A stretch of 64,000 nt of DNA from Pelomyxa schiedti (Eukaryota; Protista; Evosea): positions 1 through 64,000 of the forward strand of contig JAHLWZ010000836.1 of NCBI GenBank assembly GCA_020536535.1, in the 5' to 3' direction. Both the position numbers and the translations under genes were made by a program. This document shows, piece by piece, positions 1 through 64,000 of this stretch (position 1 is the first letter of the stretch; every line of letters begins with the position of its first letter). The notes beneath the pieces are model-generated. The model made no database searches. It saw only the letters and a program-made list of their open reading frames with translations, and was not told the origin of the DNA.

Positions 1-215
1 GGCAGTCTGTGTGCTTTACCTTCACTAATCTATCCTACCACCACCCACAAGAAACACAGGTAACAATAGATGGAGTGACAATGAGGGATGCATTTAGCAA
101 ATGGTGGTACTCAGAATCAACAACACCAGCATCACAAAATACACACCTACCTTGTACCTACAGCCTATCTGATCCCCCAAATTACCAATGCAACCCAACC
201 TGCAAGGATCAATGA
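1..215 (+). CDS. 3' end of a pectinacetylesterase/Notum-like protein (partial, runs off window start)
   Basis: C-terminus TIDGVTMRDAFSKWW...CTYS...PPNYQCNPTC resembles the W...C...CNPTC ending of pectinacetylesterase/Notum proteins; stop at 213-215. Confidence 0.5.
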   Translation, partial: QSVCFTFTNLSYHHPQETQVTIDGVTMRDAFSKWWYSESTTPASQNTHLPCTYSLSDPPNYQCNPTCKDQ

Positions 216-725
216 GTATGCATGATAGGGGGGAGAAGAATAGGTACCTTGTTCAAGAAGAATAGGTTTCTTGTTCGTCGAAGATCTAGGATCCTCTGTG
301 CACGTAACTGCTTTTGTGTAGCCAAGGCCCTTTTTTGGCTATTTGGCGGAATAAAAAAAAAACGTCCTGGTGCCGAGGTGGATTGGGTTTGGATAGTGAC
401 CACCACACTGAGGTGTGTTGGGGTGTTGATGGTGTTGTTTTACTTGTGTAAGGAAAAAGAAGCCTCTAGAATCAGTTCTAGGTGTCACCTGAATCTCCCT
501 CAGGGTATCAGATTCGCGGTCGTTTTCCCGGAAATCCATCATAACAAAATCAAACGAAATGCACTGCGCTTGTTTTTCGTTGGTTGTTTTTCATTTAGAA
601 GGCGCTTTTTTTTTTCAGAGTCGGATTTTCGGGGGCTACTCTACCTGCAGGTAAAATTGAAAAGCCTGAGAAATGTTGTTCGAACAGAACAGCTCACACT
701 TTCATTTATGTTTTTTGGTGAAGGG

Positions 726-2804
726 ATGGTGTGTTGTGGAGGAGTGCTTATTGCTCTGGGCCTTGCTTCGTTGGGTTTCTTTGTCCAGGCCTTGTTCTGT
801 GTTGGGGTGTGTATTTTTTGGGGGGCAATCGGCAAGTGAAACTTTTTACTTTTGTAACTGGGGTTGTAACAACCAGAGTTTCGCAATGCAGTTGCTTGAC
901 TATGCCAACAAATGGCGACTTGTTCGCCAAGCTGCCAAGAAGCAGGCCAACTTCGTTCAAATTCAGAGGGCTCTCCTGCAGTCAATCCTGCAAAGAAGCT
1001 GCGCAAACGGGGGTTGCGATTTCGCACGCAAGCACAGGATCATGATGGCAAACGATGGTGTGTGCACGATGGAGCAATTCAGAGCCAGAATTCCGCTGTG
1101 CACTTATTCGGACATTGCTGCGGATGTTGACAAGGTGGCACAGACTGGCTGCAAGTCCTCTTTGTGCTCGGATCCTGTTATTTTTCTTACTGCTACAACT
1201 GGTTAGTACTATTTTTACTAGTATTAATTTTGTAAGTAGCGGGGGGAACTTCTAATTGTTGCCTCTATTGTATAACTGCATGTTTGTAATTCTCAAGGAA
1301 CAACTGGGCCTCAGAGACTGGTTCCAGTAACCAAGATTGACATTGACAAGGTGAGGACCTCATCTTATCGGGCAGTCTACAACCCCAGGTCCCTGGGTTT
1401 GTTCCTGGCTATCAACACCCAGCAGGGGGTGAAAAAGAGCCCTGGAGGAATCACTCAGGGTGCAGTGGGTCCAATAACTATTTCAAGGATGAGACACTGG
1501 CTTCCATTTGTGTCAGCATCACCTTTTGCAGTCTATCAAGTATTTACTTCCAGCCCAATCTGTTGACGTTGATTTACTTAGTTTGAAAGGCAGCGGAGTG
1601 GGTGGAACCGGCAATGTACCTTCACTCCTTGTGGGCATTGAGAAGCTCCAACAAGGTTGTTTGTCTGACAATTCCATTTGCCGGAATGCTTCACTCCTTC
1701 TTTTCAGTCATGATTCGAGACTGGGACAACCTCATTTTTGACGTGGAACACGGCACTCTGCACCGCGAAGTTCCACCTCCTCAACTCAGTCACGCACCAA
1801 TGCCCTCTCACGCTTCAGTATTAAGCGCTTACGGATCGAAAGTCCCACCAGGGATGCCCGGCTGGGTTCACACTGTGTTCCCAAGGCTCAAATTGGTTGT
1901 GGCCAATGTTCCAAATCCAGCTCTGAGATATGTCAGTGAATTGGAGAAATGGTTTGGAGATGGAATACAGTTCAGACCGCTCATGTACGGAGCATCAGAA
2001 TGTGTCATGGCACTTCCTCCTCCAAGCAGCACCTTCAAAGAAAACAAATTCCGGCTTCTTGCTGACGCTGCTTTTTTTGAATTCCTGCCCGTGGATGAAG
2101 AAGAAGCCAAACGATGCGCGGGGACTGGTGGAGCCATTTTGCCACAGGAGGGTGTTGTTGGGCACATTTACGAAATGGTTCTGACAAACTTCTCTGGGTT
2201 GTGGAGATACCGCATTGGAGATGCCATTCAGTTGGTTGGATTTGAAGGTCAATGCCCAGAGGTTAGTTTCCACCCTTTTTCTTATCCATGTGTTCATCTT
2301 GTGTTGCAACAGATAAAATTTGCGTATAGAGTCGGATCCGTTCTGAGCATCTTCGGCGAGAACATCAATGAGATTCACCTTCGCAAAATAATGGCCACTG
2401 TGTTTGGATCCAACGTTGTGGACTTCACATTCTTCCAAGATGATACTGCGAGCCGGTACCATGCTTATGTTGAACTGAACTCTCCTCTTGACACTGAGGC
2501 AGTACGCACCTTCTCACGACCGTCGTATCACAACTGACCACCTTCAACAAATAAAAAGGTGAGCGGACTGAGTGACAAGATGGACCAGGCCATCAGACAA
2601 ACAGTTTACAACTGCAGACTCTACCCAATCAAGAAGCCCTTTGTGATGATTGTGAAGCCCGGCACCTTCGCAGCACTGACATCCCACATTCAAAGGACCA
2701 CTCTGAGCCAAGCAAAAGTACCCCCGAGACTCACGAACCCCACCCACATCAATCTCCTCAATGACAATGTCACCCAACAGTGCCTCGACTCAAAAACGAA
2801 CTAA
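726..2804 (+). CDS. GH3-family acyl acid-amido synthetase, paralog 1 (multi-exon, hydrophobic N-terminus)
   Basis: Spliced product has IPLCTYSD, TATTG|TTG motif I, YGASE, FFEFLP, TNFSGLWRYRIGD, FAYRVGSVLSIFGENINE; GT-AG introns join the ORF pieces; N-terminus MVCCG matches paralogs 2 and 3. Confidence 0.85.
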
Positions 2805-2894
2805 CACCTTACAGGAAACTCAATCAATAGGCGATTCGCCTGGCAAAGAAAACAAATAAACAAAAATATTTTTTCGCCTAGTGGGGGGAAGACT

Positions 2895-4448
2895 CTACGT
2901 GCCCGGTGCTTTCTTTGAAGAATGGCTAGCGGTTGACTTTGTTGTTGCCTTTGTGAACGCACCCAAGCTGCGTTGGAAGAGCAATCCGAGCTTCTGATTT
3001 GCCTCTTCGCTTCCTGCATACGCGGCCCTCTTGTAAAGTGAGAATGCCATTTCCAAGTCCATCGGGGCTTGTTGAGCCTTCTCAATACACTTTCCAACCA
3101 GCACTAAGGAACTCACGGCGCCGATTTCAATGACTTGCTGATAGAGAGAGTTGGCTTTGCTAATGTCCGCATCCACACTCCACCCGTTTTCATAGCACAT
3201 GGCCAGCATGACTCTCGCTTCACAGGACGGCGTTTCTGCAACAGCCTGAAGAATAGAATTGATACTGTTGAAGCCACGAGAAGCCCCCATCATCTCAGCG
3301 GTACCAAGCATAAGGATTGCGCCAAGATTGCCCATATCAAAGGCCCTTTTAAAGAGTGACATCCCCAAGCTCTTATCAACAGGAACTCCCACTCCATGGA
3401 GGTAGTAAGTACCAAGTTCGAAAATGGCTTCACTATATCCGGCATCTGCTCCACTCTTCAGGAGGGAGAAGGCCTTCTTGTAGTCCACGCCAACTCCCTC
3501 GCCGCTATAGTAATGCTGAGCAAGTTTGAACATTGCAGGTACGAATCCCTCGTTCACAGCTCTCTCTAAAAGTGAAGCAGCTTTAGCCGAGTCTTTGGGA
3601 ACGCCATCACCGGCATCATAGTGTTCAGCCAGGTTGCTCATTGCCATGGCACAGCCGCCTTCAACTGACCGCTGGTAAAGCTCGATTGCCTTTGTGAGAT
3701 CTTTCTCGACTCCACGTCCCGTGTCATAGCAGTTGCCCAGGAGCCACAAGGCCTGAGGTTCGCCTGCCTCAACAGCCTTTTGTATGAGTGCAACAGCTTT
3801 TGCGGTGTCCCGGGGTACTCCATCTCCACTCATGTAGAGGTAACTGAGATTCTGCTCAGCACGCCATACAACCTCTGGATCATTTGTAGCAGCTGCTGCT
3901 CTCTGGAATAGAGGAACCGCCTTACTTGTATCTCGTGGAACGCCTGATCCACCGAGAAAGATATATCCAAGATTGAGACATGCATCCATCCTTCCAAGAT
4001 CAGCCGCTTTCTGTAGAATGGGAATAGCACTGCCTGGGTTCCTAGCAACGCCAGAACCCGTGATATAACATGTACCAAGGGTATACAGTGCTTCCGCATC
4101 TCCAGCATCTGAAGCTCTTTGCAGGTAAAGAATCGCTCGCGCAGGATCCTTCTCAACGCCGGTGCCCGTCATATAGCAGCTGGACAGGCTCACCATCGCC
4201 TTCACACTGCCGGCGTCAACTGCCTTGTTTAAGTACTGGATGGCCTTGATGGGATCTGGATCTGTGCCCTGTCCCCTCCTGTAGAACTCGGAGACCGCGA
4301 ACAGCTGATCGGGATCTCCCAGCCTATCGGCCATGGTCTTAACCAGCTCAAATCCCCTGGGTTCGTTACGCCCGACTTCCATGCAGAACTGCAAGGTCAT
4401 AGATCCGCCATTAGCCCTAGCCTGTGCAAAGAGATCTGCGAAATTCAT
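2895..4448 (-). CDS. Sel1-like repeat protein, paralog 1
   Basis: Long ORF of tandem ~36-aa repeats (A..LG..Y..G.GV..D...A...Y..AA..G); ATG at 4448 aligns with paralog at 58.9-60.5 kb; a small upstream exon is possible. Confidence 0.9.
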   Translation of the reverse strand: MNFADLFAQARANGGSMTLQFCMEVGRNEPRGFELVKTMADRLGDPDQLFAVSEFYRRGQGTDPDPIKAIQYLNKAVDAGSVKAMVSLSSCYMTGTGVEKDPARAILYLQRASDAGDAEALYTLGTCYITGSGVARNPGSAIPILQKAADLGRMDACLNLGYIFLGGSGVPRDTSKAVPLFQRAAAATNDPEVVWRAEQNLSYLYMSGDGVPRDTAKAVALIQKAVEAGEPQALWLLGNCYDTGRGVEKDLTKAIELYQRSVEGGCAMAMSNLAEHYDAGDGVPKDSAKAASLLERAVNEGFVPAMFKLAQHYYSGEGVGVDYKKAFSLLKSGADAGYSEAIFELGTYYLHGVGVPVDKSLGMSLFKRAFDMGNLGAILMLGTAEMMGASRGFNSINSILQAVAETPSCEARVMLAMCYENGWSVDADISKANSLYQQVIEIGAVSSLVLVGKCIEKAQQAPMDLEMAFSLYKRAAYAGSEEANQKLGLLFQRSLGAFTKATTKSTASHSSKKAPGT

Positions 4449-5082
4449 CTTCACTAGCAAACACGTTATACATACAAAATACATGTACATATACCCACAG
4501 GTGTGTTACGTCGATTCCGCTGCAATGTATCCTTGCCCTTGTTGTATGTTTTTGTGGTTTTTTTCCCGCTTCTCTGCGGCGTCACTACACTTTTGCCCTG
4601 TTTCCCTGCCTGATTGCCAATCGATCCTTTTCAAATCTGAAAAGTTCCATAAAAAAAAAATTTGGACATTTCCACCCAAACACCATTAGGCAAAAGAAGA
4701 AACTTCCTATTTTTTTTGGACTCATAACAAGAGCACTAAAATCCGTGGAAACATTCGAACATAACCAGTACGAAGCTGATTAAGGGAAGAGTGCAGAACA
4801 TAACCGTGTCTCCGAAGTGCACCTCAGCGCCGCACCCTAGAGTCTTAACACCACAACTGATGAGAACTTGTAAGCAGAGTGAAACAACAGAGAACAACTT
4901 ATCTTGATTCTCGACTCGAACCTCCACTGAACTCCGCACTCTCAGGCACAGACAACAGAGCCTATTATTAAAATTGTAGAGAGATATTAGAACAGAATTA
5001 TAGGGAGAGATGTAATGTAAATACCTTTGCTTGCTGCGAACTGAACTTGCTGGCTGCTGAAAATGCTCCGCTCTCTGCCCTC

Positions 5083-5280
5083 AGAGAACTCCACACCACA
5101 ACTTAACTGCGCACCACAACTTAACTGAAGTCCGCCTCAGCCAACTTAACTGAAGTCCCCACCACACTCCAGAGAACTCCAACTCCACACCACAACTTAA
5201 CTGCGCACCACAACTTAACTGAAGTCCGCCTCAGCGCCGCAGCCAACTTAACTGAAGTCCCCACCAACTTAACTGAAGTA
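5083..5280. repeat. Composite tandem repeat with 7 copies of CAACTTAACTG
   Basis: Core at 5099, 5117, 5142, 5193, 5211, 5244, 5265, nested in a ~85-90 bp duplicated unit (about 5083-5165 vs 5171-5264). Confidence 0.9.
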
Positions 5281-5656
5281 GCATATGCTGATGGAATGTC
5301 CGCTGTGTATCATCCGCCTTCTTGTTTTATTTGTTGATTGCTTTTATTTTTTTTTTGTTTTGAAGAAGAATAAGCTTGGGAAAATACGTGAAAAAAAACC
5401 GCTGGGAAAAAAAAAGCGCAAATCATGAAACACAGACAAACCACCTGTGTTGTAGTCTGTTGAAGCAGACGATGATGTCTCCTGTTTCGTGACGTACGTA
5501 ACCCTCGCTGATGTGTTTATTTTTTTTTGTTTTTTGTCCCCTGAACTTTTATTTTTGACAGAAACACGCAGGGGAGTGGTGTCAAATTCCCCTTTGGGGG
5601 TCCGAGGTTCTCTGTGTGTTTTGAAAAAAGTTCGGTTTTTTTTATTTACAAACCTT

Positions 5657-7360
5657 CTACATTTTTTTGTAGCTTTGAAGCATCACCATGGAGACAACTT
5701 CCTCGACGCGGCCTTGGCACTCTTCTAACAACATTTTGAGCAGTGGTCTGTCAGTGAATCCCATGGAAACCAGCAGGTCTACTTTCTCGTCTAGCTTGGA
5801 GGCTGGTGCTGTGGGTGTGGGTGTGGGTGTGGGTGTGGCTGTTGGGGGTATAGGCAAGGGCAGAGCTGGGAGTGTAGGGAGTGGCGTCATGGTGGGAACA
5901 GGGAGGAATAGTGGTGTAGCGGTTGGTATTGGGGTGGGTGTCTGTGGTGGAACGAGGTAATCCACCCACAGCATCAACCCGAACGGGCGTCCTGTATCGT
6001 CAACAAGGTGCCAGCAGGTTCGGTAGTGTCCAGCTGCCTTGGGTGTGTGGAACTCCACAGCCAACTCCGCTTCAGCACAAGGTGCCGGGCACGGTACGGG
6101 AAGTCTGCTCTCAACAGCAGGGTTTTGTCCAGTCACAAATAGCAGCTTGCATCCTGGGAAAAATGAGTTGTGGAAAATTGTTGTTCCGTGCTAACCTCTT
6201 GGCCATTGTTTTGAACCGGTATTCTTCACTCGCCATATCTTGACACGTCGTGTGTCAGGCTGCACAACGGTCCCATCTGGAATCGTTACATCGGCGACAA
6301 AGGCGGCGTTGCACAGTGGAGGAACAACAGCTTGGTTAATGGCAAGTGGAACCACAATAGTGGGAGTGGGAGTGGGAGTGGGAGTGGGAGTGGGAGTGGT
6401 CTTGCTTGGTGGAGGGATAGGCTTTGCGGGTTCCTCATGCACAACATCCAACCTTTTTTTTGGTGAGTTTTGAGTGTTGCAACCAAGAAAAACAAACTGA
6501 ACATGTGTACGCGTGCGGAGTTTAATGAAAACATGCTCAGGGCAATGTATGTGTGCCTGTAGATTGCGTGCTTCACATAATTCACATAGATCCTAAAAGT
6601 TTTTGAGCCATTTTTGAGAAATGATTGCTGGTTACATAGTCTGGGCAATGAACGCAGTGGTATCTTACACCCTCAATTCGTTTTTCACATCCATCACAGA
6701 TTGCGTTATGAACGACAGCTTAATTGATTTAATGAGGATGAAATTTGGTTCGCTTGTAGAAGTACCTTTCTTTCCTCGAATGGCATCTGACACTGCAATA
6801 CGCAAATTTTCACAGGCAGCTGCCGCTGCACCGGAGTTCTTCAAAGCAGCTAAGGCTTGCTCCACATTAACACCTGGTGGCATGATACTCTCCCACACGT
6901 TTGCAGGAAACCCGTGGAGGTTAGATTCGACAGGTTGGCTTGTGGCTGGAGGGGACTTGGGAGAAACTGCAGTAATTGGTTTGTCACTAATGATCGGCTT
7001 CAGAACTGGGGGCGCTGGTTTGGGACTAGAGACCCGTGCAGGAGCGGGAATCTTAGCCTCCACATTCACCAACAACGCTGGGAGATTTTGTTGCTTTGCA
7101 CAGCGAAGTGCGGTTCTCAATTCATTCGTTGTTGACATCGTGACTCTATCTCCTTCATCATCTTCATTTTGATTAAGTTGCGCCGTTTAACAGTGTTACT
7201 GAAGGAGAGTGAACAAACCGTTGTACGTTATCAACAGGGGGACGTTATTGGGGATTCCAAACATGCCGCAGATCCGGCTGTGGAAATCATCATACGTGTG
7301 GTCCGTAGAAAAAGTTGTGCTGAATCTTGCTCCCTTATGCGTCACGTGTACTACTTGCAT
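5657..7360 (-). CDS. NBR1: NBR1-like autophagy receptor: PB1-ZZ-FW-FW-UBA
   Basis: PB1 acidic motif DDEGDRVTMSTTNEL; ZZ finger HNAICDGCEKRIEGVRYHCVHCPDY|DLCELC; FW domains FVADVTIPDGT...KIWRVKNTG..W and APKAAGHYRTCWHLVDDTGRPFGLMLWVD; C-terminal UBA LLVSMGFTDR; PT-repeat linkers. Confidence 0.75.
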
Positions 7361-7690
7361 TTTGCTTCTTTGCGTAACTTCACGTCTTTGTTTTTTTTAT
7401 TGTCTGTTGTTTTTTCTTGTGGATTTTGATCCGGGAAGTAATTCTGAACTGGCGGTTGGCACCCAATTGGGTGGATAAAAATAGCACCTTGTTGGTGGGT
7501 AATTGGTGGTGGCGAAAAATGATGCTTGCAAAAAAAATGGGTTGATAGGGAATAATCAGTTTGTATGGATGGTGGTAGGTTACAAATCACTGGTTGTGAT
7601 TGTGAGTTGTTTGTTGTGTTGTGTGCCTCGTGCTTTACAGTTGGCAAAATTGTGCTTTGTGGGTGCCTGTTTACAACAGTGTTGTTAGTT

Positions 7691-10600
7691 TCAGGGTAGA
7701 AGTAGTCCGATGTCAGTTTCTTCCTCTTCTTGTTTGTTGGTGACCTGTTGGGATGTGAGGAGTGTAATCTTATTAAATACTGCTAATAGGAAGGGAATTG
7801 CCTGTGTAGAGTCTGAGGCCTGCGTCGTCTGAACTGCGTTTTCTTTGGTGTGGATTGAGTTAGTTTGCACTTGGTTGGATTGTCTGTGCGTACCTTCTAT
7901 TTGTCTGTTGGCAGCTTTTTCTTGTTCAATCACCCGTAGGAGTACTGAAAATTGATGCCTCTCATCCTTCATGTTAAGTTCTCCACATATTTCAACAAGT
8001 TCCCGTAGACCTGCAGAAAGTTAATGAAACTAACCATTTGATAATGAAAGCACACAGGCACTGTCATAAGGATATTTGTTATGATAGTCCAAGTACACTG
8101 AATAGGCTTGTGCTGGTTGATTACTACATTTGTAAGAGGAAGCGACCATAAGTTGCCAACGGGGGTTCTGCGGATCCAATTGCATCGCTCTTTGGATTGT
8201 GATAAATTAAAAAAACCATGCATTGGAAGCATAAAAACCTTTGGAAGAACGGCAGGGCCTTATCAGGTGCCATTGTTTTTATGTAGTAGGCTCCGAGCCA
8301 TGAAACCACTTTAAGATTAGAGGGAAAGAGTTTGAAGGACTTGCAAGTATTAGAAATAGAAGAATGGAAGCGAGGCAAACTTCATGGTAATGTATATAGG
8401 CCATATTGTCGTCACCCTTTAAATGGTATAGGTCACCTAACTTGGCGGCAACTCCGGGGTCCGATTCCTGAAGAAGAGTGTTGAGCTGCTTGAAGTACTC
8501 TATTGCTTGATCTATCGCTCCTTTTTTTTCATGCCTGGGAAAAGAAAGGATAGAGTTAGATTGAAAAGAGGTCAGAATAGGCACACAGCGAAGCTATTTG
8601 AAATACAACTTCAGGGTCGTTTGGAAGCATAGAATTCAGTTTAAAGAAAGAGTGCAGTGCCATTTCAATGTTATTCATTTGTTTGTATGTTAATCCTGAA
8701 ATCGTTAAGAGACGTGCTGTATCTACTCATTCTACCAAGATTATAAATGGCTTCTGCGCAGTCAATTGAATCATAACCAAATGCACTGTGGTAGGCTTGT
8801 TGAGCTTCCTCTAGATTATCACGCTTTGCTAGACAGTTCCCCTTATTTATAAGTGCTTTGGCATTAGACCTAAGCTGGAGTCATGAAAGACGCAGACTAA
8901 AGGGAACACACTTATCCGCATTAATTGCAGTATTTGCATGTTTCTCCGCATTATCATAGTCCCCCTCAAGAAAGTACAAAAATGACAGGTTTGTAGATGC
9001 TGCAGCTGCCATTTCTGTATCTCGCATTTCAAAACTCTTCAACGTCTTGAAGGCCTTCAAAAATTAAGTGAGAGAGAAACAGTTCCTTTGAAAAAAACCT
9101 TGTCAAATTGCCTTTTTTTCATGAAGGCAACAGCCTTGGTAACTTCTAATTGATTCGCTAAGTCGGTACTTCCGTTGGCAACTAGTGTCTCAATAACCCA
9201 GTCATATCCGCTGGTTACGTCACTGTCAACTATGGGAGCAACCAGTTGTGCTGCAGTCAAAATTGCGCGGTCAGTTTGTTTTTTTCTTGCTTGAAGCTCA
9301 AAATAAAATTCGTCATGAGGTTCATCATCCCCCTCACTTGAACGCATGATAGCTATGTCAGTTGGTGAATTGCTTCTGGTTAAAGGGTTCCCATGGCCTG
9401 GTCCGCCACTACTATCAGGAGGCCCATCGCTGGGCTGACTCCCACTTGAATGAGGGGGTCCACTCAATTGATAAAGTAAGGTTGCCGCCTTTCTCATCTT
9501 CAACATCAGTACAAACGCATTCATCAACCGTTTTTTGTCTTCAAGGACACAGAGGCATACAATCAAGTTGATAGCTATTCAAAATTATAAGTTGCCAGAA
9601 AGCCTGGCTTTCTTTCATACCATATTTGGGTTCAGGACAGGCGGACACAACATCCATGAGGAGTGCTGCTGCTTCTGAAAATTTTCCAAGGTGAATCCAA
9701 CAGTTGGCAATATTTCCTTGTATTTTCAACCTATTTGCGTGGTTTATTTTAATGAGAAACAAGATTGAGTCAGTCTGGAAACAATAACTGCAACTCTCCC
9801 GTGGATGAAGGTAATGAATCAACAGCCATTTGGTAACTTTGGACAGCCTCGGCATACTTCTTTTGTTCATAGAGGACGTTCCCAATATTTACACGTAGTC
9901 TACCAACCTGGGGAATGTTACATTTTCTATTTTCAAGTGGGTTTTACATGTGCATAGCGTTTATGTGCCGCAATATGCTGGTACCATCGCAAAGCTTCAT
10001 CGTGCATCTTATTAGCATGATACCTATCCAATAATAAGATAATTTTTGAATCGGACATAATACTGATTTGCCAAGTTGAAGTGAGCACAGTAAGTTAAAT
10101 CGATATTTTGTTCAGGATGCTTGGGGTTAGCATTTTTCCTATGTAGTTCCAATTTCTTGTTCAAATCCGCAGCTTTCTTGGCTTGAGCCAAAGCTTGACT
10201 ACATGTATGAGTCGATTGAAAATGTGAAATATCTGTAACCACTCACGGAAAGTCTTGGACTTGGTGAGCAGCAGCACTTGCTTCAAGAAGTTTATTTATT
10301 TCTTTCTCCATTTCACGTGCTATCTCCTCAGAGGTTTCAGGGAGTCGTTTTTGAAAGGAAAAAGCAGAAGCAGCTGTATTTTTGGTAAGTGACAAATAGT
10401 TGGCTATGAAGGCCACACAAAGGGAGGTTGTGCTATTCAGTGTTGCCTCCGACTTGAATTTAGCTGGGTTGATAGAAGAAGGCCTTGCACTCATAGGCCT
10501 CGAAGCTACTGCAGTTTTCCTCCTGAAAGGAAAAACAAGGTTGGTCATGACATTTTACTGTTGGAACAACATACCTTGCCGAAGTGCCAGGAGGCTTTTT

Positions 10601-10982
10601 TGTTATAAAATTCCAAATCAAATGAGAGACAAAATGTCAAAAGGGAAAATAGGGGAGGGGAAGAAAAAAAAAAAAAAACCCATACCACTTGAGGCTGAGG
10701 AGCTACGGATACGGCAGCAATGGGGGGCAACGGCGTTTCATCAAACGCGTATAGCGACTCGTCGTCAACGCCGTTGTTTGTGTTTGTGGCGGACAACTTA
10801 GACGTGGCGCTCAACACACGGCCGTTGTCTAATTTTTTTTTTTTTTTTTTTTTTTTGTTAAAGTCACAAGCTCTGAGAGTGTCGTTGGGGGGTTTTTTTT
10901 TTTTTTTTTTTTTTTGCTCTGAGTGTTGGTTTGGTGCCGGTTGCAAACGGAAAAAAAACGAATCCGCACCGTCGTCGCCCAT
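7691..10982 (-). CDS. IFT88: Intraflagellar transport protein 88 (TPR protein), many introns
   Basis: NIDLTY...NLANQY, ILTAAQLVAPIV..GYDWVIETL..LANQLEVTKAVAFMK, SDPGVAAKLGDLY..GD...A..YH.E, VVSWLGAYY, C-terminal D.GLLP; typical IFT88 order. Confidence 0.9.
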
Positions 10983-11093
10983 CGCCAAATTGGATGTTTT
11001 TACGTTCGTGGAAACCGTATTTTTTTAGCCGGCGTTTTGTGTCTGATTGTTAGGAGAAAGCCAGGTCCGCCTGCTTAGTATCTCGACCGCTTG

Positions 11094-14069
11094 ATGGTGT
11101 CGCGCCAAAACTGGAACAAGCAGGGTGCGTTGTGCTCGCTTGCTGATCTCGACAGTTTCATTGCCATTATGGGTAGTGGTCATTGTTGTTGCGGTGTCGG
11201 CGTTGGTGGATGTGGCAACGCTGATGGGGGGGCGGTGGCTTCGCCTACTTATGGGAGCGACCTTAATAGTGGTTGTCACTTCTTTGGCTTGTGTGCATTT
11301 TTCTGAAAGATAGTAATTTCACTACCAGGTGTTGGAAATGGAAACAATTCTGGAAGTAATAATGAGTGTTGGTGGCTGTGTGGTGTTGATGGACATAGCT
11401 GTATACATAAGATAGAGAAGTTACGTCCAAGGTCCACACCAGGAGGCAAAAAGCTCCATTGTTGCCACGGTAAATTCCCCCGCTTCCTTGCTTTTTTTTT
11501 TTCAATTCTTTTGGCTTTTGTAACAAATAAAACAGATATGATGGGAGGCTACCTGGATAAAGATTGTACAATTCAAGGTATCTTATTCTGCTTCCGTTTC
11601 TTCATGTTAAATACTACCAGGGGAGGGATTAGTACCTGAACCAGCTGTCTATAACATAAGAAATTGGCAGGTTTTGTCCCATGCGCCCTGATACCTACCA
11701 ACTACCAAGTAGATAATTGACAGTTTTTGTTATTTCAGGTGCGCCTCCCACCTTCACATTATCGTGATATACTTGCTTATTGTTGATAACTTACCGTATC
11801 AAGTCATAATCGTGTTACAATTCCACCAGCCTGCTGGATAAACTGTGGACATATCAATGGGACCAAAGTTTTGGTCTTTTCTTATTTAATTTTATTTATG
11901 TTCTCACCCCATTTTAGGGGACCTTTATTACTGAATGGGGTGAAGGCTTCACTGAGTGTCAAACCCTTCTTAAGGATCCAATAGTTGCTTCCTTTGGTCG
12001 CACGTAACATGTTAATTCTGCACAGGGGTACTCAGAAAAACTAGCCAAATTAATGCAACGATTTTCGTTTGATGGCTGGCTTCTCAACATAGAGAACAAG
12101 ATTACGCCAGAATCGATGCCGTCACTTTTCTTGTTTGTAAATACTCTTACTGAAGCCTGTCACAAATACAACCCACTCTCCCTGGTATGCTGCTCTACTG
12201 TTTCAGCCCAATTTAGATGTTTTAGGTTTTGTGGTACGACTCCGTAACGGTAGAAGGGGCTCTTGAATGGCAGGTGAACCTATTCACATTGGTAAACGTT
12301 GTAACTCTACAAAGAATCAACTTACCCCGCGAAACATCCATTTCTTTGGTCTGTGTGATGGGCTATTCACAAATTATTGCTGGTACCCTGCGAAATTTGG
12401 TATATTAGACTCAAACATTGTGGGGGAAAATAGGAAACCTGGATTTCCAAAGACTTCAAGTGAACTTGCAGGGGCTCGGAAGTATGACATCTATACAGGA
12501 ATAGATGTATTTGGGCGGCATACCCCTTTTGGCCCAGGTTTTGAGTGTTGTCAATCTGTTGAGTCAATTGCCAATGGTTAATCCTACACATCCACAAGTG
12601 CATTATTCTGATTACATGAAGATACTTCTGTTGCTCTGTTTGCTCCTGGTTGGGTGTATGAGAATCTGGAAAAGTGACTTGTTTCGTTTCCCATCTAGTC
12701 TAATTCCTTTCACTACAGAAGTGATTTCATTGCTAACAATTCACGGTTCTGGAATCAACTGCAACAAAATTTTGCAATACAGCCCTTAGAGTTCCAACCA
12801 GGCGAGGTTTTTTGTACCACATTTGATCAAGGTACAAAAAAACCCAAAGAAATCGAACTTGCCAAGACAGTACAGGATATGGTAATAGTCTATCAGTTGC
12901 TGGGAAAAATCTTACCTCCACTTTCAATTCCCCGTGGGTAAATATTAACTTCCAGGTTCCTCTGCAGACAGCATAATAATTTAACCAACTATGGAATAGG
13001 AACTACTCCCCTCATATGGTGACCCACATAGTTTCATCTATCAAAATGGTCGCCCTCCAATCTTGTGACATGAGAAAACAGCTCACTTTTAATAGGGGCT
13101 TCTGTGTCTACTACCATCGTTGCCTCTTCACAAGCCTTCAGTGGGGGCAGCCTTCTTGAGATAAAGTCATCTGAACCACTGCCTGCACTTCCTGACAATT
13201 ATGCAGTTGATTTATTTTCTCTCAACTATCCGGTTTGTATTTGGTTTTTCTTTATCTCCTTTTGATCCTTCTAGTGCACAGGGAAAACTATTGTTACATT
13301 TGTGGTGAACTGCGATACAATTTCATTCATGTTGAAGGTGGAATCGATTGGGGAAAGCTCGCAATCAACCCATTCTGCATATGTGGCTCTTGTATCACAA
13401 GGAAGGGTTCGCACTCATTTTCCCCAACGAACTTGTAACCGCACCTAGCCGAAAAATCCTGCTGTGCACCTGTCACCAAACGGCACAGTTACTCCAAGTT
13501 TATGCCAAGAAGCTCAAGCCGTGATACACCTTTCCGGGGCATGGATTCAAATGTGCTTTGCACTGGACCTTGAAGGCAAAAGAATCACATCCTTAAGTGC
13601 ACTACTGAGCTACTCGGAGACCAGCCCGGTCGTGCGCCTGGGCGGAATATCCATCCACAGCAGCGGGATGTCACAATCACCCCAACCTCTTCCTCAATCG
13701 GCACCAATCCAGTTCACTTCCAAGAGCTATCACTGCTCTGGTGAAGAATCCGGGGACATCCTGGCCCTCAGATGGGATCCCATAAGCAACCCGGAGCCCT
13801 CCTACATGCTCATCCACTACCGTTCCAGTTCCGGCACTGTACCCGGGACCGGAACCGAAACCGGAACTGGAACTGGAACCGAGACTGGGACGAGTACCCC
13901 GACCACAATTTGCCTAGGCCGGACCAAGAATAACTGGTTTGTTCTGACTCATGCCACTCTTCAGCAACTCCAGCAGAGATACAATAATGGGACACCTCTG
14001 TCTCCTCACGATAACTTGCACATCGAACCAGTCTGGTATTGTGGACTCAGTCCTTTTGGTGGTGTGTGA
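11094..14069 (+). CDS. ENGASE: Endo-beta-N-acetylglucosaminidase, GH85
   Basis: Spliced CCH|DMMGGY signature, FSHYRVTIP-like segment, FDGWLLNIE, CDGLFTNYCW, YDIYTGIDVFGR; C-terminal fibronectin-like region. Confidence 0.85.
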
Positions 14070-14200
14070 ACAAAATTGATGTTCAAAAAAGTGTCCAACT
14101 TGGGCAAACATGAAACCAAAAAAAAAACTGCTTCGTCGTGCAAACGCACTTTTTTTTTTCTTTTTGTAAGTAACGTGACACCCGCGCCCGGGTTTAAAAT

Positions 14201-15805
14201 ATGGACGCTGTAGCGAGTTTCAGCAGCAAAGTTCTGCAGGAGATCTTGTCGATACGGGCGCAGTCGGCAACTGCGCCGCCGCCACCATCGCCGCCATCGC
14301 CCACATCGCCCACATCGCCGACAACACCTCCGACATCTCCCACTAGCGTAAACACGGAGGACGACCGCATCCTCGACAGAATCAGCGACTGCATCAGCAG
14401 CAATAAAAACAACATCGACTTGGAACCCGAGGAGCGAGGCGGAGGAGGAGGAGGCGGGGAGCAGCACGTTGGGGAGCAAGGGGGATGGCGGCTCGGCGGC
14501 GGGGGGCCGCTGCCCGGAGCCGTGCCGTCCTTCGGGCTTAGGCAGCAGCCGCACCCGCCGCCGTCCTCGCCGCCCACTTCGTCGCCGCCGCCGCCGCACC
14601 CGCACACGCAGCCGCAGCCGTCCTCGGCGACTTCGCCGTCGCACTTCGGGGGGTTCCGCGTGGCGCCCCCCGGCTCCCTGCCCCCTTACTCGCACTCGCT
14701 CTTCCCGGAGGCCTGCTGCTCGCCTCCCCTCGGAGAGATAAGGAGTGCGCTTGGGCATGACTTCCGGTCTCTGTCGCCGCCATCGTCCCCGCCGCCGCCG
14801 TCGTCGCCGACGTCCCCTGCGTCGCCTTCGATGTGCCGCTGTGGTGGTGGGGGGGGAGGGAGCCAAATACAAAGTCAAAGCCATCAACATGATCAGGGTC
14901 ACCAATCTCACCAGCAACCGCAACCGCAACTGCAACAGCAACACAATCACGAGTCAGAACAAGTGCATGGGGATTGCCCTGAATCGTCGTCGCAGTGCGC
15001 GATGAGGGGCAGAGACCATAAGACTGGGTTTGCGGAGAGCCTCAGGAACGAATACATGTCTATAATGAAGAACGTGGAGTCCGACCCTGGGGCGACGAGG
15101 GCCGCTTTCGAGAGAATCGGCGCTAGCCTGGCCAAGATGATCTCATCGTCTCCAAGTGCTCTTGATCACGATTCTGTATCTGATTCGGAGGCCGCGGCTT
15201 TGGCGGACATGTACCTCTGCTCCAGTCTTATGTACAAGGGCGTACAGTACAACAGGGTTGTCAATACTCCCGGGAGGTCTGCTTTTCTCATTGGAAGCTA
15301 CTCTGTTTGCGACATGAGAGTCGGATCCATGATGCAGGGAGTGAGCCGCGTTCATGTAATACTGTTCTTGATTCCTGGAAAGAATGTTGTACTCGTTGAC
15401 CCAGGATCCCTTTGTGGATTTGTCTCTAAACCCTTTGACCAGCACAATGCCCCAGTACACACACATAGTCATGAGGAGTCTGAAACTGAACACACTCCTG
15501 ACATATCACCTTCAAAACCAGCCCACTCGGGCGGCAAACGGAAGCAAGTGGTGGTTTACAAATGGGCCCAGGCCTTCTATTTGAAAGTACCTGGAGTTAC
15601 TATGCGATTCACATGGGCAAAAGAGTGTGTAGTGTGCCTATCTCTACCTCGCAGCATTCGTTTCAACTGCGGGCATTGCGTTACATGCCACCACTGCTCC
15701 AGACATGTTCGTGAATGCCCAGTGTGCCGTTTGCCCGTTGGTTTTCTTGTTAACGACCTTTCCAACAACTTGGCAACCTTTGTTAGCTATGGAACCAAGT
15801 CTTGA
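14201..15805 (+). CDS. FHA + C-terminal RING E3 ligase, intronless
   Basis: FHA-like IGSYSVCD...VSRVH...VDPGSLCG; RING CVVCLSLPRSIRFNCGHCVTCHHCSRHVRECPVCR; Pro/Gln-rich N-terminal half. Confidence 0.75.
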   Translation: MDAVASFSSKVLQEILSIRAQSATAPPPPSPPSPTSPTSPTTPPTSPTSVNTEDDRILDRISDCISSNKNNIDLEPEERGGGGGGGEQHVGEQGGWRLGGGGPLPGAVPSFGLRQQPHPPPSSPPTSSPPPPHPHTQPQPSSATSPSHFGGFRVAPPGSLPPYSHSLFPEACCSPPLGEIRSALGHDFRSLSPPSSPPPPSSPTSPASPSMCRCGGGGGGSQIQSQSHQHDQGHQSHQQPQPQLQQQHNHESEQVHGDCPESSSQCAMRGRDHKTGFAESLRNEYMSIMKNVESDPGATRAAFERIGASLAKMISSSPSALDHDSVSDSEAAALADMYLCSSLMYKGVQYNRVVNTPGRSAFLIGSYSVCDMRVGSMMQGVSRVHVILFLIPGKNVVLVDPGSLCGFVSKPFDQHNAPVHTHSHEESETEHTPDISPSKPAHSGGKRKQVVVYKWAQAFYLKVPGVTMRFTWAKECVVCLSLPRSIRFNCGHCVTCHHCSRHVRECPVCRLPVGFLVNDLSNNLATFVSYGTKS

Positions 15806-15939
15806 AAAAAAACTTCGTATTCATAGAAATTTGGTTCCTTTTTTCTCTTCAGTTCTGCTTTTCTGACCATTTTTACCAGTCAAATCATTCAGTATGGTCA
15901 TTCACTCAATCAATGAATGGAATAGGTATGCAAGTTCAC

Positions 15940-16320
15940 TCAGAAGTTCGGATTGGTAGGAGGAGCAGTAGGACTCAAGCCCTCACCAGACCTTGTAGCA
16001 ATACTCTGTGCCCTTGCCGCAATGCTTCCCCTTGGAATTTCCTGCCTGCCACCTAGCTCAGCAGAAGCCTTTGCATGCAAAGCTGCAGCTTCAGCGCCAG
16101 TGATATTGGACATAGCAACCTCCTCCTCCGTTGGGGTCCTGGGACCCACCACCTGTGATGCCGGGCGCTCACCGCGAAGTGCTTCAGCAGCAAGGATATC
16201 ATCAGTTGTCATGGGGCAGCAACAGGCTCCAGTCTTCATGTGAGGGGGAGGGGGATATGCAGGCCCAGGCATCATTTGTGGGGGGATATTCTGCTGGGTT
16301 TGGTCTGTGGGTGGTTGCAT
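15940..16320 (-). CDS. Small Pro-rich protein with SMP (seed maturation/LEA)-like motif
   Basis: ITGAEAAALHAKASAELGG..IPRGSIAARAQSIATR resembles the SMP repeat (IT..DA..IQ..E...GG....GS.AA.AQSAA.N). Confidence 0.5.
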   Translation of the reverse strand: MQPPTDQTQQNIPPQMMPGPAYPPPPHMKTGACCCPMTTDDILAAEALRGERPASQVVGPRTPTEEEVAMSNITGAEAAALHAKASAELGGRQEIPRGSIAARAQSIATRSGEGLSPTAPPTNPNF

Positions 16321-16603
16321 CGCTTCGGCTTGCTTTCTCTTTCCTTGCCTTTGTGGTGTTTTGTTGAATGCTTTGTTTGACTTAGTTTCTGTTGTGCATT
16401 AGTGCTTTTTCCTTTGTGTTCTGGCAACTTGTTACACACCTTTGTTTCCCGCAATATGTCACTGTATGCTTTGCTTAACTTTGTTTCCCTTGTTCTCGAA
16501 ATTACGCTCTCTACAAGTAAAACATATTAGTGGTTGCTAATGCCTAATAGTATGGACCAAAATTTTGTTTTTTGGACAGTAAAGGTTTTTTTGTTCCGTC
16601 ACT

Positions 16604-18780
16604 TCAAGGGTTGGTTTGTTTCGTTGTAGTAGTTGATGCATTTGAGGCTGTGGTGTTTGGGAGTGATTGTTGTCCGGTGAACACTGCTCTAAAGGAGTAT
16701 TGATAGTTTCCATGACGAGAAAATTCATGCTCAACTACTCTTATGGCTGGGGGATTTTCCTCAGGGTTGCCAGTGGGGCCTCTGCCTGAGGCTATGATAT
16801 CGCGGTCCTTGTCCCACCTGTTGATTGAATGGTGATAATTAGAGGAAGGAAAGGAAATGGGTGCTTCCTGTACCCAAAGAGAGCAGAACTGGTCTTGTTC
16901 CAGAAAGGGTTTATCTCTATTACACGGACTTCACCACTATCACGGATGTACAAGTCTATGACATAACTGATTGTCGATAAATAAAAGAAGAAATAAGGGA
17001 AGGGTTCACCTTTTGTATAGGGGTCTAAGCTTATCCTTCAAAACTTGGTCAAAGAATTGTACGATCTGTTTTTGGATAAAACTAAGTTCAATTGTGGACT
17101 GTGAGACGGCTAACTTTTTCTTTGATGTGCTGTTTCTCAGATACAAGGCTTTCAAAAAAGCAAGAATGAAGGTACTGTGTGATAGCTGTCAACATTCCAT
17201 TGTGCACAAAAACTCTGAATTCCATCGAAGGATCAATTTGTTCCCATTTGCGAACTAGTACATTCATTTTAAAGAGACCCGGATTTACCTGCAGCCACCT
17301 GAGTTTACATGTTACATAAAAGAATGCAGGGTGGCTTCATACTGAGAAAGGTCTTCGTGGACACGTTGACTACAGGCAAGAATTTGAACAGCTTCGATTC
17401 CCCAATTAATTGCCATTGCATGATTTACCACTCTGAAGAACTCAATAGAATCACGGTTTGAATCACCAGCAGGAACTTGGCTCATTCTGGCATTGAATAA
17501 GGCAGAAAACCGTCCACCAAACTAGTGGTAATTTAAACTTTGGGAGTATTATTTTATCTGTAGGTAGAAAGAACCAACTGGAATGGCATCCTTTGGGCTC
17601 CGGGTGGATAGTCGTACAAAAGCAGCTCCTCCGAGTTGTTGAATAGCATTTTGAATAGCCACAGCTAATTCATACAGTATTTTGTGCTGAAATTCCTCTG
17701 CGCTGAGTTCTGGGACTGTCGTTGAAGGCATTTCTGATGTTACATTAACATCGTGGGGAGCCGTTACAACTTCCTTTGAAGAGGAAGTCTCAGAGGCTGC
17801 TGGCATCCTATCAGGTTGCTCACTTGGTAATTGAGGCACGAAAGGAACCTTTCTACTCTCAAAGCAATGAATGAGAGCTTTTGCTTGATCTTGGCTCAGT
17901 TCCAATTGAACTGTTGGGAAGGTGAATTCTGTCAGAGCTGGATACCAGCGATCAAGATCAAAGAGAGACTATTGCTTCACATTAGGAAGGCTCAGGGAGA
18001 ACTAAATAAATCATACTTGGTACTGCTTCATTGGAAGCAAAGTTTCTTCTGTAACTGTTTGAAAACGTTAAACGAAGCCAGACAAAATTTCCCAGGCCAC
18101 CTTCAAATGTAGGCGATTCACTTGTCGATAAATTGGTAACATAAGCATAAGTGACAACATGGGGCAGGTGATACTGTTCATCTTGTTCAGCACTTCTGGA
18201 ACAGGGAGTTAGTGATTGAATGCAAAAGTCAAGTACCTTTGGTACATTCGAACTATTGATTGGGGTGCATTACTAGTGTCCAGTTCCAAGTAGGATAGAG
18301 ATAAAGGGTCATCCAACAATAATGTAAAGGGTTTTTGAAATAGAGCTCCGGCTTCCGCCACAGCACGCCCACATATATCACTGGTCCTCAAATGTTCCCC
18401 GATAGTAGCCAACAAACTACCTATATAACAGAGAGCACGGAAGGATAAGTTGAACAGCCTCCATGACCAAAGTTAATGTCAGGGTGAAAGATAAACAAAA
18501 AACAAGGAAATTTTACAACAGCACAAAGAAGAAAATCGATACCAGTCTCCGGAGGTGCAATTGAGCACTCCAACTGCAACACCTTGAGAGTGCATGAGGC
18601 ACTACGAAACATCCTCACACTATCCAAGTGTCTTGGTTCCACCAACACATACTCCCTCTTCCCCAACTCTGACACCTCCATTCACTCAAAAACAAATAAT
18701 GCCCCCTCACCCGATGTGGCGAGGTGCCTTCTCGTCACTGTAGTTCGAATCACTGATGGATTTCTGGGAAAACTGAGCAT
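16604..18780 (-). CDS. Cdc123-like (R2K) ATP-grasp protein with N-terminal extension
   Basis: FDLDRWY..L.EFTFPT, GGAAFVRLSTRSPKDA, SQRVHEDL, IDPSMEFRVFVHNG.LTAITQY, SYV.D...VIEINPF; upstream exons join by GT-AG introns to ATG 18780. Confidence 0.75.
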
Positions 18781-18957
18781 AATGCGCACCGAATGCAAAC
18801 ACAAGTGTTTGTATTGTTGATGACTGTGTTGCGAGCTACAATGGTGTTCCCGCCTTATAAAGGCACTAGAATCGGTCAGTGATGAAAAAAAAAGATGGGG
18901 GTTTTTTTAAAAGTAAAAGTAAATTACAAAGGGCACATGGCTTTGTGTGAAGAGTAT

Positions 18958-20961
18958 TTACAAGATTGTACAAGGCTCCTCAGGCTCATATTGCGGTTGG
19001 GCTGGGCGCTTGTGGCTCCCAGTACCACCCACACCCCCACTTGATCCCATAACCCCGGGGTGGTGGCTGGTGGTGGGGCGTTCTGGGAGTTGGTTGTTAG
19101 CTTTCTGGTGCTCCTGTTCGTCAATGTGTAGGGCGAGGGCAAAGTCCGCGTCAAGCCTAAGTTTGGTGTGGGATATTCGTTTTGTTTTTTTTTTTGGTTT
19201 TTGTTTTGGTTTTTGGTTGGTTGTTGTTTGTGTTGGGGAAGTTACTGTTGGATGGAGTCATCTTTCAGCTTTGTTGGGGGTTTTTCTAGAATAGGTGGCG
19301 GCTCTGTGTAAGGGTGGAAGCTTCCATCACACAAGACAGTGTCTCCGTCAATCTAAAGAAAATGTGTGTAAAAAAAGTAAGGTGCCCAGTTATAAATACC
19401 GCACTGAACTTCTCCCACACAACAGGTTGGTGTAAAAAGCCGAGGTCAGTAACGAGAAGGTATAGTTCGTTCTTATGCTTCGTTATCACACTGAAGTGAT
19501 TTGACCTGATTTGGCATCAGTGGCAATTATCGACATATAACAGATGGTTACCGAAACAGTACGCCAAGTTCCCTTAGGTTTTTGTTTTTAGGGTACTTTA
19601 AGTTGACTGTTTTAAAGACTGGATATGATACCCTTCAACTAGTGCTTTGTGCAACTGTACTAGACCTTCCACTGTAAGTTGGTTTGAGGTATGTGAAAAC
19701 CACTTGTCGATAATATAGCCTTGAGTGTATTGGAATTAAAGTATTCCTTTACTGTTATACCTTGTCTCTGGAGCTCTTCTTCCTGTGGAGTAAGAGATGT
19801 TTGAGCCCCTGTTGCCACTCTCTCGTTCAACTGAGTGCAAGCAATAAGACGCTCTTGTGCAGAATTGTACGAAAGTGTTTGCAGTGCATTGTAGGTATCT
19901 CGGTCCTGGAAGTTCCTTTAGAAATTGTTCAAGGGAAGAAAAACTTGCCTGTTTATCGCAGACCCATCCATGGTAAAGATTTATCTGTATGATGTTAAAA
20001 AGGTACACCTCAAAATTGGTCACTGAGGAATCTTATTTAGGGGAAGGGGGAAAAATTATATGTCAAACAAGATAACCGCACGTTAACATGCCTGTGCAAT
20101 GTCAAACGCTAAGTGCCCTGGAGTAAATTCAAAATCCTGTGGTCTTCAAAGAGTCAAATTTTCATAAAAGAACAAAGACACGAACCCAGTAAATTTCACA
20201 TTGACGTCGAGGCCTGCCTGGAGATCCGGCAAAATCTTGAGAGCGTCTTCAACGTTTTTCTTGTGATTTGCTTTAAACGAGTCAATTACCTCAGGAGTTG
20301 CATCTAGCTAAACAGAGAGTGAGTTCCTACAAACCATAATAAAATGGGGAATAAATGTACAGGGATATCAGCAGGTACAGTTCGGAAATGGTCAGCCAGC
20401 ATCTCCACCTTGTAATATTTAACCAAACGAAAAAAAGGGGGTGCAAGATACCATTTGATATCCATAAAGGCCCTCCATCCTGCAAGTCAACTGTTTTCTC
20501 AAAAAAAGAACATTACCTATCTCTTAAAATGAGTATCAAGTAAAAGAGGGTAGAAAAAAACACAAAGGGGCAGGCAAGAATCCCATAATTCACGCACATA
20601 TAGCCAGCAGGGGACACGGCCCGTTCCTGTTCTGAATCACAATGCTCGTGTGCATCCCATCATACCAAACCACCTTGCTCGGGTGCCTCTCGTCAACCCA
20701 CCCCTCGTGCCCCGGAACCGACGATGCCGCGGGCGACATCATCGACGGGAAGGCGTAGGGAGGCGGCGGCGTGAGCGTGGCCCCGCTCGAGAACGTGAAG
20801 GAAGCAGGAGGGGGAGGAGCCGTGGCGGTAGGGGACGAGAACACAGCAGAGGAAGATGACGAGGCCGTGGCCTCGTGCGCAGTGGCCGAGGGGACAGGGG
20901 TGACAATGATGGGAGCTTCTGTGATGAGGGGCACGACTACATACGACGTGGTGCCGTCCAT
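18958..20961 (-). CDS. MINDY1: MINDY-1/2 family deubiquitinase
   Basis: QNRNGPCPLLAI catalytic Cys motif; C-terminal MIU-like LDADFALALHIDEQE; ends in CaaX box CTIL*. Confidence 0.85.
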
Positions 20962-21199
20962 CGAAAAATTTCCAACCAATTTTGATTGTGAGCTTGTTCT
21001 TCGAATGGAAGGCGGGAGAGTCACCCAATTGTGCAAGCCAAAATGGTTTGCTGGCAACACTCACTGAAATTGCGCGCTGCACCTTCCTTGATTCCCAAGT
21101 CAGGCACTAGGGACCAGAAGGAGCAGCGTGCCCATAATCCTGACTTCCCAGAAGGGGTAGATAAGCGAACAGCCGGAGAAAAATAAAAATCACCGGCGC

Positions 21200-21321
21200 A
21201 GGGCCAGGCGCATAACGTTTTTGTCATTCGCCTTTTACTAATGAGCAACCGTGCTCCTGGTCGTCAACTAATGCGCTTTGATCACGTATTTTTGTGATTG
21301 GGAGGGGCTTGTACTCTCCCT
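21200..21321 (+). ncRNA. U5: U5 spliceosomal snRNA
   Basis: Invariant 11-nt loop 1 CGCCTTTTACT (21229-21239) closed by TCATT/AATGA; CGCATAA and CCG around internal loop 2; CCAGG/CCTGG stem; Sm site ATTTTTG (21288-21294); 3' stem-loop GGGAGGG/CTCTCCC. Ends are approximate. Confidence 0.9.
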
Positions 21322-21389
21322 TCTTTCAAATCAATAAAAATTGCCGTCCGTCTCTCCGATCGGATAAACCACAGCCAAGAGGCGTTTCC

Positions 21390-22736
21390 ATGAAGCTGAC
21401 ACGTCGACAGCCCCACAATAGCAACGCACCCGACGCCTGCACCGACGCGTTCACGTCGTCCGTCACATGGTGCCTCGCTGCGCGCGACCAGTTCGTCGCC
21501 CTGGTTATGTGCAGCCACGCCCGGTGCGGCCGACGCAGCCCCGCCCGCATACTCACCCCCTCGGCTCTGCGCGACCTCGCCAACGATTGGATTATGAACC
21601 GCCACGCCTCGTTCGGCTTCAGCCTGCTCCTCCAAAACCCAGTCGGCGCGCCGCACCAACCACCACCACCACCACCACCACCACCATACAACACCACCAG
21701 CAGCAACGCCAACAACGAAGCCGACTACGACAACACCAACGACTCCACCCTCCACTGCGTCTCGTTCACGACGTCGTGCACCGGCGGCGTCGTCGAGCCC
21801 ATGGGGACCGTCTGCCGCAACGGCCGCATCGTCGGCTGGGCCGACACCGACACCGCGCTGGTGCTTGTCTCGGGCCCCAGGTCGCTGGACCTCGTGCCAG
21901 TCCTTGGGCGGCTCTCCGGGGCTCCGTCCCGGGGCAGCGCGTCGACGTTGGAGGCGTCGGAGAGTGTCGGACGAACGCAGACCTTTGCGTGCAACCGCAA
22001 GTGGGTAGTGTACGACGAGAGCCCGGAGAGGCTGGCTATATGGCAGGTGGACCGGCCTGGAAAGCCCCCGGTCGAAATCCCGTTGACCAAGTTCGTGCTG
22101 TTGCATCTGGAGCAGACTTTGCTGAAATTCACGCGGTCCATGGAGAACGGGCAGAATGTTACTATTCTTGCAAGTGCGAGTGATAGTGCATGCACTAGTG
22201 CAAGTAATAACAGCAACAGAGTGGTGGGGACTGATGATGAGCTCACTTTTGTGATGTATTGCGTGGACCGGACCTACATGATACTAATAGATGTGGCTAC
22301 CACCTACGCAACGAAAGATCTGGTCACTTTGTATGAGTTGGAACACCCAAGTGACTTTCACTCGACCGACTTCCTGCTTACAAGTGGATGTGAATTGATG
22401 GCCCTGATATCAGAAGGCACTGAGGAGTTTGTATTACACAATGTATTCACCGGCAAGAAAATTCTCATACCTGGTAACCCTTCCAATGCCTTCACACTGG
22501 GAGACTCCCAGTACGCAACAAGGTCATGGGCTGATGTTGGTGTGCACAGAATTTACAGTGTAGATGACCCACAAACATGCATGTTCACAGTGCCGGCACC
22601 ATGCCTTGTGTACAGCAAGGACCTCATCATCATTAGGAAAGGGGCTCACAAGTGGGAGATTCTGGATGCCACAAGCGGAACTATACTTATACAGACATCC
22701 CTTGATCTCTCTGGGATAAACCACCAAGCGTTCTAG
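21390..22736 (+). CDS. Hypothetical protein, intronless, lineage-family type
   Basis: Single ORF from first ATG (21390); N-terminal ARDQFVALVMCSHARCGRRSPARIL motif, then a beta-rich region with CNRKWVV. The ORF-track start at 21294 overlaps U5 and is not used. Confidence 0.75.
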   Translation: MKLTRRQPHNSNAPDACTDAFTSSVTWCLAARDQFVALVMCSHARCGRRSPARILTPSALRDLANDWIMNRHASFGFSLLLQNPVGAPHQPPPPPPPPPYNTTSSNANNEADYDNTNDSTLHCVSFTTSCTGGVVEPMGTVCRNGRIVGWADTDTALVLVSGPRSLDLVPVLGRLSGAPSRGSASTLEASESVGRTQTFACNRKWVVYDESPERLAIWQVDRPGKPPVEIPLTKFVLLHLEQTLLKFTRSMENGQNVTILASASDSACTSASNNSNRVVGTDDELTFVMYCVDRTYMILIDVATTYATKDLVTLYELEHPSDFHSTDFLLTSGCELMALISEGTEEFVLHNVFTGKKILIPGNPSNAFTLGDSQYATRSWADVGVHRIYSVDDPQTCMFTVPAPCLVYSKDLIIIRKGAHKWEILDATSGTILIQTSLDLSGINHQAF

Positions 22737-23084
22737 CTGGCTCTTGAAAGGTTCAATTGAACACTGCTGGGTTAAATTTTTGATGACTGTGTTTTTGTGT
22801 GGCTCCTTTTTATGGAGGCTAACTCAACAAGAGTAGAATAATGATGGGGAAGGGTGTTTTGTGGAGAGGCAAGATGAGCCCATTGAGTACACAATGGAAC
22901 TTGTCATCCTTCCCCAACGCGACACAAAGAGCCCAATCCAGCCTGAGGCGAGTGTTTTGCTGCTGTAGAGCCAGTCCAACCTCTCCCGCCTTTGGCCAAA
23001 TCCAGTGTCTCTTGCACCACACTCTCACCCCCAACCAAGTCGAAAAAAAAAAATTTATCTTTCGCCAGCAGCGGCGAATTATTT

Positions 23085-25211
23085 ATGAGTGGTGCGGCAC
23101 CACCTACGGCGAGCGACGGCAACTGCGGGGAGGGGAAGGCGGGCGATGGCGTAGGGGCCGGCGGGGCGGACGAGGAGGTACCGCGGGACGACGTTTTGCT
23201 CGTGGTAGCGCAGTTTCTGAGGGAGACCGGGCTGGTCGACACGTTGCAGGCCATGGCCCGCGAGTGCGAGGCCAAGTTGCACCCGCCCCCGCAAGTCGAT
23301 GTTCTCTCTCCCGTGTGTAGCAACTTATTTTTTTTTTTTTTTTTTCTCCCTCTGTTGGCAACGGTTTTTTTTTGTGGAACTCACGGTAGTAAGGGCACAG
23401 GGTGTGGGTGAACAGCCAAAGAGGCTTGCGGCGTTGTTGTGGGAGTATATCACGCTGAAGCACACGCAACAGATTCGCAGCACGTTTGTGCGGTCGCACT
23501 CTTTGTCACAGCACTTTCCATCGCTGATGAACCGGCTTACGAATCTCCTTGACGACTACAGCACTTGGGTGTCGGCGCACCTCCAACCAACCGGTGAAAC
23601 TGAACTTTGCCAAAACTGTGTGCTACCAGGAACAAATTTTGGAGAAGCAAGTCTCCAGTCTAATGCAATACCATTTGCACCTCAATCAGCCAACGCACCT
23701 TATGCATATAAGATTCCTACGAGGATAAACACAGAAACTCAGCCAATAAATGTGAACCAACAAACACAAATCCACAACATGGAATCACAACCAATTCCAA
23801 ATCTCCAAAATCAGGAAAACCCACCACAAACTCACCGAATAAGAAAGTCCACTCCTCAATTCCATCAGCCAGCCCCCAAACGAAATGCTACAAGGAATGC
23901 ACATAAAGCCTGTACAGTAGTACCCATTTCCACACAGAAAGAGCAGCCACATGACAATTACCAACCCCCTCAGACCCCACCACAACAATTCCGACCCTCA
24001 GTTGTCTCTCCAACTGCCACACTATCAGGTCGAAGACGAAAGAGCACCCCCACAAGATTAATTGGATCACCACAGAAACCCCTCCCTCAGGTTTGAGACC
24101 ATTCACTTTTTTTTGCATTCCTTAACTTTGTTTTTTGGAACTCTTTAGCTCTTCTTTGCAGCCGATAATACTTCTGCATCTTCATTTCCCAAGAATGACA
24201 CACAAGCTATTGAACTGCCGTCTTTACCATCGCATCAAGCGCCACCAATAGATGTCCCCCCTGCGAACACAACAACAAATGCACTTCCAATACAAGGGCT
24301 TTTAGAAAATCCAATGCTGCAAGAGAGACTTGCAGAACACATAAATACACATCTGCACCCTCTCCCAATTTCTCCACCACTGTGTGATGCACCACTTTTA
24401 CTTGAAGATGTATCTCCTCCATTTCCTTAGTCACTTCTAACTTTCACTTTCTTAGTCAATACAAGGAATATTTGAGAGCATACAGAATGACCCCTTTTTT
24501 GAAGCCTTCAATTTGGAAAGCCCACCTGCAACTCCGTTGTTCTATTTACAACAACAACCCATTCCTTCTGCTATCACAGACCAATCCATGTTGCCCACAC
24601 GCTTGGCTGATCCACAGCAACAAGCTCCAGCCGCCCCACACCCTCCGCTTCCACCAAATCAAATTCAAACACAAGTTCTCCAATCCACAACCCAGCAAGC
24701 ACAACCGCAAGTGGATCCACAGTCCCAACAGCAAATGCAATTACCACTGCCGACACAGGTGCACTCACAGCCTCAGTCACAAATACCAGTGCAGTTCCAA
24801 CCCCAAATCCCACCAGATACAATGATGGTTCAACAGACAATGCCACCCCAAATGCAGTATTACGAGCCACAACGGCGACTACAACAACAAGGGGTAATGC
24901 CACCCACCTCCAACTCAATAGTGCCAGTGACATATCAATACGTCCCACAAGCCCAAATACCACCACTCCCAACACCACCACTACCACTACCACAACAACA
25001 ACAACCGCTGAAATGCTCCACTCCCCACCAACAAACTGCAGTGAGCTCCAACCAAATAATAACAACACACACAAACAACACCAGAAGCCGTAAGAGGGCA
25101 ACCCAGACTCACAACATCACAAACGCCACAACAAATCCCAGTGCACCTTCACCCCAAGCTGGACACTACCAAAAAATGGAAGAATTCCTAGACACTCTCC
25201 ACTATGAGTAG
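23085..25211 (+). CDS. LisH-motif protein with Q/P-rich regions and coiled coil
   Basis: DDVLLVVAQFLRETGLVDTLQAMAREC is LisH-like; following exons are Q/P-rich; ends KMEEFLDTLHYE*. Confidence 0.6.
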
Positions 25212-25408
25212 TCTGAAACAAAACGCAAACTGACGGAAATAGAACTTTAGACCATCAACGCCTTTGTTCATTCCTTTAAACTGAACTCTTTTTCCCAAAC
25301 CACGCACCTTGGGGCAACATTCCTGTTTTGCTGTTAAGGCTCAGAAGCGAAACCGAGGGTTCGTTATTGAGCATGCCCTATCCGGCTCTTAATGTGCTGG
25401 TTTGACAG

Positions 25409-27135
25409 GTGACATGTGACACTAGTTCGCGGACAAATGCCTTTATAGACCACTACGCACAGATCTTAACGAGAGGTATTTTTTGTTGGCGTTTCAGGCC
25501 TGCAAAGTCAGGAGATAGTAGAGTTCCGCATGTCGATACTGGAAGTACGTACAATCTTTATTCTGTATTACTTTACACTACAGTGTTTTTCACTACTGTA
25601 GTTTATGCCGCATCATCTTGGTCTGTGGACCGTGCCGTGCCTTTTCGAGATTGAGAGCAAGGGCGATACCGCGTTACCGCAAACCGAAATTCGAAGACGG
25701 GTAATTGCGGCTTTGTCAGCTATCTGTGCTCGACACCCCTTTTTACGGGCTCGGTTTGGGCCACCCAGTGACAGGTTTGTTTTGTTGCTATTTGATGCTT
25801 TTGAGATTATTTATGCGGACCAAGATATCTTAAGATTCCACCTTCGATTTCAGATTACGAACTCCCTGTGTCTTTCGGTGATTTAGGCTCTTCCTCAGAA
25901 GCCCAACAATTACTACTGGCTCACGCAAAGTAGCCTTGTGTTGTTGCCTATGAAGTTACTCACAAAAATCCGAAGTGAGGATTTGGGGCAAAGGACTTGG
26001 AAGTGTATAGTCAGTACCTGCAAGGATTCCAAGGCTATTTTCTTGAATTTCCTTTTTTCTCACAGCATCATCGTGCGCTGTTATTTCTTAATCCCCTTTT
26101 AATTTTATTTTATCAAGGATGGTGTATCACTTGCCCATTTGTGCAGAGACATTTTACAAGCACTGAATGGGGAAACTCTTACCCCACTCCCCATTCCTCA
26201 ACCTCATGAATGCAGACACGCCGGTGTGACTCAGCAGATAGAAGAGAAATATATAGGACACTGATTTCCATTTGAGGTTCATCATTCTTGGAGCCTGAAA
26301 ATTGGGATGCCTTTGACACAAAATATCTGCCCATTATCGAACGCAATCGTACACTCGTGAAAACCACTACATCAGCCTTCAAATTCTCAGTTGCTGAAAC
26401 GACAGCAGTTGTGAAGGTATGTTGCCTGACTCGTGTTTTTGTAATCCTTTCTCCCAGGCCTGCAAGTTGAATTCTACCACTGTTCCTTGCCTTTTTATGG
26501 CAGCTGAAACCCTCGCACTGGGATGCCCACTCACAGTAACTGGATGTATCCCAGTCAACCTACGTTCACCTGATGACATGGGGCTTTCGTTTACCGTGTC
26601 ACATATCATGATACCACCCTTCCGACCAGCTATCCCAACCTCATCCACTGCAGAGGCGCAAACCGCCTGTTTATGGGAACTCTCACGTCAGTGGCACACC
26701 GCGATGACACTAGCACATCAAGCACAATCTGTACCAGGTGGCCGAATCCATCAGCACTCAAGTGAGATATTTTTGGGTCGTGACTACACGCCAATGGTTG
26801 ACCTGAACCCCAAATCTCTGAACGTAATGGTAATAGACCACTCAATCAATAACAAGTCAGTTCCTTCTAACAACACTTCTGCTCAGATTTCTAGCATGGG
26901 AGATGCAGGCACAAAGTTCGGGATTGACGAAGCCGGAGCCAGTCCAAGGAGCCTCTTCCGTGTCTCCAGTTTACTCAACACTGGTGGGAAGAACTTCGTA
27001 CCACGCGATCCTATCATGTACTGTGGGACACTCTCAGGCTCCTTACAGTTTAGTATCGTGGTCTTCACACACCTTCAGGAAATTGCAGATACCTTGGCCC
27101 AATCCATTAAGAGGCTTGCAATTTCTGCCATTTAA
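25409..27135 (+). CDS. CoA-dependent acyltransferase (condensation/PapA5/alcohol acetyltransferase superfamily); 5' end uncertain
   Basis: ALSAICARHPFLRARF; splicing the GT-AG intron near 26.07-26.12 kb gives FLFSHSII|DGVSLAHLCRDIL (HxxxDG catalytic motif); C-terminal SSMGD and CGTLSGSLQFS. Confidence 0.7.
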
Positions 27136-27385
27136 TATGTTTGTATTCAAAAATCTCTAAAATTAGCTATTTTTTTATGTTTTTTTATGTCCATGCACCA
27201 GTGCCAACGAAGTGAGAACAGACCAGAACTGATCGAAAACCGTCTCACAAAAAATTTCTTTGAGCCGGTGGTCGCGCTACAGTGCATCAATGTTTTTTGA
27301 GGAGACTTCGAAGAAAATTGTTGTGCCGGTCCCTCGAGGCGCCCCGCCCCCGGGATACCCAGGAAACGGAGCACCAATTTCGAGG

Positions 27386-27466
27386 TAAAGTTAACAGCTT
27401 TATGCAATAACCATTATGCGATACCCCCTGGGGTTTCGGGGGCAGCAGGAATCGAACCTGCAACAT
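27386..27466 (-). tRNA. trnN-GTT: Circularly permuted tRNA-Asn(GTT): 3' half (27437-27466) precedes 5' half (27386-27428), 8-nt linker
   Basis: Minus strand reads ATGTT GCAGG TTCGATT CCTGC TGCCCCC G - AAACCCCA - GGGGGTA TC GCAT AATGGTTA TTGC A TAAAG CTGTTAA CTTTA; reordered, it is a 73-nt cloverleaf with G73 and A15-U48. Confidence 0.85.
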
Positions 27467-27690
27467 GAATTTGAGGGTGGACGACACAAGCAGCACCGTA
27501 GCTTGTTTTTATTTTTATTGTAGCATCGGCAAAATTGACCCGGCAAACAGGCATCATCAACAAATTTTTTTTTGGTGAGTGCGCATTGTGGGAGGATCTT
27601 GAAAAGCGGTTGGAAAGTTCGATCCATTTCTCCTTGAACTTTGCTTTCGCCAAACGAGTTTGATTTTAAAAAAAAAAACAAAGTCGGAAG

Positions 27691-28319
27691 ATGCAACGCC
27701 TTGTAGTTTTTGTTGCGTTTGTGGTTGTTGTCGTTCATGCAGCACTTCCAGATTGTCCAGTTCACCTCTCTGCCAGTACGATCTTTTCCTTTTCGCTCAA
27801 AACTCTTACCATCTAAAACCGTCAGCACTTACAAACCAATTGTCGGAGCAACTGAGTATTTCAGGCTATACCTTGACTGACGGAAAATGGGAGTCCGCCC
27901 CTGCAACTGTAAAAACTCCTTACATCTTCTATAAACTTGTGTTTTACCAAATCAACACAATACAGACTGTGTCTCCTTACTCTGACACAACTTGGGCAGC
28001 AACTGACCTTTGTGTTGGCGTTGAAGGGAGGTAATCTGCTATATGACTCTGAAATTCTATCATCGAATGTGCTAATTTTTTTGCATGTAGTGTGACTTAC
28101 AAAATCGGAACCACTGGCTACTCAATGTATCGCCCATTCCGTAATATCTTTGTTTCTCAAAATTAACGACGGTGCAGCGTATGCAAGTTTGACTTACCAG
28201 AAATTGGGTACAACACATGCAGTGTCTTGATAAACCCAGTAGGGTCAAATTACACAGCCACATACAGCGGTTGTGATAGCTATAAGGCAAACATTCTCTT
28301 TGTCCTGAGTGACTACTAG
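27691..28319 (+). CDS. Small secreted hypothetical protein (4 exons)
   Basis: Signal peptide MQRLVVFVAFVVVVVHA; GT-AG introns join the exons in frame; several Cys; no family recognised. Confidence 0.55.
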
Positions 28320-28375
28320 TACAAGAAGTAAACAAAGAAAACAACAATAAACGGTTTATTTTATTTTTCTTATAT

Positions 28376-31300
28376 TCAGCTCTTCTCCTTTTTGAGGGCC
28401 GCCTTTTTAGATTTTTTGAGTAACTTTTCCTCTTTGGAAAACACTTCCTGGGTTTAGTGTTAGTTTAAAGATAGACTTGGTTTGTGTGATACCTTGGAGG
28501 TTTTTTCTGCTGCAGTTCGCTTTGCAGCAGCTTCTTTGCCCATTGTCCTACGGACAGGTTAATTCATGATTCTGGGTTTGGTAAAGTTACCCCTTTGTGG
28601 CACTAGGAGGTTCCAGTTCTTCACTCAGGTCAAAACAGGCATCAGTGGTAAGGGAGGTAGCGGCAGCATTGATAAGGTAGCTTTGAATGGCTGGCACAGG
28701 GGCTAAGGAAAAGCCTTGGTTCTGCCAGACTTGTATTCCTCTGTTTTTCGGTAAGAAACGGGGAGTAAGGAGGAAAGCAAACTTGATGATGCTTGTGAGG
28801 TTTCGGTATTTAACAAAGTTAATCAAGTCCGTTTGGGGAATTTTATCGGGGTTGCCATCTCCCGCGAAAATTATGTCAGTCAAAAAGGATCCTAAAAAGT
28901 GTAAATACAGCTGGAGGTGAGTGAATTATACCAAGATAAGGGAGACATGGAGCCACTGCTACTTTAAGAGTATCTCGATATATTTGAAAGTTGCCCTTGG
29001 CATCGAAAAGTGCTGTAAGTTTGTCATAAATGTCCCAGGCAGCTGGAGTCAAAATCTTAGGTAGAGAATGATTGTATTAGGTATTTAAGAGTATAATTAA
29101 CAACTTGTTTTCTAGTAAATGAAATAGAAAGCATATAATTACCTCCCAGGAGTTTTTGAGACGGTGAACAGCCGAGTTTTGAAGGGCTGAGATAATCTCC
29201 ATGACAGCATTGAAATTGCGAAGGTTAAATGATGCCTAACCAAGGAAAAGTCAAAAGTGAGAGCATCAAATGGATTCAGGGCACTAACCTCAGCACATAA
29301 AAGTAATCTGTGTATGGCAACAGCACGATCCTTTACGTCACGTTGCTGTACTACCTCAGTAATAGCCCAGCATGTCCTCTGAATACAAGTAATTATTGAA
29401 TACGTTTGTAATTTTCGTACCCTGTTTGACTCCAGTATCATTCTGGAGATATTGGGAGCGTGGGTTTCCTTCTTAGCGACCTTGTTCCAATTTTGCCCAA
29501 TGAACTCTGAATTCATCAATGCTCATGAAGTACAACCTGAAAAAGGAGAACCTTTAGAGCGCACTTTTTTCCACAAGTCCCACTCAAGGAGTGCAATTTG
29601 CCTTGCCATTTCTTCGGGGTGCATATCAAGTATTGATCTGATTGGTGTCTCGGGTGTAAGACCAATTAAGATTACAGGCTGTGGAAAGGCAGCTTCAATC
29701 ACTGGCCTCTCTTTGGGCTGCGGCAATGTAAGAGGCCAAAGTCAATTCTTAAAAGCACACTTTATCAAGAGAAACACTTGCGGCCAACTTTGTTGACTCA
29801 GCAAACAGTGCTAGAATTTCTTTCATTTTAGCCATCATTTGAGGATTGTCAGAGAAGTCATCGTTATGCTGTGATGCCCACATTTTAAGCATGCTTATAA
29901 CTCTAGAAACAATTAGCCTCTTGAACGCAAATTAGATGCATCGCATCCACCTCAGTCGAACTTTGGCTCTAACGTCAGTAACCCAAGAGGCGGGAGCGCC
30001 AAGAGGTCGACGTAGGAAAAATCTATTCATGTTACAGAGGTCTAATGAGTCATGTTCAGGCACCTTACAACTAGTAAATCTAGAAGATCCGTTCCAGAAA
30101 CAAATGCAGAATAGGAAATCAAAAAGGATTGCACGAACGCCAAATCTGTTTCCCGTGAGTCCGGGCATTCAATGCCAAAAAAACCCAACCTATCTCTTCT
30201 TGGTGAGTAAGAAACTGAATAAGTTTGTATATATTTCCTCCACGAATCATCACATCTCTCGATCCTGTGGGAATCTTTTTTGGGGAAGTAAGTTTAGATA
30301 TTTTTGGCCCAGGATGGTTACTGCTGCTGTTTGGCCTATTGGTACACGCATCCAAACTACATTGTCTTCAGAGTCTGGTTCCTCAAATTTTGGATAGTGC
30401 AAGTTACATAGCTCTGCCACTGACGGTGGTGGTTCACCAGGTTCGTTGAAATACTGTAGGGTATTGGAAAAGGAAGGATAAAGAAGAGGAAACTACAGTG
30501 ACAACAGAGTCAATTCCTTCTGGTACATATGTAAGTTGTGGGACCACAGTGGCCTTAGGCTGAACAGTAATGAACTCCACAGAACAAAATGGGTGGAAAA
30601 AAGTGGAAGTGTACCAGTTCTGCAGCTGTTGCAATCATTGCGCCAGTGAGTTCAGTGCCTAACAGCTTGGCCAGCTTGCTTTCATTACCATCCCTGGTCA
30701 CATTATAAGTGCACAATGAAACAGTAGTAAAGGTGTGTGTATGATGGCAATAGCAATAGCAACAGTAAGACAAACAAAAAAAAAGAAAAAAATAACAAAA
30801 AAAAAAAAAAAAAACAGCCAGTGGCAACAGCAACAGCAGCATTACATTGAATTCCTACGGCAATCGTCAGTAGTCCTGCTTCGTGGTCTGGTGACCACTT
30901 TGCTTGTATTTGCCATGACCGAAGGGAACCGCGGGGAGTCGGCCCCAACAGACGATCCCACCGAGGCGACGCCGCAGCTCGCGGTCGCCGTGGCGTGGGA
31001 GGCCCCGGGGGTCGCCGAGGCAGACGACACGGAGGCGGGCAGGGGCGTGGGCGCGGGGGAGGGGCTGCAGCTCGAGGCCGACTCGGCGTCGCTGCCCGCC
31101 GCGGACTCGCTGTCGCTGCTGTCGTGGACGTCGGGCGCCCCGGACTCGAGGCGCGAGATGGGCGGGGGCAGCGGCGGCGCCGTGGAGGATGTCGTGGTGG
31201 AGGAGCCCGGGGGGTCCGGGGACGGCGTCTCGCAGGACTCGCCGCCGTCGTGCCGGTGGTGGTGGTGGTGGTGGGTCGAGGGGTGCCTGGAGTGGGTGGC

Positions 31301-31554
31301 GGTGGTCGACGTGACCGTGGTGATCACGGTGTTGCTGTGGCTGGTGTGGCGATGGTGGTGCCTGTCGTCGAAACTAAGGCTTCGATGGGGTCGTGTCTCC
31401 TAGTTGTGTGGAATGGTTGGTTTGGTTTGGTTGTTGGGTGGGCAGGCGAAAAAAAATAGCCAGAGCACAAAACAGTAGTTAGAAGACAAGTAGAAAGAAT
31501 GCTGGTGTTTTTTGCAGTTCAAGAGCAACAACTCACGGGTACTGTGTCTGCCAT
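28376..31554 (-). CDS. RasGEF (REM + CDC25 domains)
   Basis: IRGGNIYKLIQFLTH (REM), HPEEMARQIALLEWDLW, APNISRMILESN, IIFAGDGNPD..INF.KY (CDC25); His/Ser/Pro-rich N-terminus; first exon MADTVP. Confidence 0.9.
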
Positions 31555-31800
31555 GTTTAATGCCCCGTTCGTGGTATAGTTTGACTTCGCAGAAAATCTG
31601 AAGCAACTTCAACAACTTTCTCCTGCCTGAAGCATCCTGATTCCCCTGACTAGGACAGTGAAGGATGCAACGTGCACAGAGATCGCGATCAAAGGATTTG
31701 CCTCTGGCTGTAAGCTGTGTATCTGTGTATTTTCCGAAGAGGCATTCACGTAACTTCGAACTGTTCGAACAGTCCGAACGATTTTCATTGCAGCAACGGG

Positions 31801-33673
31801 ATGCGGCGCGTTTTCGGTCTCGTAGTGGTGGTGGCGTTTTTTGGTGTTTTGGTGGCGCCAGATGCTGACGTCATGATGCCCATGGAACCTTGTCAGGAGG
31901 GCAGAATAACCGCCTACACGTAACTTACAAATCCACCCCCTTCATTTATTGTTTATTGTAGAAGGATGAGGGTTGTGTTCTGGGTTTTTCCCTTTTCTGT
32001 CAAATGAAATTAAAGACATTAAAAGGGGTTGGGAGAGTGGAGGAGCTTGCAGTTTTGGGGCTTGGAATGGAGACACTGGTTATGGCTATCAGTACAGTGC
32101 TGCTCCAAACGAAGACTTCTATGACCACGCAAGACAGGTTCTACGCCATTTTACACAACGAGAAGTAGCCTTACTGTTTCTGTATTTAAAAAAAAAAAAA
32201 TATAGTGTGGTGTCTGCTACGAGCTGGTCGGACCAGCAGGTGCAACCAGAATCATTGTTGCTGATATGTGTCCAATAAGTGGAAACGAACCCTGTGACGG
32301 CTCCATGCACCACTTTGATTTGAGGCAAGTCCATTCTACTTTCTCTCTTAGTCAATTTCATCCAGTGATCCTACGTTCCCACTTTTGGCGGAAGAGAGCC
32401 TGGGAATTGTAAATATAACTTACCGAATGGTATCATGCGACGTTGAAGGAAATTTGAAAATACGTGTAAAAGATGGCTCGTCTGTGTGGTGGTTATCAAT
32501 CCTAGTTTTTAACCACCGTGTTGGTGCGCGAAAGTAACGGTATACCCTCAGCTTATTTCATTGTTCAGGTATTGACAAACTGGAAATATCTGAAAATGGC
32601 GGGAGTAGCTGGACCGAGGTTAGAGTTCCTTTGGGTGTTCACTACGAAACGGAAAATAGGTAACCAGAGCGGACTACAACGAATTTGAAATTTCACGCCA
32701 AGTATGTCTCTATTTTAAAATAAATTCAAGGAGACTTACCTGAAAAAAAGCCTGGGAATGAATTGCAATTGCCACTTATTGTAAGAGTGACTGGATTCAC
32801 AGACGATCAAATTTCTATAGATCTTCCAGCTATTGAGGTATGATAGAAGTATATTACAACTGCATTTACCAAAAATAAGGGAGATGAGATAATCGATTCT
32901 GGCTCACAATTTCCGGCAGTCCCTGAAGGTTATGGAGGAAGTTCTAACCAATGCTGTTCTCCACAAGACGAATTCACTGTAGTATATGAGGATTCTCTTG
33001 GTTTGGGATGGATGGATGGTTCATGGGGTACCACAAACAACTTCGCATACACTCAGTCCACCCATGACGGAAGCAAGTGCATTCAATCTGTGATTAATGC
33101 TTGGGGCGGGCTCCAGTTACTCAATAATGTTGGAGGGCCCTCAGATCAGTATGTCCAAGGAAAAACTCTTCCTTCCTAAAAATTCAACAGGTACGAGAGC
33201 TTGGATTTTTGGATCAAGGCATCACAGGCCATCGATAGTGGTATCTCTGTCTGGCTAGATGATAAGGTCCACGTTACCACTCCGGCTGTAACCACAAGCT
33301 GGCAATGTAAGAAGCCGCTTCCTTTAACAATCAATTCTGAATCCGTGAACCTCTAGTATTCAGTTTCAACATGACGGTATTGGATCCCGATGAGAGGATA
33401 TTTGGGTTCTCTGTCCAGAACGGAAACACCGCCCTCACACTCTACTTTGACAGCATAGAATTCGTCATAGACCCCGATGCACCCACAACAAAGGCATGCC
33501 GAAATATTCAAAAATATCCAAAATTAGAAGCACTTTCTCACTCATCCTACGCGCAGGAGTGTGCTGATGGTGTGGAAGGAGGCACATCCCTTGGAATATC
33601 TGTTTCACCAGTGTATGCTCTCTGTGCCTTTTGCATTTGCTGCCTCATTCTTGCCTCATCCTCTCTCCTTTGA
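31801..33673 (+). CDS. Expansin-like protein (DPBB + CBM63) with extra carbohydrate-binding-like domain and hydrophobic C-terminus
   Basis: Signal peptide; GGACSFG, CGVCYELVG, IIVADMCP, HFDLS, ITYRMVSC, WWLSILVFNHRVG; then YEDSLG.GW.DGSW and ESLDFWIK (galactose-binding-like); C-terminal hydrophobic stretch. Confidence 0.8.
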
Positions 33674-33799
33674 GGTGACTTGTTTCATCTTTTTCTTTAA
33701 AGGCAAATTGTGTATCGCATGAGACACTTGCACTACCTCTTTTTTCCTTTCCCTGGCTGAAGAGAAGAAAGCTGCGTTTGTTTTCACGTACCCAAAAAA

Positions 33800-34064
33800 A
33801 TGATGAACGAGGGTGGTGATGCCGGAGAGGGCGACAAAAGCGACAGCAACGAAAACGTTGACAGCGACGTAGAGAACGAGGGCAATGGCGACGACGACGA
33901 CGAGAGCGTGCCACCGGTGATCGCGGCGGGGAGGAAAAAGCTGGAAGATCTGAAGAAGGTGATGTGCTACACCGCCCCGCAGTACGCCCACGTGCCTCTG
34001 TTTTTGCCGACCCCCGAGTTTCTCAAGTACCGTGTGGCGTCGGATCACTTCCAGGTTGGTTTGC

Positions 34065-34138
<74 letters not shown>

Positions 34139-35576
34139 TTCTTGTTTGCTTGTTTGTTAAATGGTCCTTTTGGAGACTGCTGTGGCCTAACTCGTTATTG
34201 AATGCAAGACGGCAGACTCGCTGCGTGCACTGAGCGATACGAAATTGTTGATGGCCGCCAAAGGTAACAACCTTGCACTTGTTGACACGAGCAAAAAGTC
34301 CTCAACGGAGAAGTGGAGATGCAATTGCCTGATGTCTGTGAATTCTGGGCATGGCTACATCGTCGTCTGTATGCTCACTTCACTGCCTTCTTTGTTTACG
34401 TTGAATGCAATGGATTGCACGCGATATGTTCTTAAAACTCTCTGAAGGTGCATGGAGCGGCTTGCTGGTGGAGAGCATTGAAACAGGCGAGAGGATTATT
34501 GACACTGCTGCTGAAATAAAACCAGAATTCAAGGCAATGAACAATGGATCCGCATTCTTCACAAAGGAGGGCAAACTGTACCTTGTTGTTTGCACAAATT
34601 CGGGTAAAAGGTAAGTTTATGTGAGAGTGAAAACCAACTCAGTTCCCCTTTCAGGGCAATACGAATAATATCCCTCCCAGAAGCAAACTTAGTTTGTGAT
34701 TTCCAGTTACCTCGTGCTGCAAATTGTGTATCCTGTAGTCCAGACAGTGTGTGGATTGCAGCAGCCTGTGATGGCGCTGTGTCAGTGGTAGCACCTATAG
34801 CAACTACATTTTCACCTATAAATCTGAACATGCCACCCCCCGTAACACTCCCTCGGCGCATGTGGTCAGCAGATCCTCAGTACGTCACTTGGAGTGATGA
34901 CAGTACCATTTGTTCAGTATCAAGTGAGAACCACTGCCTTTATTGGTGGCATGTACCTGACTGGAACAAGCCTTCCAGTTTATCATTCCCTGAATCCCTC
35001 TACAATATGCAGTTTTTACGGGGTACTCATGTCATAGCAGTGATCAGCAGATCTTTTTTAAGTACTCAACCCAACTTATTTTTGTACCACCAACATTTCC
35101 CAGGATTCGTCAACACAGACACATCAACAATCGTTCAGCAATTCTCGAATTTCCAAGGGGCTATTACTGGCATTTCATTAACACAGACAGGAAAACTCTT
35201 TATCGGTACAGAGACGGGCGTTTACCAGTTTACACCAGGGGGTATACCTTCTCTTTTGGACCTGTGTATGGGAAGTATGTTGCCATTTATTTATTTATGC
35301 ACTGTATTCTAAAAGCACCACAGGCATTCGGAAAAACCCGAAGACATGGGAAAACACTCACTGGGAGGACTATCTCCCAGAAGACCTTATTTCTCGGGTA
35401 ACTTCTCTCCTCTTCCACATTTCACTGAGTACCACAAGATTTTCCCCAAAGAAGGAGATGAAATTATTCCGGTTGGAGGACCCACTGATGAACATGGCTC
35501 TAGTGAAGGTGAGGAGGATGACAGTGACGAGGATTATGTGGACGATGGCACCGCCGGTGATGACTCTGATGAATGA
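33800..35576 (+). CDS. Hypothetical beta-propeller (WD40-like) protein
   Basis: Acidic N- and C-termini; repeats such as VTWSDDSTICSVSSENHCLYWW and ITGISLTQTGKLFIGTETG; multi-exon. Confidence 0.5.
34066..34136 (+). repeat. Poly-T homopolymer (~71 nt) within an intron
   Basis: Direct count; follows donor CCAG|GTTGG. Confidence 0.9.
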
Positions 35577-35638
35577 ATCCATTTATCCAATCCATTTTTG
35601 TTGTTTGTTTGTTGTTTGGGATAAAGTGATGACCTTCT

Positions 35639-36773
35639 TTAATGGGAAGTGCTTCCGCCATCCACTGGTAAAACAGTCCCTGTTATGTAACTAGCAGCAT
35701 CAGAAGCCAAAAACAACACTGCATTGGCTATCTCCTCCACTTCACCCACTCTGCCCATGGGAATTTCCTCATTTACACGCATTCTCTCGGCGAGGAGTGC
35801 ATCAGTGGCTTTTGACTTCGGGAACAGAACCTTCTTGCTCTCTCCAGGAAGTAGGAATGACTCCCTTTCGTCGTCAGTGCATTCCTCTATCCACCGTGTG
35901 ACAAAAGTGTCACCGGGACAGACAGCATTCACTCTAATATTATCGCGTGCAAGCTGTAGTGCCATTGCTTTGGTTAGCTGAACAACAGCCCCCTTGGATG
36001 CACAGTAGGCCGCGGCGTCACCAGAGGCTGTGATTGCCCAATCCTAGGCAAAAGAGTGAATTGTTGTATTGTCAGTGGTGAGTACATACTGATGCATTGT
36101 TTACGATGGCACATTTGCAGTGTGTACGTTCTATGGTGTCGCGCATGACTGGAAGTGCCAGTTTGCTCATTCGCCATGTGCCGGTTACATTGGATTCCAT
36201 CACATTAGCCCATTCTTCTTCAGTTGTATCCTCTGCCGTTTTGAGTAGAACCACACCAGCATTGTTGAACAGAATGTGCAGTCCCCCAAACTTTTCTATG
36301 ATGACCTGGAAGCAACGCTCACAGTCCTAGTATGTGGAAGTCCACGTTAGGGCACTCTCCATCCTTTCATGAGTGACCAATAGTGCAAGGGAAAAAGCCA
36401 GCAATCTCAAATCCAAAAAAAAAAAAAAAAAGAAAAACAAAACCAAAACCAAAGCACAAGCTTGCCTGGGGTCTCTTGTGGTCAGCCTCAATGAAAAAAG
36501 ATGAATCCGGAGGCAATTCAGCCTGCAGCCTCAGGCCCAAGTCCCTGCGCCTCCCAGTGAACCCAACCCTCGCTCCACGCCTCACAAGTGCACGCACAAC
36601 AGCCTCCCCAATCCCAGATGTACCCCCTAATAGGCCAGTATTAACAACGAACGAACAACGGTTGGTGGGCCGACGAGAGTAGTAAGAGATCGGGGCCGGT
36701 GCGTGTAAGATAAATGCAAACCTGTGACCAGGCCCACCTTGCCAGAAAAGTCAGGTTCGTGGCTCGCCGCCAT
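35639..36773 (-). CDS. Short-chain dehydrogenase/reductase (classical SDR)
   Basis: LVTG|[24 protein letters not shown] (YxxxK), [39 protein letters not shown]. Confidence 0.92.
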
Positions 36774-36856
36774 CGTCCACAGCACGAAAACGCGTTCCCT
36801 AAAAGAAGAAAAACCCGAAAGCCAACGCCGAAATAATAATAATAAAAAAAGAAATC

Positions 36857-37552
36857 ATGAAGGCTGGTCTGGTGTTGGTGCTGCTGGCGGTATCAGCTGT
36901 CTCAGCATGGGAAATGAATAGCACCGCGTTGCGCTGGTCGATGGGTAACCAACTTAACGCCAACAAAAAATCGATCTAATAAACCTCAGATTCGCACTAC
37001 ATGCAATGCGGGGCGTCCTACTCTGGCAATGAGCTCGGCACTTGCTCTGACGAGACCATATGCACTGCTGGGTGTGCTATGACTAGTGTGACAAACATGA
37101 ACAAGCACTGTGGGGGAGGAAAGGACCCTGGCGAGATGAACTCCTGGCTCAAGTCCAATGGAGGATATTCTAGCGGCTGTCTCATTGTGTGGGCCAAGCC
37201 CTGTGATTTGGGAAACATGGCTGGTGGGGTATGTGTTCTTATTGGAGACAGGTGCCGACATATTAACAACCAAAATGCTAACTTTAGACTGTGACCTATT
37301 CTGCTAGCTATAACAGTATCTGCAGTGATATTAACAATGGCGTTGGATATGTAATTCAAGTACTCAGCAAGTCTCACTATGTGCTTGCCCACGACTGTGA
37401 CACAGCGTATGTTCTCTTTTTTTTTGTTATAGTTGATCTGCATTGACTTGTTCTGCAGAAAGACATCCTACAAGGTGTATGATCCTTACTACAGCACCAC
37501 AGAATATGCTCATTCTGGTGTCACTGAGTGGGTCAAGTACAAGTGTGCGTGA
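36857..37552 (+). CDS. Secreted peptidase C39-like (papain-fold) protein
   Basis: Signal peptide; ICTAGCAMTSV (Cys), SHYVL (His), VYDPY (Asp) in papain-fold order; 4 exons. Confidence 0.7.
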
Positions 37553-37802
37553 CATCCCTAAAAAGATTTGAAGTTTGTTTTTTTTCCATTCCGATTGTTG
37601 GGGCAACCCACCAAGACCAAACCACGCCTGATGGATTCCTGTAAAAAAGGGCGATGAAGTTTCCCGAACAGCATCGATTGTGGTGTGGGAATGCTACCCT
37701 TGTCGCCCCATCATGAGAACACAAGAATAGAAGGGAAAAGGGAAAAAGGTCCGGAAGCAAAAAAAAAAGTGTTTCCCGGCCAGCACTGACACAGTGGTGC
37801 AG

Positions 37803-39948
37803 TCAACCACTTACATGAATGACGTTGTCATTGAGGAGTTTGATGTGGGCAACGTTTTTGACCCTCGGTGGAATTTTTGCTTGGCTCAGAGTGGACATTT
37901 GAATGTGGGATGTCAGCGATGCGAAGGTGCCGGGCTTCACAATCATCACCAAGGGCTTCTTGATTGGGTAAAGTCTGTAGTTGTAAACTGTTTGTCTGAT
38001 GGCCTGGTCCATTTTCTCACTCAGCCCACTCACCTTTTTTTATTCATTTGAAAGTTAGTGAATGAGAACAGAGCCTCACGTTGTGGGAGAATTCAAGAAT
38101 TTGAGTACTTACTGTTTCCGTGTCAAGAGGAGAGTGCAGTTCCACATAAGCATGATACCTACTTACAGTATCGTCTTGGAAGAATGTGAAGTCTACAACG
38201 TTGGATCCAAACACAGTGGCCATTATTTTGCGAAGGTGAATCTCATTGATGTTCTCACCGAAGATGCTCAAAACGGAGCCCACTCTATACGCAAATTTTA
38301 TCTGCAAACTCAAAGAGTGAGCGAAGAATTGACAGTTGCAGGAATGGAGAAGAAAAAAGGAGTGAGAACGAACCTCTGGGCATTGACCCTCAAATCCAAC
38401 CAACTGAATGGCATCCCCAATTCGGTATCTCCACAACCCAGAGAAGTTTGTCAGAACCACTTCGTAAATGTGTCCAACAACACCCTCTTGTGGCAAAATG
38501 GCTCCACCAGTCCCCGCACATCGTTTGGCTTCTTCTTCATCCACAGGCATGAATTCAAAAAAAGCAGCATCAGCAAGAAGCCGGAATTTGTTTTCTTTGA
38601 AGGTGCTGCTTGGAGGAGGAAGTGCCATGATACATTCCGATGCTCCGTACATGAGTTCTCTGAACTGTATCCCATCTCCAAACCATCTCTCCAATTCACT
38701 GACATATCCCAGTGCTGGATTCGGAACATTGGACACAATCAAGTTGAGCCGTGGGAAAGCGTTCTGAACCCAACCAGGCATCCCTGGTGGAACTCTCGAT
38801 GCGGAGGCCCTCAACGCGGAAGCGTGAGAAGGCATTGGTGCGTGACTGAGTTGAGGAGGTGGAACTTCGCGGTGCAGAGTTCCGTGTTCCACGTCAAAGA
38901 CGAGGCTGTCCCAGTCTCGAATCATGACTGAAAAGAAGGAGTGAAGCATTCCGGCAAACGGAATTGTCAGACAAACGACGTCGCGGTAACTTCTCAAAGC
39001 CCACAAGGAGTGAAGGTACATTGCCGGTTCCACCCATTCTGCTGCCTAAAAGAAACCTCTGTCAAAGTCAATCGAATGGTTTGGAAATAAATACTTGATA
39101 GACTGCAAAAGGTGATGCTGACAGAAAAGGGATCAAGTTCTTCACTCTGAGGACTATAATGGGGCCCACTGCACCCTGAGTGATTCCTCCAGGGCTCTTT
39201 TTCACCCCCTGCTGAGTATTGATATTCATGTACAACCCCATGGACTTAGGGTTGTTACTGGCCATATAAGCGCCAGTCATACACTTGTCAACGTCAATCT
39301 TGGTTACTGGAACCAATCTCTGAGGCCCAGTTGTCCCTTTGACAAAAAAAAAAAAAAACCCAAGCATCAGTACGCCAGAAACGTAAGCATGCGGCCACTT
39401 CCCCTCGTCTCACTAATTTGAATGTGTGGTGCTAATACAAAACAGTTACCGGTTGTTGCAGTCAGCAAAGAAATAGGATCCGAGCACAAAGAGGACTTGC
39501 AGCCAGTCTGTGCCACTTTGTCAACATCCGCAGCAATGTCCGAATAAGTGCACAGTGGAATTCTGGCTCTGAATTGCTCCATCGTGCGCACACCATCGTT
39601 TGCCATCATGATTCTGTGCTTGCGGGCGAAATCGCAACCCCCGTTCGCGCAGCTTCTTCGCAGGATTGACTGCAGAAGATCCCTCTGAACTTGAACGAAG
39701 TTGGCCTGGTTCTTGACAATTTGGTGAGCAAGGCGCCGTCTGTTGGCGCGATCAACCAACTGCATGGCGATGACCTGGAAATTACAATGGCGGAGAGTCA
39801 TCCAATGCGAAAAGTTGAAACCCAAAAAGAATGGGGAAGAAAGGAAACCACTCACCCCAACGCGGAACAGAGCATTCACAACGCTTTGCCTGAAGATGAA
39901 GACCAACGAAACAACACCAAGAGCAGTCAGCACTCCACAACACACCAT
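37803..39948 (-). CDS. GH3-family amido synthetase, paralog 2
   Basis: Same exon structure and motifs as paralog 1 (YGASE, TNFSGLWRYRIGD, FGENINE). Confidence 0.85.
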
Positions 39949-40003
39949 CCGGCTTTTCCAGAATTTAGTTGTTTTTACACTGAAAACTCGACGCGATCTG
40001 GCT

Positions 40004-40070
40004 GGAATAAAATAATCAACAGACCGGAACGCTGTACTTTTCGTTTGGATCGGCGGTCTGGGGTTTTTTC
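40004..40070. repeat. Dispersed ~78-bp element, diverged copy
   Basis: GAATAAAATAATCAA-CAGACCGGAACGCTGT...GGATCGGCGGTCTGG-TTTTTT matches the copies at 42312 and 60893. Confidence 0.75.
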
Positions 40071-40205
40071 AGCCATCTTTTGATTGAACCGTTGTTGAAA
40101 GTGAGGAATCTCCGGCCTCGCGGAACTACATTCAGAAGAAAATCACTTTCGAGAAGGCTACTTTAAGTATGTTTCCCGAACAGCAGTGATTGTGTTGTGG
40201 TGCAG

Positions 40206-42302
40206 TCAACCACTTACATGAATGACGTTGTCATTGAGGAGTTTGATGTGGGCAGCGTTTTTGACCCTCGGCGGAATTTTTGCTTGACTCAGAGTGGACA
40301 TTTGAATGTGGGATGCCAGTGACGCAAACGTGCCGGGCTTCACAATCATCACCAAGGGCTTCTTGATTGGGTAAAGTCTGCAGTTGTAAACGGTTTGTCT
40401 GATGGCCTGGTCCATTTTCTCACTCAGTCCACTCGCCTTGTTTTGTTTGTTGTGGAACGTTATCATTGGATGAATTGGAAGTTCAGTTGCTTACTGCTTC
40501 AGTGTCAAGAGGAGAGTTCAGTTCAACATAAGCATGATACCGGCTCGCAGTATCATCTTGGAAGAATGTGAAGTCTACAACGTTGGAACCAAACACAGTG
40601 GCCATTATTTTGCGAAGGTGAATCTCATTGATGTTCTCACCGAAGATGCTCAAAACGGAGCCCACTCTATACGCAAATTTTATCTGCAAACCCAAAGAGT
40701 GAGCGAGGAATTGACAGTTGCAGGAAAAAAAAAAGGATGAAGGATGAATGGAGAAGAAAAAAGGAGTGAGAACGAACCTCTGGGCATTGACCCTCAAATC
40801 CAACCAACTGAATGGCATCCCCAATGCGGTATCTCCACAACCCAGAGAAATTTGTCAAAACCACTTCGTAAATGTGTCCAACAGCACCCTCTTGTGGCAA
40901 AATGGCTCCACCAGTCCCCGCACATCGTTTGGCTTCTTCTTCATCCACAGGCATGAATTCAAAAAAAGCAGCATCAGCAAGAAGCCGGAATTTGTTTTCT
41001 TTGAAGGTGCTGCTTGGAGGAGGAAGTGCCATGATACATTCCGATGCTCCGTACATGAGTTCTCTGAACTGTATCCCATCTCCAAACCATCTCTCCAATT
41101 CACTGACATATCCCAGTGCTGGATTCGGAACATTGGACACAATCAAGTTGAGCCGTGGGAAAGCGTTCTGAACCCAACCAGGCATCCCTGGTGGAACTCT
41201 CGAGGCGGAGGCCTCAACGCGGAAGCGTGAGAGGGAATTGGTGCGTGACTGAGTTGAGGAGGTGGAACTTCGCGGTGCAGAGTTCCGTGTTCCACGTCAA
41301 AGATGAGGCTGTCCCAGTCTCGAATCATGACTGAAAAGAAGGAGTGAAGCATTCCGGCAAATGGAATTGAAAGACAAACGACGTCGCGGTAACTTCTCAA
41401 AGCCCACAAGGAGTGAAGGTACATTGCCGGTTCCACCCATTCTGCTGCCTTAAATACGACTCTGTCAAAGTCAATCGAATGGTTTGGAAATAAATACTTG
41501 ATAGACTGCAAAAGGTGATGCTGACACAAATGGAAGCCTGTGTCTTCTCTTGAAAACAGTTATTGGGCCCACTGCACCCTGAGTGATTCCTCCAGGGCTC
41601 TTTTTCACCCCCTGCTGGGTGTTGACAGTCAAGCACAGCCCCATGGACTTAGAGTTATAGATTGACACATACGTTGCAGTGATCCACTTGTCGATGTCAA
41701 TCTTGGTTACTGGAACCAATCTCTGAAGCCCAGTTGTTCCTTGATAAGAACATAAGTAAGACAGCAATATAAATGCGTGTCGGCCTTCCAGCAACACCCA
41801 CCGGTTGTTGCAGTCAGCAAAGAAACAGGATCCGAGCACAAAGAGGACTTGCAGCCAGTCTGTGCCACTTTGTCAACATCCGCAGCAATGTCCGAATAAG
41901 TGCACAGTGGAATTCTGGCTCTGAATTGCTCCATCGTGCGCACACCATCGTTTGCCATCATGATTCTGTGCTTGCGGGCGAAATCGCAACCCCCGTTCGC
42001 GCAGCTTCTTCGCAGGATTGACTGCAGAAGATCCCTCTGAACTTGAACGAAGTTGGCCTGGTTCTTGACAATTTGGTGAGCAAGGCGCCGTCTGTTGGCA
42101 CGGTCCAGCGACTGTATGGCGAATACCTGACAAGACAAAAAAAATAAGCAGTGACAGTTACCAAGGCGAATAAACCGCGAAAAGAAAGTACCAGAAGAAA
42201 CCACTCACCCCAACGCGGAACAGAGCCACGCACAACGCTTTGTCTGAAGATGAAGCACAACAAAACAACACCAAGAGCAGTCAGCACTCCACAACACACC
42301 AT
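40206..42302 (-). CDS. GH3-family amido synthetase, paralog 3 (1-bp deletion near 41212: pseudogene or assembly error)
   Basis: Tandem duplicate of paralog 2 including intron sequence; plus-strand GGCCCTC (38806-38812) is GGCCTC here, shifting the frame. Confidence 0.75.
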
Positions 42303-42311
42303 CCCGTAAAT

Positions 42312-42392
42312 GGCGGAATAAAATAATCAATGGACCGGAACGCTGTCGTTATCGTCGCTCAGGATGGGCGGTCTGGTTTTTTTTTTATTCCC
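42312..42392. repeat. Dispersed palindromic ~78-bp element
   Basis: Inverted ends GGAATAAAA (42315-42323)/TTTTATTCC (42383-42391); internal GACCG/CGGTC; core CGTTATCGTCGCTCAGGATGGGCGGTCTGGT nearly identical to the 60.9-kb copy. Confidence 0.8.
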
Positions 42393-42630
42393 ACTAGGCT
42401 TTTTTCTTTTCTAGATTTTGATGTTTGGAAACAACCCGAACTGATTCCGTGCCTTCATAAGGTGGTGAACAACACCATCGTAGTGTCTCACACTTGCATT
42501 GCTCAGATCAGCATCACTCCAGGCATGCAAGCAGAATTTACGGAGAAACGCCCAAGTTTGCCGCAAACACCCAAGTTGGTTTACTAACTACGGTAGTTCG
42601 TGGTAAGAAACGCAACTTAAAAGCCACCAA

Positions 42631-44885
42631 ATGGCAACGGATGCCCGTTTGTGCCCCATCTGCGGGCGAGCGTTTTTCCACACCGGAGGGTGCCAGCCCT
42701 TGGCCTGGCCCGCCTGCGGCCACCACGCGTGCACGTGCTGCGCCGTGGCGATGGCCCACACAGCCCTCCTTGCCTCCCTCCCGCGTCCCCCACCGCGTCT
42801 CGTCTCTGCGGCCGCCGCGACGCCCACTATCCCTTCTGCGTCGGCCTCTGCTTCTGTTTCCTTTGTCATTCATTGCCCGCAGTGCAATGGAGGTGCGAAG
42901 CTCACCGTTGACGACATTTCGTCATCAAGGTAATGGGAGATTAGTAATTATGGGTGGGGGTCAGACTGTTGCCGCACTATCTCTATCTCATTAAGCAGTT
43001 AGCACAAAATTAACTCTTAGGTAGGTGCGTCGAAGAGGCTGTTGTGGCGGTGCTGAAAACAGATAGCAGTCTTTTACAGGAGAGCGAGGCCTTGAGGGCG
43101 CCACAGCTCGAAGCGGAATCGCCCCTGTGTGCCGCAGAGTGCGGAAAGAAGGCCACATTCTTATGCGTTCAGTGCAACAATGCGCCGCTGTGCGAGGAGT
43201 GCTTCCCGGGATTGCACAAGTTCCAGTTCCAGAAGGGCCACACCAAGAAGAGCATCGGTGAGATGGCGGCGATAAGAGACGCGGAGAGGGTCCTCAACAC
43301 ATCCAATTGCAGGGAGCACTTTCAGCCGCTCACCATTTTCTGCACACAATGCGATACTCTGAGCTGTGTTGTGTGTGGGCAGTTTGGGAAGCACAGAGAT
43401 CACTCTGCCAAGTGCGTGCCTGTGGTCGAAATGAAGGAGAAGTTGATGGCGAAGTTGACCACAGTTTTGGATCAGTGTACAGCTTTGCAAAAGCGGATGA
43501 ATGCTTCGGAGCAAGAAATAAGCCTTAAGTGCACAACTCTCGCTCAGAATTCTGGAGAAGTGGAGAAGTGTATCAACGCGTTTTTCGATTCATTGTTGGA
43601 GGACATTCAAAGAAGGAGGAATCAGCTACTCACACAGCTGAATCTTCTGCACTCCATCTCCTCAGAAAACCTAGAGATTCAGAGGCTCTCAACAAAAACT
43701 GCCAGGGAGTTCCTCCAGGCCCTGGCCCAGCAGAAACCACAAGCAGGGGAAACCTCTCCGAAAAATTCTTCGCCCCCTTCACCCGGTAGTGCACTTCCAA
43801 CCAGTGCTGATGCCGTTGTTGTTCTTCAAACCGAGGAACGAATCCAAGTTCTTCAGAACATCCTGAAAAGGCTCTCAGCCGAGAGCCTTGACCTCTCCCC
43901 GTGTTGTTCGCCAGTGTGGAAGTGGGAAGTGGATGACAGTTTGCTTAAGTCCCTCCAGAATATGTGCATCACAACAAATATTCCAGTGAGCAAAGGTACT
44001 ACAGTTCAAACTGTTGTGACCCAAAGTACCCCTGCGTTTTCAATCACGTTCACAACACTCAATGGGCACAACCAGGTTCCACCAACTACAGTTGACTACA
44101 CTTCTCCATATCAGAAGAGTGTCATACTGTCGGGTGGGATTCAAAAGTGGGTCGTTCCATCAAGTGGAAAGTACAAGATCACCGCCGTTGGTCCGAGTGG
44201 TGGAAATAGTGCCTACTTTCATACTACGGGGGGCCTTGGTGCTGCCGCTGTATCAGTGGTGGAACTGAACGAGGGGACTATCGTCAACATTCTGGTTGGG
44301 CAAGAAGGCGAGGGAGACAAGAGCACAGGGGGAGGAGGGGGAGGTACGTTCATTTGGGAGGCGAACGGAGACGAGGGGCCCCTCGTTTGTGCCGGAGGTG
44401 GTGGTGGTGCAGTACAGACGGCAGGCAAGGATGCCAGTGTGACACCAGACGGGACACACGGGAATGGGCTGACATCTGGGGGTGGCGTGAATGGCGGCGG
44501 TGGAACACCAAGCGACCCTCGCCAGCGGGCAGGGGGAGGAGCTGGCTGGCTATCCGATGGCTGCCAAGGGGAAGGGTACACCATCAAAGCCGGGGGTGGT
44601 GTGTCCCCACTGCGAGGTGGTGGGGGTGGCACCTTCGGGGGGACCCAAGAGCGTGTTGGCAGCGGTGGGTTCGGCGGCGGTGGTGGAGGGCAGGGCCAGG
44701 GGGTAGCCCTTGGGGGCGGTGGGGGTGGCGGATACAGCGGCGGGGGGCCCGGGGCTCCCAATGGTTCACTGTTCCTGGGTGGGGGCGGTGGGGGTTCCTT
44801 CTGCAGTACCAAATGTCAGCAGACACACATGACAGTGTCCCAATCCAGAGGAAATGGCTCCGTCACCATCGAGAACCTAGCCTGA
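42631..44885 (+). CDS. TRIM-like RING-Bbox1-Bbox2-coiled coil protein with ALK/LTK-type glycine-rich domain
   Basis: RING CPIC...CGHHACTCC...CPQC; B-boxes CAAEC..CVQC..CEEC..H and CREH..CTQC..CVVC..H; coiled coil; GIQKWVVPSSGKYKITAVG.SGG..GG.GA..ILVGQ.G..GGGGGTF..AGGGGG; one intron (42930-43024). Confidence 0.85.
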
Positions 44886-44937
44886 GTCACCAGGTGACCA
44901 CCAAAATTATGCATAATTTTTGTTTTTCCTCATTTTG

Positions 44938-45891
44938 ATGGTGTCGGTGCCCGGGAGTAGTAAACGGCGGTACGTGAACTATGCACAACACTCGGGATCA
45001 GTAGATGTGCTACGAGAGCTCCATTCTTCTTCGACCTTACCTCCATACGACGTAATTTGCCTGTTTTTTTTTTTTTTTTGTTTTTTTGTTTCGTTGTAGT
45101 GTATTCTTACTTTGCAAGGGCAGGATGGTTGAGCAGCTTGCATTGGCTGTAAACCATTGTTCCACTTCCACTTCTCCCTCGTCTGCGCACGACTCTGCGT
45201 CACCGACTCTTGACGAGTCGGATACTCCCAACTTGGTTGGGCAGTTGGCGGCGGCTCGCTCCTACCGCTGTGCCATGGCATACTTGTGTGTAATCTTCTA
45301 TTATTATGATAAAGTACTCTATCCAAAGCTAGTTTCACTTTATCTTGTTTTAATCAATATGTGTTGTTTTCTGCTCCCTATATCATGATAAGAGAGACAA
45401 TAGAAAAAGAATTCTATTATGCGCGTGCTGAACAATTTTGTAGGACAGCAAGATTGGACAAAATTCGCCAAATGAGATGGGAAGTGGGCTCAGCACTGCC
45501 AGATCAATTACGGGAGAGAATGTCACCGCAGGAACTTTCGTTCCACATGGGTTACTGCCGACTCCTTGCCGATTACATGGCTTCTATAGGCATGGACCTC
45601 ACAATGGTACAGAAACACACGGTCATGCAAACCCTAATCCCTACCTAATAGGACCTTTCTCACCCACCTGTAAGTAATGATGACATTTACGTCGAGATTC
45701 GAGGTACCCCTCAAGCAAGTGAAAGCAATACCACTTCCACTTCAGCCGAAGGCGACCCTTCTTCAGCCGTGGAAGTAGTCACAGAAACAGGAACCATTGT
45801 TTTGGACAACAGAATGCAGTTTGTAAAAAGGTGCCCGACTGTGGATTCCCTCATCAAGCAAGGCCTTATTGCACACGTACCCCATTCTTAG
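44938..45891 (+). CDS. GINS1: GINS complex subunit Psf1
   Basis: VLRELHSSSTLPPYD, RCAMAYL, RLDKIRQMRWEVGSALP, SPQELSF..Y..LLADY, DL.PP...YVEIR, EVVTETGTI. Confidence 0.85.
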
Positions 45892-45941
45892 TTACATAAG
45901 AATGAAAGAATCATCAAGAAAAATTTTGTTTGTTTAACAAA

Positions 45942-47970
45942 TCAAGGCTTCTTTACTGTTACGTGTGTGATGGAGGAAGGGGCATGGGGTTTGAAAACAC
46001 TGTAGGAAAAGTCCATGGGGAACGAGCCTGGGTTTGCGAACCAAGATTCTTCAACTTGGTGGGAGTATTGCATGCATTGGTCTCCAATCACGGTCTGAGT
46101 GGTGAAAGTTAATGACAGTCAAAGGAAATGTGGGGCTTACCAGGTGTGGGAGTGGGAAAAGGAAAAAGGCATGCTCAAGGGTCCAGTGAATTGGCCGAAC
46201 GAGTGTTGAAAGAGGGCACAGATGTGCTTGTGAGGCCAGTGTCTTTGCAAGCTGGAATTGGAGAATGTTAGACACGAATTGAAATTGGGATTACCATAAG
46301 GGATGGTGGCACGGCGTCAGAAGTGCTATACGGAGTAATGTTGTTTCTAAATAAGGAGCTGAGAAGGTCCTGACGGAATACCACTATTTCTTGCGTGCAG
46401 TACCGTATTCTATAATTATGTTATACACGAGGTTATGGAAAGCAGTAATACCTTGCTGGATTTGTGGGAAAAGAAACTTTCTCCAGTACTGTTGTTAAAG
46501 GTTCAATCAGGCACGTTGGAAGTGGAGGATAAGGTAAAGTTCTGTTGAGATTTCCACAAGGATCGTTGGGGCCTGGAACAAAAACGAACCTGGATCGCGA
46601 AGGGAGAAAAAAATCTCAGAACAGTCAAAAAGACTACCCTACCTGGTAGTTTGACAGATCGACGAATGTTGACTGAGCATATTCGCCAGGGAATTGAATA
46701 GACCTAGTACATGACTGTAGTCACTTCCACCTCCGTAAGGCCGACTGAGAAAATTTCCAAGCATAACAATCATATCAGGAGGGGAGTCATCACACCCAGA
46801 AAGGAGTGTATCAAGATTTGCCATTACCTTTGGAGTAAGACGGGTTACTTCAGGGGAAAAAGACTGCAAATGGTAAGTACTTGGGAGTTATCTATCCACA
46901 CGTCAGACAAAAAGAAAATTCTGGCCTCCGGGTTTTCCTCTTCATATTGCTTCAGTTGTGACTGGAAGAAGTGTCAAACATTGGTTTTGGGTGTGGAAGA
47001 CCAACCATTATTTGCGAATTAGGACACGCCCCAAACAAATCTATACCTCCAAGTGAAGCAAGGCTGGCATCGCGGTGCTCAGGCGGTGGTTGTGCCAACG
47101 CATTTACTACAAACACGCTTTCTTTCATTTGCCCCTCTGCAAGTACAATGGAGTTTTCAGTGAATACTGACTGCTCTGGCACGAGCATCTGGCATCAATG
47201 TGAACCAAATAGGAATAAGGGTTTCTTTACACACTGCATTTGTGATGTCTATTGGTACTAGTGATGAAGAACTTTCAAGGTGAAGTTGACCGCCACGTAA
47301 ACGGCTGAGAACACCAAGCACAACTGATGTAGATGACGTACCAAGAAGAGACTCCAAGGCTGTCAACTAGAAATCGGTCAGACTTTGGAGGAGCACATTG
47401 TGTGGGGTGACTTTTAGGAGGAAAGGCATCTGACAGGAGTAGTGGCAAATTTGGGACTTCGAAGCTGTCTTTGATGAATGACATTGTAACGTCGATCAAA
47501 CACAGTCAACTTATCTTGAGCAGTACCGAAAATCGATGATGGCTTCGTCACACTGTGTGATGGTGAGAAATGGAGGGTTTTTTTAGGGGTGCACCGACGT
47601 TGTGAATCCATGCTTGGCAGGATTGAATTCAAACTTGGGCATATCGTTAACAGTCAAAACAGTAAACAGGCTCTCAGTAATGGATTGAGCCGCGCTGCTG
47701 ACTTTGGAAATCCAAGTTGCTGCCAAACTTTCATCCACGACTGCACTCTTCGCTTTCGGAACGTAAAAAGCGAGACCCAAAAGAAAACGAGAAAGTAAAA
47801 GACTCACGGGGTTCATCTTGGAGGAAATCGGCGATAGCGTCGTACGAGTCCGGCGACGAAACTAAATGCGCAGCTAGAACCGCAGCCGCCTTTGGCGTAA
47901 CATTAAGTCCCAACAACTTGAACTGAGCCGCCACACGCTCCGGTGTCCATTTCACCACCCCACCCAGCAT
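45942..47970 (-). CDS. POLE2: DNA polymerase epsilon subunit 2
   Basis: N-terminal FKLLGL; FTENSIVLAEG; IVMLGNF; FVFVPGPNDP; QAHLCPL..PIHW..EHA..FPLP; NPGSF. Confidence 0.88.
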
Positions 47971-48190
47971 CCCAGATCCAAAGACAACAAAAAAATGAAG
48001 ATCACAGGAAGAAGCTCTGGGACTCATTTATTTCGATGTTCGTGAGGCCATGAGGCGATTTCATACAACTCTTGACACCATATAATGCCGGATCGAAGGA
48101 GACCCACTCATCTGAATCTGCAATCTACAAATTGTTTTTTTCTCTCAACAAACGCCCGTTTGTTGTGTCGGTGGTGTTGTGGTGTCGAAG

Positions 48191-51100
48191 ATGTATATTG
48201 CGGAGATCATCGTAGAGGGATTCAAGTCGTATGCTCACAGAACCGTGATTGGCAAGTTTGACCCTCTGTTTAATGCAATTACTGGTCTCAATGGATCTGG
48301 CAAGAGCAACATCTTGGACTCCATTTGCTTCGTGCTGGGGATTTCTCAGCTCTCTCAAGTTTAGTCTTTTTCGCCTCGGGAATATGTTGTGTAGTCTTAG
48401 TTATGACATTACAGGTTCGAGTAGGATCCCTGCAAGAACTGGTGTTTAAGAAGGGGCAAGCAGGAATTACGAAAGCATCTGTGACTATTGTATTTAATAA
48501 CGAAGACAAGAAAACCTCACCTGTTGGCTATGATGAATTCAATTCCATCAGTGTCACCAGACAAGTGGTGATTGGTGGTCGAAACAAGTATCTTATCAAT
48601 GGCTCTCTTGCCCAAGCCGGCAAAGTCCTGGTTCATAGCCACCCTTCATTTCACTCTAACTTCTAACTTTTAACACCTAAGTGCAGAACTTCTTTCAATC
48701 TGTTCAGGTTAGTATGAGATTTTTATCTCTTTCATTGACTTGTGTAGTTGAACGTAAACAACCCCCATTTTCTCATTATGCAAGGACGCATTACCAAGGC
48801 ATCTACAACACTTCACCCCTTTTTCTCATTCTGGCAGGTAATGAACATGAAACCTCTTGAGATCCTTGGGATGATTGAAGAGGCTGCAGGAACGAGAATG
48901 TACGAAACAAAGAAAAAAGCAACTCTTTGTACAATTGAAAAAAAGGAGAGAAAGGTAGAAGAAATCATCAAGGTGTGAGAGAAAAAACCAAGTGCACTAC
49001 TGAACAATGAAGATTCTTCAAGATGAGATCAGTCCTACTCTTGAAAAACTGCGCACTGAGCGTGACGAGTTTTTAGCATACACTGGAAATCAGACGGTTG
49101 TTGACAAGCTAGAGCGAGTCGTTTTGGCCCATGGATATGCCCAATCTCTGGTATGAGATTTCAACATATACAAAAGATTGACTTAGTAGTAGGAAGTTTT
49201 GAAATCGTCAGAAAAGGCGGAAAAGGAAGTAGCTGAAAGAATAGCTCAGCTTCAAGTTTTAAGAATACCAACTTGTTGTATTATTTACATCACCAAAGGA
49301 AACTATATCCTCCCATGAAAAACAAATTCGCGAAAAGAAGAGCAAAATTGCTTCTCTTACTGATAAGCGCGACAAGGTTTCCAGTAACTAAGGGAAATGT
49401 CATCTCAATCCTAACTTAAAATAGGAACATAATTCACTCCTCAAAAATCTGGAAAAAGAATCTGGTTCTGCATCAGAGCTTGTTGTCAAAGCTAATGTAG
49501 CTCTTTCACACAAACAAGAGGCTCTGCAAGCTGCAAAAAAGGCTTATCAATCCACTCTGGAGGAGATAGCTGCACTTACTCGAGCTCTTACTACAAAAAC
49601 ACGAGAGCACAAAATAGCCGACGAATTATTAAAGGGTGCTGATGCTACAACTGCCGGTCTCGTAGAAACTCTTCGTATTGTAGAGGCCCAGTATGAGACA
49701 AAGAGCATTGGTGTTAGTGTTGGTTCCAATGCAAAGTCTACTTCAACAGCAGACCCGTTGATGGGTATGTCTTCAATTAGAAGAGCCAAAATAGTTATTG
49801 TTTTTTCTTTTCAGATGCACGGAAAGCTGTTACTGAAGCAACAACGGAAGTTAAGCAGCTTGAAATGGAAGAAAACCATTTGCAGCAACAGCTAAGAGTG
49901 AGACATCCAAGCTCTTTAGTCTGAATTAAAAACCCACCAGGAAAAAAAGAGGAACAACGAGAAGCCAGCCCAAGAAGAAATAGCTCGGTACAATAAACAA
50001 ATTGACAGACTCAAAGCTGAGCTGGAAGATCTAAAACAACGGCAACTATCAGTTGGGTTTGACCAAGAAAAATTGGATGAACTTGTCAAAAATCACACCA
50101 ATTTACAAAGACGTGCTGCCGAGTTGAAAGATGTAAAGATCTTTTATGTCTCTCCATGTTTACATTGTATCCAGAAAAAAGACCACCCACCTCCATACTT
50201 ATCAAGATTGCAATTCCTGTACAGTAATCCAACACCAAGCTTCGACCATGGGAAGGTCAAGGGACTTGTAGCCAAGTTGATTGATGTACCCGACCCATCT
50301 ACAACAACGGCCGTTGAAACTGTCGCAGGAGGGAGGTTGTACAATGTACGCTTTTTTCCTTTTTACATCAAAACCAAAAACATCTTGAAACAAGGTGGTT
50401 GTTGATTCTGAAAAAACATCATCAGAGCTTATAAAGAACGGCAGACTTCAAGATCGTTACACTTTCATTCCATTGTCCCAGATAAGGGCTTCTAGGCTAC
50501 CCGATCGGGTACCCAAACACTTCAGTTGTTTTCTACTAATCCTACCAGGTTGTGAGCGCTGCTGAATCTGTTGCCGGAAGAGATAATGTTCGACTAGCTT
50601 TGTTTCTCGTTCGATATTCCTCAGAGGTACAGAAAGCTATGGAATATGTCTTTGGTGGAGCCTTTATATGCAAAGGTATGCTCTGTTAGAGATAAAATAC
50701 GGATTGAGAAACCAAACAAGATGACCCATCTGCTAGCAAAGTTGCGTTTTCTCCATCCACTGCAGCAAGGGCAGTTACCTTAGGTGGTGATGTGTATGAC
50801 CCCCGAGGCACACTTACTGGTGTGTATAAACTTCATTTGTTTGACACACTCATTTTCGAAGGTGGCTCGCAACAAAGCGCACATTCCGTTCTCAAAGCAA
50901 TGTGTGAGCTCAACACAGTAAATGAGGAATATGAAGCAGTTACTGGAAATCTAAAAGATGTTTCCATACAGATCACTGGCATTCAGGTTTTTTTTGTTAT
51001 TCCCTTACTTTTTATTTATTAATGAGTAACAGGAAGCTGGCAGACAAACTCGTTCAGTAAAAACGGCGCTTGATCTCAAGCAACACGAACTTGAAATTTT

Positions 51101-53051
51101 AACTGCTCAACTATCCTCCTCACCAGCAGCCCAGGTATTACCATTTTATGTACCGCCATAGTTACCATTTGCAAGGTCATTAAAGAGATTGAAGAGCTTC
51201 AACAGAGGGTTGTGCTGAAACAAGAGGCAATTGCACAAGCAAAAGAGAGACTCGCTAATGCCACCAGGCGGTGTCAAGAGCTACAGGGACAAGAGGGAAC
51301 GCAATCCACTGGTTCATCACGAGACGCTGAGTTGAAGAGATTAGAGGTGACAAATCTGTCTAGAGCTGTTATGACTGTACAAAATACTCACAAGCACAGG
51401 AGCAAATTCGGCAGGCAAAGGCAGCCGTGAAAAAAGATGCTAACCAAAGAAAGGAAAAAAAGCAGACTGCAGAGAAGCTCCGTTTAGAGAAAGGTTATTC
51501 CATTCACAACTGTTGGCCTTTCTACAATTCTTAAAACAGAGGGACTAGAGAAGGAACTAGACATCCAGCAGAACCAACAATTGAAACAACTTGAAGAGCA
51601 AGTCAGGGTAAGTGCTGCAGAGCTCAAAGATGTAGAGGAAACGTATGCTGAGGCCAAGGTAGTACAAGCTGACAAGTATCCTTGACTGCTTCTAATGTTC
51701 CTTAGGTTAAGAGGGATCAAGCTAAGGAAGCAGAGGAAGCAAGAAAAAAAGAGATAGAATCTCAGTCCCATAAAATCACCAAGCTTAATCAGGTCCCCAC
51801 CCAGGCGATACACTTCCCTACCTTGGCTTATCCTTTACAGGAATGTGACGAACTATTCTCTCGAAAAAGTGAAGCAGAAATTGATCTAAAGAAACACGAA
51901 CACTCACGCGAGAAATGTAGCAAAGCCAAAGAGCAGGCCAGCAAGTACATTCGTGAAAAAGAAAAAAGTCACCCTTGGATAAACTCAGACAAACAGTTTT
52001 CATTTGCACATGTTAACTTATTTAACACTACTTAGTAAATTTGGTCAGAAGGGCGATTATGATTTTAGTCATATTGAAGATGATAAAAGGAAGCTAAAGG
52101 AAAAGAAGGCTGAGCAGGAAGAACTATTCAAGAGGGTGCGCAATGGTTTTTCGCCTGGGAATCACTAACAAATAAAAGTTGAACCGTAAAGTGATGACAA
52201 TGTATGAATCGACAGAAGGTACACTCATCCGGAAGTATGGAAATACTCACAGCCCTTCATGAAGAAAAATACCACGACTTGGTAAAAAAAAGAGAGAAAT
52301 TGGAAAAAGATAAGAAATCTATCGAGACCACAATTGCAAATCTCGACTTAAAGAAGAAACAGACTCTGCAAGCCACTTTCAAGAAAGTTGACAAGTAGGA
52401 TATCAACCCCTTACCGTTTGTGATTGCTAAGGCCGTTTTAACAGAGATTTCACCTCTATTTTCTCTTCCCTTCTACCTGGTTCTACTGCAAAGCTGGAGA
52501 AAGTTGGGGATACTATATTTGAGGGGCTGGAAGTTAAAGTGGCATTCAGAAATGTATGGAAGAGTCTTACCGAGTTATCTGGTGGTCAGCGGTAACTCAT
52601 CTTTTTCGTCTTTAATGTGTTTTAACTCGAATTGCAACCACTCAATAGATCACTTCTTGCCTTGTCACTAATCTTGGCTCTTCTGTTATACAAGCCTGCA
52701 CCAATGTATATCCTAGGTTATCCGTCTTCCATATCAATGCACGCCCGGAGTTGTCTAACCTCACTACAATCAGATGAAGTTGACGCTGCTCTCGATCCAA
52801 GTCACACCCAAAACATCGGCAGCATGCTCAAGACCCACTTTGGGCACAGCCAGTTCATAGTGGTGAGCCTCAAAAAGGGCATGTACAACAACGCCAACGT
52901 CGTCTTTGAGGCCAAGTGCATAGACGGAGTCAGCACAGTCAGCCGCAGAACAAACAAAGACGTCGTCGCCACAGGCGCGGACTCTGACGACGAGGACGCC
53001 CAGCCCCACGGTCCCACTTCCAAACGTCCCAGAAAAGGGGGCAGAACATAA
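48191..53051 (+). CDS. SMC2: Condensin subunit SMC2
   Basis: [54 protein letters not shown]|VMNMKP, hinge [26 protein letters not shown]|[29 protein letters not shown]. Confidence 0.97.
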
Positions 53052-53417
53052 AACCAAAGAAACAACGCCCACCCAAAAGCAGCAGCAGGAGCGCTACTTG
53101 CAGCTACACGACCAAGTACAGAAGAAAAACAACAGAATTTGATTTCTTTTTTTTACCTTTGGAAGTGTGAAATTTTCTGCCTGCTGAGTGTGTGGCCTTC
53201 CTGAATACCTCTAATAATTATTATCCACGCTAATGTTGACAACAGAACATCGGAGAAAATATTGCAAAGTCGGCACTGCTTGGCAAGAGTAGCAGTTTTT
53301 TACTGTTCGTAACCGGTGTCGGAGATACTACCAATGAGGAGGTATCTACGAAAGAAAACACCAACCGGAGTAAAAAAAAACCAACTTATTTCTCCTTGCA
53401 GTTGACCGATCAGTTTG

Positions 53418-55040
53418 ATGGCGAGACTGGAGCCAAGCGCCGTTTCGAAGTTTGGTTTGGCATTGGACCTTGACGGTGAGGTTTTTTTTTTAGTGCTTGG
53501 GCAGAAAGTGCCTCCCCTAATTCTGTTGTTTGTCCGTTGGCAGGAGTTCTTCTTAGGGACGGGGTTCCAATGCCAAGAGTGTTGGAGGCTGTGAGGAGGC
53601 TTACAGGACAAAACGGTACGACGTCGCGTGTGCCGCTAGTTTTTGTGAGCAACAATGGGGGGTTACCTGAGCGTGATTATGCTAGTGTTTTGTCATCTAC
53701 ATTGCAGTTTAACGTGAGTGACCAAAGATACTATCTTAATAGTGAAGGGACAGCTGGGATGGGGATAACTTTTTTTTTTTTTTTTTTTTTCGTTTATTAG
53801 ATGATACCTGCTTGGGATTGTTAACATGCAATAACAGGTTCATGAAAATCAAGTTGTACTGTCACACACACCCATGAGAAAACCTGCTGCTGAATTCACC
53901 AACAGAAAGGTGCTTGTTGTGGCTCGAAATGAGGCTGCAACCAAACTTCCTCCAGCCTATGGTTTGACAAAGTTCATTTCTCTGACCGACTTTGCTTGCG
54001 CTCACCCACAGTTGTGGCCTCTGAAGACGTATCCTCCTTTCTTGGCTCACCTAATGGTGCGGTTCCATTTCTTCCACTTGTAGGCTCTGATGAATTAGCC
54101 CAGCTGCCTCTTTGATGAGACACCAGTTGAAGGGATTTTCATTTTTCAAGCACCAGATGATTGGGGAGAGGTTCACACTTCTTTTTCCTTTCCCTAATAA
54201 CGGAATTTAGGCCATCCAAATAATCTGCGACTTAGTTCTTGGCAACGGTAGCATAACAACGGTTGCCTCTATTCTTTGGTAGAAGATTCTAATTTTCACT
54301 GAACCCAGCCACAAGATGTTTCTGGAGTCAAACCGCAGATACCCATTTTTTTGGCAAATCCGGATGTTGTTTATCAAGGGGATCATCATGTACCCCGCTT
54401 TACAGTCGGAGCCTTCCTCATGTGTCTGCGCACAATGTACAAGGTAATACATTGAAACACGTAAATCAATCACTTGTTAAACATACTGCAGTATGCTTCA
54501 GGAAGGGATCTTGAGGTGAAAGTTTATGGCAAACCTGACATATTCACCTATAAATATGTTGAAGAATCTCTTCAACAACAGGTTCCCATTCATAAATAAT
54601 TTTTTTACCACTCCACTACTCCTTACTACTCTCCTTCAATCAGGCTGACACTTTGGGACAGAAATTAGAGGTCATTTACGCCATAGGTTTTCTTTACCAA
54701 AGGAACTTGTATCACTATCAAGTAACCGGCCACATTAGGAGATAACCCATCCTCTGGTATTACCCTCTGTTGAACTGCACATCTGCATTCATAAAAAAAA
54801 AACAGACATCCAAGGGGCTGACAATGCCAGCCTCACTTCCAACTATTCTTGGTTCACAATTCTAACCCGCGGAGGGTGTTTTCACGGTCAAGATAACGAT
54901 CCCCGCTTCCCGGCTAAGGTTCTACGTCTCCCTCTCACCAATCCTACCTAATTCACAAATAGGCTGTTGTAACTGACTTCAGTGATGCCCTTTCCCTTGT
55001 GTTCCAGAGAGAATCTTATTCCCCATCCAAAACAGAATAA
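53418..55040 (+). CDS. HAD-superfamily class IIA hydrolase (CECR5/HDHD5-like)
   Basis: LALDLDG|VLLR, FVSNNGG, SHTP, DWG..Q, FFANPD, RFTVGAF, YGKP, IYA.GDNPS.DI.GA. Confidence 0.85.
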
Positions 55041-55102
55041 ACGGAAAAACATTGGAAACATAGAAAATTTAAAAAACCTACATCACGGGTTTTCTTTTCT
55101 CT

Positions 55103-56022
55103 TCAAACAGTTTTGATGTACTTAGAAACAAAGGTTCGCACACTCTTGGCAAACAGGGAGAGTCTGGCGTGGTTCTTGGGTGGATGTCTGGGGTCTTTTT
55201 CCATTTTGCCAGTTTTGGCTGAAAACCAAGCAAAGTCCACCATCTCCTTCTGATGTCGGGGTATGCCCTGTTTCCGGTTATGCTTGCCCATGGCTTTTTT
55301 GATGGAGTTTCTGAGCTTGAAATAATGAGTGCCAGGCGGCAAGTTCACAATGAAAACCGGGGTCCTCCGGCCATCTACATTCCGCCTCACGAGGATATAG
55401 GGCTTTTCCTTGTTCAATAAGTCCGCAAACCTGAAGCGGTGTGTGGCTTCCGGTTCCCCAACTTTAAACCTGGACAGTTTGAATTCCTCCTTTAATTCAC
55501 GCTTGGCAAGGTTGAACCAGCAAAGCTTTCCTTTCACACGATCACATCGTTCTGCCTTGCCTGCTGCAATATTGTATTCCCCTTTGTATGTCCCTCCACG
55601 TTCCTTTCCTAGCCCCAGCAGAAAGTCTTTTGTAGGAGTAGTAGCAAGCAGGGCAACTCCTGCACCGGCATTTATTTTTGCCTTGGACCGAAGAGCTCTG
55701 CACCACTTATGGGTGCATCCCTTTTCCTTCTTGTGCTTCTTGTCCTTTTTATCCTTTTTGTGCTTGTGCTTGTCCTTGTCCTTGTGCTTTTTGTCCTTCC
55801 TGTCCTTTTCCTTGTCCTTTTTGTCCTTGTCCTTGTGCTTGTGCTTGTGCTTGTGCTTTTTGTCCTTTTTGTCCTTCTTGTCCTTCTTTTTGTTCTTCTT
55901 ATGCTTCTTGTCCTTCTCCTTTTTGTTCTTTTTATCTTTCTTTCCCTTATCGTCCTTATCCTTCTCCACTGTAATTTTTTCACTTACATTGTCCACCTTG
56001 AGCTTCTTTGTCTTGGTTTTGC
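55103..56022 (-). CDS. Lys/His/Asp-rich linker plus Nudix-like hydrolase domain (no ATG of its own; probably the 3' part of the upstream ART gene)
   Basis: GAGV..LGLGKERGG.Y.G.YNIAAGK.E...AKRELKEEFKL (Nudix-box-like REUxEE); the first in-frame Met lies downstream of the box; TACTAACAG acceptor at 56022. Confidence 0.7.
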
Positions 56023-57042
56023 TGTTAGTAACAGGGAAACTAGTAGGAAACCTACTACAGGAGGCAGGACTATTCGGTCCCGTTGCTTTTTATATAAAAT
56101 AAGATATTCAGGAAGGGCTAAACGATCCCTGAAGATGGCATATTCTCTCTGTGGGAAGTTAATGTAGAGAAATGTATTATTGTACCTTTCTTTCATGTGG
56201 ACCCAGTACAGCAGCATCCAAACCAGAAACATGTGGGTGCCTGTGGTGCCTCAGAGAAAAGTTTCTCTTCTTGCCCTTGTTTTTCGTTGATTGGACTAAC
56301 GCAACAGAAGAAGCAAACCAAGATTACGCGAAGTATAAACAGGACCTGTACCCCGAGACGTTTCTTAGCATATCCATCAGCCACAGATACGGACTGTGGA
56401 GAGTAAATAACAATGATTCAGAGAGGACACAGTATACCGGTGCTGTATAAATTGCCTTTCCAACTTTATGCTTTGGGGAGGAAAATTTAACTTTGAAGCC
56501 GTTTTTAATGATGGAGCAGACTGGGCAGCGAGCAGAATTACATACCGGTGGTGACGGGTTTTGGTTTTGTTTCTGTATTACCGTTATAGTCATAGGTGCT
56601 GAGGTCATATACCAGTAAATTACAAATACACCGTGTTCCATGGAACACCCACCTCTTGTGAGCGTGTTCCTTCAATCTTTGGGCACTCTTAATAAATCGC
56701 TCTTTAAGCCTCTGGTTTCTCACCTATTAAGCAAATGCTTCATGTTCAATACGGGTTTGAGGATCATTTTTCAAAAAATTAAGCAGACTAGAGAGTGCGT
56801 TGTACGTTTATTGACTCACCTTGAATACCGCAAGTACTTTCATGTTAGCAGGTGGCCTGTAAGGCCTGTCGTGATGCTTCAATTTTGTACGTCGGCGCCA
56901 TCCACGCTCCAGCTTATTCAGTACCCACTCGAGGTGCCGACCACGAACAAGTGTCAAGTATCTGCAATTTTGTCCCTGTGTATTATATTCGTTTCTCTCT
57001 TTGTGGCGGTTTCATTTTTTGACTTACGGGTGGGTCCGCCAT
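55984..57042 (-). CDS. PARP-like ADP-ribosyltransferase domain (H-Y-E triad)
   Basis: Manual splicing gives WVFHGTRCICNLL|...CNSARCPVCSIIKNGF..VGKAIYTAP|SVSVADGYA..LFILRVIL|G...|REYAIFRDRLALPEYLILY; all introns GT-AG. Confidence 0.8.
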
Positions 57043-57174
57043 GTCGTTTGCCAACCGGTTTTTGTTCTGTTGTGGTTTCTACGAAGTTACCAACTTGGCA
57101 AGGAAAAGGAAGAAAAAAAAACCCGAGCCCGCGCGATGTGTTGTTATTTTTTTTCCACTTTTGTAACTTGGAGG

Positions 57175-58812
57175 TCAAGGGCTCCCTTTGGAGGTGTAGG
57201 ACAAACACCACTCAATGGAGGCGGACATCGGCGGTGTTTTGACACGTGACAGCACTTGCCTGACGTCATCCCGTTTCAGTCCACAGTCTAAAACCAGCCA
57301 TTTGACCACCTCAATCCTATCGCTCTGACAGGTTTCCAGGAGCAGCTGGTTGCCCTTTACTCTGAGGTCGGCATAGACCAGTCCACCACATGAAACCAGC
57401 CACTTTGCTGTTTCAAGTTGCCCATTGCTGCAGGCCTGGGCCAGCGCCTCACAGTGGTTATATCTGGCAAGTTCTGCTGGTGTCTGTCCTATCTTACTGG
57501 CAACCCATTTAGCGGTCTCTATGTCCGCTCTGGCGCAGGATACAACAAAGGAACCTGGCGCGATTGGCATACCACGTGATGTGAGCCACTCTGCAATGTC
57601 CAGGTGCTTCCTTTCACAGCAAAGTTCTAGGGTGTTGGTTCCGATGCAGTGGGTAAACTGGAATTCCCGCTTCGCTGAGGAGAGACCGTAACCTGACAGG
57701 GATTGCCGCATTGGTAGGTCCCACATGTCAACGACCCACTTTAAGAGGTCCAACCTGCCAAACGCACATAGTCCAGGCAGGAGTATATCTACAGCGTAGT
57801 CTTGTCCAACACGAGCGAAAGTTGCACTAAGCCATTCTGCTATATCCCGATGCCCAAGAAGACAGCTCTGGGCAAAACAAGAGTTGATCCTATTTGGCCC
57901 CAGTACAGTTATGGAATATGTTGTGGCGAGCCACTTGACAAGTTTCAAGTTTCCGGATTTGCAGGCGCACTGCAGCGCATCACATTCAAAACAGCAGGCC
58001 TGCTGGCTCGTGAGCGAGAACCTAGTTGCAAGCCACTCTACAAGTTCCATTTTGCCTGTTCCACACGCAAGCCTGAAAGCATAGCACAGCCTATCACAAA
58101 AGTGTTTTGCAGCCAGCCCAAAGGTAGCATCCAGCCACTGTATAGCACCCATATGGCCCCCCATGCAAGCCAACTGCAGTGCCATTGTGACTCCATCTCC
58201 ACTCACAGAACACACCCCAGGCCTGTCCAAGAAACTCTCGTCAATATCATCGGAATCACTTGCGGTGGTAGTAGTATTAGCAGGCGCGGTGGCGGGGTCC
58301 GGTTTCACCATCATGGGACGAGCGAACGTGGACAGCCACCAGCGGGCTCCGGCGACGGAGCCTCGGCTGCAGCACAGCGCGACGGCGCGGGACGTGGGCT
58401 CGCGGCCTATGGCGGGGCACAGGTAGCCCAGCGACTGCAGCGCGGCGTGGAAGGCGGACACGGAGGCGACGTCGCGGAGCAGCAGGGCGCGGGGGCGCCA
58501 TGGCGGCGGCAGGGGGCTGCTGCTGCTCCCGGGGACGGGGCTCGGGGGGTCGCCGCCGCTGCTGCAGTAGCGGAACGCGATCCAGTGCGAGCAGCGGAAG
58601 CACTCGAGGGACGCGCACTCGGCCACGGCGCACAGGGGGCTCCGGCGGCACTGCTCGTCCACAAGGCGCCGCGAGCCCAGAGCCACGAGCGGGAAAAAGG
58701 CCTCGGCCGCGACCACGCAGTCGCGGGAGGACAACAACCGCCATACGTGGCTCCAAACGATGTGGGATAAACGTACAACATTATCACCAACTCCTGTCTT
58801 TTCGGTCGACAT
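57175..58812 (-). CDS. Ankyrin-repeat-like protein, intronless
   Basis: Repeated AC..G.LE..KWL...F units (LACMGGHMGAIQWL, LACGTGKMELVEWL, CACKSGNLKLVKWL, QACSNGQLETAKWL). Confidence 0.8.
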   Translation of the reverse strand: MSTEKTGVGDNVVRLSHIVWSHVWRLLSSRDCVVAAEAFFPLVALGSRRLVDEQCRRSPLCAVAECASLECFRCSHWIAFRYCSSGGDPPSPVPGSSSSPLPPPWRPRALLLRDVASVSAFHAALQSLGYLCPAIGREPTSRAVALCCSRGSVAGARWWLSTFARPMMVKPDPATAPANTTTTASDSDDIDESFLDRPGVCSVSGDGVTMALQLACMGGHMGAIQWLDATFGLAAKHFCDRLCYAFRLACGTGKMELVEWLATRFSLTSQQACCFECDALQCACKSGNLKLVKWLATTYSITVLGPNRINSCFAQSCLLGHRDIAEWLSATFARVGQDYAVDILLPGLCAFGRLDLLKWVVDMWDLPMRQSLSGYGLSSAKREFQFTHCIGTNTLELCCERKHLDIAEWLTSRGMPIAPGSFVVSCARADIETAKWVASKIGQTPAELARYNHCEALAQACSNGQLETAKWLVSCGGLVYADLRVKGNQLLLETCQSDRIEVVKWLVLDCGLKRDDVRQVLSRVKTPPMSASIEWCLSYTSKGSP

Positions 58813-58913
58813 CGTGTTCCCGTAAAAAGAGTCTCTTGTTAAATCTCAAAGAAAGAAAGGGCTCCGCGTTTACTTGTTTGAGTGGAAAAAGTGGCTGGAC
58901 AAGTCGAGGGTAA

Positions 58914-60525
58914 TTACCTGCCATGCTTTTTCTTTGAGGAATGGCTTGCGGTAGGTGTTTTTGTCGTTGCTTTTGTGAACGCACTCAAGTTCTGTTGCAA
59001 CAGCAAAGCGAGCTTCTGCATTGACTCCCTGTGTCCTGCGTCAGCGGCCCTCCGGTAAAGCGAGAATGCCATATCCAAGTCTATGAGCCCTTGTGCGCCA
59101 AACTCTAGGGACGATGCAACCCTGAATATGGAGACCACATGACCCCTTCCAATGACTTCCTGATAAAGAGAGTTGGCTTTGCTGATGTCTGCAGACACAC
59201 CCAGACCATTTTCATAGCACAACGCCAGCAGGACCCTTGCCTCACATGAGGATGTTTCTGCTGCAGCCTTCATAATAGGCTCGGAACCATTGTAGCCGCG
59301 AGCACACCCCATCAAGACACTGCATCCATATGTAAGAATTGCTTGAGTATTGCCCTTCTCGTAGGCACTTCGGATGAGCGAAACGGTGAAGTTCATATCA
59401 ACGGGTACACCTGTTCCTCGGCAGTAGCATGTACCAAGCTCGAACATGGCGTCACTATTTCCGGCATCAACTGCCCTCTTCAGGAGGGGAATTGCTTTAT
59501 TGTAGTCCACAGCAACCCCTTTGCCATCTATGTAATACTGAGCAAGTTTGCACATTGAAGGCGCATGTCCTTTCATTACAGCTCTCTCCGCAAGTGAAAC
59601 AGCTTTAGCTGGGTCTTTGGGAACGCCATCACCACTCATATAGGCATCGGCCAGGCTATTCATGGCAGCCGCGTAGCCACCGTCAACCGATCGCTGGAAA
59701 AGCTCAATTGCCTTCGTGATATCTCTCTCGGTCCCACTTCCAGTTGAAAGTAAGCTGCCCATGAGATATAAGGCCTTCGGGTCGCCGGCTTCAACGCCCT
59801 TTTGAATAAGTGCGAGACCTTTGGCGATGTCCTCAGGTACTCCTTTCCCAATTATATAGAGGTGACCGAGATTCAGCTCAGCACGCCATACAACTTCTGG
59901 CTCATTTGTACCAGCAGCTTTCTGGAATAGAGAAATAGCCGTATTAGTATCAAGTGGAACGCCATGGCCATGGAGATAAAGACATCCAAGATTAAGATAC
60001 GCCCCTGGCCATCCAAGATCAGCTGCTCTCTGTAGAAAACGAACCCCAGTGTCTAGATTTTTCACAACGCCACAACCCGTCATATAGCAGTCCCCAAGGG
60101 TGAAGAGTGCTTCTGCATGTCCGGCATCTGAAGCCCTCTGAAGGTAAGGAATCGCTAGCGGGGGATCTTTCTTGACACACTCCCCAAACAAATAGCAGTT
60201 GGCCAGCTTGAGCATTGCCTTCACACTGCCGGCGTCTATTGCCTTGTTGTAGTACTGAATGGCCTTGATGGGATCTGGATCTGTGCCCTGGCCCCTCCTG
60301 TAGTATTCCGCAACAGTAAGCAGCATCTCGTGATCGCCAGACCCATCAGCCAAATCCGTGAATATAGCAAATCCCCTGGGTTCGTTATGTCCAGCGTTGA
60401 AACAGAAATCCAATTTCATCGTTCCACCCCTAGCTCTTTCTCGCCAAATATCGTCAAGATCCAGATCCATTTCACTAGGAAACAGGTAGGTTAAGCACGA
60501 GAAAGATGTGCGATACATACGCCAT
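58914..60525 (-). CDS. Sel1-like repeat protein, paralog 2
   Basis: Colinear with 2895-4448 (RGQGTDPDPIKAIQY, PEVVWRAE.NL, C-terminal TASHSSKK); 5-nt first exon ATGGC plus a 46-nt intron (60475-60520). Confidence 0.9.
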
Positions 60526-60892
60526 CACTTCTTGCCTTGATTTGTTTTGCCTCACGTCTGCTACACGGGGTATTTTAAAGTTTTTTGAGGATCTCACGGT
60601 TTCTTTTTTTGACAGTAAAAGGCAGGGGAGTGGCGCCATCGTGTCATAACTAAAAGGGTTATTTCGAAGAACTAAAGAAAGGGATTAATTCTTGGGGAAC
60701 CATTGCAAACAATGGCTCCACGTTGTCCAAACGCAATGAGCCTCTGTTTTTGGGCACAATACAAGAAGGACAGCTTCGACTTGGGTGGTACAAACAACCA
60801 GGAATCCAACCACAAAGAGTGTCCTGCCACGAAACAGGCTCCCGTGTCTCCGTGGCAAACTTCTCAGACAAAGTTTCACCGAAGCCTTAGTT

Positions 60893-60970
60893 GAATAAAA
60901 TAATCAACAGGCACTGTCATTACGTTATCCTCGCTCAGGATCGGCGGTCTGGTGTTTTTTTTATTCCGCC
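60893..60970. repeat. Dispersed palindromic ~78-bp element
   Basis: GAATAAAATAATCAA...CGTTATCCTCGCTCAGGATCGGCGGTCTGGTG-TTTTTTTTATTCCGCC; homologous to 42312-42392. Confidence 0.8.
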
Positions 60971-60995
60971 AATTGTGGCTTTTTACCGTAACACC

Positions 60996-62724
60996 ATGTC
61001 GGCAACAACTGGGGAGGAGGCGCGGGTGATGGTGGCCAGACTGTGCGGCACGGCCTCCCGCCCCGGTATGCGCCTTGTGGGCGTTGTGGCTACCGTGGCC
61101 CTGGCCTGGGTGTCGCTGCTGCACTTCGACTCGTACGGCGGGGAGCAGGCGCGGCTGCTGGCCCGCGTGGCTGCAGCGGGGGGGTGCGGCCTGGGCCTTG
61201 GTGCAGGCGCAGGCACGGGCGGCGGTGCCTCCCGTGGCGGCGACCCGAGCGGAGGAGCTGCTACGAGCCACGGCGTGGTGCAATTCGGGCGGTTCTACTA
61301 CCCTTGGGTTTGGCTCTCCTCCCGTGCTTAGTTGTTTTTTTTTTTCGTTCCCCCTGTTTTTGTTATAGTTGGTTATGGGTGTGTTAGTATTTATTTCATT
61401 TCGCCAGGTCAACTATACTTATCAAGTCGATGGAGTTAAGTTTAGTAGCAGGATGTGCAGACCACTAGATGACTACTGTGGATCATACTCTGGCATTATT
61501 GAGGCTGAAGCTGCATTGAACAAGTCAGTTTCCCTTGCATCGGCGTTTCTTCCTCATGTTGTATTTTAGGGTATTAAATTTTGACACGATGGTCATTCAC
61601 AGTGTCTGTGTCGATCCTGCTGATCCTTCTGTACATTCTTCCTTAATGTCTGATAATGGAATTATGCCAAGTAATTCACTATTGTAGGTAGCCTTCTTAG
61701 AGCCAGCGGCTTCATTTAGACCGTATCTCCTTTTCCTGCTTTTACCTGCGGAAATTGTAATTGCTCTCCTGTCCATCTTTGCTGTTGGACCCTTCCATGG
61801 GAATCCTTACCTTAGCCCTTATGTGACAAAACGAAATTGCTTCATTTTTTATTTTGTAATCTGTCCAAACTAAAAATGACCATACCAACTCAATGGTAGA
61901 ATCGCCTTTCAACAGCAATGCAGCGCAAACTCTTAGCCCTCTTGGCTTTTGCTTGGTTTCTATGTCTTCACCTCGTTTTTTACAAATATCATACAAGGTA
62001 ATCCTTCATTTTATCTTTCCAGTGATTAACCACTTAGCCCAGGAACCCATTCAATGAACCTAGTAACTTACATTCAAGGTCAGCTACTGTTCTTTGGTGT
62101 GTTCTGAAGAAATGTAAAACGTAATTAATTAACAATTGCAAGGAATTCTGGCCTACATCCGGCTTAAACTCTCTAAAAAGCCCCTGCTTTCTAATCCTAC
62201 ATTAATTATCGAGCAGGACAATGTCACCGGACTCCCCATTGCAATGGGGCAAGATTTCACAGTAAACACCATGCTGCCACACTTGACCTAATCCCACAAT
62301 CCTTCCAATTCAGATTACCGTGGAGTTCAGTGTGCTTGAGAACACTGTGATCAATGACGCCAGTGTGCAACTGCAGTGCACCGCGTTCCGCGGAGACAAG
62401 GCACTTGGATTCCACGGCAGGAAAACCAAGCCGGCACTCTCGACTAGCTGCGTTGGGCACATGATACACCGAGGCGAGCAAGTGCGAATCCACTACGGCG
62501 TGTTCAACGTGCCGACTCCATCTTCCGACAAGAAGGACCTGCTGTGCTGCCACGCACAAATGAAAGAAGCCAGGGGCAGTGGTACAATAGTGGGGCCACC
62601 AAAGTGCGTATTCAGCTGGGCGATTGTGCACCAGATCGATGTGATGCTAGCCAGTGATGTTTCCCACCTTGATACACCCAGGCACCATTTCGATGTTGGA
62701 ATTTGGGAGACAAACTGCACATAG
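60996..62724 (+). CDS. Hypothetical multi-exon membrane protein
   Basis: N-terminal hydrophobic segment LVGVVATVALAWVSLL, further hydrophobic exons near 61.75-61.98 kb, last exon ITVEFSVLENT...ETNCT* after a CAG acceptor; exon model incomplete. Confidence 0.45.
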
Positions 62725-62954
62725 GGCCTGCAACAAAAAAAGTTCCAGATTGGTAGTATGCTTTTTGGCATTGACACACTTCTCACTTTCGAGAGTCCTG
62801 GAATACAGTGTTTTTCTTTTGTGAAGATTGGCATGAGAAGTCCCCAGGAAAAAAAAATCCCAAACTTTTGTGCTGAGAGCAACACCCTGATTCATCAAAA
62901 CGAATTTTTTAGTGTGAGTCCCAAAGTTAATAATATCCTTCAGAGCTCATGCCG

Positions 62955-64000
62955 TCACGGGAAAAACTCAACAATGACTGAACCACTTCCATACAGTGAC
63001 GACAAGCCAACAGAACAGCCCTCTGCCCCGGGATTGTGGATGAACGAACCACCCCAACCCCCACCCGTGCCACACACAGCACCCACCCGATGCCACACAG
63101 AGTAGGACCACCTGAACACTCCACGCCCGCCCCGTCTCCGCGCCAATCACTACTGCACTACCGCCACCGCCACCTCCCCCCCCAAAACCGCCATTCCCAA
63201 AATCTTTGGGGCTATCATAGCTGCTAGCCCCAAAGAAGAGAAGGGGGTTTCCCCCAGACTTCCCTCCAGTGCCGCCAAAGCGTGGGGACTTACCACCTTC
63301 GGCTGCTGGATCGGACATTGATGTGCTGCCGGCACAGCCATTAGAGATCCAGCCAGCCCCTCCTCCTGCCCAGATGGTTGGCCCCGTTTTGGAATCCATA
63401 CTTGTGGGCTGCGGCTCACCACCACCCCCACCTGTGCCTCCACCACTAGACAGGCGGTTCCCGTGTGTGCCGTTGCGTGTTAGGCTGGCATCCTGGCCAT
63501 TGCTTGTACTTCCCCCCCCTCCACCTCCTGCACATATTAAAATGTTGCCAGAACCGTGCTCCCAGACGAATGTACCTCCGCCACCTCCTCCATTTCTAGC
63601 TCTGGTTTCACCCCCCTGACCAACAAGGATGGCGATCACTGCGCCTTCTTCAATTGCCAAGAATGATGTAACAACAGCCCCACGCCCTCCTTTGGCCCCG
63701 AAATTTTTGGCATCACCACCACTTGCTCCAATAGCAGTGAATTTATACATTCCTGAGAATGGAACGATCCAACGCTGTATTCCTCCTGAAAGTGTGACAC
63801 TCATTTGGAATGGTGAACTATAGCCAACAGTGGTCGGTTCTTCTTTGATTCTCCCATCAAGTGAGGTGAACTGGAATATCCTTGCTGCTTTGACTATTGC
63901 AATGACTTGCGTCAATTTCGCCGCTTGTGTGCGATTGTCTGTTTCCAATTGCTGGCACAGTCTTGACAAGCGTAGAATTTCCTCATTGCAATGAATTTCT
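62955..64000 (-). CDS. 3' part of a second coiled-coil + glycine-rich-domain gene (paralog of 42631-44885), apparently frameshifted near its end
   Basis: GGIQRWIVPFSGMYKFTAIGASGG..GGRGA..ILVGQGG..GGGGGGTFV..CAGGGGG; the homologous ending GGSF...GSGSVIVEFFP* lies in another frame (62955-63146). Confidence 0.75.

Follow-up and report, generated by a model that had tools for sequence, protein, structure and literature searches.

The question raised by this locus is whether two halves of a tRNA, standing in reversed order on one strand of an amoebozoan genome, form a working gene, and by which route such halves could be united. They lie within a window of 64 kb (the whole stretch of Pelomyxa schiedti DNA that was analysed, to which all coordinates refer), where the first-pass annotation had proposed a permuted tRNA-Asn(GUU) with a junction at about 43/44, a proposal that a rereading of the sequence and the program ARAGORN have borne out. 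We consider it probable, with appreciable room for doubt, that the archamoeba P. schiedti has here a real and working nuclear gene for tRNA-Asn(GUU) which is both circularly permuted and expressed, and which is new in its lineage, in its junction and in the non-BHB (bulge-helix-bulge) character of its ends. Protein matches and the metadata of the runs make P. schiedti (Amoebozoa) the very probable host.

On the minus strand the order is 3' half, 8 nt and 5' half, by which the B box comes to stand upstream of the A box. The 3' half (27437..27466, tRNA positions 44-73) comprises, from 27466 to 27437, the variable loop ATGTT, the T-arm GCAGG-TTCGATT-CCTGC with the B box, the strand TGCCCCC and G73, and it is found unchanged in the DNA contigs of the runs X1 and X2. 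Between G73 and G1 lies the linker AAACCCCA (27429..27436, minus strand), 8 nt in length and free of a T run, exactly as had been described for a spacer between complete halves. The 5' half (27386..27428, positions 1-43), a region covered by abundant RNA contigs, follows from 27428 to 27386 with GGGGGTA, the D-arm with the A box and the anticodon arm TAAAG-CTGTTAA-CTTTA, the anticodon GUU being placed at 27395-27393 of the minus strand on a recheck of the coordinates. When the halves are reordered, with the 43/44 joint reading ...AACTTTA then ATGTTGCAGG..., ARAGORN returns a 73-nt tRNA-Asn(gtt) over the full length of the construct, and the identical tRNA-Asn(gtt) call is obtained from the 81-nt cassette treated as a circle. 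The consensus nucleotides G1, U8, A14, G18G19, U33, A43, A44, U54-A58 and G73 were checked by coordinate; the halves are complementary without overlap or gap, with all stems paired and all conserved positions kept. Two features that characterise the Soma-type permuted gene are accordingly present, namely the 3' half upstream with a short spacer and, after reordering, a complete cloverleaf with the consensus nucleotides. The gene is circularly permuted in the true sense, and 43/44 is its only junction.

Read in genomic order, the window yields no tRNA with ARAGORN and none with Rfam at the gathering score, and at a relaxed threshold Rfam reports a partial tRNA match of 22 bits, to the 5' half only, and a YrlA-like match of 18.6 bits to the order T-arm, acceptor, D-arm. 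A scan for permuted tRNAs gave exactly one match in the 64-kb window. It gave none in another 141 kb of P. schiedti DNA and a single permissive match in 640 kb of shuffled window; neither a normal nor a permuted tRNA was found in seven other P. schiedti loci (141 kb, reached via paralogous proteins). The joined 43/44 sequence had no match in the prokaryote genomes scanned, and the one match from a metagenome scan for relatives lies inside a coding region and was judged to be due to chance. An ORF of the window, queried by its exact protein sequence, had no entry either. Several more ordinary accounts of the arrangement were rejected: a normal-order gene concealed by a long intron (none is returned by ARAGORN when introns are allowed, and neither a T-arm nor an acceptor 3' strand occurs in the trailer), a remnant of tandem genes (both breaks fall at one tRNA position, and the 8-nt spacer carries no terminator), and a tRNA-derived SINE or dispersed repeat (the B box precedes the A box, which is not the normal order, and the trailer blocks are single in the window and absent from the 141 kb of other loci). 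Alternative ARAGORN calls, for instance a tRNA-Ser(gct) that makes use of the leader, are artefacts of permissive variable-arm rules, as calls of this type show an anticodon stem rich in G.U pairs and an 'arm' that does not pair.

The expression of the locus was assessed from two single-cell RNA runs, used as contigs. They contain an abundant minus-strand RNA of 174 nt (27255..27428), made up of the 5' half and a 131-nt trailer: a 212-nt contig of depth 135 in run X4 is joined to the template-switch oligo at 27428 and continues beyond 27255 as an A tail of 17 nt, and run X3 gives contigs of depth 440-1320 over 27264-27412. The minus-strand RNA contigs of 27255-27428 reach depths of 135-1800, against 3-37 for the neighbouring mRNAs. 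In the probable source libraries all RNAs were tailed in vitro by poly(A) polymerase, which accounts both for the A tail that follows 27255 and for the capture of an RNA other than mRNA. The RNA 5' end at 27428 coincides with G1 (within one base), directly downstream of the linker, and is such as RNase P would leave; it could in principle also be a transcription start. From an end at G1 we infer cleavage by RNase P and, therefore, that the upstream 3' half had been in one RNA with the 5' half. The 3' end lies at 27255. Strong transcription of the locus on the predicted strand, with RNA processed at G1, is supported.

The 3' half, the leader and the linker are without any contig in the RNA runs, and neither a joint between 27386 and 27466 (43/44) nor a circle occurs in the contigs of the four runs, contigs of this kind showing presence and not absence. 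As the 3' half, the 43/44 joint and the circle are unseen in the RNA, the production of mature tRNA is something we infer. Their absence is weak evidence, for Logan contigs drop rare forms, short cDNAs are lost in Smart-seq2/Nextera and modifications of the m1A58 type stop reverse transcription; the RNA libraries used here would not capture a mature tRNA.

An A/T-rich element, read directly at 27506..27519 of the minus strand and regarded as a candidate promoter element, stands upstream of the 3' half and not of the 5' half. It includes, at 27516-27506, the 11-mer AAAAATAAAAA, present in two copies in the 64-kb window with 0.14 expected (none of 100 shuffles reaches two), one upstream of the permuted tRNA-Asn and the other immediately before the U5 snRNA gene, each time in sense orientation. 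Since the U2 gene at another P. schiedti locus lacks this 11-mer, its role as a promoter is only suggested, and that of a general small-RNA promoter was rejected. Downstream, the RNA stops just short of a T6 run (27249..27254, minus strand), at which RNA polymerase III probably terminates. The TTTT run at 27314..27317 of the same strand had earlier been named as the terminator, which has to be given up: the RNA contigs are continuous across it and end at 27255, before T6. As sequence elements, the TTTT, the near-repeat CCTC(G)AAATT, the two GGTGCT copies and the A/T tract 27519-27506 pointed out in the first-pass annotation are all present. The upstream A/T element, the downstream T run and the signal-free spacer of the Soma-type gene are all found here, with the T run standing as far as 132 nt beyond the 5' half instead of within a few nt of it.

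The sequences flanking the two halves offer further structure. The leader, placed putatively at 27467..27502 of the minus strand, can in a constrained fold pair with the trailer through 27502-27479, and 27478-27467 stays single-stranded up to A44. In the trailer, hairpin P2 (27333..27385, minus strand) starts one base after A43 and has -37.1 kcal/mol when folded alone; within it lies the proximal motif CCTCGAAATTGGTG (27385-27372), to which a paralogous permuted locus has a counterpart of about 90% identity. Farther downstream on the same strand, the trailer part of helix P1b (27319..27332) is predicted to pair with the leader at 27492-27479 by 13 bp with one bulge, and 27285-27276 to form helix P1a, of 10 bp in the fold, with the leader at 27502-27493; the distal trailer block (27264..27293), single in the window, is conserved in the paralog. 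The pairings suggested earlier (CACC/GGTG and AAATTC/GAAATT) are not the best ones, as the fold prefers the long trailer hairpin together with 23 bp of leader:trailer pairing farther out. The energy of the leader:trailer duplex is not significant against shuffles, with 28 of 500 shuffled leaders as good; the same holds for 181 of 2000 random genomic 39-mers in pairing with the trailer, which makes 5-9% of the controls.

Under the rule used for the BHB motif (a 4-bp helix, 3-nt bulges and a cut after the second bulge base), hand analysis allowed no canonical BHB to be drawn at 43/44: the central helix ACUU:AAAU contains a C.A mismatch, has no flanking helix and, in forming, would unwind the anticodon stem. 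A junction moved by one base either way was rejected, since it breaks the anticodon stem or fails the rule. The earlier description of these ends as not strictly bulge-helix-bulge is therefore upheld, and the BHB that leader and trailer form in the Soma-type gene is missing, a relaxed motif being possible. No ribozyme or other Rfam family was detected in 27250-27600 up to E = 10. A hammerhead in the trailer was dismissed as UUGAUGC misses two invariant core bases, an Ire1-type CNGNNGN site as the loops do not fit, and intron-type ends as they are neither GU..AG nor those of group I or group II.

In a second locus, recovered on a DNA contig of run X2, a 3' acceptor end is separated by 10 bases from a 5' acceptor strand, on which a D-arm follows; this is the order of a permuted gene, for a tRNA other than tRNA-Asn. 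The contig matches the distal block 27264..27293 and the segment 27367-27412, and the paralog's trailer consists of the proximal motif, a hairpin of other sequence that also folds, the 30-nt distal block and a T run, a T8 at the place equivalent to T6. Its RNA contig likewise begins at its own G1. The near-repeat CCTC(G)AAATT that flanks the tRNA-Asn halves also belongs to a motif conserved in this paralog.

These data leave hardly any credit for the view that the locus is an artefact, in which assembly or whole-genome amplification made a chimera out of an ordinary tRNA gene or tandem copies. The genome was made from amplified single cells, where chimeras arise (PMC8887013), and X1 and X2 represent one sample, which may be the source of the assembly. 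However, the arrangement is present with no differences in the contigs of both DNA runs, assembled separately at depths of 25-40, and RNA contigs from other cells read from the 5' half straight into the trailer; moreover, the two break points meet exactly at 43/44, the paralog has an identical layout, and the terminator or spacer typical of tandem genes is absent.

A route from the permuted gene to a tRNA may be outlined as follows. Transcription would start downstream of the A/T element 27519-27506 and give a single precursor of leader, 3' half, linker, 5' half and 131-nt structured trailer to T6, the downstream part of which is seen in the RNA and the upstream part presumed. The T-arm and the 7-bp acceptor stem could fold over the linker to present a tRNA 'top half' to RNase P and tRNase Z, whereupon RNase P, as the probable enzyme behind the observed 5' end, would cut at G1. 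The 5'-half-plus-trailer RNA would build up after this cut, and its accumulation suggests that removal of the linker can precede the closure of 43/44. The two pieces might be kept together by the acceptor stem, by tertiary contacts and possibly by the leader:trailer helix, until leader and trailer are cut off (between C and A44 and between A43 and C), the ends ligated into a 73-nt tRNA and CCA added. The junction would thus fall at the base of the anticodon stem, the site of the long variable arm in class II tRNAs, and since a canonical BHB is lacking, the cutting would need a relaxed splicing endonuclease or another nuclease. Only tentatively do we extend this into a Pelomyxa route for permuted tRNAs in which RNase P and tRNase Z open the acceptor loop first and 43/44 is closed later without BHB, or never. 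It is conceivable, with the same reserve, that a two-piece complex is held by the acceptor stem and the leader:trailer helix beside the conserved trailer hairpin; no less speculative is a closure by a nuclease/ligase pair of unspecified kind or, in the extreme version, the use of a two-piece tRNA.

The same RNA data can be read in other ways. The locus might be an expressed but non-productive relic, in which RNase P cuts, the pieces are never re-joined, the 174-nt RNA is a dead end and tRNA-Asn is supplied by ordinary genes elsewhere. Such a fate agrees with RNA contigs that show the 5' half and trailer alone, with no joint and no 3' half, and with a BHB that is not recognisable; it is nevertheless unlikely in both its parts, given that all stems and conserved nucleotides are intact, that a different tRNA shares the layout and trailer architecture, with RNA likewise from its own G1, and that the RNA is very abundant. 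An unligated two-piece tRNA, with the leader, 3' half and CCA paired to the 5' half and trailer, is an improbable reading, and equally improbable is its corollary that the leader:trailer helix and the hairpin would project at the class II variable-arm position. The 5'-half-plus-trailer RNA is indeed discrete, very abundant and defined at its ends, the trailer hairpin starts one base past A43, at the variable-arm position, the trailer architecture is conserved in the paralog, a BHB to direct cutting is absent, and two-piece RNAs from permuted tmRNA genes reportedly provide a precedent. But the partner piece is absent from the RNA contigs, an appendage of about 170 nt on a decoding tRNA has no known precedent, the leader:trailer pairing has no statistical support, and an accumulating intermediate accounts more simply for identical data.

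It has also to be considered that the product might be the 174-nt RNA as such, a non-coding RNA with a tRNA-half head that starts at or near G1, for which the upstream 3' half would be mere DNA context or irrelevant. Coverage starts at 27428, with none seen upstream, the A box is located 8-19 nt downstream of that position, as is usual for polymerase III, and the distal trailer block is conserved. Against this, a perfect 3' half with G73 only 8 nt upstream would be left unexplained, likewise that of the paralog, and so would the canonical Asn anticodon arm; a B box is absent downstream, the A/T element stands upstream of the 3' half, and no Rfam family match exists, so that we give this account as little weight as the two-piece tRNA. 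The preferred reading remains that of an expressed permuted tRNA-Asn(GUU) gene.

The permuted tRNA genes described since 2007 come from a handful of unicellular algae, a single nucleomorph and a single archaeon, and have been explained via BHB and the splicing endonuclease; the Pelomyxa gene would be the first outside algae and archaea. Reviews of 2014 and of August 2026 place the eukaryotic cases in unicellular algae only, in agreement with the earlier statement that no amoebozoan case and no variable-loop junction was known. The table of the 2014 review gives junctions at 15/16, 20/21, 37/38, 50/51 and 59/60; the first-pass annotation had listed 20/21, 37/38, 50/51 and 59/60. An expressed amoebozoan case would break the link to algal lineages that underlies current evolutionary arguments. 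As ARAGORN and Rfam miss such genes as written, the tRNA sets of protists may be under-annotated. Pelomyxa would also allow direct tests of whether RNase P cuts before or after ligation and of whether a BHB is required, for which cultures and suitable in-vitro-polyadenylated RNA libraries exist.

Among the known systems, Cyanidioschyzon merolae (Soma et al. 2007, 2013; PMC3978253) has, like Pelomyxa, both halves on one strand with the 3' half first, and a spacer of 7-74 nt as against 8 nt, in both cases without promoter or terminator. The genes are alike in the upstream A/T-rich element, the downstream T run and the CCA that is not encoded, and the exons in keeping all usual eukaryotic tRNA consensus positions. 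The hosts differ, one being an alga and the other a heterotrophic anaerobic amoebozoan, as do the junctions, located at 43/44 (the base of the anticodon stem) and without a BHB in Pelomyxa, in contrast to 20/21, 37/38, 50/51 or 59/60 in the algal system and to the BHB of C. merolae. The trailer in Pelomyxa has 131 nt and is structured, whereas in C. merolae the T run stands near the 5' half; and while the C. merolae model circularises first, the Pelomyxa RNA suggests that the G1 cut can precede junction closure. The permuted genes of the prasinophytes Ostreococcus and Micromonas and of the Bigelowiella nucleomorph (Maruyama et al. 2010) share the order found in Pelomyxa, and those of Ostreococcus tauri even include a tRNA-Asn(GTT) (2014 review table). 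However, nearly all of these genes have, unlike Pelomyxa, a 37/38 junction with BHB from the canonical intron site, and they belong to another lineage without sequence relation. The archaeon Thermofilum pendens (Chan, Cozen & Lowe 2011, PMC3218864) resembles Pelomyxa in the permutation and in very short spacers (1 and 7 nt). It differs in being archaeal, in the 59/60 junction, in BHB-type motifs and in the encoded CCA.

Beyond the tRNA genes of this kind, permuted ssrA genes, as Keiler et al. are said to have reported in 2000, yield a two-piece tmRNA whose pieces stay unligated. Their order resembles that in Pelomyxa, with the T-arm and acceptor 3' strand followed by an excised spacer, the acceptor 5' strand and a long RNA, and RNase P forms the 5' end of the downstream piece, as may be compared with the end at G1. 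Unlike Pelomyxa, the system is bacterial and its product a tmRNA, not a decoding tRNA. Split tRNA genes are reportedly known, from Randau et al. in 2005 and Fujishima et al. in 2009, in Nanoarchaeum equitans and Caldivirga. There, extra complementary sequences are said to unite the halves before cutting and ligation, for which the leader and trailer of Pelomyxa may be compared; the archaeal halves are separate genes joined at a BHB, whereas those of Pelomyxa lie 8 nt apart on one strand.

On the minus strand of the window, the permuted tRNA-Asn(GUU) gene consists of an A/T-rich tract (27519-27506), a leader of about 39 nt between this tract and the 3' half, tRNA positions 44-73 (27466-27437; variable loop ATGTT, T-arm GCAGG/TTCGATT/CCTGC, acceptor strand TGCCCCC and G73), the 8-nt linker AAACCCCA (27436-27429), and tRNA positions 1-43 (27428-27386; GGGGGTA, U8, D-arm with G18G19 and anticodon arm TAAAG/CTGTTAA/CTTTA). 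All the tRNA landmark positions were confirmed by a recheck of coordinates. The reordered 5' and 3' halves (73 nt) were recognized by ARAGORN as a full-length tRNA-Asn(gtt), as was the 81-nt cassette treated as a circle; the sequence and both these forms bear out the circular permutation with a 43/44 junction, and the upstream A/T tract, that had been proposed in the first-pass annotation. The junction is unambiguous because C is both the first base of the trailer and the last base of the leader, and moving the joint by one base in either direction loses the U27-A43 pair or alters position 44. The unit is located in a gap of about 600 nt between two plus-strand genes, one of which contains a 57-nt GT..AG intron (27909-27965, plus), with spliced contigs in both single-cell RNA runs, X3 and X4.

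In genomic order, ARAGORN did not call a tRNA anywhere in the 64-kb window, and Rfam at the gathering score returned U5 snRNA alone and no tRNA, while at E up to 10 a partial tRNA match of 22 bits appeared on the 5' half. The bacterial Y RNA-like model YrlA matched 27404-27465 (minus) with 18.6 bits versus a gathering score of 69, because its tRNA-like module has the same order of T-arm, acceptor and D-arm; such models can flag permuted tRNAs. A scan for a T-arm with an acceptor 3' strand, a linker of up to 120 nt and then a matching acceptor 5' strand, with each possible junction tried in ARAGORN, gave this locus as the sole match in the window, no match in 141 kb of other P. schiedti DNA, and one permissive match in 640 kb of shuffled sequence. 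The permuted arrangement is confirmed and is not a product of chance.

The amoebozoan host is very probable, as had been supposed, since the best matches of a Sel1-repeat ORF of the window are all P. schiedti paralogs (37-39% identity, GCA_020536535.1) and the G+C content of 46.8% agrees with the 45-47% of seven P. schiedti loci. The four runs that contain the window belong to one study: two date from 2021 and come from one sample, and two date from 2023 and are labelled single-cell RNA-Seq, 'protist metagenome', which agrees with BioProject PRJNA672820. Seven single cells yielded the genome of this species (52.4 Mb, with mostly GT-AG introns; PMC8887013), and this BioProject contains it together with later single-cell transcriptomes (PMC8887013, PMC10579272). 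The window also carries several GH3-family (acyl-acid amido synthetase-like) gene fragments (1587-2534, plus; 38047-41296, minus), apparently a small family cluster, two 530-aa Sel1-repeat ORFs (2895-4490 and 58914-60518), a B-box zinc-finger ORF (43044-44885) and an ankyrin ORF (57175-58812).

The X3 and X4 contigs cover 27255-27428 at a depth of 135-1800, compared with 3-37 for the neighbouring mRNAs, and none lies over 27429-27860. In a 212-nt X4 contig, position 27428 is joined to the Smart-seq template-switch sequence (...GTACATGG) and 27255 is followed by 17 A; the RNA is therefore of minus-strand sense. Its 5' end is at G1, within one base owing to the G run, and its 3' end falls within the AAA just before T6 (27254-27249), so that the TTTT at 27317-27314, previously taken for the terminator, is read through. 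The probable source paper describes in-vitro polyadenylation of every transcript by poly(A) polymerase ahead of oligo-dT priming (PMC10579272); accordingly, the A tail is not evidence of natural polyadenylation, and non-mRNA species are expected in these libraries. In X3, the template-switch sequence was joined at 27412 (minus), in the D-loop (G18/G19), behind eight G, and none of the X3 contigs listed reaches beyond 27412; possible explanations are that reverse transcription stopped or jumped at a modified base of the D-loop, that the D-loop is really cut, or that extra untemplated bases were added.

A second permuted locus is present in an 8487-nt contig of the DNA run X2, which matches 27367-27412 with five differences and has, upstream of the match, the acceptor 3' strand end CCCC, ten bases and then GGGGACG-TA-GCAA. 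By its sequence, this paralog is a permuted locus of the same layout for a different tRNA, with a similar anticodon-arm region, and its G1 is the first base of a 102-nt X4 contig (depth 145). In the paralog, the proximal trailer motif CCTCGAAATTGGTG is conserved at about 90% and followed by a hairpin of unrelated sequence (-14.9 kcal/mol, z -2.9), and the distal 30-nt block (27293-27264) is also kept, with a T8 run about ten bases later. Therefore, the trailer is a conserved structured module and not random downstream DNA. The near-direct repeat CCTC(G)AAATT noticed earlier is indeed present, its trailer copy being part of this module; both copies are complementary to one CGAGGG segment of the trailer, which gives the repeat a reading other than target-site duplication.

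The window has only two copies of the 11-mer AAAAATAAAAA, each in sense orientation and just upstream of a small-RNA gene: at 21179-21189, 5 nt before the U5 spliceosomal RNA gene (21194-21320, plus; Rfam, 56 bits), and 39 nt before the tRNA-Asn 3' half (two copies versus 0.14 expected; 0 of 100 shuffles reached two). Its location upstream of the 3' half and not of the 5' half fits one transcript over both halves, and if transcription started at the U5 distance from the element, the leader would begin approximately where its pairing with the trailer begins. The promoter role is a suggestion, because no A/T element lies within 90 nt upstream of the U2 gene of another P. schiedti locus (L002, 13497-13711, minus; Rfam, 140 bits). 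The same A-rich motif, with a brief G+C-rich stretch and a T run directly after it, is present in two P. schiedti loci outside the window: in L004 at 264-330 and 1473-1545 (plus), as a unit of about 50 nt in two copies 1.2 kb apart ending in T5, and in L002 at 2801-2745 (minus), with a 30-nt hairpin followed by T13. They may be small polymerase III units or no more than intergenic signals.

No canonical bulge-helix-bulge (BHB) was found at 43/44: with the 4-bp central helix forced to A38-C39-U40-U41 and leader AAAU, it contains one C.A mismatch, lacks a flanking leader:trailer helix and sacrifices the anticodon stem, in agreement with the initial view that leader and trailer form no strict BHB. 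In the best fold under a cloverleaf constraint, A43 is followed by one unpaired C and then by a G+C-rich 52-nt hairpin (27384-27333; -37.1 kcal/mol for 27385-27332 folded alone), leader 27492-27479 is paired with trailer 27332-27319 (13 bp, one bulge) and stacked directly under the hairpin, leader 27502-27493 is paired with trailer 27285-27276 (10 bp), and twelve leader bases stay single-stranded before A44. A single long helix would then be interrupted by the tRNA body, at the position that the variable arm occupies in class II tRNAs. The leader:trailer helix is a lead only, since its duplex energy is not significant, being matched by 28 of 500 leaders after shuffling and by 181 of 2000 39-mers from the genome; the paralog comparison is better supported.

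An artefact is highly improbable. The Logan contig of the DNA run X1 spans the entire 1101-nt stretch with 0 differences and an X2 contig spans 27089-28000, although both runs may be the source of the assembly and, therefore, are not independent of it. A chimera was ruled out by the RNA contigs of other cells, in which the 5' half runs directly into the trailer, by the coincidence of both break points at one tRNA position, and by the second locus with the same layout.

RNase P requires the acceptor/T-arm stack, and a 5' end at the first acceptor-stem base, at two loci, is what this enzyme leaves. Thus, since the stack in the RNA needs the upstream-encoded 3' half, the end at G1 is indirect evidence of its co-transcription with the 5' half. 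The RNA contigs contain no 3' half, leader, 43/44 joint or circle, which is weak evidence, because rare forms are dropped from contigs, Smart-seq2/Nextera loses most products of about 70-76 nt, and the reverse transcriptase is stopped by modifications of the m1A58 type. Of the other readings, a transcribed, unproductive relic is unlikely, and two more are still less so: a tRNA working as two pieces without ligation, in the manner of two-piece tmRNA, and a non-coding RNA headed by a tRNA half with a start of its own. The locus is, with somewhat better than even confidence, a working permuted tRNA-Asn gene, in which RNase P is able to act before junction closure.

A 2014 review counts 34 permuted tRNA genes, all from one red alga, four prasinophytes, a nucleomorph and an archaeon; they have BHB motifs, and their junctions lie at 15/16, 20/21, 37/38, 50/51 and 59/60, of which the first-pass annotation had listed the last four and not 15/16. 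The order proposed there is circularization first, then the RNase P and tRNase Z cuts. An August 2026 review names unicellular algae alone among eukaryotes with permuted tRNA genes, and full-text searches, with incomplete literature coverage, gave no report of tRNA genes or disrupted tRNA for Pelomyxa or Amoebozoa, consistent with the first-pass statement that no amoebozoan case is known. Gene order, the A/T element and the T-run terminator of the tRNA-Asn locus are those of the known permuted genes, as is its short linker without signals, and CCA is likewise not encoded. What sets it apart is the host lineage, the position of the junction, the absence of a BHB, a long trailer that is conserved, and the build-up of a 5' piece that is cut by RNase P and not yet joined.
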